Under the pieces are notes generated by a model that had not been told where the DNA came from, did no database searches, and saw nothing but the letters and a program-made list of their open reading frames with translations. The position numbers and the translations under genes were made by a program. This document shows positions 1 through 23,292 of a stretch of 23,292 nucleotides of DNA, in pieces. This stretch comes from a virus (taxonomy: Duplodnaviria > Heunggongvirae > Uroviricota > Caudoviricetes), in the IMG/VR virus record IMGVR_UViG_2541047850_000002, one strand, 5' to 3'. How positions within the stretch are numbered: position 1 is the stretch's first letter; each line of letters starts with the position of its first letter.

Positions 1-37
1 CTACTGCGGACAGAATAACAGCACATAATTTACGCAT
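1..37 (-). CDS. Partial ORF (N-terminal 12 codons only, runs off window edge) beginning MRKLCAVILSAV; probable signal peptide of a Lom/Ail/PagC-like outer-membrane moron protein located just downstream of J
   Basis: ATG at 37..35 preceded by GAGAGG/GAGGT Shine-Dalgarno; hydrophobic signal-peptide-like start; same position as lom in lambda (immediately after J). Truncated, so family assignment is inference. Confidence 0.3.
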   Translation of the reverse strand, partial: MRKLCAVILSAV

Positions 38-61
38 AATTACCTCTCGCTTTTCTGCAAT

Positions 62-85
62 AAAAAAGGCGCCATTTCTGGCGCC
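62..85 (-). terminator. Intrinsic terminator-like hairpin after J (stem GGCGCC/GGCGCC, 6-nt loop, followed by T-run on minus strand)
   Basis: Seen in sequence: + strand AAAAAAGGCGCCATTTCTGGCGCC; on the minus strand the hairpin is followed by TTTTTTATT. Confidence 0.5.
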
Positions 86-104
86 CGTATTGGGGTTATA
101 AAAT

Positions 105-3100
105 TCAGCTAATCGTGATGCCTGCAGTGGCTTTCTTCATCACAACAACCAGCAAATCGCTGATACTTGCTGTGGGATACCAGCCATTTACCCACCATGC
201 TGATACAGAAAACTCCAGCGTCATGTGGCCGCGACCAGCAGGCATATCAATAACACCACTGTAAACCAGCGTATTATCCATCGCGGTACGGTTATAAATT
301 TCAGCACCGTTTTTCTTCACTATCAGGCGGCATGACGAATAAGTATCGCTGTTCTCCCGCTCATGTCTGGCACCGCTGAAAGCCACCGCCGGAATAACAA
401 TCTGCCGGTTAAACGGCTGATCGTCATAAACCCTGACGGTAATGGTTCCTGATGGCCAACGCTCCGGTGCCCGGGAGTCACGAGGGAAAGCCTTACCCAC
501 TGTTTTAACGAGATCGCCTTCAATCTGGTTTGCAGACAGTTTCCCTCTGATGACACAGTTCTCGTTAATGGTGACATTATTGAGCGTGCCGGTATTCGCC
601 GTGATGGCTCCACTGATATCCGCATTGCGGGCTGTCAGCCTGCCATCCGGCGTCAGGGAAAACGTCGGAGGATTGCCGGATGACGTGATGCTCACCGCAA
701 ACAGTCGCTTCAGGAACACGTCGTTCATGAACAGCTGATTCCCCTGCGCCACAAACAGCGGCGTGGTGTTGCCGTTCTCCGGGGTAATCATCGCAATGCG
801 ATCGGCCTGCAGCAGAATGTTACTCAGGGTCTGACCATCAACATCCTCAATCCCCGCACCAATCCCGGCCACATAGGGAATACCGTTTTTTGTTTTCTGC
901 ACCTTCAGCATATACATGGCATTCAGCTCATTGCGCGTGTCTGACTGAACCCGCTGGATTTGCTGTATGGTCACGGCCTGGTCACCCAGCTTTTTATCCG
1001 TGGTCGAGGTAATTTCACTCCCTTTTTTATCCACGTACTGGCGGACCTGTGCTATCTGTCGGGCGTTTTCTGACTGCCCCTGGCTGACAGTCTGTGAGAT
1101 TTCACTGCTCACCCGGTCCACTTTCTGGCTCACCTGCGCGATGGCCAGTGTCTGATCCTCATTCTTTTTCGCAACCAGCTGCGTGAGGCTGTTTTCCGCC
1201 TTCCCGATTTTCCGGGTCACTTCTGCGATATCCGTGTCCATCCGCTGACGGATATCTTCTTCCAGTTGCGTGACCTCCGTACGCAGCGCTGAAGCATCAA
1301 TGCGCTCTTTCAGTGCCTGACCCAGAAGCGTCTCATCTATCAGCCCCCGGAAAATTTCCAGATACCCTTCACCATCATTGCTGGGCTGCCCGCTGGCTTC
1401 CACAAAAGCAGATTTTCCCACCAGGTTGACGCTTCGCACGTAAAACCAGAAATCCGTCCCCGGCTTAATCCGGCTCCCCTGGACAGTCCACTGACTGCCG
1501 GTCCCCAGATAACGGGCAGATTTTTCCACCTGTGCTGTGTTCGTGATGCGTTTTTCTGAGAACCAGAATTCAAACTGTACCGTCGGGTCATACACCGCAA
1601 GACGCGGGACCGCCGTTATCTGAAAATACCCCGGCGTCAGCTCAATGGTGGCGGGTTTTGCAGGTGCGTTAATCCGGAACGATACCGACGCCGGATCGCC
1701 CTGCTGTCCCCGGGCATTTACCGCCCGGACCGTCAGCGTGTAACGCCCCAGCGCCAGCTGCCTGAAGCGGTAAGTGGTTTCCGCTGTCCGGGCCGTGCTG
1801 ACCAGCCGCTCACTGCCGTCATCCGCTGTTACGGTCAGACGGAGCAGGAAGCTCACGCCCTTCACCACCTTCGGCGTGTCCCAGCGCGCCAGCACCTGAT
1901 ATTCCCCGCTGTCTGCGGTGACTTCGGCGGTCAGGTGCTGCACCGCTGGCGGCGTGACACCATTCACCGTGCCGCTCTGGTCGCCGTCAAAGTGCGCTCC
2001 GTTATCCACGATGGCCTCTTTTTCCGGTACATGCTGCACGGCGGTGATGGCATACGCACCGTCATCGTTCTCCCGGATACTCACACAGCGGAACAGGCGC
2101 TGGCGCAGCGTCGGCAGCTTCAGCCCCCACACGCTGTATTCGGCAACGCCGTCAGGAATACGGCTCACTTTCACCTTCACGCCGTCGGTGACGGACTGGA
2201 CCTCCACGCTGACCGGATTCCCACTTCCGTCAACCAGGCTTATCAGCGTGGTGCCGGAGGATGACAGCATGATTTCACGGTCGAGCGTCAGCGTCCGGGT
2301 CTGGCTGTTCACCGCCAGCACGCGCCCGCCGGTGCTGATACCGGCATAGTCATCATCACAGATTTCAATGACATCGCCCGGAACATGGCGAAGCCCTTCT
2401 GCGCCGACGCTGAAGTCCACGGTCTGCGTTTCCAGCAGTTCTGTTTTAATCAGCCACAGCCCGGCGCGGTGTGCCTGCCCCCGGCTGGTACAGCCAAAGG
2501 CATCCATCTTCGTGACGTTACGACCGTAACGGGCAATGGCCTGCGTGTCCTCCACAAGCTCTGTTGCCGTCTCCCAGCCGTTATCCGGGTCAATCCAGTT
2601 CACCTCAACGGCATTATGGCGGTCCTTCAGGGCGCTGAAGCTGTAGTGGAACGGCGCGCCATCATCCGGCATCACCACATTACTGCGGTTATAGGTCCAC
2701 ACCTTATCCGACGGTCGGTCCTGCACGAACGTCAGCGTCTGCCCGTTCCATACCGGCATACAGCGCATCGCCGAGCAAAAATCACTGAGCACATCCCACG
2801 CCTTGCGCTGTGTGGTCAGGTACGCATTACAGGTGATGCGCGGCTCCGTGCCGCCAAAGCCGTCCGGCACTGACTGGTCGCAGTACTGGCCGATGACATA
2901 CAGCGCCCATTTATCCACATCCTCTGCACCAAGACGTTTCCCCATGCCGTAGCGCGGATGGGTCAGCATATCCCACAGACACCAGGCCATGTTGTTGCTG
3001 TATGCCGGTTTAAACGTTCCGTCCCAGATACCGCTGTATTGCCGCGTCTGCGGGTTATAATTCGACGGCACCTGCAGAATACGCCCGCGCAGATGATAAT

Positions 3101-3803
3101 TACGGCTCACCTGCTGGCTGCCGAACTGTTCCGAGTCCACCTGTACGCCGACCAGTGCCGTGTTCGGGTAGCACTGTTTCACATCGATGATTTCGGTGTA
3201 TGACGACCAGAGCGTTTTGTTCTGCAGCTGGTCTGTGGTGCTGTCCGGCGTCATCCTGCGCATCCGGATATTAAACGGGCGCGGCGGCAGGTTATCCACC
3301 ACCACCGAGGCCAGATACTGCGAGGTGGTTTTGCCTTTAATGGTGATGTCTTTTTCCGTCACCCAGCCACCATTACGCTGTATCTGAACCAGCAGGCGGA
3401 CTTCCGACGGATTCCGGTCACCCTTTGAGGTGGTTTCCACCAGTGCCTGCACACCGAAGGTAAAGCGCAGACGGTCGATGTTTGCCGACGTGATGGTGCG
3501 GGTGATCGGCGTGTCATATTTCACTTCTGTACCGAGCACCGTCTCGGAGCCGGAGGATTCAAAACCTTCCGGCGGTGTCTGCTCCTGCTCACCTGCCCGG
3601 AACACCACCGTGACGCCGGAGATGTTGGTATTCCCCTCACTGTCCAGCACCGGCGTACTGTTCAGCAGCACGCTTTTTAATCCATCCACCGGACCTTCAA
3701 TCGGCCCTTCGCTGATGGCATCAATCACACTCAGCAGTTGCGTGGACTTCAGGTTGTCCTTCGCTTCGCGCGGGGTATGCCCCTTACTGCTTCCTTTGCC
3801 CAT
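105..3803 (-). CDS. J: Tail tip / host specificity protein J (central tail fibre), 1232 aa
   Basis: N-terminus [37 protein letters not shown] matches my recollection of lambda J; large size; position at distal end of tail operon after I. C-terminal ~250 aa look divergent from lambda (receptor-binding region). Confidence 0.93.
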
Positions 3804-3835
3804 TCGTCATGCTCCATAAACGACAAAACCGCCCG

Positions 3836-3855
3836 GAGGCGGTTTCACATGAAAT
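3836..3855 (-). terminator. Hairpin with short T-tract between I and J (AAACCGCC-CGGA-GGCGGTTT); weak terminator or RNA stability element
   Basis: Seen in sequence; inverted repeat in the 60-bp I-J intergenic gap; T-run partly within stem so termination efficiency uncertain. Confidence 0.3.
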
Positions 3856-3863
3856 ATTTTGCA

Positions 3864-4511
3864 TCAGCGGCCAATCACCACAACCTGACCACCGTCCCCT
3901 TCATCTGCCGTGCTGATCTCCTGAGAAACCACACGAGACCCCACGCGCATTTCACCGTACAGAACAGGCAGAACATTGCCCTGGGCAACCATGTTATCCA
4001 GTGATGAGAAATAGGTGTTCTGCTTACCGTTATCCGTGCTGGTCGCTGTGGGCGTCCGGGCTTTCGGTGCCAGCATCTGGGCCACACCACCCAGGATCAT
4101 ACTGGCCCCTGCCGCATACATGCCCGATACAGCCGCGGCACCCAGCCAGCCCACAGGGTTCCACCATGCCACCGCAATCAGCGCCGCCCCCAGCACCACC
4201 TGAAACACACCGCCACTTTTAGCTCCCGCCAGACGCGGCACGATGTGGATCACGGCACCATTTGCCAGCGGCTCATTAAGACGGGCAGATAATTCGGTTT
4301 CACCTGCATCACGCCCGGCAATGCGCACCTGATACCAGCCGTCATTCAGTTTCTGACGAAACGCCGGGAGCTGTGTGGACAACGCCCGGATGGCTTCAGC
4401 CCCCGTTTTTACACGAAGGTCGATGCGGCGGCCAAATCGTTGTAAATCCCCGTAAAGGCAGATGCGTGCCATGCCCGGTGACGCCAGAGGGAGTGTGTGC
4501 GTCGCTGCCAT
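3864..4511 (-). CDS. I: Tail assembly protein I (lambda I-like), 215 aa
   Basis: Translation MAATHTLPLASPG...GNVLPVLYGEMRVGSRVVSQEISTADEGDGGQVVVIGR resembles lambda I as I recall it; overlaps K 3' end by ~100 nt as in lambda. Confidence 0.88.
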   Translation of the reverse strand: MAATHTLPLASPGMARICLYGDLQRFGRRIDLRVKTGAEAIRALSTQLPAFRQKLNDGWYQVRIAGRDAGETELSARLNEPLANGAVIHIVPRLAGAKSGGVFQVVLGAALIAVAWWNPVGWLGAAAVSGMYAAGASMILGGVAQMLAPKARTPTATSTDNGKQNTYFSSLDNMVAQGNVLPVLYGEMRVGSRVVSQEISTADEGDGGQVVVIGR

Positions 4512-5152
4512 TTGTCGGTATACCTCTCTCGTTTGCTCAGTTGTTCAGGAATATGGTGCAACAGCTCACCGTCGCCGCAGTAAATGGCGGCATGATTCGG
4601 CACCGATGAACCAAAACAGCACAGCAGCACATCGCCCGGCTGCGCCGCTGACAACGGCACCTGATACAGCCCTGTGGCCTCCAGATTATCCAGATAGAGA
4701 TTCTGGCCGTTACACCACCAGTCATCCTCACGATGAAAGTCCGGCATCTCAATCCCCGCCAGATGATAAGCATCCCGGAACAGCGTGTAACAGTCCGTCG
4801 CCCCGTGCTCAAAGCGCCGCCCGGTAAGATGCGGCACACAGCGGAATTTATGAATCTCACCCCGGCAGACCAGCCACCAAGGCAAATCGCTCTGCACCTG
4901 CAGCCGCCTGTCAGCCTCACTCAGCCAGGGCAGGCCACCGGGGTGGCTGTGGACCAGCGCCACAATCTCACCCTGCATCTCTGCCCGCAGCCAGTCCTCC
5001 GGCGACATCCGGAAATACGCCTCCGGCTCACCGGAGATATTCACGCAGGGAAAATATCTTTCCCCTTCCGGCGTTCTCACCACGAAGCCGCACGACTCCG
5101 CTGGCGCACATCGCCGGGCGTGCGCCAGAATCGCTGATTCTGTCTGTGTCAT
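4409..5152 (-). CDS. K: Tail tip assembly protein K-like; MPN/JAMM motif (HSHPGG...SEAD) plus NlpC/P60-like C-terminal region
   Basis: JAMM-type HxHx7Sx2D motif visible (ALVHSHPGGLPWLSEAD); start set at ATG 5152 (MTQTESAIL...) 4 nt after L stop; the ORF-track start at 5194 is a TTG. An alternative shorter start (MSPEDWL, 5008) would give 199 aa. Confidence 0.85.
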   Translation of the reverse strand: MTQTESAILAHARRCAPAESCGFVVRTPEGERYFPCVNISGEPEAYFRMSPEDWLRAEMQGEIVALVHSHPGGLPWLSEADRRLQVQSDLPWWLVCRGEIHKFRCVPHLTGRRFEHGATDCYTLFRDAYHLAGIEMPDFHREDDWWCNGQNLYLDNLEATGLYQVPLSAAQPGDVLLCCFGSSVPNHAAIYCGDGELLHHIPEQLSKRERYTDKWQRRTHSLWRHRAWHASAFTGIYNDLAAASTFV

Positions 5153-5156
5153 GGGA

Positions 5157-5855
5157 TTACTGCGAAAGTTTGTTAATGGAAAGGAAGCCGCCAAAGTTGC
5201 CGACGTTATTGCGAAACTTACAGCCGCTCAGGCATTTGCTGCATTTATCCTTCGTGATATCGGACGTCGGCTGGTCATATTCATCCGCAACCGCCGGACC
5301 GTGATAACCGCACTCATCACCGCGATAGGTCCAGGTGCAGGTGTTGGCCAGCATGGTACGTCCCGGAAAAACAGCACCATCCGTTTCCGTCGGCGTGGAC
5401 AGTACAAAAGAGGCACTCACCGCGCTCAGTTCGCTGCACTGCTCGATGCGCCAGCGGCTGATCACCTCCTGCTCTGGATCGGCTTCGCTGTTTCCGTTGA
5501 CGAAGTTCACCACATCCAGAAAACGGGCGTAAACCTTACGCCTGACCACCGTTCCGCCGACCAGACTCTGCAGGTCTTCCGCCATCCCGGTGACCATGCC
5601 GTGCAGATTAGAGACTTTCAGCGTTGGCCTTGCACTGGCTCCTTTGCCGTTCATCTCAAATCCACTTCCCTGAATGGGATAGGCCTGATACTGCCGCCCC
5701 TGCCAGGTGACTGGTTCACCTTTTTCGTTCTGCTCATTACAGAAGAAATAACGATCTCCGCCGACCTCTGTCAGATCAATTTCCCAGAGCACGACCAGCG
5801 CGGATTGCTCCGTTTTAGTGCACTCATTGAGTGTTTCCTGCTGTATATCCTGCAT
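5157..5855 (-). CDS. L: Minor tail protein L-like, 232 aa
   Basis: Position between M and K; length identical to lambda L (232 aa); Cys-rich C-terminus (CSKCLSGCKF) consistent with lambda L Fe-S cluster region (recollection). Confidence 0.88.
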   Translation of the reverse strand: MQDIQQETLNECTKTEQSALVVLWEIDLTEVGGDRYFFCNEQNEKGEPVTWQGRQYQAYPIQGSGFEMNGKGASARPTLKVSNLHGMVTGMAEDLQSLVGGTVVRRKVYARFLDVVNFVNGNSEADPEQEVISRWRIEQCSELSAVSASFVLSTPTETDGAVFPGRTMLANTCTWTYRGDECGYHGPAVADEYDQPTSDITKDKCSKCLSGCKFRNNVGNFGGFLSINKLSQ

Positions 5856-6154
5856 CAGTGAGTGACCTCTTCAAAGGTACAGTTAAAATCGGTATACATG
5901 GCATTATCCGAAATGCTCCACTCCCTGCAGACAACCCGGACAGTCCTGTTGTGTTTTGGCGGACGCCACAAAAAAGCACGAACCCCGGCATGACGGGATA
6001 AAAAACTGTCCAGCGCGGCACGGGAATATTCATCCGTGACACGAAATACCGGTTTAAACGTTTTCAGATCTGCATTCAGACCACCAGCCCGTCGCTGTTC
6101 ATATCCGTCACCGAACTTTACCGTAATAACAGATGGCTTTCGTGTCGTCTCCAT
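5855..6154 (-). CDS. Minor tail protein M-like (~99 aa)
   Basis: Start chosen at ATG 6154 (METTRKPSV...) just after H stop with adjacent GGGG SD; ORF-track start at 6241 would overlap H. Motif VKFGDGYEQR...FLWRPP resembles lambda M (KVRFGDGYSQR...FLWTPP). Confidence 0.75.
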   Translation of the reverse strand: METTRKPSVITVKFGDGYEQRRAGGLNADLKTFKPVFRVTDEYSRAALDSFLSRHAGVRAFLWRPPKHNRTVRVVCREWSISDNAMYTDFNCTFEEVTH

Positions 6155-6188
6155 CCCCTCGCGGGGGATCCAGTTAAAAACTTCAGAC

Positions 6189-9100
6189 TCAGGCACTGCA
6201 TAATCCTCCGTCCCGACGTGATGACTGCATAATTGACACAACCCTGCTGTCGATCAGATCCACCAGTCCCCTGGCTGAGCGCGCATCTATCTCGCCATTG
6301 CTCCCTTGATTCTGAATGCTGATGTGATACACGGGAGAATAAACAAATCCACCGCCACCATTCACATTTCCAATGGCCCTGACCCCAAGAGAGCCGTCCG
6401 CTGCCCGTGTCAGTGGCATGATTGCTTCAGGCCCGGCCTCGCCCATCAGCCCGGCACCTTTCGCAAAAGCAAAATACGTCGGGGTATCCACAATGGTGTT
6501 ACTGTAAGCACTCAGATTTGCCGATGTATAAACACCACCTTTTGCGTTTGCCACTGCACCGGAAAGCCAGTCGCCGACTGTACCAAGCCATCCTCCGGCA
6601 CCGGACATGCTTTTGGAAAGTGACTTCAGCCCGTTAACGATGGCAGCGTTCATCAGAATTTTTGAAACTTCCTGGAGAATTGAACTCCCCCAGTTTCTCC
6701 AGTCCACAACATTTCCGGCCAGTGCATCGGAAATATTTGATACCAGCCCGTCCATAGTGGAAACGACAGCATCTGCCGCCTGCGAAGCATAATCGGTGGC
6801 ACTGTCTGCCCAGTTCGTCAGTCCCTCCTGGAGTCCGGCATTCCAGTTACTGCGTAAAGCATCAGCCTTTGCATAATAATCCTGCTGATCGCTGAGACGC
6901 TCTTCCAGATATTTTTCATTCAGAGATTTTTCCTGTTTCCACAGGGCTTCTTCAATTTCTCCGGCCTGATACTGTCTCAGTAGCTCGTTATTTTTCTGCT
7001 CAAACTCCTGCCGGATGCTCCACATTTCCTGAAGTCGTTCACGCATCCGTGAGCCTTCACCATATCCCAGTAACTGAGCCTCATTTGATGCTCTGACACT
7101 GGCATTACTGTCCGCCAGACTGCTCTCATACGCAGCAAGCTGCTCACGAATCTTTTTCTGGTCGATGAGTGCTGCATTCTGCAAAAGCGTTTTTTTCTGC
7201 GCTTCTGACAGGGTTGATAATTCGCCCTGGCTGACCTGATATTTCATCTTAGCCAGTTCAGTATTCTGCCCTGCCAGTGCTATTTGCTCTTTTTGCTGTT
7301 TAATCAGTTGCTTATAAGTATCTTCTATTTTTTCCGCTTCGGTCTTTTTATGCGCTTTGGGTTTATTTGCCTGGTTATTTCGCCATGCATCCAGTGAGTT
7401 ATTTATATAATTCAGTCTTGCTGTCTGATACGCCTCTCCCACAAAGCCGAGATCATCCGCAGCATAACCCAGGCGGGCACGCTCACGAGCTTCCCCCTTC
7501 AGGCGGGACAGAGCCAGTTCGCGCTCGCTGTTATTCAGTGCGGTCTGCTGTTTATCATCCAGGGTTGCCTGTGGTAGCCGTAACGGTACATTCACCAGCC
7601 CCTGTCGCTGCTGAAGTAATTCATTACCGAGCCCGAGAAGGCGATTAAACTCGGTATGCTGCCCATTCATGATCAACAGGGACTGATACGCTTTGTTTTG
7701 TTCCGCTGCCTGTTGACGGATCAACGCCACCCGTCGCTCCTCCAGCCCGGCAAGCACATCCTGAATGGATTGCGCTTTGCCCTGCATTTGAGTGAGGCGA
7801 GACTGTTCAACTGCCAGTTGATTTGTTGCTTCTGCAAGCCCTTCTGTGACAGTTTTTACCGACGTCATGTGGTTAATCATAAAACCGTTATCGGTTGTCC
7901 AGCCCGGGTTTGCCAGCACATACTGATAGCCAGCAATTTTTTCCTGTAAGGATTTAATCTTACTTTTCTGCTCGTCAATTAACCTGTTTTGCTCCTTCAG
8001 TGCCTGTCGCGTCTTTTCCTCATTATCTGACGCTTCAGGAAGCGACATTGCCGACGTTTTCTGGCGAATTTCGTCGATTGTTGCGGCATACTGTCGTGCA
8101 GATTCTCTGGCCTGCTCCTGATTCTGATACATCGTGTACCAGGCCGCAGCCCCCAGCATGACGAGTCCCGGCACACCACCAACCAGCCCCAGCGCGCCAC
8201 TTAATAAACGACTCCCCACTGACGTAACATTATTCAGCGTTGTCTGTGCCGCTGTTCTGGCCGCAATATTACGGGTAAGTGACACCTGGGCAGCTGTCAG
8301 CTTCGCTTCTGCTGCGGCCTGCCTTTCGGTACCGCGAGCAGCAACAACCGCCTGTTGCGCACGATAAACCGCCGCACGCGCCCTGGCGGTTGCTATCTGT
8401 ATCCCCCGAAGTTGCACTTCAGCAAGAGCCACTTCGTTTCTGGCTGCAGTAATTAATCCGGCAGTTGCAGATCCAGCAGACGACGCCATATTGCCAAAAT
8501 ATCGGGCTACCCCGACGGCAACCAGAGCACCAGCAGCGGTTGCCACGGTGTCAATATTGCCTGCAATACCATTCAGCACACCGGAGAGCGTCTTCGTCAC
8601 TCCGCTTGCCTCGTTCGCACCACCAACCCAGGCCATAAAGGCGTTTTCAACTTTGGTTGCAGAGGATGAAACCGTATCAGGCATTGCTGCATATTCATCA
8701 CGCAACGCCCCAAGCTGACTAATCAGTGCAGGAACAACCTTATCGGCGGTCAGTTTTCCGTTATCCGCCATGGCCTTCAGATCCTTACGGGCAACCCCCA
8801 TTCCCGCAGCCAGCGCACGAATAACACGATCGCCGTTCTCATTCACCGAGTTAAACTCTTCACCGCGCAGCACTCCCTGCGCCAGTGCCTGACTGAACTG
8901 CGTGATCACCGAACTGGCTTCTGCTGTACTGGCACCGGATAATTTCAGGCCCGTGGAGATCGCCTCGGTGACTTTCAGTACCTCCTCAGAACTGTAACCA
9001 TACTCCCGCATGGAAGCTGCAGAACGGGCAAAAAGGCTGGCGTTATCAGAAAACGCCGTCCCCGTTCTCTGGCTGATCGCCATTAATTCACGCTGTGATG

Positions 9101-9434
9101 ACTGAAAATCATCACTGGACTGTGAGGCCTGCTTCAGACGGGCATTTACTGAATTCCACTCATCGGCGAGAGAAATAAGATGACCGGTAGCAAAAGCCCC
9201 GGCAAATGCCCCCGCCATGTTCAGTGCCGAAGATTTAGCTGTATTTATCTGATCCGTCACTTCTGCCAGTGCACGCCGCATTTCACGGGATGCAGCAGCG
9301 GACTGTCGGCCTCCGTTCTGCATGGTACGGTAGTAATCCTGCCCCATACGCGAAGCCCGGGAGATCTCTGACTGGAATGACCGGGAATTTGCCGAGATTT
9401 TAATAATCAGTTCACGTAATGTCGCCACACTCAT
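6189..9434 (-). CDS. Tail tape measure protein (H-like), 1081 aa
   Basis: Very long, Ala/Gln-rich, predicted coiled-coil-like repeats, hydrophobic patch, location downstream of G/GT chaperone pair; GGAGA SD 5 nt upstream of ATG. Confidence 0.9.
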   Translation of the reverse strand: MSVATLRELIIKISANSRSFQSEISRASRMGQDYYRTMQNGGRQSAAASREMRRALAEVTDQINTAKSSALNMAGAFAGAFATGHLISLADEWNSVNARLKQASQSSDDFQSSQRELMAISQRTGTAFSDNASLFARSAASMREYGYSSEEVLKVTEAISTGLKLSGASTAEASSVITQFSQALAQGVLRGEEFNSVNENGDRVIRALAAGMGVARKDLKAMADNGKLTADKVVPALISQLGALRDEYAAMPDTVSSSATKVENAFMAWVGGANEASGVTKTLSGVLNGIAGNIDTVATAAGALVAVGVARYFGNMASSAGSATAGLITAARNEVALAEVQLRGIQIATARARAAVYRAQQAVVAARGTERQAAAEAKLTAAQVSLTRNIAARTAAQTTLNNVTSVGSRLLSGALGLVGGVPGLVMLGAAAWYTMYQNQEQARESARQYAATIDEIRQKTSAMSLPEASDNEEKTRQALKEQNRLIDEQKSKIKSLQEKIAGYQYVLANPGWTTDNGFMINHMTSVKTVTEGLAEATNQLAVEQSRLTQMQGKAQSIQDVLAGLEERRVALIRQQAAEQNKAYQSLLIMNGQHTEFNRLLGLGNELLQQRQGLVNVPLRLPQATLDDKQQTALNNSERELALSRLKGEARERARLGYAADDLGFVGEAYQTARLNYINNSLDAWRNNQANKPKAHKKTEAEKIEDTYKQLIKQQKEQIALAGQNTELAKMKYQVSQGELSTLSEAQKKTLLQNAALIDQKKIREQLAAYESSLADSNASVRASNEAQLLGYGEGSRMRERLQEMWSIRQEFEQKNNELLRQYQAGEIEEALWKQEKSLNEKYLEERLSDQQDYYAKADALRSNWNAGLQEGLTNWADSATDYASQAADAVVSTMDGLVSNISDALAGNVVDWRNWGSSILQEVSKILMNAAIVNGLKSLSKSMSGAGGWLGTVGDWLSGAVANAKGGVYTSANLSAYSNTIVDTPTYFAFAKGAGLMGEAGPEAIMPLTRAADGSLGVRAIGNVNGGGGFVYSPVYHISIQNQGSNGEIDARSARGLVDLIDSRVVSIMQSSRRDGGLCSA

Positions 9435-9444
9435 TCTCCGGACG

Positions 9445-9466
9445 AAAAAAAACCGCCGAAGCGGTT
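9445..9466 (-). terminator. Hairpin (AACCGC-TTCG-GCGGTT, UUCG tetraloop on minus strand) followed by T-run, between GT stop and H SD
   Basis: Seen in sequence: + strand GACGAAAAAAAACCGCCGAAGCGGTT; on minus strand stem is followed by T6+. Confidence 0.4.
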
Positions 9467-9474
9467 ATGTTGAC

Positions 9475-10163
9475 TCACTGAGACACTATTAAAAGCGCGT
9501 TTTCCAGTCCAGCAAATGGATCTGATACGCCTTCTGTCTGCTCCTTCTCCCACTGAAGAAGCGCATCATTCAGTGGCACTTTGACCCCCTGCGCACCGTA
9601 AACAGCTGAAACAATCTGGGCAGCCCGGATATCAGCCCGTTCGTCCCCCAGCGGGCTGAACCTGTCAAATTCTGCCCACATCATGATTTCTGATGCGGAC
9701 ATTTCCCGGCGTAACTCTGACAATGTGCGCCCCATCCTGAGCGCCAGCATCATCAGAAAACGCATCCCCGGAAGCGCTACTTTTTTTTAACCTCGCCGGC
9801 ATCACTGATTAGTTCCAGAGACTGCCGAAGAAGCCGCGCATGCACCGGGCCATACACGGCAATCACCTGTTCACGATCATCCTCTGAAAATACAGGTTGC
9901 AGTCCGGTATCACACAGAACATCGATGAACAGTTCAACATCCGCTTCCAGATTTCGGCGGGCGCGCTCCGCAACGGATAACGGTGTCTCATCATCTTTTG
10001 CTTTAACGATCTCCTGCCAGCGCAACCAGGCTTCTGCAGAAGGTTCCCGTAATACAACCGTTGCCCCTTCCCATTCAGGCACATCAACAGTTTTATGGCG
10101 AAACCCCGACATCGTTGCCAGTGCCAGATTACGGATATTTTTAGTCATCACATCTATCCTCAT
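9475..10163 (-). CDS. Tail assembly chaperone GT fusion, produced by programmed -1 ribosomal frameshift from the G frame into the T frame (T-frame part 9475..9786)
   Basis: G ORF ends GEVKKK* over slippery A_AAA_AAG; the -1 frame is open from the slip site (KKVALPGMRFLMMLA...) to stop at 9475; frame arithmetic checked by hand (G codons start at p=2 mod 3, T at p=0 mod 3 on minus strand). Confidence 0.7.
9777..10163 (-). CDS. Tail assembly chaperone G-like, 128 aa
   Basis: Position immediately upstream of tape measure; start ATG overlaps V stop (TAATG); acidic small protein; ends in slippery site. Confidence 0.8.
   Translation of the reverse strand: MRIDVMTKNIRNLALATMSGFRHKTVDVPEWEGATVVLREPSAEAWLRWQEIVKAKDDETPLSVAERARRNLEADVELFIDVLCDTGLQPVFSEDDREQVIAVYGPVHARLLRQSLELISDAGEVKKK
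9780..9786 (-). promoter_or_regulatory. -1 programmed frameshift slippery heptamer A_AAA_AAG (within A8 run)
   Basis: Seen in sequence: minus strand GGC GAG GTT AAA AAA AAG TAG; canonical X_XXY_YYZ site at the 3' end of G, conserved feature of tail chaperone genes. Confidence 0.65.
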
Positions 10164-10867
10164 TAACTGACGGTAACAGTGCAGGAAGTAGAGGTCACTT
10201 TGTTAACCGGGCTTGCTGAATCAGAAATCTCGCAGGTATATGCACCCGCATCACCGGATACTGCCGATGCCTTACTGAACGTTGCCGCCGTCTGTCCGGA
10301 AACAGGAGAACCACCTTTCTTCCAGACATAAGAATAAGGCGGCACACCACCCGCAGCCTCAACCGCCATTTCAAGTTTCGATCCGGAAGCAACCCGCAGC
10401 GTGCTTTTTAAATCGACCTTCACTTTCAGCGGCTCTGTCGTCAGCACAGGTTTACCTTTCAGGCGCAGAGAAAACGTTGCAGCCACAACACCATTGGTTC
10501 CTGCAGACCAGGTATGCTGACGCACCTCTGCCATAAAGGTAAATCCGTTGCCTGACGGAAAAATAACTTTAAAGCCATACGTGGTGTCATTGTCATAGGC
10601 ACTGCGCAACGCGTTCTGGGCAGCATTGAGGTAAAAGTTGCCTGACATGGAAATCTCTGAAGCAGCACCAAGGCCGTTAATATTTTCCTGCTCAACAGAA
10701 CACAGCGTGGTGACATCAATATCCTGCTTTTGTCCTGCAGTAAACTGCACCTCTTTGATTGTACAGCTCAGGCCAAGATAGCTGGCAGAATCCAGGGTTT
10801 CTGCTGTTACCGGTGCAGACGAAATCATAATTTTCGTCAGTTGCGAACGCTCAAAATTAGAGGACAT
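10163..10867 (-). CDS. Major tail tube protein (V-like) with C-terminal Ig-like domain, ~234 aa
   Basis: Start at ATG 10867 (MSSNFERS...) with AGGAGA SD; C-terminal ~90 aa has Ig-like signature (GAYTCEISD, alternating beta-strand pattern); position between tail terminator and G. Confidence 0.82.
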   Translation of the reverse strand: MSSNFERSQLTKIMISSAPVTAETLDSASYLGLSCTIKEVQFTAGQKQDIDVTTLCSVEQENINGLGAASEISMSGNFYLNAAQNALRSAYDNDTTYGFKVIFPSGNGFTFMAEVRQHTWSAGTNGVVAATFSLRLKGKPVLTTEPLKVKVDLKSTLRVASGSKLEMAVEAAGGVPPYSYVWKKGGSPVSGQTAATFSKASAVSGDAGAYTCEISDSASPVNKVTSTSCTVTVS

Positions 10868-10881
10868 ACTCGTCTCCTGAA

Positions 10882-10906
10882 AATAAAAAACCCGCCAGCG
10901 GCGGGT
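10882..10906 (-). terminator. Intrinsic terminator-like hairpin (CCCGCC-AGC-GGCGGG + T-run) between U-like gene and V-like gene
   Basis: Seen in sequence: minus strand ACCCGCCGCTGGCGGGTTTTTTATTTT immediately followed by V SD and ATG. Confidence 0.45.
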
Positions 10907-10926
10907 GGGTAAAATCATTAACGACC

Positions 10927-11271
10927 TCAGGCTATTACCTGAAATTCAAGCGTGGCTCTGCTCAGACGGGAGTCAGGATCATACCCCTGCGTTTTAGAAA
11001 TAACGGAGGGTGCCAGTTTCCTTACTGCATCAAGCGCCTGCTCACGAATATCATCTGCGTCATCAGGTACTGTCGCCCAGACATCGATCTGCACGGTAAT
11101 TCTGGATTCAGCCTGCCCATCAAGCACATCAGATGCCGTGTCAGACACCACAGAAAACACCAGCCACGGCGGAGATACCGCAGGCTTTCCCTCCGTCAGC
11201 GGGACCACATAAGGATAAACCTGTCCTCCGGCCAGCTGAGACAACAGGGAATACAGTGTGCCCTCCCTCAT
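10927..11271 (-). CDS. Tail terminator / tail completion protein (U-like position), 114 aa
   Basis: Small ORF directly upstream of major tail gene in canonical siphovirus order; no motif-level identification. Confidence 0.6.
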   Translation of the reverse strand: MREGTLYSLLSQLAGGQVYPYVVPLTEGKPAVSPPWLVFSVVSDTASDVLDGQAESRITVQIDVWATVPDDADDIREQALDAVRKLAPSVISKTQGYDPDSRLSRATLEFQVIA

Positions 11272-11717
11272 TTACTTAAGACCTCATCAATAGCCTGATT
11301 CATTCGCTGTATGGCAACCTGCGCCGCCAGCTCCTCTGTCGTATCGAAAGCCGGGCGAATGAATGGATGCGCGGGCATGTTTATCGTTCCCAGCTCCACA
11401 AAGCGCCAGTAAAATGCATTTCGGGGATCGCTGGCTTTCATGCTGTTATCACTGTTTCCGGTTCGCAGGTTCCGTCCGCGAATGTGGACACCCGAGATAA
11501 TTTCCCCCCGACGCTTTGAACGCTGAGTGAGAACAACCACATTTTTCTTCAGTTTCCCGGTTCGCTCCGGCGCACGTTCAACAACTGCATCCCGCATAAC
11601 TTCAGCACCGGCACGGGTGGCATCGCGCAGAACCTTATTGTTTTCTGCCCTGCTGAGCGTCTCCAGATCCCGTGCAATATCCGCCAGGCCGGAAAAATCA
11701 AGACTGAAATCCATCAC
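11268..11717 (-). CDS. Head-tail joining / tail component protein (HK97 gp10-like, Z-like position), 149 aa
   Basis: Gene order and size; overlapping start/stop with neighbours (translational coupling). Confidence 0.6.
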   Translation of the reverse strand: MMDFSLDFSGLADIARDLETLSRAENNKVLRDATRAGAEVMRDAVVERAPERTGKLKKNVVVLTQRSKRRGEIISGVHIRGRNLRTGNSDNSMKASDPRNAFYWRFVELGTINMPAHPFIRPAFDTTEELAAQVAIQRMNQAIDEVLSK

Positions 11718-12052
11718 ACATTCCCCTTCAGGCTGCAGAGTATTTCAAGCCGGGTAGCGCGTGCATCCGGTATTGGTGGACCTTCTATACCCAGAATGGC
11801 CCCTTTAAATGCACCGGTCAGCACTTTCAGACGTGAAGTCGCTGTCACATCGCGCCGGAATCTCATCCAGACTCTGACCGTAGCCTGAGCGGTTTCTGCT
11901 CCGCCTGAGATTATCTCCCTCCCGCTGATACCCTTAACTTCTGCCCATACGGTAGCTCCCTCCGTCACCGTCTCCACCGGATGCCCTGACGGAGAGCGGG
12001 CGGTGGTGACATTCAGAATAATTACGCGATCACGTAATCTGCCCGCCTGCAT
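11714..12052 (-). CDS. Head closure / head-tail adaptor protein, 112 aa
   Basis: Gene order between connector and tail completion genes; size typical. Confidence 0.6.
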   Translation of the reverse strand: MQAGRLRDRVIILNVTTARSPSGHPVETVTEGATVWAEVKGISGREIISGGAETAQATVRVWMRFRRDVTATSRLKVLTGAFKGAILGIEGPPIPDARATRLEILCSLKGNV

Positions 12053-12060
12053 GTCTCCTC

Positions 12061-12378
12061 CTACAAAGGAATAAAACGATAAGGCTCCAGCAGAGAAGAA
12101 AAACCAAACGGGACTGGTGCCTTGCTGACATCTGAGGAATTTTCCCGGTTTTCGTACCAGTGCCCGACCAGCAACATGAGCGCCAGCAAAACATCATCAG
12201 CTATAAGCACCCCTTCAGGATCACCTTCCGGCACCGTCTCCTCATAAAGCTTACGGTTGATAAAATTTTCTGCCTTGCGGCAGGCAGCCCGGAAATACAG
12301 CATCAGTAACTCATCATCAGTTGCATCATCTGTATCAATACGGCACTGCGCCCTGAGTTTTTCCACTATTGCTGCCAT
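12061..12378 (-). CDS. Head-tail connector (gp6-like) protein, ~105 aa
   Basis: Start set at ATG 12378 (MAAIVEKLRAQ...) with AGGAG SD; the longer ORF-track version would overlap capsid gene and terminator. Confidence 0.6.
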   Translation of the reverse strand: MAAIVEKLRAQCRIDTDDATDDELLMLYFRAACRKAENFINRKLYEETVPEGDPEGVLIADDVLLALMLLVGHWYENRENSSDVSKAPVPFGFSSLLEPYRFIPL

Positions 12379-12411
12379 CAGAAACTCCTGCCCGCAACAC
12401 TGTGCGGGCAT

Positions 12412-12433
12412 AAAAAAACCGCGTCGGCGCGGT
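12412..12433 (-). terminator. Intrinsic terminator-like hairpin (ACCGCG-TCGG-CGCGGT + T7) ~25 nt after major capsid stop
   Basis: Seen in sequence: minus strand ACCGCGCCGACGCGGTTTTTTTAT; a second hairpin (GCCCGCACAGTGTTGCGGGC) follows before the connector SD. Confidence 0.5.
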
Positions 12434-12454
12434 CTGTAACTGAACAACGAGTGG

Positions 12455-13672
12455 TTATTTGCCAGTGAGCGCCTTGATGGCTGCCACATCTTCCAGCACA
12501 CAGTCAAAACGATGGAAAGCCAGAAATGCCACCTGATCAAACTCAGCATAACGCTCAACCAGACGTTTCAGTTCCATATAAGTAACGCGGCGAATGATAA
12601 AGCGGTTTAAATCCCCCAGGAAAATGAATTTTTTTCCGGTACCAATCCCGTCAATAGCCTGATCAATAACATAAGGGATCCCCAGCACAGTAGCCGGCGT
12701 ACCGCCTGCAATATCCGGCAGCCATAACGGGCGTTTCTGCCCATCCTCCATCTCTTCAATAGTCTGCAATGTGGCATCATTGAATGCCCAGCGGTATTTC
12801 GGCCCACCACGATATGCCGGATCAATGGCATGTTTCAGGGCATTCATTTCTTTCCAGGTGAAAGCGGCAGAGGCTGCAGTCTGGATGGTTCCCGTCACCG
12901 ACGCTGCCAGCCCTTTTGGCTGTAACGGTGATCCCGTTCCGGTCCCCTGAACCAGATATTTTGCCTCTCCACGACCAATACGCTGGGCAATACGGTTTGC
13001 CAGATAAGATTCAATATCCACCCCACTGTCCTGGAGCAGCTCATTGGACACACGAATTATTTTTGATGACAGCTTTTTAGCCCCCAGAATAGCGGTCCCG
13101 AACGTCACATCCTGTTCCGTTGCGGCTGTATTTTCCGCCAGCAGTTCGCCCTCTTCAGTCGTGCCATCAGACGTTGACCAGGTGATATCCTGCCCGGTTG
13201 ATGTGGTCAGAAGTTGCGCCACACTGGCAATCCCGCCATAAGCCTTCATGGTGTCAATGATTTTGTTACGCATCTGCGTGGGCACCGTATATCCGCCCTG
13301 AGAATCCGTTGTTACACTCTGAGCCCGCAGTTCACGCATCAGATTACGCTCTTCAGCATTCAGTTCTGCAAATCCGGCACGCAGAAAACGGTTAAATGCC
13401 GCAGCGCGCTTCTCTTCCACCGCCTTTTTCCCGTTCTCCGCCTCATTATTCTGGCGCTCTTCCGGCCCGGACTCATCCACATATGCCTGATCCTGACGGC
13501 GCAACTCTTCTTCACGGGCGATTTGCTCATCCAGCGCATCCAGCTCAGCTTTCGCCCTGTTCCACTCTGCCCGTTGCTCATCAGTCCATGCGTTATCACC
13601 AATTTTTTCATGCAGTGCACGCATATCCTTTGCAATGGTGTTTCGTTTTTGCTTCATCTCATGAAGTTTCAT
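12455..13672 (-). CDS. Major capsid protein, HK97-fold with N-terminal coiled-coil delta/scaffold domain, 405 aa
   Basis: N-terminal ~100 aa charged/coiled-coil (delta domain) followed by capsid-like body; directly downstream of prohead protease as in HK97. Confidence 0.9.
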   Translation of the reverse strand: MKLHEMKQKRNTIAKDMRALHEKIGDNAWTDEQRAEWNRAKAELDALDEQIAREEELRRQDQAYVDESGPEERQNNEAENGKKAVEEKRAAAFNRFLRAGFAELNAEERNLMRELRAQSVTTDSQGGYTVPTQMRNKIIDTMKAYGGIASVAQLLTTSTGQDITWSTSDGTTEEGELLAENTAATEQDVTFGTAILGAKKLSSKIIRVSNELLQDSGVDIESYLANRIAQRIGRGEAKYLVQGTGTGSPLQPKGLAASVTGTIQTAASAAFTWKEMNALKHAIDPAYRGGPKYRWAFNDATLQTIEEMEDGQKRPLWLPDIAGGTPATVLGIPYVIDQAIDGIGTGKKFIFLGDLNRFIIRRVTYMELKRLVERYAEFDQVAFLAFHRFDCVLEDVAAIKALTGK

Positions 13673-13686
13673 CGTCAGTAGTATCC

Positions 13687-14286
13687 TTATGCATTAAGAA
13701 GGGTCAAAAGACGCTCACGCGCCATTCGTTCGTTAACAGCTTTCTTCAGCGCACCACTCGCCCGCGCTTCCTGCCAGGCTTTCATTGAGCGGACACCAGA
13801 GTCTGCGTCCTGATAGGCCGGATATGTCACCGGGCTGACGTCATACAGACGAGAAATGCGCGTGATTTCCCGGATAACAATCCCCTCGTCGTCTTCATAC
13901 CAGCTCTCTCCGTCACGGGCGACACGAAACGCGAACGAGGACTGATTAATGTCACCACGCAACATTGGAGACAGCACCAGGTCACAAATAGTCGGAGTAT
14001 CCGGTGCAACAATGTCATAACGTAAACCGCGTTCATCCACCGACAATGACAACGTGCCGGCAGAACTTCGTCCGAGAATGAAATTAGGATCATGATTAAA
14101 CAAGCCACGTACATCATCATTCAGTACATCATCAAAAGCCCCCGGCTTGATGATTTCACGAAATCCCCACAGAGGTTCTGAACGACTGTTAAATACCGAG
14201 CCATACCCCAGAATGTGGGTCGGGGCATTATCATATTGTTCCGCCCGCACCTCCCCGCTGTAACAGCGCGTTTCACGGTCATTCAT
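13687..14286 (-). CDS. Prohead maturation protease (HK97 family), 199 aa
   Basis: Size and position between portal and capsid; overlaps portal 3' end. Confidence 0.85.
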   Translation of the reverse strand: MNDRETRCYSGEVRAEQYDNAPTHILGYGSVFNSRSEPLWGFREIIKPGAFDDVLNDDVRGLFNHDPNFILGRSSAGTLSLSVDERGLRYDIVAPDTPTICDLVLSPMLRGDINQSSFAFRVARDGESWYEDDEGIVIREITRISRLYDVSPVTYPAYQDADSGVRSMKAWQEARASGALKKAVNERMARERLLTLLNA

Positions 14287-15505
14287 CGTTCTTTTCCTCT
14301 TTGCCTTTCGTATCTTTAAAGTTATTCAACGGATTTGCTGCATTTACGCTGACCAGCATTTCATCCAGACCGTCAACCGGGTTCATATCCTCAAATGCCC
14401 TGGCTTCATTCCGACTCATCCAGCCATCTGTAATGGCAAAGTGATAGAACTGCGCACGCTCCTGTGGGGTCCCACGGAGCAACCCCGTGAGGTTGAAACG
14501 AACGTAATACCCGGCAGCCCGTTCTGTACGGGTAAACAGGCGACGGTTAAGCTCCTGCTCCCAGTTCGCAACCCAGGGCATCATCGTGTAGCGAACAAAC
14601 TGAATCGCCTGCTGCGTAATATTCGAAAATGTGGCTTTTTCCAGGTCATTAATCATGTGCGCCGGGACATTAAAAATCCCGGCAATCATCGACCGGTTCA
14701 GCTTGGTCATATCAATGATCTGAGCATCCACCGGAGAAACTGTCAGAGCGCGGTAATCCAGTTGCGCAGGCAGCAACATGGTTTTATTTTCCTGGCTGCG
14801 AAGCGCTGTCACCGCCCGCTGCCACATATTTTTAAGCCTGCCCCAGCTTTGTTCGTTCAGTTCATTTTTCACAGAAATAATACCGGCAGGACGGGCATTA
14901 CCGTTAAAAAAGGCGCTGGTATACTGCTGGCCACTCATTCCCATACCAATGGTTTCAGCATGCTGCATGATCGGGCTCAGTCCCATTTTCTGATTGTTTC
15001 CCAGCGCCCTGATATGGATCATGTCGTCCGGACTTACCGCAAATGCACCCTCTTCGTTATACACCCCGTAAGTATGACGCCCACCGGTGTTAAGTAACGT
15101 GGTTTCCCATGGCATACAGCATTCAAGGCTGGTAACCTCTCCACGACGATTACGTTTTACCCACGTATAACCATTGCCCCACCCCAGCACATGACGCTGC
15201 TTCAGTTCCCGCCACTTATAGCTGGTCTGCCAGGCATTAGGTTCATCATGAACGAGCCAGAACAACGGATGATCGCGTGCCGGCTGAACATGCTCATTCG
15301 TTTTTCGCATCACATGCAGGGGCATCTGAGCCACACTGGATGAAATAACATAAATACAGGCATAGACAGCAGCCAGCTTCATGGATGTTTCCGGACTGAC
15401 ATACACATCCCGGGCAAAAATATTATCCGTCTCAGCGGCCTCTCCGGTTACCGGAACCGAGGGATTTTCCAGAGGCTCACTGCGAAACAGAGCATCAAGA
15501 AGCAT
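14279..15505 (-). CDS. Portal protein (HK97 family), 408 aa
   Basis: Size and position after terminase large subunit; GAGGAG SD upstream of ATG. Confidence 0.88.
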   Translation of the reverse strand: MLLDALFRSEPLENPSVPVTGEAAETDNIFARDVYVSPETSMKLAAVYACIYVISSSVAQMPLHVMRKTNEHVQPARDHPLFWLVHDEPNAWQTSYKWRELKQRHVLGWGNGYTWVKRNRRGEVTSLECCMPWETTLLNTGGRHTYGVYNEEGAFAVSPDDMIHIRALGNNQKMGLSPIMQHAETIGMGMSGQQYTSAFFNGNARPAGIISVKNELNEQSWGRLKNMWQRAVTALRSQENKTMLLPAQLDYRALTVSPVDAQIIDMTKLNRSMIAGIFNVPAHMINDLEKATFSNITQQAIQFVRYTMMPWVANWEQELNRRLFTRTERAAGYYVRFNLTGLLRGTPQERAQFYHFAITDGWMSRNEARAFEDMNPVDGLDEMLVSVNAANPLNNFKDTKGKEEKNDE

Positions 15506-15635
15506 GTTTTCTCCTCATGGACACCACCAGTGCATAAAGCAGCAACAAACAGCCCGACAGCATCAGAGACGCTGGCAGACCTGCATACAGATAAACGCCA
15601 GCAGTGAGCAAACCGAAACCGATCAGCCCGGTCAT
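15495..15635 (-). CDS. Small hydrophobic ORF (46 aa, MTGLIGFGLLTAGVYLYAGLPASLMLSGCLLLLYALVVSMRRKHAS) in TerL-portal gap; putative membrane peptide
   Basis: Hand-translated; two predicted TM-like stretches; stop overlaps portal start; no convincing SD, so could be non-coding. Confidence 0.25.
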   Translation of the reverse strand: MTGLIGFGLLTAGVYLYAGLPASLMLSGCLLLLYALVVSMRRKHAS

Positions 15636-15652
15636 ATCAGTAATAAGCTGTT

Positions 15653-17410
15653 TCACAGAATTAACAGGTCCTCATCAGGATCAAGCGTGGACAGAAAGTC
15701 ATTCACGCCCCCTCCATTTACCAGAAAGCGGCTCATGGCTGTAAAAAGCGCAACAGGGCCGTCGATTTTGGCTTCCGGCGTGGATTTATTCGGGAAGATG
15801 TTGTCGTTTTTGTCCGGTTTTACAGTAACGTTAGACATCATCCAGTTCATGACCGGATGATTGCTGTGATGGAAACGCCCGGCATAAACCAGTGATTCCG
15901 TTTCCTTCATGGCCTCTGACAGATTGCGGACCGTCTGCGGAACCTCCACCAGCGGTATCCCTTCTTCAGCCAGTGCCAGGCTGAACTGCATTGCGCTCCA
16001 CGGGTCAAATCCCAGTTCCCTGAGGTTTTCACCGCCAATCCATTCCAGTAAGTCACTTTTTATCTGAGCATGATCGATAACATCACCATCCGTCAGGATG
16101 AGCTTATCCATCTCCGCCCACTTCCGGTAAAGTTCTGCCTGCTGCCGCGAGCATCGTTCCAGCCGTCCTTCCGGAAGCCAGAATTTAAAATCAGCATGAA
16201 CATGTCCGTTATCGGTTCGCCAGAGTTTTGCCGCCGCACAGATATCAATCTTATGAGCAAGGTCGACGCCGACCCACATGGGATATGTTTTCAGCTCATG
16301 TTGTGGAGCAATGTATTCGCACTTCTCCCACTTAATCATATCCATCCAGGCAGATTCGGCAGTGACCCACACATTCATGTGTTTGGTAAAAAAATTCACC
16401 CGCGCAGAGACCTGCTCCTTCGCTTTTTTCGCCAGACGACGCAGATCATCCCAGCGTTTACAGATGCCCAGGCCAGGATTCGCTTTCTGCCAGACCGTTT
16501 CATCAAACGGATCATCTCCCTCATCAAGCGTGTAAATGATCGCAAAGTAAGAGTCGTCTTTTACAGCGCCCTCCACGTCGCTGTTATAGCCTCGCAATAC
16601 CTTGATGGCGTAATCACGCTGCTCGTAACAAATCCCTTCCTTGTTAAAGCCAGCCGTGGTGATACCAAATAACAGGGACTGCAGACGGGCACCGGTTGCC
16701 GTTTCCAGAACGTCCCACACGTCGCGGGTTTTATGTGCATGCAGCTCATCAATAATGGCGCAGTGGATGTTCAGACCGTCCAGGTTGTTTGCATCCGAGG
16801 AAAGCGGTTCAAATTTTGATGCGCTCTGCTCCTGGTAAATCGCCAGCTTGTTGAAATCAAACAACCGCCCGAGTGTCGACCGGGCTTTTCTGACCATATT
16901 TTTGGCGTCTTCAAACACGATTCTGGCCTGGTCACGCGTGGTTGCGGCTGAATACACCTCAGCTCCGCCTTCACTATCTGCCCCCGTCATATACAGGCCG
17001 ATACCCGATGACAGTGTTGATTTTGCGTTTTTACGGGCGACTTCGTTGTACGCCGTCCGGAACCGGCGCACCATCACCGGACGTCCGCTGCCATCGCTGC
17101 GCATGACAACTTCCCCGGTTTCTTCATTGACCAGCGGAATGACAAAACCAAAAATATTAATGAGGATAAATACATGCCAGTCCATCAACTCAATGGGCTG
17201 GCCTGCCAGTGCCCCTTTTACATGAGGCACAAATTTGTAGAAATTCAGGATGTGCTGCGCACGGGGTTCACTGAAATAAATCCCCCGCTTTTCGCCGTAC
17301 TTCAGATCATCAAGAAAACGCTGGCAGGCCAGGCGGACAAATTCGCCAGCAACAATTTCTCCTGCAACAACACGTTCGGCGTAGCGGATCCCGTCAGCCA
17401 CTTTTGCCAT
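15653..17410 (-). CDS. Terminase large subunit, 585 aa
   Basis: Size, position after TerS with ATGA start/stop overlap; ATPase-like N-terminal half. Confidence 0.9.
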   Translation of the reverse strand: MAKVADGIRYAERVVAGEIVAGEFVRLACQRFLDDLKYGEKRGIYFSEPRAQHILNFYKFVPHVKGALAGQPIELMDWHVFILINIFGFVIPLVNEETGEVVMRSDGSGRPVMVRRFRTAYNEVARKNAKSTLSSGIGLYMTGADSEGGAEVYSAATTRDQARIVFEDAKNMVRKARSTLGRLFDFNKLAIYQEQSASKFEPLSSDANNLDGLNIHCAIIDELHAHKTRDVWDVLETATGARLQSLLFGITTAGFNKEGICYEQRDYAIKVLRGYNSDVEGAVKDDSYFAIIYTLDEGDDPFDETVWQKANPGLGICKRWDDLRRLAKKAKEQVSARVNFFTKHMNVWVTAESAWMDMIKWEKCEYIAPQHELKTYPMWVGVDLAHKIDICAAAKLWRTDNGHVHADFKFWLPEGRLERCSRQQAELYRKWAEMDKLILTDGDVIDHAQIKSDLLEWIGGENLRELGFDPWSAMQFSLALAEEGIPLVEVPQTVRNLSEAMKETESLVYAGRFHHSNHPVMNWMMSNVTVKPDKNDNIFPNKSTPEAKIDGPVALFTAMSRFLVNGGGVNDFLSTLDPDEDLLIL

Positions 17411-17892
17411 CAGTCTCTCGCTTTTAAAAGCTCTGCCAGCGGATCAACATTATCCGGTCCGGCGGTATTTACTTTTGCCCGGCTTGCCGGTGACATACCA
17501 AATTCTGCAAGCATCGCCCGGATCCGCTTCCAGGCATCCGCTTTCATCGCAGCAGCCGGGTGTGCCTTAATCAGCACATCACCGTTCTGCGTTTCCGAGC
17601 GGTAGGTGTACCCCTCAACATCGAGTGTTTCGCAGTGATGCCGGTATTCGGTATAGGCTTCCACCAGTAGCTCAAGCGCACGCGCATCAAGCTGAGAAAT
17701 GATCCCTTCCGCATTCAGCTCTTCCGCCATTCGCCTGAACCAGTACTTCCCCTGCGCCCCTAAATGTTGCGGAATTTTAGGGAGACCTTTTTCATCCTTT
17801 TTAGCGGTTTTTTTGAGGTCTTTAACTGGCCGCTTTGAGGGGTTGCCTCGTATCAAATGCAGGCGTGGCGGGATTTTCGGGGGTCCAGACAT
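17410..17892 (-). CDS. Terminase small subunit (P27/HK97-type), 160 aa
   Basis: Basic N-terminus (PKIPPRLHLIRGNPSKRP), position immediately upstream of TerL. Confidence 0.8.
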   Translation of the reverse strand: MSGPPKIPPRLHLIRGNPSKRPVKDLKKTAKKDEKGLPKIPQHLGAQGKYWFRRMAEELNAEGIISQLDARALELLVEAYTEYRHHCETLDVEGYTYRSETQNGDVLIKAHPAAAMKADAWKRIRAMLAEFGMSPASRAKVNTAGPDNVDPLAELLKARD

Positions 17893-18039
17893 AATCGGTT
17901 TTACCTATCAATCATTTAATCACATTCCAAAAAAAAGTTTTCGAACCTGCGGCGATGCGAGGAAAGGTCAGGCGGCGGTACTGAGCAGCCAGGGTTGCAG
18001 AGATTTGACCCGCCCCTCCCCTACAGATGGGAACTGTTA
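17893..18039 (-). other. HNH-TerS intergenic region; probable location of cos (cohesive end / terminase recognition site)
   Basis: Inference from HK97-like genome organisation (HNH gene - cos - TerS); region contains GC-rich GGCGGCGG and GGGGAGGGGCGGG tracts. Exact cos not identifiable without comparison. Confidence 0.3.
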
Positions 18040-18390
18040 TCAATTGATGCGTTCGCGCGCTGTTTTTGCTTTATGACAGGGCCAGCACAGACTCTGCAGG
18101 TTACTGTCTGCATCTGTGCCACCATGAGCTTTCGGAATGATGTGGTCCACAGTTCTGGCTTCAACGGCTCTCCCATTGCGCAGGCAGTTCTGACACAGAT
18201 GATTATCACGCTTCAGTATGCGCGCACGTATGGCATCCCATTTCGAGCCATAGCCACGCTGGTGGCGGCTCAGTCCGCGTTGATGCTGTACCCATCCTTC
18301 GCCACGATGTTTATCGCAGTAACCAGAACTGTCTGTGGTTGTACCTGCACATCCACGCTTACGGCAGGCGCGTGGGATTAGTGCTGGCAT
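18040..18390 (-). CDS. HNH endonuclease (terminase-associated), 116 aa
   Basis: Cys-rich zinc-finger plus HNH motif (VDHIIPKAHGGTDADSNLQSLCWPCH); position immediately upstream of cos/TerS as in HK97 gp74. Confidence 0.88.
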   Translation of the reverse strand: MPALIPRACRKRGCAGTTTDSSGYCDKHRGEGWVQHQRGLSRHQRGYGSKWDAIRARILKRDNHLCQNCLRNGRAVEARTVDHIIPKAHGGTDADSNLQSLCWPCHKAKTARERIN

Positions 18391-18528
18391 GTTTCGCCCT
18401 TATATAAATCAAAGGTGACCTGCATTGAGTATCTCCATGGAATAGATTTGCTGCTGATATGAGACAGATCAATAGACTTCATGAGCCAACGGGTGTAGAT
18501 ATTACTTTTTACTTCAGAGGGTTAACTC

Positions 18529-19068
18529 ATGGATATTAAAGATAAAATCAATACCATTTTGTTATGTGACATTGCCATCCACCTAGGTATCGAAACTGAT
18601 ATTGATCCACAGCTTGTTAAATATGCTGTGTCATCTGGTAATGATTGGGTTATCAAGGCCGAATATTCACATTTGGATGTTGACGAACCAAGTAAAGAAG
18701 ATCGTGATTTTGTTACTGCTGTCTTGAATATGTATCGCGGACTTTCCAATGCTTTCAGGAAACTTAGTGATGACGAGCAAAAAGAATTAGTCCGTGACCA
18801 TCATCTAAAAATACATGATGGGGCAATTCAGCTCCCAGGTTTCGACGGTAATAATGAATGCGATTACTTCAGTATCATTGAGGCATATCAGAAAATTGAT
18901 CGCTTCCCCGAACAGAAACAGCCCATTGCCAATACTCATTCACGTACAGAACATCTCTATAACGCAATGCTTGATGAGTTTAAGAAAATTGACGCTGTAA
19001 ATCGAAGCTGGGATTTATCGAAGGAAGAACTGGCATCCATTCTTTCCACAGCTCCACGCAGTTTCTAA
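18529..19068 (+). CDS. Opposite-strand AT-rich moron gene, 179 aa; resembles YfbU/UPF0304 family by recalled motif pattern (function unknown)
   Basis: Only convincing + strand gene in the window; GAGGG SD 8 nt upstream of ATG; visibly AT-rich versus flanks; motif similarity to E. coli YfbU (LPGFDGNNECDYFSIIEAY vs FLGFDAATEARYLGYVRF; VLNMYRGL vs IMEMYHAL) is from memory, not a search. Confidence 0.6.
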   Translation: MDIKDKINTILLCDIAIHLGIETDIDPQLVKYAVSSGNDWVIKAEYSHLDVDEPSKEDRDFVTAVLNMYRGLSNAFRKLSDDEQKELVRDHHLKIHDGAIQLPGFDGNNECDYFSIIEAYQKIDRFPEQKQPIANTHSRTEHLYNAMLDEFKKIDAVNRSWDLSKEELASILSTAPRSF

Positions 19069-19073
19069 GTGCT

Positions 19074-19340
19074 TTAGGCGGGTTTCCAACCCGCCTTATT
19101 ATGCTCGTATATAGAGAAGGAAGCACCCAAATTAACCAGCGCGGATTTCTTTTCCTCAATACGGCTGTTAAGTTCAGCAACTGCATGCGGGCGTATGGCC
19201 TCAAGAAAAGCACTATATTGATAGGCAGACTGGATTGTCACACCAAGCCCTGCACCACTTTCCAGTATACCTTTCTGTCGCTGTAGCTCTTTCATCTCGT
19301 TATAGATGTAATGTGCGTTACTTAGGTTTTCTACGTTCAC
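19074..19340 (-). CDS. Hypothetical protein, 88 aa (MNVENLSNAHYIYNEMKELQRQKGILESG...), convergent with the YfbU-like gene
   Basis: GTG start with AGGAAG SD; C-terminal 7 codons (KAGWKPA) are encoded by the terminator hairpin; no family recognised. Confidence 0.45.
   Translation of the reverse strand: MNVENLSNAHYIYNEMKELQRQKGILESGAGLGVTIQSAYQYSAFLEAIRPHAVAELNSRIEEKKSALVNLGASFSIYEHNKAGWKPA
19076..19096. terminator. Bidirectional intrinsic terminator hairpin (AGGCGGGTT-TCCA-ACCCGCCT) between convergent genes
   Basis: Seen in sequence: perfect 8-9 bp GC-rich stem; T-rich on + strand after stem (TTATTAT) and A/T-rich on minus. Confidence 0.5.
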
Positions 19341-19495
19341 GCCCTAAGTTCTTCCTGCAGTTAGCCTGCACTGATTTGTTATGCGCCAATATGTCCCGCT
19401 TCGTCTGTTGCATTATCATAAGTAATAGCGTAGGTTGACACCTTGGCTCTCTTTCGCCACCGGCGAATCTTTAGCGGATTATCCTTGGCCGGTTT

Positions 19496-19963
19496 TTATC
19501 TGAGACATTGCTCACGAATGTATAGCTGTGCCCCTTCCAGTTGCTTCTGCATCGTCATCAACCGTTCTCTGAGGGTGAAATAATCCCGTTCAGCGGTGTC
19601 TGCCAGTCTGGGGCTGGTTGCATTATCCACGCTGGTGGGTCCGGTGGCTTCACGCACGGCTGCGGAGCAACTGGCATTGACCCGCAGGCGCTTACGACCA
19701 GCGGCAACATCAGCGCGCAGAGTTTCATTTTCAGCTTTCGCATTGGCTAATTCTCTCGAGTACTTTGCATCGAGCGCAGCAACATCACGCTGACGCTGTT
19801 GCATGTCAGCGATGGTGGCAGTCGCCTGCTTCAGCTCACTGACTTTTTTATCACGCTGTTCTTTGTAGGCGATGGCGTTATCACGGTAATGATTCAGCCC
19901 CAGACTAAGCGCACCACAGGCCACCAGCAGGGCAATGATGACCACGCACAGTACGCGGTTCAT
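19496..19963 (-). CDS. Rz: Spanin inner-membrane subunit Rz (i-spanin), 155 aa
   Basis: N-terminal TM helix (VLCVVIIALLVACGALSL), coiled-coil body, embedded Rz1 in +1 frame; downstream of endolysin. Confidence 0.88.
   Translation of the reverse strand: MNRVLCVVIIALLVACGALSLGLNHYRDNAIAYKEQRDKKVSELKQATATIADMQQRQRDVAALDAKYSRELANAKAENETLRADVAAGRKRLRVNASCSAAVREATGPTSVDNATSPRLADTAERDYFTLRERLMTMQKQLEGAQLYIREQCLR
19558..19743 (-). CDS. Rz1: Spanin outer-membrane lipoprotein subunit Rz1 (o-spanin), embedded in Rz; likely start at MKLCALML (19728)
   Basis: Lipobox LVVSAC, proline-rich mature region (PQPCVKPPDPPAW), entirely within Rz in a different frame. Confidence 0.75.
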   Translation of the reverse strand: MRKLKMKLCALMLPLVVSACGSMPVAPQPCVKPPDPPAWIMQPAPDWQTPLNGIISPSENG

Positions 19964-19964
19964 T

Positions 19965-20063
19965 TCACCACCAGCGTATCTGACCGATGAAATAACCGGA
20001 GGCCATAATCACAAACACCAGCCAGATAAGAATGAACTTCCAGGTGGATAATTTTTCAGCCAT
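19965..20063 (-). CDS. Tiny ORF (32 aa from ATG, MAEKLSTWKFILIWLVFVIMASGYFIGQIRWW; up to 45 aa from upstream GTG at 20102) with one TM-like helix, stop 1 nt before Rz ATG
   Basis: Hand-translated from minus strand; TGA stop at 19967..19965 then A then Rz ATG (translational coupling geometry); AGGAG lies 3 nt upstream of the GTG at 20102 (tight spacing). Confidence 0.3.
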   Translation of the reverse strand: MAEKLSTWKFILIWLVFVIMASGYFIGQIRWW

Positions 20064-20140
20064 CACTCGAATATCCCGAATCAGTTTGCTAAAATCAAAC
20101 ACACTTTCTCCTTTGACTTTTCCGGAGTCAGGAAACACAA

Positions 20141-20169
20141 AACCCCGCTTGGTGCCAACAAACGGGGTT
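20141..20169. terminator. Bidirectional terminator-like hairpin (AACCCCG...CGGGGTT) in endolysin-Rz gap
   Basis: Seen in sequence: + strand AAAACCCCGCTTGGTGCCAACAAACGGGGTTTTTACTTTTATT; T-rich on both sides. Confidence 0.4.
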
Positions 20170-20261
20170 TTTACTTTTATTCACTTACGTTTCGCCAGTT
20201 CGCAGGATTTCATGTTATCCGCCCGCGTGGCCATGCCTTATTTTTCAGCAAAATATTCTGC

Positions 20262-20795
20262 TTATCTGTCGATACCCCAGCACGCCAGCGCGCTCTCCTG
20301 GTCACGACGGGATACCTGACCGTAACAGTTGTTTGAGCGAATACGGCAGTCTCTGCCACCGTCCTTAATCCACCAGCGAATCGCTTCGCAGGCACCTTTT
20401 CGATCACCTGCATTAATTCGTCTGTAAAACGTCGACGGGAAACACTTACCGGGACCAATGTTGTACGGACAGAATGACGCGATCCCCGCTTTCTGGGGTT
20501 CGGTCAGTGGCACTCTGATGTTTTTCTCCACCCACGCCAGCGCCTTATCCCGTTCGATGGCGTTAACCTGGTCGCATTTTTCCTTCGACAGCTTCATGCC
20601 AGGAATCACAGGCTTACCATCCACCATGATGGCACCTCGGCAGATGGTCCAGATACCTGCACCATCACGGTATGCCGTGGTGTGGTTACCTTCTTTTTCA
20701 TCCAGAAACTGGTCGAGAATATCAGGCGCGGGCGCACCGACGGCAATCAGTGCCAGAACGGCAGCCGACAGGCCGTATCTGATTTTTGCGTTCAT
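20262..20795 (-). CDS. R: SAR (signal-anchor-release) endolysin, phage 21 R-like lysozyme, 177 aa
   Basis: N-terminal weakly hydrophobic SAR domain (YGLSAAVLALIAVGAPA) followed by T4-lysozyme-like catalytic motif (EGNHTTAYRDGAGIWT); paired with pinholin upstream. Confidence 0.9.
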   Translation of the reverse strand: MNAKIRYGLSAAVLALIAVGAPAPDILDQFLDEKEGNHTTAYRDGAGIWTICRGAIMVDGKPVIPGMKLSKEKCDQVNAIERDKALAWVEKNIRVPLTEPQKAGIASFCPYNIGPGKCFPSTFYRRINAGDRKGACEAIRWWIKDGGRDCRIRSNNCYGQVSRRDQESALACWGIDR

Positions 20796-20858
20796 GGATA
20801 TTTATCAGGATTTATCGGTTTCTGCCCACGGACAGGTTTATCTGTTCCGGTCAGTGAC

Positions 20859-21209
20859 TTAAGGTTGTGATTCCGGAGGAGTCTTCAGAGAACCAGTAAT
20901 TCTTCCTGGTAGCTTTCCTTTGTAGGTTATCCACACATTCTGCGCCTCTAAAATTACGGGGCGCTTTTCCGGCGACTGCTCATCCCCTTCACATAACCCG
21001 GCAGCAACATCCAGGAAGACCTGTCTGATGCTCCTTCTGGCTGCTGCCTCATAAAACCCCAGCGCGGCACCTTCAACACGGTCCAGCGAGATGTCCAGGT
21101 CAAAAATTTCACCGTCAAAGCGTTTTTTGTCCCGTAACGCTAAAGTTACCGTAACTTTATTCTCAAAATTGCGGATCCCTTTCACAATCAGTTCATAGTT
21201 CTGAGTCAT
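20859..21209 (-). CDS. DUF1327 (YdfR-like) protein, 116 aa, between holin and endolysin
   Basis: Sequence MTQNYELIVKGIRNFENKVTVTLALRDKKRFDGEIFDLD... resembles E. coli Qin prophage YdfR as I recall; same position (between essQ and rrrQ) as in Qin. Confidence 0.65.
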   Translation of the reverse strand: MTQNYELIVKGIRNFENKVTVTLALRDKKRFDGEIFDLDISLDRVEGAALGFYEAAARRSIRQVFLDVAAGLCEGDEQSPEKRPVILEAQNVWITYKGKLPGRITGSLKTPPESQP

Positions 21210-21213
21210 TGAA

Positions 21214-21429
21214 TTACTCTCCCCGTGCAGCCTTACGACGGTCCTCTCTGATTTTGAAATACAGGTTAGTCAGATATGTCAGGAAGCCCAGAACCAGACT
21301 CCCCAGTACACCAATCGCAGCCCACTGTGACGGACTGACCTGATCAAGCCACTGTAAAAACCAGTAGCCAGCACTGCCTGCGGAGGTGCCGTAGGCAATG
21401 CCCGTTGAAATTTTATCCATGGATTTCAT
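21214..21429 (-). CDS. S: Pinholin S21-like holin (71-aa antiholin form from MKSMDK; 68-aa holin form from internal MDK at 21420)
   Basis: Translation [71 protein letters not shown] matches my recollection of phage 21 S (dual-start motif); GGAGGTGA SD; ORF-track 104-aa version is an upstream in-frame extension. Confidence 0.85.
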
Positions 21430-21566
21430 AGCCTCACCTCCGCAGCGAACGGATGGCGTAGTTATAAGGGGAGCGAAAAAGAAAGAATGCGCGATTGCGC
21501 AATATGGTAACGTCAGGGTATTATCCACTGGCTGAATAGATCACTTCACGTTTTTTGTTCCTTGCC

Positions 21567-21594
21567 GCCCGTATCCATATGCGGGCTTTTTTTT
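21567..21594 (+). terminator. Intrinsic terminator oriented for + strand (GCCCG...CGGGC + T8)
   Basis: Seen in sequence: GCCCGTATCCATATGCGGGCTTTTTTTT. Confidence 0.45.
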
Positions 21595-21600
21595 GCATGT

Positions 21601-21630
21601 AAAAAGGCCCCAACACATGTGCGTGGGGCC
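21601..21630 (-). terminator. Intrinsic terminator oriented for minus strand (GGCCCCA...TGGGGCC + T5), back-to-back with the + strand terminator
   Basis: Seen in sequence: minus strand GGCCCCACGCACATGTGTTGGGGCCTTTTT. Confidence 0.45.
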
Positions 21631-21830
21631 TGAGAGTATACATGGTTTCAGTCAACTGCATGGTGCCGGGTGCCTCCCGGTGAATTCAGTACCAGCACCT
21701 GAATCCGCGATTATCCCATATACCTACTCGCTGATTGCCCCTCCGCACAGGGGGATTCACCATGCCAGTTTCTTTTAACAAACTCCCCGCAAAACAGACA
21801 ACTGTCAACCGTCTGAATTGTGAGACATTT

Positions 21831-21856
21831 AAAAAAAAGGCCCGCAAAAGCGAGCC
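21831..21856 (-). terminator. Intrinsic terminator immediately 3' of the tRNA cluster (7-bp stem with one G-U, UUUU loop, T8)
   Basis: Seen in sequence: minus strand GGCTCGCTTTTGCGGGCCTTTTTTTT. Confidence 0.5.
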
Positions 21857-21870
21857 GGGAAAAATAAGTC

Positions 21871-21947
21871 TGGCGCGTTGTACTGGATTCGAACCAGTGA
21901 CCGATTGCTTAGAAGGCAATTGCTCTGTCCGGTTGAGCTAACAACGC
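21871..21947 (-). tRNA. tRNA-Arg (anticodon UCU), CCA encoded, 77 nt
   Basis: Hand-folded cloverleaf: acceptor GCGTTGT/ACAACGC, D-arm GCTC/GAGC, anticodon stem ATTGC/GCAAT with loop CTTCTAA, T-arm ACTGG-TTCGAAT-CCAGT, discriminator G, CCA. Confidence 0.85.
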
Positions 21948-21960
21948 AGGGTACAGATAA

Positions 21961-22037
21961 TGGACCGCCATCGAGGACTCGAACCCCGCGCAACCAGCTT
22001 CGAAGGCTGGTGCTCTATCCTGATGAGCTAATGGCGG
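21961..22037 (-). tRNA. tRNA-Arg (anticodon read as UCG), CCA encoded, 77 nt; atypical C1-G72 acceptor pair
   Basis: Hand-folded: acceptor CCGCCAT/ATGGCGG, D-arm GCTC/GAGC, anticodon stem CCAGC/GCTGG with loop CTTCGAA, T-loop TTCGAGT; anticodon assignment by hand only. Confidence 0.7.
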
Positions 22038-22044
22038 TATGTGA

Positions 22045-22120
22045 TGGTGGCCCTTGCTGGATTTGAACCAGCGACCTGGCGATTATGAGTCGCTCGCTCT
22101 CACCACTGAGCTAAAAGGCC
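22045..22120 (-). tRNA. tRNA-Ile2-like (anticodon CAU, lysidine-type) or tRNA-Met; ileZ/ileX-like, 76 nt
   Basis: Hand-folded; sequence GGCCTTTTAGCTCAGTGGTGAGAGCGAGCGACTCATAATCGC...GGTTCAAATCCAGCAAGGGCCACCA closely resembles E. coli ileX as I recall it. Confidence 0.8.
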
Positions 22121-22146
22121 GGGCCGAAAATAATAATCAGATGAAA

Positions 22147-22860
22147 TCAAAAATCAAGCCCTTGCATAGATACATATCTGTCTGGCGGGAAGCCATAATA
22201 GCGGTGAAATACAGAGATAAAGTAGGATCTACTTGAATAACCGCATTTTGCTGCTACAGCCTGTCCATATCCATGCCGGGAACATAACATATTTACAGCA
22301 ACCCGCATCCGTTCCTCAAGTAACAAATTACTGAACCTGAGACCTTCATCCTTGAGTTTTTTCTTTAACAAGCTCTCACTCATATGCAACTGTAGAGCAA
22401 TCGCACCAAGCGTCCAGCTTGCTGATATATCTGTTTGAATTATCGCTCTGACTTTGGCACTTATACTGGATACACATCCACTTAAAAATAATGACATCCG
22501 TTCATCTGATTCAAACAGCGACAGGCAGGCCATCATAAGAAACATATCCGTGGTCTCTCCGGAAAGTCTCTGACTGGTAATTAAAGCCACAGTCAACGCA
22601 GGATTGTTGGGTTCCAGCAACAAGTAAAGCGGAATGTCAGTCAGAGGACCTCTCGTCAGCTTATGCTGGCTTTCCAGATATTGACTTACTATAGAATGGC
22701 TTATATCGACAATTTTAACTTTGCCATAATGCATAAGGAAAAGCTCCCTGATGCATTTGGTGGCCAGAACGACTGAGCCGGGCTTAAGTGACAATGTATC
22801 CTTTTCAAGAAAAATATTAATTGGGGAACAAACCATGATAACTGAACAGATAGCAGTCAT
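22147..22860 (-). CDS. AraC/XylS-family transcriptional regulator, 237 aa, AT-rich (moron)
   Basis: C-terminal dual HTH signature typical of AraC family (...LLKKKLKDEGLRFSNLLLEERMRVAVNMLCSRHGYGQAVAAKCGYSSRSYFISVFHRYYGFPP); visibly AT-rich relative to phage genes; own promoter-like sequence upstream. Confidence 0.8.
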   Translation of the reverse strand: MTAICSVIMVCSPINIFLEKDTLSLKPGSVVLATKCIRELFLMHYGKVKIVDISHSIVSQYLESQHKLTRGPLTDIPLYLLLEPNNPALTVALITSQRLSGETTDMFLMMACLSLFESDERMSLFLSGCVSSISAKVRAIIQTDISASWTLGAIALQLHMSESLLKKKLKDEGLRFSNLLLEERMRVAVNMLCSRHGYGQAVAAKCGYSSRSYFISVFHRYYGFPPDRYVSMQGLDF

Positions 22861-22895
22861 TATAATTTTACTTTAATTAGCAATCGGTTAGCTTA

Positions 22896-22926
22896 ATTAT
22901 AGCCCCAAAAAGTAAATTCTCATCAA
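22896..22926 (-). promoter_or_regulatory. Putative sigma70 promoter for the AraC-family gene (-35 TTGATG, 19-bp spacer, -10 TATAAT)
   Basis: Seen in sequence on minus strand: TTGATGAGAATTTACTTTTTGGGGCTATAATTAAGC, ~35 nt upstream of the ATG. Spacer slightly long; unverified. Confidence 0.3.
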
Positions 22927-22954
22927 CACATAAGCAAATGACTGACAGGTGCCG

Positions 22955-23194
22955 CTAACACCCACCAGCCGCCCATTTACCACAAATAAAAAAGCCTTCA
23001 GGACTGAAGGCGTCTGTAACAACCGAACTGATAGTCTGCCAGACCCGCATAACCAGCTGGGTCAGTATTAACTGGCAGCGCTCGCGTGAAAGGTACGTAT
23101 TCTGCGCAATCTCCCCGACCGTCGCCGGTTCGGTGACGCTTAATTCATCAAACACAACTCTGGCGGTTTCTGTCATATCCTGCTGTTTTAGCAT
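22955..23194 (-). CDS. Small ORF (79 aa from ATG 23194, MLKQQDMTETARVVFDELSVTEPATVGEIAQNTYLSRERCQLILTQLV...) with HTH-like motif; alternatively a non-coding leader/terminator region
   Basis: HTH-like segment ATVGEIAQNTYLSRERCQLIL; but a strong terminator-like hairpin lies inside the 3' end of the ORF ~40 nt before the stop, which argues against full-length translation. Confidence 0.35.
   Translation of the reverse strand: MLKQQDMTETARVVFDELSVTEPATVGEIAQNTYLSRERCQLILTQLVMRVWQTISSVVTDAFSPEGFFICGKWAAGGC
22986..23011 (-). terminator. Intrinsic terminator-like hairpin (GCCTTCAG...CTGAAGGC + T6)
   Basis: Seen in sequence: minus strand GACGCCTTCAGTCCTGAAGGCTTTTTTATTTG; could be tR'-like terminator of a short leader transcript. 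Confidence 0.4.
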
Positions 23195-23233
23195 GTCTTT
23201 TTCCCTTTTCCGGTTAACGTGACACACCAATAA

Positions 23234-23292
23234 CTATTGTCGAAAAAGCCAGCAAGCTGAAAGACAGGTATTCACCGCCACCAGCGCGTTTA
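23234..23292 (-). CDS. 3' end (last 18 codons, ...NALVAVNTCLSACWLFRQ*) of an upstream gene running off the window; identity unknown (position is where a Q-type antiterminator would be expected)
   Basis: Open frame from window edge to TAG at 23236..23234 on minus strand; positional inference only. Confidence 0.2.
   Translation of the reverse strand, partial: NALVAVNTCLSACWLFRQ

Follow-up and report, generated by a model that had tools for sequence, protein, structure and literature searches.

In the present study, we analyzed a window of 23,292 nucleotides (the whole stretch of DNA, counted from its first letter) and found that positions 18391-19113 very probably constitute an autonomous one-gene moron, with its own ribosome-binding site and terminator hairpin, in an HK97-like lambdoid Escherichia coli prophage. 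The gene encodes a 179-aa protein of the YfbU family. Prophage-encoded phage defence appeared to be the most likely function of this protein, since Kamadhenu, a single-gene YfbU-domain system, has already been described. Taken as a whole, the explanation that joins an autonomous moron to a Kamadhenu-like defence role is, in our estimate, evenly balanced between being right and wrong.

Organization and exchange of the module

The features of the segment and its flanks are listed in Table 1. The ribosome-binding sequence AGAGGG (18516-18521) was located 7 nt 5' of the start of the YfbU-like gene. The 88-aa ORF begins with GTG, and this start is backed by a Klebsiella phage homologue with ATG at the same codon. 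The two genes are convergent, and 5 bp separate their stop codons (19066-19068 and 19074-19076). An annotated record with 99.9% identity revealed that the YfbU-like gene is the only intact plus-strand CDS in the window, which bears out the lone plus-strand gene reported in the first-pass annotation; the ORFs, stop spacing, hairpin and low G+C described there were likewise all present where it had placed them. The G+C content of the YfbU-like ORF was 0.391, compared with 0.52 for the window, and the 540-bp stretch with the lowest G+C in the entire sequence begins at 18401, with only 0.7% of stretches of this length being as low. The entire segment had been called AT-rich; this description held for the YfbU module, whose value of 0.396 was the lowest in the window, and less so for the 88-aa ORF (0.453). 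No significant RNA element was returned by Rfam for positions 17800-20200.

Table 1. Coordinates of the module, the adjacent genes and the flanking genes in the window.
Feature	Position	Strand	Remarks
YfbU-like moron module	18391-19113	+	upstream region, gene and terminator hairpin; exchanged as a unit
Divergent intergenic region, 138 bp	18391-18528	+	separates the starts of the HNH and YfbU-like genes; holds the ribosome-binding site
YfbU-family protein gene, 179 aa, WP_000351660.1	18529-19068	+	candidate Kamadhenu-type single-gene defence protein
Terminator-like hairpin of the YfbU-like gene	19076-19096	+	folding, compensatory changes
88-aa ORF, WP_001100260.1	19074-19340	-	late-operon gene; phrog_5415 plus 12-aa read-through extension
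Mosaic module: 76-aa-family gene body and 3' remnant of the preceding small ORF	19114-19409	-	
33-aa ORF, C-terminal remnant of a 68-aa Cys-containing ORF	19318-19419	-	
HNH endonuclease gene, packaging-side flank	18040-18390	-	Pfam HNH, E 1.9e-16; divergent from the YfbU-like gene
Rz spanin gene, lysis-side flank	19496-19963	-	Pfam Phage_lysis, E 1.7e-49
Embedded Rz1 within the Rz gene	19558-19743		Rz1-like lipoprotein ORF

The limits of the module were visible in alignments with other prophages. The module is missing from the E. coli C7 prophage (L007); in that alignment, homology stopped at 18390 and resumed at 19114, and homologous HNH and 76-aa genes there flank a different, 187-aa gene in the slot. 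Against three further loci (L136, L141 and L137), homology ended at the stop codon of the YfbU-like gene, at 19068. At every one of the 64 loci with a homologue of at least 45% identity, lysis genes lay beyond the stop of the YfbU-like gene and terminase or HNH genes before its start, on the opposite strand, and the gene kept this slot in combination with at least four types of terminase and several of lysis cassette. Among 5426 complete E. coli genomes, 225 carried the gene, always on the chromosome.

The moron concept of Hendrix and co-workers and the lambda gene bor provide the precedent for such an arrangement. The bor gene, a host-fitness gene that encodes the outer-membrane lipoprotein Bor, occupies the slot that separates Rz from the packaging genes and is oriented opposite to late transcription. 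The present module has the same slot and the same orientation, and it resembles morons in its autonomy, with a terminator of its own, in its deviant composition (0.396 versus 0.52), and in its presence or absence between homologous flanks among related phages. It differs from bor in that the two are unrelated in sequence and structure; the YfbU-like protein is soluble and helical, and the Pfam scan gave only YfbU. The breakpoints, the composition and the position at the 64 loci support the initial proposal that this AT-rich segment is a moron that moves horizontally and occupies the bor slot on the opposite strand.

Upstream region and terminator hairpin

Only weak sigma-70-like matches were found upstream of the YfbU-like gene, namely TTGCTG-19-TAGACT (18448-18478) and TAGACT-19-GATATT (18473-18503). 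The best matches agreed with the consensus at 7-8 of 12 positions with 19-nt spacers, and neither the consensus scan nor a relaxed scan yielded a convincing sigma-70 promoter 5' of the gene. One block of the upstream region, ATCAAnAGTGACCTGCAT, was common to a Superficieibacter homologue, whose upstream gene differs.

The hairpin reads AGGCGGGTT-TCC-AACCCGCCT followed by TATTATG, and forms a perfect 9-bp GC stem with a 3-nt loop. Its free energy was approximately -15 kcal/mol, with a z score of -2.7 to -3.0 relative to shuffled sequences. Comparison with related loci indicated that the stem pairs were kept by compensatory changes, in which TT/AA was replaced by G/C in L128 and by AA/TT in L136 and L141, and the covarying stem was also retained at loci without the 88-aa gene. 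In homologues, the tail was richer in U, as in L136 (TCTTTTCATTT), and each divergent homologue had its own, unrelated hairpin just 3' of the stop codon. On this comparative evidence, the hairpin is apparently the YfbU-like gene's own terminator, as shown by its covariation and its retention at loci that lack the 88-aa gene.

The hairpin had previously been described as a bidirectional terminator shared by the two genes. A perfect GC hairpin does extend over the final 7 codons of the 88-aa ORF. Its plus-strand tail, UAUUAUG, is moderately U-rich, whereas the minus-strand tail is AAAGCAC. Bidirectional action is unsupported because the minus-strand tail is not U-rich and a consensus terminator scan called the hairpin on neither strand; the hairpin is part of the YfbU module.

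Family, fold and conservation of the YfbU-like protein

The 179-aa protein matched PF03887 in Pfam with 46.3 bits (cut-off 25) over residues 46-172 and phrog_6084 with an E value of 8e-83, and the identical RefSeq protein, WP_000351660.1, carries the label 'YfbU family protein'. The AlphaFold2 model (pLDDT 90.5) was all-helical. A Foldseek search of the PDB with this model retrieved 4LR3 and 1WPB, both E. coli YfbU, with a probability of 1.0 and TM scores of 0.67-0.74 across an alignment of 177 columns; no other fold was retrieved from the PDB at E < 1. The predicted model thus has the two-domain helical YfbU fold. By hhalign, the probability was 96% against K-12 YfbU and 98% against a YfbU protein from an Enterococcus plasmid. 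These results demonstrated that the protein is a member of the YfbU family, so the earlier label 'YfbU-like' was correct. The profile and structure-prediction checks recommended for both proteins gave a family and a fold for this one, and for the 88-aa protein they gave a family, phrog_5415, and no significant fold match.

The protein is not an orthologue of chromosomal yfbU. It scored 34.8 bits against the NCBIfam equivalog NF003936, for which the cut-off is 90, and phmmer against PDB sequences did not retrieve E. coli YfbU. The two proteins (K-12 YfbU is b2294) share the Pfam family and the full-length fold, and the GFD motif aligns, as GFDGNNE in the prophage protein and GFDAATE in K-12. 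They differ in that identity is approximately 15%, that the position of H137 in the prophage subfamily is occupied by Q in K-12 YfbU, and that the chromosomal gene lies in a core housekeeping locus (hxpA-yfbU-yfbV), whereas the prophage gene is cargo.

The dN/dS of the YfbU-like gene was 0.07-0.13, indicating strong purifying selection, and the ORF length was kept at 179-180 aa from 100% down to approximately 50% identity. Seven residues were invariant among the homologues (G104, F105, D106, N109, E110, H137 and Y144), and the conserved GFDGNNE/H137/Y144 patch is the likely functional site. Kinship with restriction endonucleases was considered and rejected; the Pfam Cfr10I/Bse634I model gave 18.4 bits against a cut-off of 27, and the structural model is all-helical. 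The BFVD fold search returned one viral protein sharing the fold and nothing informative. No literature was located under the protein accessions or the PHROG numbers.

Possible functions of the YfbU-like protein

Kamadhenu is a single-gene abortive-infection system of 180 aa with a YfbU fold that was described in 2024 on a lactococcal plasmid (pUCCL624_130, BioProject PRJNA1086404) and is sufficient alone (Grafakou et al. 2024, PMC11381338). Phages escape from it through mutations in a Sak-like single-strand annealing protein (Mosterd et al. 2025, PMC12184496), and phage DNA replication, transcription and translation are unaffected (PMC13064643). The prophage protein resembles Kamadhenu in its size (179 versus about 180 aa), in PF03887, in the two-domain helical fold, in its single-gene architecture and in being cargo of a mobile element; the comparison covers Pfam family, fold, size and architecture only. 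As in Kamadhenu, the candidate system in the window consists of a YfbU-domain protein of about 180 aa alone. The two differ in origin, a Gram-positive plasmid versus an enterobacterial prophage, and the antiphage phenotype and the escape through the annealing protein belong to Kamadhenu only. No Lactococcus match was obtained by tblastn of plasmids with the window protein or the Enterococcus YfbU protein, by a protein search in which the Enterococcus protein served as the seed, or among the 180-aa cluster representatives.

The genomic neighborhoods of the family were examined for defence genes. YfbU-family genes were common on plasmids, including at least 146 Enterococcus plasmids, and the neighbors of distant homologues comprised integrases, transposases, and matches to the TIR and PDC-S15 defence models. 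As a raw observation, this defence association was modest. A YfbU-like gene also forms an operon with the gene for a 166-aa membrane protein, for example in Psychrobacter immobilis (L038, 5468-6537). In a Superficieibacter prophage, the same slot also contained a kinase that matched the PADLOC model PD-T4-6 (3.6e-30). Neither protein of the segment was matched by PADLOC-DB v2.0.0 at E values up to 1; this library dates from 2023 and predates Kamadhenu.

Based on these comparisons, the YfbU-like protein might be expressed from the repressed prophage and shield the lysogen from other phages as a single-gene abortive-infection factor, a possibility to which we assign slightly less than an even chance. 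By analogy with Kamadhenu, the protein would sense the recombination machinery of an incoming phage, or the products of that machinery, and would halt the infection at a late step. From the convergent orientation, we infer only that Q-antiterminated late transcription would silence the gene at the lytic switch of the resident prophage. It is a more tentative and rather doubtful extension that the YfbU-like proteins of enterobacterial lambdoid prophages could be widespread, position-locked abortive-infection sensors akin to Kamadhenu, triggered by recombinases and silenced by convergent late transcription. The first-pass annotation had suggested an undescribed superinfection-exclusion or abortive-infection system at this place; a defence or exclusion role was a reasonable guess, and the word 'undescribed' does not apply after the 2024 publication of Kamadhenu (PMC11381338).

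An unlikely alternative is that the protein serves the phage itself, either in anti-defence or host takeover on entry or by modulating DNA-damage death around induction. In the packaged genome, the gene is located beside cos at the right end and is directed inward. In lambda, the right genome end enters the cell first, and a gene located there could be expressed at once. The place beside the packaging site was kept at all 64 loci, and two distant prophages, of Megasphaera and Pseudomonas, carry a homologue just 5' of terminase in the same orientation. Chromosomal YfbU was reported in 2009 as a 'death gene' required when mazEF mediates cell death upon DNA damage (PMC2646832), and DNA damage is also the inducing signal of lambdoid prophages. 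Against a phage-serving role, the sole YfbU-domain protein with a tested phenotype on a mobile element acts in defence, members of the family are often found on plasmids and in other non-phage contexts, and an orientation against all lytic transcription units typifies genes expressed from a repressed prophage.

It is distinctly improbable that the gene is a lysogenic-conversion gene unrelated to phages, that is, a diverged YfbU paralogue altering host stress physiology such as the response to DNA damage or acid. The architecture and slot match those of bor, the titles of several transcriptome and evolution studies of stress responses place yfbU in them, and the host strains are mostly clinical or commensal isolates from humans and animals. 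However, the distance from chromosomal YfbU speaks against this role, and simple dosage or redundancy is unlikely because identity is so low and the equivalog cut-off was failed. The phage and plasmid cargo slots and the association with defence genes fit conflict functions better.

The adjacent 88-aa ORF

The 88-aa ORF, previously described as belonging to no recognizable family, matched phrog_5415 with an E value of 2e-38, residues 1-76 aligning to all 76 positions of the profile. It had homologues in 276 clusters, which were mostly 76 aa long and included virulent phages. The family usually closes the lysis cassette, and Citrobacter, Klebsiella, Salmonella and Erwinia phages, as well as other E. 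coli prophages, carry it in the absence of a YfbU gene. The window copy resembles the family in its full-length match, in its late-operon orientation, and in the position after the spanin genes that the family has in GH19-type cassettes; it differs in having a 12-aa C-terminal extension and in lacking the complete upstream overlapping ORF. In other phages, the 76-aa-family gene starts within an overlapping ORF of 68 aa that contains Cys and resembles an o-spanin; a 33-aa remnant of this ORF is left here. Positions 19114-19409 were 86-88% identical to Citrobacter phage Chris1 and the E. coli C7 prophage over exactly that span, and this module also occurs in phages with GH19-type lysis cassettes. 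The 88-aa ORF is, accordingly, an unrelated phage late gene and the last gene of a separate mosaic module. Its dN/dS was 0.27-0.32, its model was a generic helical hairpin, and the fold search gave no PDB match at E 0.001 or better.

Relatives of the 88-aa ORF end in '...SFS*', and in them the hairpin lies in non-coding DNA. The 12-aa extension of the window copy is IYEHNKAGWKPA. Judging from this alignment, the native stop codon was lost in this lineage, and 12 codons are now read into the terminator of the moron; the overlap between hairpin and ORF results from this loss.

The first-pass annotation had treated the two convergent genes as a two-gene cassette, and a toxin-antitoxin-like or sensor-effector pair coupled through the hairpin would fit their adjacency, the 5-bp spacing of the stops and the overlapping hairpin. 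The proposed co-occurrence check gave a divided result. The 88-aa family stood beside the YfbU-like gene at all 39 loci with at least 88% identity, which are closely related E. coli prophages only, and it was absent beside the divergent homologues, with none found at the 25 loci of 45-87% identity or at the 110 loci below 45% (0/135 in total). No neighbor at all was conserved across the YfbU-like homologues. At 8 of the 40 loci with the YfbU-like gene, three different lesions had introduced premature stops into the 88-aa ORF, and the YfbU-like gene remained intact there. The 88-aa family is also far commoner alone, the two genes belong to separate mosaic modules and are convergent rather than co-transcribed, and the overlap of the ORF with the hairpin is lineage-specific read-through. 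The two-gene cassette is ruled out by the co-occurrence counts, the pseudogenization of the partner and the mosaic breakpoints; as a functional system, the pairing appears to be largely refuted by these comparative data, and we consider it extremely improbable.

We give almost no credence to the view that the YfbU-like ORF is a decaying or selfish remnant without function; the promoter scans gave no convincing site and AT-rich DNA may be silenced, but the low dN/dS, the constant length, the invariant motif residues and a terminator retained through covariation all argue against decay.

Significance

If the defence role is correct, approximately 4% of complete E. coli genomes (225/5426) would carry a prophage immunity gene that is missed by current defence finders; we describe it as missed because the 2023 PADLOC library gave no match. 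The Kamadhenu/YfbU defence fold would then extend from lactococcal plasmids to enterobacterial prophages, and E. coli and lambda would offer a tractable setting for the function of the YfbU fold, which has been a question since the structure of 2004 and the 'death gene' paper of 2009. The strict location and the convergent orientation suggest a simple means by which a prophage could silence its own abortive-infection gene at induction. If the sensor reading is true, the whole YfbU fold would be an immune module, including the E. coli 'death gene' yfbU and a two-gene version with a small membrane-protein partner that occurs in many Proteobacteria and on Enterococcus plasmids.

Genomic context and physical features of the segment

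The window was found to be the late region (23.3 kb) of an HK97-like lambdoid prophage of E. coli. It is 99.9% identical to an annotated E. coli B2.3 prophage, and 100% identical copies of the 1105 bp studied here were present in prophages of many other strains. The minus-strand genes run in the order regulator, three tRNAs, holin, YdfR, lysozyme, Rz/Rz1, 88-aa ORF, HNH endonuclease, P27-family small terminase, large terminase, portal, and head and tail genes as far as gpJ. The YfbU-family gene, between the 88-aa ORF and the HNH endonuclease gene, is the sole intact plus-strand CDS, in agreement with the first-pass annotation.

Coordinates of features in the window and in fetched comparison loci (L-handles, own coordinates)
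Sequence	Feature	Position	Strand	Details
Window	YfbU-like module	18391-19113
Window	YfbU-like ORF	18529-19068	+	179 aa; AGAGGG 7 nt before ATG
Window	88-aa ORF	19074-19340	-	GTG start
Window	Hairpin	19076-19096		perfect 9-bp stem, 3-nt loop; about -15 kcal/mol, z about -3 versus shuffles
Window	33-aa ORF	19318-19419	-	C-terminal remnant of a 68-aa Cys-containing (o-spanin-like) ORF
Window	Lysozyme-Rz spacer	19964-20261		298 bp
Window	Hydrophobic ORF in spacer	19967-20062	-	32 aa, MAEKLSTWKFILIWLVFVIMASGYFIGQIRWW
Window	Terminator-like hairpin in spacer	20139-20171	-	13 bp
Window	Pseudogene fragment	21617-21775	+	in tRNA region
Window	Three tRNA genes	21871-22120	-	upstream of holin
Window	TrmB-family regulator	22998-23194	-	frameshifted; in tRNA region
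L003, Yersinia phage vB_YenM_324 (P2-like)	YfbU-like gene	3956-4534		32% identical
L007, E. coli C7 prophage	187-aa gene	2359-2922	-	in YfbU-module slot
L009, E. coli STE15 prophage	Two 76-aa-family copies	3700-4858		one intact, one with internal stop
L010, Superficieibacter prophage	PP2C phosphatase, Ser/Thr kinase	6990-8488		also in L011, L140
L031	Two-gene YfbU unit	5452-6534
L034	Two-gene YfbU unit	5465-6546
L038	Two-gene YfbU unit	5468-6537
L056	Two-gene YfbU unit	5469-6543
L060	Two-gene YfbU unit	5469-6543
L022	Listed with these units	4998-6035
About 24 further genome loci	Two-gene YfbU unit

Both ORFs, their stop codons 5 bp apart and the perfect hairpin were all present as first described. 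At the codon aligned with the GTG start of the 88-aa ORF, a Klebsiella phage homologue has ATG. The reported AT-richness held for the YfbU-like ORF with its upstream region (G+C 0.39 versus 0.52 for the window), and the lowest-GC 540-bp stretch of the whole sequence started at 18401; the 88-aa ORF, however, was only mildly AT-rich (0.45). The hairpin had been read as a bidirectional terminator. Its tail contained U on the plus strand only (UAUUAUG versus AAAGCAC on the minus strand), and a consensus terminator scan did not call it; this was therefore an over-reading.

The prophage tRNA genes were Arg-tct, Arg-tcg and a CAT-anticodon tRNA, assigned to Met by ARAGORN and to Ile by RefSeq; in strain 4/4, this position held another set (Gly, Thr, Lys, Ile). 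That strain also has overlapping lysozyme and Rz genes; in the window the two are separated by a spacer, within which the stop of the hydrophobic ORF directly adjoins the start of Rz. Of complete E. coli genomes, 871 carried at least 80% of this spacer, which was rarely annotated.

The 179-aa protein is a diverged YfbU superfamily member

The Pfam and structure-prediction results upheld the YfbU-like assignment. The protein matched Pfam YfbU (PF03887) with 46.3 bits (cut-off 25) as well as phrog_6084, and phmmer found no match among PDB sequences. An AlphaFold2 model built from 29 homologues was confident (pLDDT 90.5), and the only real matches in a PDB fold search were two E. coli YfbU structures, aligned over the full length (TM 0.67-0.74, identity 15%). 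In profile comparisons, K-12 YfbU reached 96% probability and a YfbU-family protein from Enterococcus plasmids 98%. The score against the NCBIfam equivalog for chromosomal YfbU was far below the cut-off (34.8 versus 90 bits). Taken together, these results make the protein a diverged member of the superfamily and not a yfbU orthologue. An exhaustive profile search retrieved 2118 cluster representatives at E <=1e-3, of which 48 reached E <=1e-30. C13, W40, G104, F105, D106, N109, E110, H137 and Y144 were invariant in the subfamily. A sub-threshold match of residues 38-147 to the Cfr10I/Bse634I restriction endonuclease family (18.4 bits, cut-off 27) was taken as chance, because the predicted fold is almost all helical.

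The YfbU-like module occupies a constant slot

The sequence comparison indicated that the module has the hallmarks of a moron, as first proposed: it is present or absent between homologous flanks, deviates in composition, carries its own terminator and runs opposite to the operon. Consensus and relaxed promoter scans upstream of the gene gave only weak matches with 19-nt spacers; a short upstream block was common to the window and one homologue with a different upstream gene. At each of the 64 loci with 45% identity or more, the start of the YfbU-like gene faced the terminase/HNH genes and its stop faced the lysis genes, and the same placement was observed in 27 of 30 more distant loci with recognisable markers. 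At these loci, the gene always lay on the strand opposite to both flanks, whether the terminase was P27+HNH, GpA+DUF1441, GpA+Nu1 or another, and whether the lysis cassette was lambda-type, GH19-type or P2-type. This slot and orientation are those of bor in lambda. Identical modules were found in different mosaic backgrounds with other portal and lysis genes, and the gene was present in 225 of 5426 complete E. coli genomes, chromosomal every time.

In the C7 prophage, the slot holds a different, 187-aa gene in late-operon orientation, which is another cargo gene; it had no Pfam or PADLOC match. The YfbU-like gene of the P2-like Yersinia phage reads in the direction of tail-fibre genes H and G, a few genes downstream of which it lies, and a classic terminator comes after it. 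P2 is known to have a hotspot for cargo and defence genes in the region after G.

The 88-aa ORF belongs to a separate phage family

The two genes had been proposed to form one cassette with a shared hairpin. We searched 176 fetched loci with YfbU-like relatives (prophage/viral contigs and genomes) for the 88-aa family. It accompanied the YfbU-like gene in 39/39 loci at >=88% YfbU-like protein identity and in none of the 135 loci below (0/25 at 45-87%, 0/110 below 45%), a pattern that points to recent linkage, not functional coupling. The 88-aa ORF was disrupted by one of three different lesions in 8 of 40 YfbU-bearing loci, some flagged 'internal stop' in RefSeq, with the YfbU-like ORF intact in all. 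Mosaic breakpoints also put the genes apart: homology to the C7 prophage stops at 18390 and restarts over 19114-19409, Chris1 matches 19114-19407 only, and homology to more distant YfbU-bearing prophages stops exactly at the YfbU stop (19068). The genes are thus not a pair, and a two-gene system is highly improbable.

The hairpin, in turn, belongs to the YfbU-like gene. Compensatory substitutions (TT/AA, G/C, AA/TT) keep its stem paired in homologues as low as 78% identical, including loci without the 88-aa gene, where the tail is more U-rich, and every divergent homologue examined has its own unrelated hairpin just past the stop. In relatives with 92-94% identical YfbU genes, the 88-aa family ends normally at 76 aa ('...SFS*') and the hairpin is non-coding; the window lineage has lost this stop and reads through 12 extra codons (IYEHNKAGWKPA) to the next one, inside the hairpin. 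The overlap is an accident of this lineage.

The 88-aa ORF, first described as of no recognisable family, is a real gene (dN/dS 0.27-0.32) of phrog_5415 (E 2e-38), whose 76-residue profile aligns to residues 1-76. A protein search retrieved 276 clusters, nearly all of 76 aa, from Citrobacter, Salmonella, Klebsiella and E. coli prophages, and tblastn also found the family in virulent phages that infect Klebsiella, Salmonella, Escherichia and Erwinia. The family gene closes the lysis cassette (holin, holin, GH19 endolysin, TM protein, small Cys protein, 76-aa-family gene) of Citrobacter phage Chris1, Klebsiella phage ST101-KPC2phi6.3 and the C7 prophage; it has late-operon orientation, overlaps the preceding small ORF and has no YfbU gene nearby. 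The modelled 88-aa protein was a simple helical hairpin without an informative fold match. In GH19-type cassettes, the 68-aa ORF overlaps an 89-aa N-terminally anchored protein and the 76-aa-family gene start; its 33-aa remnant in the window marks an old recombination joint of two lysis cassette kinds at about 19410. In the STE15 prophage, the two family copies flank an Rz1 gene beside a GH19 cassette, and this locus is therefore a hybrid of two lysis cassettes.

Candidate function of the YfbU-like gene

An undescribed kind of system had been suggested, but a YfbU-domain single-gene defence is already known, namely Kamadhenu, a lactococcal plasmid abortive-infection system with a 180-aa YfbU-fold protein (PMC11381338). 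Phages escape Kamadhenu by a point mutation in a Sak-like single-strand annealing protein (PMC12184496), and phage DNA replication, transcription and translation are unaffected by it (PMC13064643). The 179-aa protein resembles Kamadhenu, by description, in domain, fold, size and single-gene architecture only. The mazEF-dependent death that follows DNA damage requires the chromosomal yfbU gene (PMC2646832). In the Superficieibacter prophage, the phosphatase and kinase lie between the YfbU-like gene and Rz, and the kinase matched the PADLOC defence model PD-T4-6 (E 3.6e-30); the junction of lysis and packaging genes is therefore a hotspot for defence cargo. YfbU-family genes were abundant on plasmids, and neighbours of distant homologues included integrases, transposases, and TIR and PDC-S15 matches. 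The PADLOC scan gave no match for either protein of the window segment, which is uninformative on defence because the release predates Kamadhenu.

Given these observations and the literature on Kamadhenu and yfbU, the gene likely has an accessory or defence role and is a candidate YfbU-domain single-gene defence; a prophage-encoded Kamadhenu-like system is tentatively its likeliest function. The conserved GFDGNNE/H137/Y144 patch would be the site of action, and the convergent orientation would allow late transcription to silence the gene while the resident phage itself grows lytically. The protein might serve the phage itself, through modulation of DNA-damage death at induction, anti-defence or early expression from the first-entering genome end, which we consider unlikely; host-physiology conversion seems less probable still. 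A functionless relic is scarcely credible, being contradicted by strong purifying selection on the gene (dN/dS 0.07-0.13 versus relatives).

A distant two-gene YfbU branch

A distant subfamily, 25-32% identical to the window protein, was found in Pseudomonas, Psychrobacter, Marinomonas, Alteromonas, Arcobacter and others. In 29 of 80 genome loci, the ORF directly before the gene was a conserved one of about 166 aa whose product has a transmembrane helix at its N terminus. This partner had no Pfam match; 150 neighbour proteins, the partner included, were scanned and showed no recurrent Pfam or PADLOC family. Enterococcus plasmids showed an analogous order, in which a 170-aa protein with a hydrophobic segment at its N terminus is encoded after a YfbU-family gene. 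The YfbU gene and its small, membrane-anchored partner may constitute an undescribed two-gene module, perhaps a more novel lead than the window gene itself.

Follow-up and report, generated by a model that had tools for sequence, protein, structure and literature searches.

In eight Sakai prophages, Tree et al. (2014, PMC4104026) described pairs of convergent sRNAs located at the moron site that follows pR'. In these dyads, such as EcOnc27/AsxR in Sp5, a sense STnc100-type RNA and a short antisense sRNA have abutting terminators, and the pair sits between the late promoter and the holin gene. The STnc100 family overlaps the Hfq-bound EcOnc27/sRNA103 (PMC12711010, PMC7873438) and is related to PasD (PMC12711010, PMC12370729). 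In Stx2 phages it is located just downstream of stx2B. The group formed by EcOnc42, EcOnc21 and EcOnc08 in EHEC corresponds to the sRNA of the E2348C_1409-1408 IGR in EPEC PP6. EcOnc42 was validated by Northern blot, and its targets are listed as unknown (PMC7873438). The EPEC homologue is bound by Hfq and gave RIL-seq chimeras with cfa (767), dppA (197) and tir, and its RIL-seq target motif is GGCAAGG (PMC8550237 supplement).

The window analysed here is the whole DNA stretch of 23,292 nt. The region between its tRNA genes and its holin gene is very probably a standard lambdoid (Stx-type) accessory block of an E. coli B2.3 prophage, located after the Q-dependent late promoter and before the lysis genes and devoid of protein cargo. 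The features are listed in Table 1. The region is a convergent sRNA dyad of the kind described in PMC4104026 for the moron site after pR', and its architecture is therefore already known. Only the plus-strand sRNA variant, for which the records examined hold no annotation, is new here, and it is not a new kind of element.

Table 1. Features of the tRNA-holin region, in window coordinates.
Feature	Position	Strand	Evidence
Sigma-70-like promoter TTGATT-16-TATTAT, 10 nt upstream of the first tRNA	22130..22157	-	promoter scan
tRNA with anticodon CAU, ileZ-like (tRNA-Ile2)	22045..22120	-	ARAGORN; Rfam 70.3 bits
tRNA-Arg(UCG), argN-like, first pair C1-G72	21961..22037	-	ARAGORN; Rfam 56.2 bits; sequence; 933W argN annotation
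tRNA-Arg(UCU), argO-like	21871..21947	-	ARAGORN; Rfam 70.1 bits; 933W argO annotation
Intrinsic terminator closing the tRNA unit; stem 21856..21839 and T-run	21829..21856	-	terminator scan; fold
Unoccupied moron insertion point, terminator T-run/AAATGTCTCACAATTCAG junction	21827..21835		933W alignment; breakpoints of other cargoes
STnc100-family sRNA gene, including terminator hairpin 21630..21601	21595..21794	-	Rfam RF02076
Terminator of the plus-strand sRNA; hairpin 21567-21586 and T-run	21567-21594	+	terminator scan
Seed-like CCUUGCC of the plus-strand sRNA	21560-21566	+	conserved; matches the complement of the RIL-seq target motif GGCAAGG
sRNA of roughly 63 nt, EcOnc42/EcOnc21/EcOnc08 group	21532..21594	+	about 75% identity, 103 nt
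Promoter of the convergent sRNA, TTGCGC-18-TATTAT	21495..21524	+	conserved hexamers
Class II holin (phage 21 S-type), first lysis gene downstream of the sRNA pair	21214..21429	-	PF04971; PGAP

ARAGORN and Rfam identified three minus-strand tRNA genes within 22120..21871, with the anticodons CAU, UCG (Arg) and UCU (Arg). The original prediction had named the same anticodons in the same order, and the C1-G72 pair and UCG anticodon that it had read by hand in the middle tRNA are both present in the sequence. The CAU tRNA showed 98.7% identity to ileZ of 933W, 88% to ileX of K-12 and 67.5% to metT/metU. The core of its anticodon stem-loop is identical to that of ileX, and an identical sequence is labelled tRNA-Ile by PGAP. 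Judged by these sequence comparisons, it is a tRNA-Ile2-like tRNA whose body is nearer to ileX than to elongator tRNA-Met, and presumably it is lysidine-modified at C34 by TilS, charged with isoleucine and reads AUA.

The promoter upstream of the tRNAs is located at the place corresponding to the putative tRNA promoter pT annotated in 933W, and it is probably active here. A mapped TSS in EHEC dRNA-seq data appeared to drive the tRNAs (PMC7547250). The terminator that closes the tRNA unit folded with -14 kcal/mol (z = -3.2) and is homologous to the "terminator upstream of the stx genes" of 933W. All three hairpins predicted earlier (21831-21856, 21567-21594 on the plus strand and 21601-21630 on the minus strand) were recovered. 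The whole scan gave 3 terminators versus 1.2 +/- 1.1 in shuffles, a count that alone is not significant; the terminators are judged to be real because of their homology and conservation.

The tRNA trio has the same three anticodons in the same order as the clusters of the Stx phages 933W, Sp5 and their relatives, and it is likewise placed between Q/pR' and the lysis genes. In NZ_CM185023.1, an antitermination protein gene lies upstream of the trio and the holin gene downstream. The window sequence 22136..21830 aligned to the pT-ileZ-argN-argO-terminator segment of 933W with 92.6% identity over 309 columns, in agreement with the ileZ-argN-argO arrangement that had been proposed for this trio. 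The upstream homology stops at 22136, where an AraC-family regulator gene takes the place of the tR' region of 933W. Downstream, window 21827..21582 had 70% identity to the 933W sequence starting 42 nt after stx2B. Since the two flanks align to 933W on either side, the stx2AB cassette (1332 bp) maps to one point between window 21830 and 21827. This agrees with the proposed position of stxAB between the tRNAs and the holin gene. Unlike 933W, the window has no stx operon after the tRNAs: across the whole window, tblastn and blastn gave no stx match above chance level, and the stxA and stxB genes that mark an Stx-converting phage are absent between the tRNAs and the lysis genes.

Other cargoes point to the same junction. 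For most other cargo classes, the flank homology ends or resumes within 21824-21835, and partial matches in E. coli genomes begin at 21835. The cargoes at this junction are mutually unrelated (stx2AB, TerB with DUF3927, unknown ORFs), and several cassettes finish in a terminator-like hairpin and T-run. The spacing between the last tRNA and the STnc100 core was measured in at least 120 IMG/VR loci, a redundant set. Among the loci listed, the distances fell into discrete classes of 103-106 nt, 725 nt, about 797-878 nt and 1434-1436 nt (stx2AB). The 103-106 nt class comprised 33 listed loci, including the window and three related loci, and the cargo-free junction accounted for 33/98 surveyed junctions with an upstream tRNA among the loci listed. 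A contiguous cargo-free junction was found in 1019 of 5426 complete E. coli genomes; roughly 2,400 E. coli genomes gave a match. The suggestion that the site is a cargo hotspot therefore holds, on the strength of the unrelated cassettes, discrete distance classes and clustered breakpoints. The empty toxin slot is not the whole interval of ~440 bp, as had been thought, but a single point around 21827-21835, and sRNA genes fill most of the remainder. The site resembles the morons of bacteriophages (Juhala et al. 2000, cited in PMC4104026) in that a fixed position between conserved modules takes unrelated cassettes, and it differs from occupied moron sites in having no cargo.

The minus-strand sRNA gene matched STnc100 (RF02076) with 140.2 bits against a gathering score of 47, over model positions 1-206 of 206, and the minus-strand hairpin is the terminal helix of this match. 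Like the known family members, the window copy is full-length, ends in a terminator and has the same synteny. It is 70% identical to the 933W copy, which begins 75 nt after stx2B and scores 208 bits compared with 140 bits for the window. An 11-column deletion removes model positions 64-74 in an internal variable hairpin, and the alignment with 933W has a 10-nt gap. The MFE fold was only modestly better than those of shuffles (z = -2.0). The conserved block extends about 33-41 nt upstream of the STnc100 match and includes TTGACA at 21808..21803. A search for a sigma-70 promoter using this hexamer as -35 gave no convincing -10 at a downstream spacing of 16-18 bp, and a TGnTAAAAG element occurs at 25 bp. 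The STnc100 RNA might be processed from upstream transcripts instead of having its own promoter. It would form a discrete Hfq-associated transcript, as is known for the homologues EcOnc27/sRNA103.

The plus-strand sRNA showed about 75% identity over 103 nt to the variant of EPEC, Nil3 and VT1-Sakai, and an EPEC query matched near-identical relatives of the window copy with E = 9e-8 and 1e-11 in 2.3 Gb searched. The VT1-Sakai copy lies antisense between stx1B and a nanS-p-like ORF. The window copy shares with the EcOnc42 group its position and strand relative to STnc100, the -35/-10 hexamers, ACUUCACGUUUU, UUCCUUGCCGCCCG and the terminator. It differs in a 5-nt deletion in the U-rich tract, in its 5' end, and in the loop and upper stem of the terminator. 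One terminator pair is changed on both sides, being A-U in the window and G-C in the main variant. Across 13 unique homologues, the promoter hexamers and the spacer length did not change but the spacer sequence did, and the corresponding position upstream of AsxR in 933W carries TTGCGC-18-TAAAAT. This conservation suggests that the promoter is active, and the predicted RNA start at 21532 was placed from it. The sRNA folded with -17.4 kcal/mol (z = -3.8), and CUUGCC, the 3' six bases of the seed, was unpaired in the MFE structure.

Rfam has no model for the EcOnc42 group. Assignment of the plus-strand RNA to AgvB (RF02702) was rejected, its 11.9 bits falling short of the gathering score (56), and AsxR (RF02703) gave no match at E <= 10 on a 121-nt stretch. 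A weak "anti-hemB" match (17.3 bits) reflects the generic terminator only. PasA/PasC was also considered for the holin-adjacent sequence and set aside; the partial PasA sequence in the PMC8550237 supplement had no similarity by eye to 21430-21540. In RNAduplex predictions with the cfa and dppA leaders, 67-171 of 300 dinucleotide shuffles were equally good, and a 9-bp cfa seed match was recovered.

The two sRNA genes cover about 263 of the 441 interval bases, or 293 with the plus-strand promoter, and their 3' ends abut. The same geometry is found in 933W, where STnc100 (3278-3483, +) and AsxR (3485-3537, -) lie 3' end to 3' end. The small RNA that had been considered possible in this interval thus corresponds to two sRNA genes of known families. 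The opposed hairpins exist as described, but they are not a pair of back-to-back terminators in an empty slot; they are the 3' ends of these two genes, an arrangement described in PMC4104026. Unlike in the Sakai dyads, the antisense partner is of the EcOnc42 type and not AsxR/AgvB, and no toxin or esterase genes are beside the pair. The gene that follows matched PF04971 with 122.2 bits (cut-off 26) and was called "class II holin family protein" by PGAP. This match supports the predicted phage-21-type holin, a putative pinholin.

Several other explanations of the interval were weighed. The interval could be a deletion scar, from which stx or another moron was lost and whose hairpins are functionless leftover flanks. 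Both flanks of the 933W stx2AB cassette are indeed present and adjacent, and among closely related phages some alleles carry cargo and others do not. However, no remnant of stx or nanS-p was found in the window at the DNA or protein level, and the recurrence of the same junction in the listed IMG/VR loci and complete E. coli genomes indicates a stable common allele rather than a private scar. Neither sRNA gene is damaged: the CM match is full-length, and promoter hexamers and terminators are conserved. Even after cargo loss, the flanks would probably be functional genes. We consider a scar quite improbable. It is also unlikely that the hairpins are transcriptional insulators only, with the released RNAs as by-products without a trans-acting role, although the roughly 300 bp immediately before the lethal holin gene do contain three terminators. 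Neither STnc100 nor EcOnc42 has a demonstrated function in any strain (EcOnc42 targets are unknown in PMC7873438), and the duplex predictions were not significant, both of which agree with insulation. Yet about 200 nt of STnc100 are conserved, including internal helices, which exceeds what a terminator needs, and an insulator would have no use for the conserved promoter of the plus-strand RNA. The homologues are Hfq-bound and have reproducible RIL-seq partners with a target motif complementary to CCUUGCC (PMC8550237), and targets have been demonstrated for AsxR and AgvB, related members of such dyads (PMC4104026). An insulating role is, moreover, compatible with trans-regulation.

A small protein encoded in the interval, as annotators have called, is very improbable. 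Mechanical ORFs of 45-77 aa are present, and none of them had a Pfam match. PGAP placed a pseudogene at about window 21617-21775 (+) in NZ_CM185023.1, and a 46-aa ORF at 21521-21661 (-) is annotated in PhiR49_2 (PV340570.1). In this region, B2.3 and the ECOR13 phage PhiR49_2 are 99.8-100% identical to the window. The 68-aa ORF at 21735-21941 (+) matched phrog_27294 with E = 1.4e-45, but it overlaps 71 nt of tRNA-Arg(UCU), as well as the terminator T-run, on the opposite strand. It was frameshifted, truncated or undetectable through run-length changes in 12/33 cargo-free loci and is split by every cargo insertion, and the PHROG family is most simply read as shadow ORFs on conserved tRNA DNA. 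The other ORFs carry 1-, 5- and 10-nt indels in alignments with Nil3 and 933W. The structured RNA genes account for the interval DNA, and the ORFs were rejected as genes for want of Pfam matches and because of indels and truncation in relatives, consistent with the earlier view that the interval has no significant ORF.

We therefore prefer the accessory block with a convergent sRNA dyad and an unoccupied moron point. The order on the minus strand would be tRNA unit, empty moron point, STnc100, opposed EcOnc42-family sRNA and holin. By analogy with homologues that are 70-78% identical, we infer transcription, Hfq binding and targets for the RNAs at this locus. In the lysogen, the tRNAs and both sRNAs would each be transcribed independently, and the three terminators would shield the lysis genes, and the units from each other. 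The tRNAs may help to read rare codons (AUA, AGA/AGG and CGN). The sRNAs would bind Hfq and pair with host and prophage mRNAs, the plus-strand sRNA via CCUUGCC just 5' of its terminator. Upon induction, Q-modified RNA polymerase would pass all terminators, and holin, endolysin and Rz/Rz1 would be expressed. Cargo such as stx2AB may be gained or lost at the junction by recombination in the tRNA-terminator flank and the STnc100 flank.

The result chiefly clarifies annotation. The "empty" tRNA-holin region contains two regulatory RNA genes, for which genome pipelines give either no annotation or spurious hypothetical proteins. The position at which toxin genes insert is narrowed to a few bases. 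With about one complete E. coli genome in five having it, the cargo-free allele is a common one, and this frequency is a baseline for judging stx acquisition by recombination between conserved flanks. Tentatively, the plus-strand sRNA is a distinct unannotated EcOnc42-group allele, possibly with a target or sponge specificity shifted from that of the EHEC/EPEC allele; such a shift is possible because the seed CCUUGCC is kept but the 5' third is different and the U-tract is 5 nt shorter. If this doubtful reading is true, commensal/ExPEC-type lysogens (B2.3, ECOR13) would receive a prophage regulatory input that differs from that in EHEC.

The interval of about 440 bp between tRNA-Arg(UCU) and the holin gene (21430–21870) had been described in the original prediction as an empty toxin slot. 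This was wrong: the interval contains a full-length match to the sRNA family STnc100 (RF02076; 140.2 bits against a gathering score of 47 in the Rfam gathering-threshold scan) and a plus-strand homologue of the EHEC sRNA EcOnc42. The accompanying guess that a small RNA might lie here was correct.

The prophage is of the RacR-type lambdoid kind with HK97-like head genes, and 21200–23292 (2,093 bases compared) is identical in E. coli strain B2.3 (NZ_CM185023.1). The phage record PhiR49_2 showed 99.8% identity over 22123..21150 and 100% within the interval. The Stx2 phage 933W has its tR′ region in place of the AraC-family regulator and the TrmB-like gene that here separate the tRNAs from the antiterminator gene. 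O104:H4 genomes showed about 91% identity to the window over the block that starts at the tRNAs, takes in the AraC-like gene and continues up to the window end.

Features of the interval and its surroundings, in the order of late transcription
Feature	Position	Strand	Basis or remark
Antitermination protein gene	just beyond window edge		
TrmB-like gene	22955–23230	-	frameshifted
AraC-family HTH regulator, 237 aa	22860..22147	-	PF00165/PF12833
Promoter-like site TTGATT-16-TATTAT	22157..22130	-	promoter scan; 10 nt upstream of first tRNA
tRNA, anticodon CAT	22120..22045	-	ARAGORN; Rfam tRNA model 70.3 bits
tRNA-Arg, TCG	22037..21961	-	ARAGORN; Rfam tRNA model 56.2 bits
tRNA-Arg, TCT	21947..21871	-	ARAGORN; Rfam tRNA model 70.1 bits
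Post-tRNA terminator	stem 21856..21839 + T-run	-	consensus terminator scan
STnc100 sRNA	21794..21595	-	RF02076
Minus-strand hairpin	21630..21601	-	terminal helix of STnc100 match
Plus-strand sRNA, about 63 nt	21532–21594	+	start inferred from promoter
Plus-strand terminator	21567–21586 + T8	+	consensus terminator scan
Class II holin, phage-21-type		-	PF04971; directly after interval
YdfR/DUF1327 protein, lysozyme, Rz			after holin

The three predicted tRNAs were found by both ARAGORN and the Rfam model, and ARAGORN called no others in the window. The predicted C1-G72 first pair of the middle tRNA is present, and its anticodon is TCG. The CAU tRNA is 98.7% identical to 933W ileZ, 88% to K-12 ileX (tRNA-Ile2) and only 67.5% to metT/metU, and PGAP annotates the identical sequence as tRNA-Ile; the ARAGORN label 'Met' is an effect of the anticodon only. 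Window 22136..21830 showed 92.6% identity to a 933W span comprising the -10 part of the annotated tRNA promoter pT, ileZ, argN, argO and the 'terminator upstream of the stx genes'. The trio is thus homologous to ileZ-argN-argO, and the proposed synteny with Stx phages held. It is common to more than 300 phage records, mostly of Stx2 phages. A mapped TSS in EHEC appears to drive these tRNAs (PMC7547250).

In phage F039 as in 933W, an STnc100 family member follows stx2B at a distance of 75 nt; according to published work, STnc100 at this site overlaps the Hfq-bound sRNA EcOnc27/sRNA103 (PMC12711010; PMC7873438; PMC12370729). A relationship to EPEC PasD has been proposed as well (bioRxiv 10.64898/2026.05.13.724894). 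The conserved block around STnc100 extends beyond the Rfam start by 33–41 nt on the upstream side and includes TTGACA, after which no good -10 was found at the right spacing. In 933W, an Rfam AsxR match (3485–3537, minus) adjoins the 3′-end of STnc100 (3278–3483, plus), the same 3′-to-3′ geometry as the two opposed hairpins of the window. Precisely this arrangement, convergent sRNA genes at the moron (cargo gene) insertion site downstream of pR′, was described for eight Sakai prophages, Sp5 among them (Tree et al. 2014; PMC4104026).

Rfam ruled out AsxR (no match) and AgvB (11.9 bits against 56) as the plus-strand partner. Among the matches listed, 30 of 121 STnc100 loci matched the plus-strand region, 29 of them as full homologues. 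In 13 unique aligned homologues, TTGCGC and TATTAT were invariant at a fixed spacing of 18 nt around a variable spacer, and ACUUCACGUUUU and UUCCUUGCCGCCCG were conserved. One terminator pair was altered on both sides in this set, reading G-C in the main variant where the window has A-U. At 100% identity, the predominant variant matches the EPEC sRNA 'E2348C_1409.E2348C_1408.IGR', of which EcOnc08/21/42 are the EHEC homologues (Pearl Mizrahi et al.; PMC8550237 supplement), and EcOnc42 is Northern-validated (PMC7873438). A copy in VT1-Sakai (Sp15) is 99.1% identical to the predominant variant and lies antisense between stx1B and a nanS-p-like ORF. RIL-seq chimeras of the EPEC RNA include the cfa leader (767), the dppA leader (197), tir and others, with the shared target motif GGCAAGG (PMC8550237 supplement). 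The window copy has about 75% identity to the EPEC variant and keeps CCUUGCC at 21560–21566, whose 3′ six bases (CUUGCC) are unpaired in the MFE fold just 5′ of the terminator. RNAduplex predictions with cfa and dppA recovered the 9-bp cfa seed pairing, with energies not better than those of shuffles. This diverged EcOnc42-type allele is the sole item without an annotation.

In prophage PP6 of E. coli E2348/69 (L126, 612–1985), an ISEc13 transposase insertion splits STnc100 inside the conserved core, beside a cargo-free junction 99% identical to the window. The antisense EcOnc42-type sRNA of PP6 is still detected by RIL-seq despite this split, which fits an independent promoter.

All three hairpins of the original prediction were present. 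The terminator-scan count was not significant by itself (3 against 1.2 ± 1.1 in shuffles); fold z-scores of -3.2 for the post-tRNA terminator and -3.8 for the plus-strand sRNA with its terminator were well beyond shuffled controls, and the hairpins are kept in homologues. Immediately before the holin ribosome-binding site, the minus strand carries a short GC hairpin, TGCGCAATCGCGCA, followed by a T-rich run (21488–21501). This hairpin shares bases with the -35 of the promoter of the plus-strand sRNA, and 933W, Nil3 and EPEC all conserve it. It could serve as a further terminator, the third on the sense strand, or simply be the promoter element.

Compared with 933W, window base 21830 matches the last one before the stx2 cassette and 21827 the one lying 42 nt past stx2B; 1332 bp of 933W (promoter, stx2A, stx2B) thus stand in place of 2 bp in the window. 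In 120 IMG/VR loci, taken among the matches listed in a search with the STnc100 core, this core was separated from the last tRNA ahead of it by distances that fell into discrete classes. The cargo-free class (103–106 nt) has at least 33 loci (29 from IMG/VR, the window and three related loci). The others carry an unknown 115–118-aa ORF (725–727 nt), mostly a TerB-family protein with a DUF3927 membrane peptide by Pfam (about 797–878 nt), a 142-aa ORF (842 nt), stx2AB (1434–1436 nt), or two small ORFs with TerB (1451–1453 nt). In most classes, flank homology stops or restarts inside 21824–21835, where the terminator T-run meets AAATGTCTCACAATTCAG. The commonest TerB class (797–805 and 877–878 nt) joins within this stretch on the left side only, since the replacement takes in the 5′ part of STnc100 as well; the 725-nt class, whose tRNA set differs, does so on the right side only. 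Unrelated cargo thus joins near the same few bases, as the hotspot suggestion had anticipated. Among the matches listed, the most frequent non-toxin cargo (e.g., sample loci L105, L056 and L034) was TerB-family PF05099 followed by a 54–55-aa DUF3927 peptide, and the 115–118-aa ORF without a Pfam match was another common one; one phage record names a gene at this slot 'TciB'. Of 5426 complete E. coli genomes, 1019 covered at least 80% of a 161-nt probe spanning the cargo-free junction, O157:H7 strains among them, a count that may include a few small-insert alleles since pieces up to about 580 nt apart can merge as one place. No stx or nanS-p remnant was found anywhere in the window.

Mechanically called ORFs (45–77 aa) share sequence with the tRNA, the terminators and the sRNAs, and none in the interval had a Pfam match. 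The 68-aa ORF at 21735–21941 (plus) matches phrog_27294 (E = 1.4e-45). It runs antisense to tRNA-Arg(UCU) for 71 nt, is split by every cargo insertion, and in 12 of the 33 cargo-free loci is cut short or cannot be detected, owing to length variation in an A/T run. The other ORFs contain 1-, 5- and 10-nt indels. All were treated as shadow ORFs. Another shadow ORF, antisense to the holin start (21398–21535, plus), matches phrog_19985 (E = 1.2e-12). Both phrogs appear to group ORFs wrongly called on conserved DNA that is non-coding or antisense, and a PGAP pseudogene and a PhiR49_2 'hypothetical protein' are likely mis-annotations.

Downstream, lysozyme and Rz are separated by about 300 bp (19964–20261), whereas these genes overlap in PhiR49_2. 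This spacer contains nothing but a 57-aa ORF whose C-terminus is hydrophobic (19965–20138, minus), and the RefSeq record has no annotation there. A 61-aa Rz1-like lipoprotein ORF (MRKLKMKLCALMLPLVVSAC...; 19558–19743, minus), absent from the RefSeq annotation, lies in another frame within Rz (19496–19963, minus), the usual spanin arrangement.

During lysogeny, the tRNA unit and both sRNA genes would each be transcribed from their own promoter, with the terminators blocking read-through between units and into the holin gene. Upon induction, Q-modified polymerase would pass through these terminators. The tRNAs would read AUA, AGA/AGG and CGN codons, and the sRNAs may act via Hfq on host and prophage mRNAs. 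Every component is a member of a described family, and a description of the whole arrangement dates from 2014.

Follow-up and report, generated by a model that had tools for sequence, protein, structure and literature searches.

A probable Psr-type moron in the late-operon cargo slot of a lambdoid prophage, preceded by a frameshifted gene for a predicted winged-helix protein

The stretch of DNA that was analysed, which is called the window throughout, has a length of 23,292 nt, and the locus under study lies at positions 22147-23230 on its minus strand. The features are collected in Table 1. The same gene order was found in the window, in the Sakai prophages Sp4 and Sp11 and in the phage phiSTEC1575: the antiterminator gene Q, a terminator, a small ORF, another terminator, a promoter, the psr gene for an AraC/XylS-type regulator and the ileZ-argN-argO tRNAs. 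In Sp4 and Sp11, psr occupies the same slot as in the window, and the lysis genes come behind the tRNAs. Q itself lies outside the window and was seen in a 100%-identical genome (NZ_CM185023.1, E. coli B2.3), where 227 bp separate the small ORF from the end of an upstream gene for a 273-aa antitermination protein that has its own terminator behind it. The insertion between Q and the tRNA-lysis block that the first-pass annotation had described is thereby confirmed, with the homology breaks described below as the limits of the inserted cassette. The reported gap of 26 nt between the psr stop codon and the first tRNA was also found. This tRNA, which has the anticodon CAT and ends at 22120, is a tRNA-Met according to ARAGORN but a tRNA-Ile in RefSeq, the latter corresponding to the ileZ type, and the candidate promoter that overlaps the psr stop codon lies about 10 nt 5' of it. 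The tRNAs are followed by an Rfam STnc100 element and a holin gene, and toxin genes are absent from the window. An Rfam search of positions 22121-23292 returned zero sRNA families. The HnrS sRNA was considered as the occupant of the interval between Q and psr and was rejected, as its gene is hosted by the prophages Sp9, Sp10 and Sp12 (PMC13502914) and not by the psr-carrying Sp4 and Sp11. Among 5426 complete E. coli genomes, 725 had a match to the module, counted as a place that covered at least 80% of a 1493-base query (window 21800-23292: tRNAs, psr, small ORF). The close relatives of the window locus are human blood, urine and stool isolates.

Table 1. Features of the psr locus and its surroundings (positions in the window).
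Feature	Position	Strand	Description
Small ORF, 79 aa as read	22955..23194	-	Frameshifted allele of a 65-aa protein
Intrinsic terminator, natural end of the small ORF	22984..23011	-	7-bp G+C-rich stem, loop that holds the TGA, T-tract
Second conserved hairpin	22930..22976	-	Last block in common with the methyltransferase-carrying phages
psr cassette (moron): promoter, leader, psr	22125..22925 (approximate)	-	Homology break points
Sigma-70-like candidate psr promoter	22896..22923	-	ATGAGA-16 nt-TATAAT; 10/12 matches, conserved
psr-like gene, PsrA/PsrB family	22147..22860	-	Intact AraC/XylS regulator; 237-aa ORF, ATG start
Promoter-like element overlapping the psr stop codon	22130..22157	-	TTGATT-16-TATTAT; kept in Sakai Sp4 and Sp11
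tRNA trio: ileZ-type (CAT), argN-type (TCG), argO-type (TCT)	21871..22120	-	ARAGORN/RefSeq
Intrinsic terminator behind the third tRNA	21830..21856	-	-14 kcal/mol, z=-3.7

The 237-aa product had been described as an AraC/XylS-type regulator, which proved correct. Both Pfam domains were found above their gathering scores in residues 155-229 (HTH_AraC with 46.5 bits against a cut-off of 26.6 and HTH_18 with 41.9 bits against 33.6), and the C-terminal part of about 100 aa contains the two helix-turn-helix motifs by which AraC/XylS proteins are recognised. The best solved relative is the DNA-binding domain of GadX (3mkl, E=7e-20), and in PHROGs the protein matched phrog_1450 (E=1.4e-92). The first-pass annotation considered the individual family member to be beyond the reach of the sequence, but it can now be named. 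Ungapped alignments over 237 of 237 residues showed 88% identity to ECs_1087 of Sakai Sp4 and 90% to ECs_2191 of Sakai Sp11, while these two share 91% with each other. ECs_1087 carries the name psrA (PMC13502914) and was compared as the full-length 237-aa ORF, for which the Sakai record annotates a shorter start. As the two Sakai copies, at 91% identity, are about as similar as PsrA and PsrB are reported to be (90%; PMC10877973), ECs_2191 is presumably PsrB. The locus tag used in the reviews, Z1789 in OI-50, has no simple correspondence with the Sakai prophages, and psrA was placed via PMC13502914. The gene was also sought in Sakai Sp6 and Sp14, where it was not present. The window protein has the level of similarity of about 90% that links PsrA with PsrB, as well as the Psr position in a lambdoid prophage from the Q antiterminator to ileZ-argN-argO, and its sequence assigns it to the Psr family as an uncharacterised allele. 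This agrees with the earlier proposal of a prophage-borne AraC regulator of the kind that rewires its host.

The proposed comparison with characterised AraC regulators separated the 88-90% identity to PsrA and PsrB from 37% to a PatE-like protein (ECs_0287) and 30-44% to the others: 35% to GadW, 30% to YdeO of K-12, 30% to AppY and 41-44% to GadX and EnvY, in the last two cases in the C-terminal (DNA-binding) half only. The best NCBIfam model was the YdeO equivalog, which aligned from residue 1 and scored 102 bits against a cut-off of 348, so that neither the cut-off of NF007407 (YdeO) nor that of NF007432 (GadX, 90.7 bits against 500) was reached. An identity as YdeO or GadX was rejected on account of these scores, and one as PatE because of the 37% identity to ECs_0287, which was taken as the PatE counterpart from its position in Sakai Sp1. 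The sequence comparisons point to a YdeO/GadW-like AraC protein that is neither YdeO nor GadX. PatE (Z0321), YdeO, GadW, GadX, AppY and EnvY belong to the same AraC subfamily, with an N-terminal domain of the YdeO/GadW type and a dual helix-turn-helix, and their genomic contexts are unlike that of the window. All six have ties to acid resistance or stress regulons, and PatE and AppY are prophage-borne. The window protein forms a 90%-identity cluster of its own, and RefSeq labels it merely as "helix-turn-helix domain-containing".

The likeness to the known Psr systems extends beyond the protein. PsrA (ECs_1087/Z1789) and PsrB (Z2104; presumably ECs_2191) have the same length of 237 aa, and their Sakai loci agree with the window in the position from Q to ileZ-argN-argO, the small ORF, the terminator and the promoter. 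The window allele differs from PsrA and PsrB by 23-28 substitutions, most of which are located in the N-terminal domain, while a few fall in both predicted recognition helices (K167, D171; R211 versus W in PsrA). The prophages themselves are not the same. In the window-type prophage of NZ_CM185023.1, the interval from the lysis genes to the terminase has no annotated pch gene (PchABC family), in contrast to Sakai Sp4 and Sp11, and a nanS-p gene is not located behind the tRNAs, unlike in the PsrA/PsrB prophages of O157:H7. The presence of pch regulators and effector loci on psr prophages is an association reported in EHEC and does not define them. The phage phiSTEC1575-Stx2k (OQ243220.1) also has the small ORF, psr and the tRNAs as one module, with 95% nucleotide identity and an AraC-like protein that is 95% identical to the regulator; there stx2k lies behind the tRNAs, where the window has the STnc100 element and the holin gene.

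The visible AT-richness of the gene that was remarked upon earlier is confirmed by a GC content of 0.38-0.43 over positions 22150-22900, compared with about 0.47-0.55 in the flanks. Together with the weak Shine-Dalgarno sequence before the psr start codon, it could indicate that psr is a silent, decaying passenger, either H-NS-silenced or non-functional in its host and without a regulatory role. Truncated copies of psr occur in some relatives, e.g., in strain 90-3040, and there are many partial homolog entries, though these are mostly contig ends or shorter start-codon calls. However, the 237-aa frame is intact, and the YdeO model aligns from its first residue. The dN/dS against PsrA and PsrB is 0.24-0.26 overall; the DNA-binding half is at 0.13 and the N-terminal half at 0.44-0.52. 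The identical protein was found on 337 contigs. Moreover, expression of psrA and its regulation have been reported for Sakai (PMC13502914). Given the dN/dS and the intact frame, we regard psr as a maintained gene under purifying selection and not as a pseudogene, and a silent passenger seems unlikely.

Upstream of psr, the near-consensus TATAAT and the promoter proposed with it are present as an element that is kept in the other psr loci (Sakai Sp4, Sakai Sp11 and FDAARGOS_144) and is absent from the phages that carry a DNA methyltransferase. The promoter scan as a whole was at chance level, with 4 sites against 2.9 +/- 1.9 in shuffled sequences. In phiP27, SfV and mEp460, a gene for a DNA methyltransferase of about 350 aa comes next after the small ORF and its terminator. 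Homology between these phages and the window ends at about 22926, just before the -35 element, and returns a few bases 5' of the first tRNA. Because of these break points, psr and its promoter can be described as an exchangeable cassette of about 0.8 kb, which makes it a classic moron. Judging from these alignments, the slot alternates in its cargo between psr and a DNA methyltransferase. The second conserved hairpin, which is the last block before the cassette, was tested for covariation and showed no compensatory pairs but only one-sided G.U/G-C changes, with a fold z-score of -1.5.

The small ORF in front of the cassette is of interest because a strong terminator hairpin had been observed inside its 3' end. 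The hairpin is present (stem 23011..22994, T-tract to 22984, about -10.8 kcal/mol), and it is kept in all relatives that were compared. When the window is aligned with close relatives, one G is seen to be missing from it between 23048 and 23047 (TTATGGCGGG to TTATGCGGG). The intact gene encodes 65 aa and stops at a TGA at 23000..22998, inside the loop of the hairpin. In the deleted frame, reading passes through the hairpin up to a TAG at 22955, so the terminator appears within the ORF because the 1-nt deletion moves the frame past the original stop codon. Through the frameshift, the predicted beta-hairpin wing, which makes up the last 16 residues, is lost, and 30 unrelated residues stand in its place. 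In the identical genome, PGAP treats 22998..23194 as a TrmB-family pseudogene with a frameshift. Sakai ECs_1086 of Sp4 has the same 79-aa sequence, from which it follows that the deletion is an inherited allele and not a sequencing error. Position 23230 corresponds to the TTG start of a 91-aa extension of the small ORF; this and a 106-aa N-terminal extension, both of which appear in some annotations, were rejected, as 1- and 3-nt indels just upstream of the ATG break the frame in relatives.

With the missing G restored, the small protein is only a few residues off phiP27 L23, SfV orf47 and Sakai ECs_2192 (phrog_331, "TrmB family transcriptional regulator"), which represent the same gene; these are intact, lie after Q and end at the terminator as in the window, while the window and ECs_1086 share the deletion. 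The match of the small ORF to phrog_331 in PHROGs had E=6e-37. The first-pass annotation had offered another reading of the 79-aa region, namely a short leader transcript of the pR'/tR' kind. In full, this would be a Q-dependent late leader without a gene, a 6S-like RNA with its 3' end at the hairpin (22984-23011). The position shortly after Q and the good intrinsic terminator at the end of the region would suit such a leader. However, a distinct terminator lies directly after Q and upstream of the small ORF (L001 10539..10524) and is annotated as a terminator in SfV, and the small ORF is preceded by an AAGGGA Shine-Dalgarno sequence. Homologs of 63-65 aa with 77-98% identity were found in five genera of Enterobacteriaceae: Escherichia, Salmonella, Klebsiella, Citrobacter and Buttiauxella. 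Of the 23 nucleotides at which phiP27 and SfV differ, 19 are in the third position of their codon, and 19 codons are changed synonymously against three non-synonymously; additionally, the SfV gene has a 3-nt deletion that keeps the frame. These substitutions of the coding type leave a leader RNA as a most improbable account of the region and indicate that the small ORF family is a real protein-coding gene under purifying selection.

AlphaFold modelled the 65-aa protein as three helices followed by a beta-hairpin (pLDDT 86), i.e., a predicted winged helix. Foldseek matched the model to the winged helices of IclR, MarR and PadR with TM scores of 0.70-0.78 and marginal E values of only about 1e-3. 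The winged-helix families of Pfam matched solely under the threshold, TrmB with 17.8 bits where the cut-off is 25.6 (E=0.003), and PDB sequences searched with a profile of the small protein yielded weak matches alone (E of 0.1 or worse). Its small size (about 7 kDa) and its constant position immediately upstream of psr would suit the ANR-type arrangement that had been offered as a speculation or, more widely, any dedicated partnership with the regulator, be it as an ANR-like anti-activator or as a controller of the cargo similar to C proteins. The ANR family (Aar, Rnr) indeed shares with the small ORF the small size and the AraC-family neighbour. The ANR signature consists of A10, E14, A22, W26, A29, W43 and R47 on three predicted alpha-helices (PMC4983702). 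In contrast, the window protein contains no tryptophan and thus neither W26 nor W43, and it is predicted to fold as a winged helix that includes a beta-hairpin, not as three helices. Its gene is also independent of an AraC neighbour: it precedes a DNA methyltransferase and not psr in phiP27, SfV and mEp460, and it was found in many Stx2 phages without psr. Moreover, the window shares the frameshift with Sakai Sp4, and psrA is functional there all the same. A dedicated partnership is therefore extremely unlikely. Based on the model and the neighbours, the 65-aa protein is better described as a predicted winged-helix phage protein that precedes whatever cargo fills the slot. A broader idea, namely that it controls whichever cargo is present, psr or methyltransferase, is quite improbable.

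Whether the 1-nt-deletion allele is a product of decay or a selected variant was considered separately. If it was selected, the 79-aa product, which keeps helices 1-3 and has a new tail, could have an altered role, or ribosomes that cross the hairpin could weaken termination and cause more read-through into psr. The exact 54-mer of the frameshift allele was found in at least 349 complete E. coli genomes, and the allele adjoins psr in all four loci that were inspected. Additionally, the small-ORF segment is near-identical in the window and Sakai Sp4, although the adjacent psr proteins differ by 12%. On the other hand, the intact allele, represented by a 55-mer, is about three times commoner (1149 genomes) and likewise adjoins psr in other strains, and descent and recombination alone can explain a common allele. 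The ribosome on the intact allele also stops within the hairpin, so the difference between the alleles may be small. A selected variant in either form seems rather doubtful, and its regulatory form, in which ribosomes would pass the hairpin and a further 40 nt and couple upstream transcription to psr, is quite improbable.

Taken as a whole, the locus is very probably a Psr-type moron in the late-operon cargo slot of a lambdoid prophage. It would consist of an AT-rich cassette with its own sigma-70 promoter and the 237-aa regulator, seated downstream of Q, of a tR'-like terminator and of the winged-helix gene with its terminator, and immediately before the tRNAs and lysis genes. The 79-aa ORF would not be a partner of the regulator but a one-base-deletion allele of a conserved 65-aa winged-helix protein. 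For the window allele itself, we infer the use of the promoter, the DNA targets and the phenotype as follows. In the lysogen, the cassette's own promoter would drive psr; once the prophage is induced, the Q-antiterminated late transcript would cover the gene as well, as all elements from Q to the lysis genes share the late strand.

PsrA and PsrB are known to activate gadE and yhiF and to repress type III secretion, and PsrB binds the hdeA and gadE promoters directly (PMC10877973, PMC8565820). Both raise acid resistance, and they lower the type III secretion encoded by the LEE indirectly, through GadE (PMC10877973, PMC8565820). As far as a review summarises their work, Tree et al. observed further Psr homologs in EPEC and NMEC (PMC10877973). 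By analogy with PsrA and PsrB, the most likely function of the window allele would be the activation of acid resistance through gadE and hdeA: the protein is expected to bind both promoters and thereby turn on the GAD regulon for acid resistance. Where the host has a LEE, GAD activation would lead to indirect repression of type III secretion, but this branch may be irrelevant here, as the close relatives are isolates from blood, urine and stool of humans.

Elements of this kind, with their position and function, were described before for EHEC, while the window allele is uncharacterised and generically annotated. Our analysis places a protein with a generic RefSeq label under the Psr family name as a third allele group. 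Carriage of the Psr module is also seen to be common beyond EHEC, with matches in 725 of the 5426 complete E. coli genomes. If the allele activates GAD as PsrA and PsrB do, carriage of the prophage could raise the acid tolerance of gut-commensal and extra-intestinal strains.

The small ORF upstream of psr, the gene encoding the AraC/XylS regulator of the PsrA/PsrB family, is present in the window as an allele with a 1-nt deletion (window 23047/23048), which had an exact match in 349 complete E. coli genomes compared with 1149 that carry the intact allele. When the window was compared with Sp4, a psr-carrying prophage of O157 Sakai, the small-ORF segments differed at only one of 240 nt, but the adjoining psr genes differed by 12% at the protein level, which indicates a recombination breakpoint between the two genes. 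The features that surround this junction and their counterparts in the related loci are listed in the table.

Coordinates of the features around psr and in the corresponding loci of relatives
Feature	Sequence	Position	Strand	Placement or state
Hairpin, 12-19 bp	window	22930-22976	-	just 3' of the small-ORF terminator
Promoter-like TTGATT-16-TATTAT	window	22130-22157	-	overlaps the psr stop codon
First tRNA	window	22045-22120	-	
STnc100	window	21595-21794	-	between the post-tRNA terminator and the holin gene
DNA methyltransferase, ~350 aa	phiP27 (L011)	665-1723		in the slot held by psr in the window
DNA methyltransferase, ~350 aa	SfV (L010)	667-1719		in the slot held by psr in the window
DNA methyltransferase, ~350 aa	mEp460 (L012)	667-1719		in the slot held by psr in the window
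psr	E. coli 90-3040 (L018)	2135-2533		truncated
Q-psr intergenic region	E. coli GN02050 (L002)	2562-3129		several single-base insertions

The first tRNA was assigned by ARAGORN to Met (anticodon CAT). For most genomes, RefSeq lists this gene as tRNA-Ile, and for some as tRNA-Met; it belongs to the ileZ type known from the Stx-phage tRNA clusters. Sakai Sp4 and Sp11 have also kept the promoter-like element, the 3' end of which lies approximately 10 nt 5' of this tRNA; the element may serve as a dedicated tRNA promoter. Neither stx nor a nanS-p esterase gene was found in the window's prophage (window 21529-21870 and positions 8400-9070 of L001, the locus of the identical E. coli genome). In close relatives, a nanS-p esterase gene is located 3' of the tRNAs, whereas here STnc100 and the holin gene occupy this position directly. 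The Rfam match to STnc100 (RF02076) was full-length, with 140 bits compared with a gathering score of 47; the opposite strand carries a partial "hypothetical protein" pseudogene in the PGAP annotation.

E. coli 90-3040 illustrates that the module has decayed in some strains: its psr is annotated at just 132 aa, and the adjacent Q gene carries a frameshift. The insertions in E. coli GN02050, which distinguish it from all of the other copies, look like a homopolymer assembly error rather than biology.

The hairpin is common to the psr-carrying and the methyltransferase-carrying phages and is the final block that they share ahead of the cargo slot. Its sole changes among the phages were from G.U to G-C, and the comparison of both kinds of phages gave no support for covariation. 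In phiP27, SfV and mEp460, the methyltransferase gene immediately follows the same small winged-helix ORF as in the window, which makes this slot a hotspot of recombination that holds alternative cargo.
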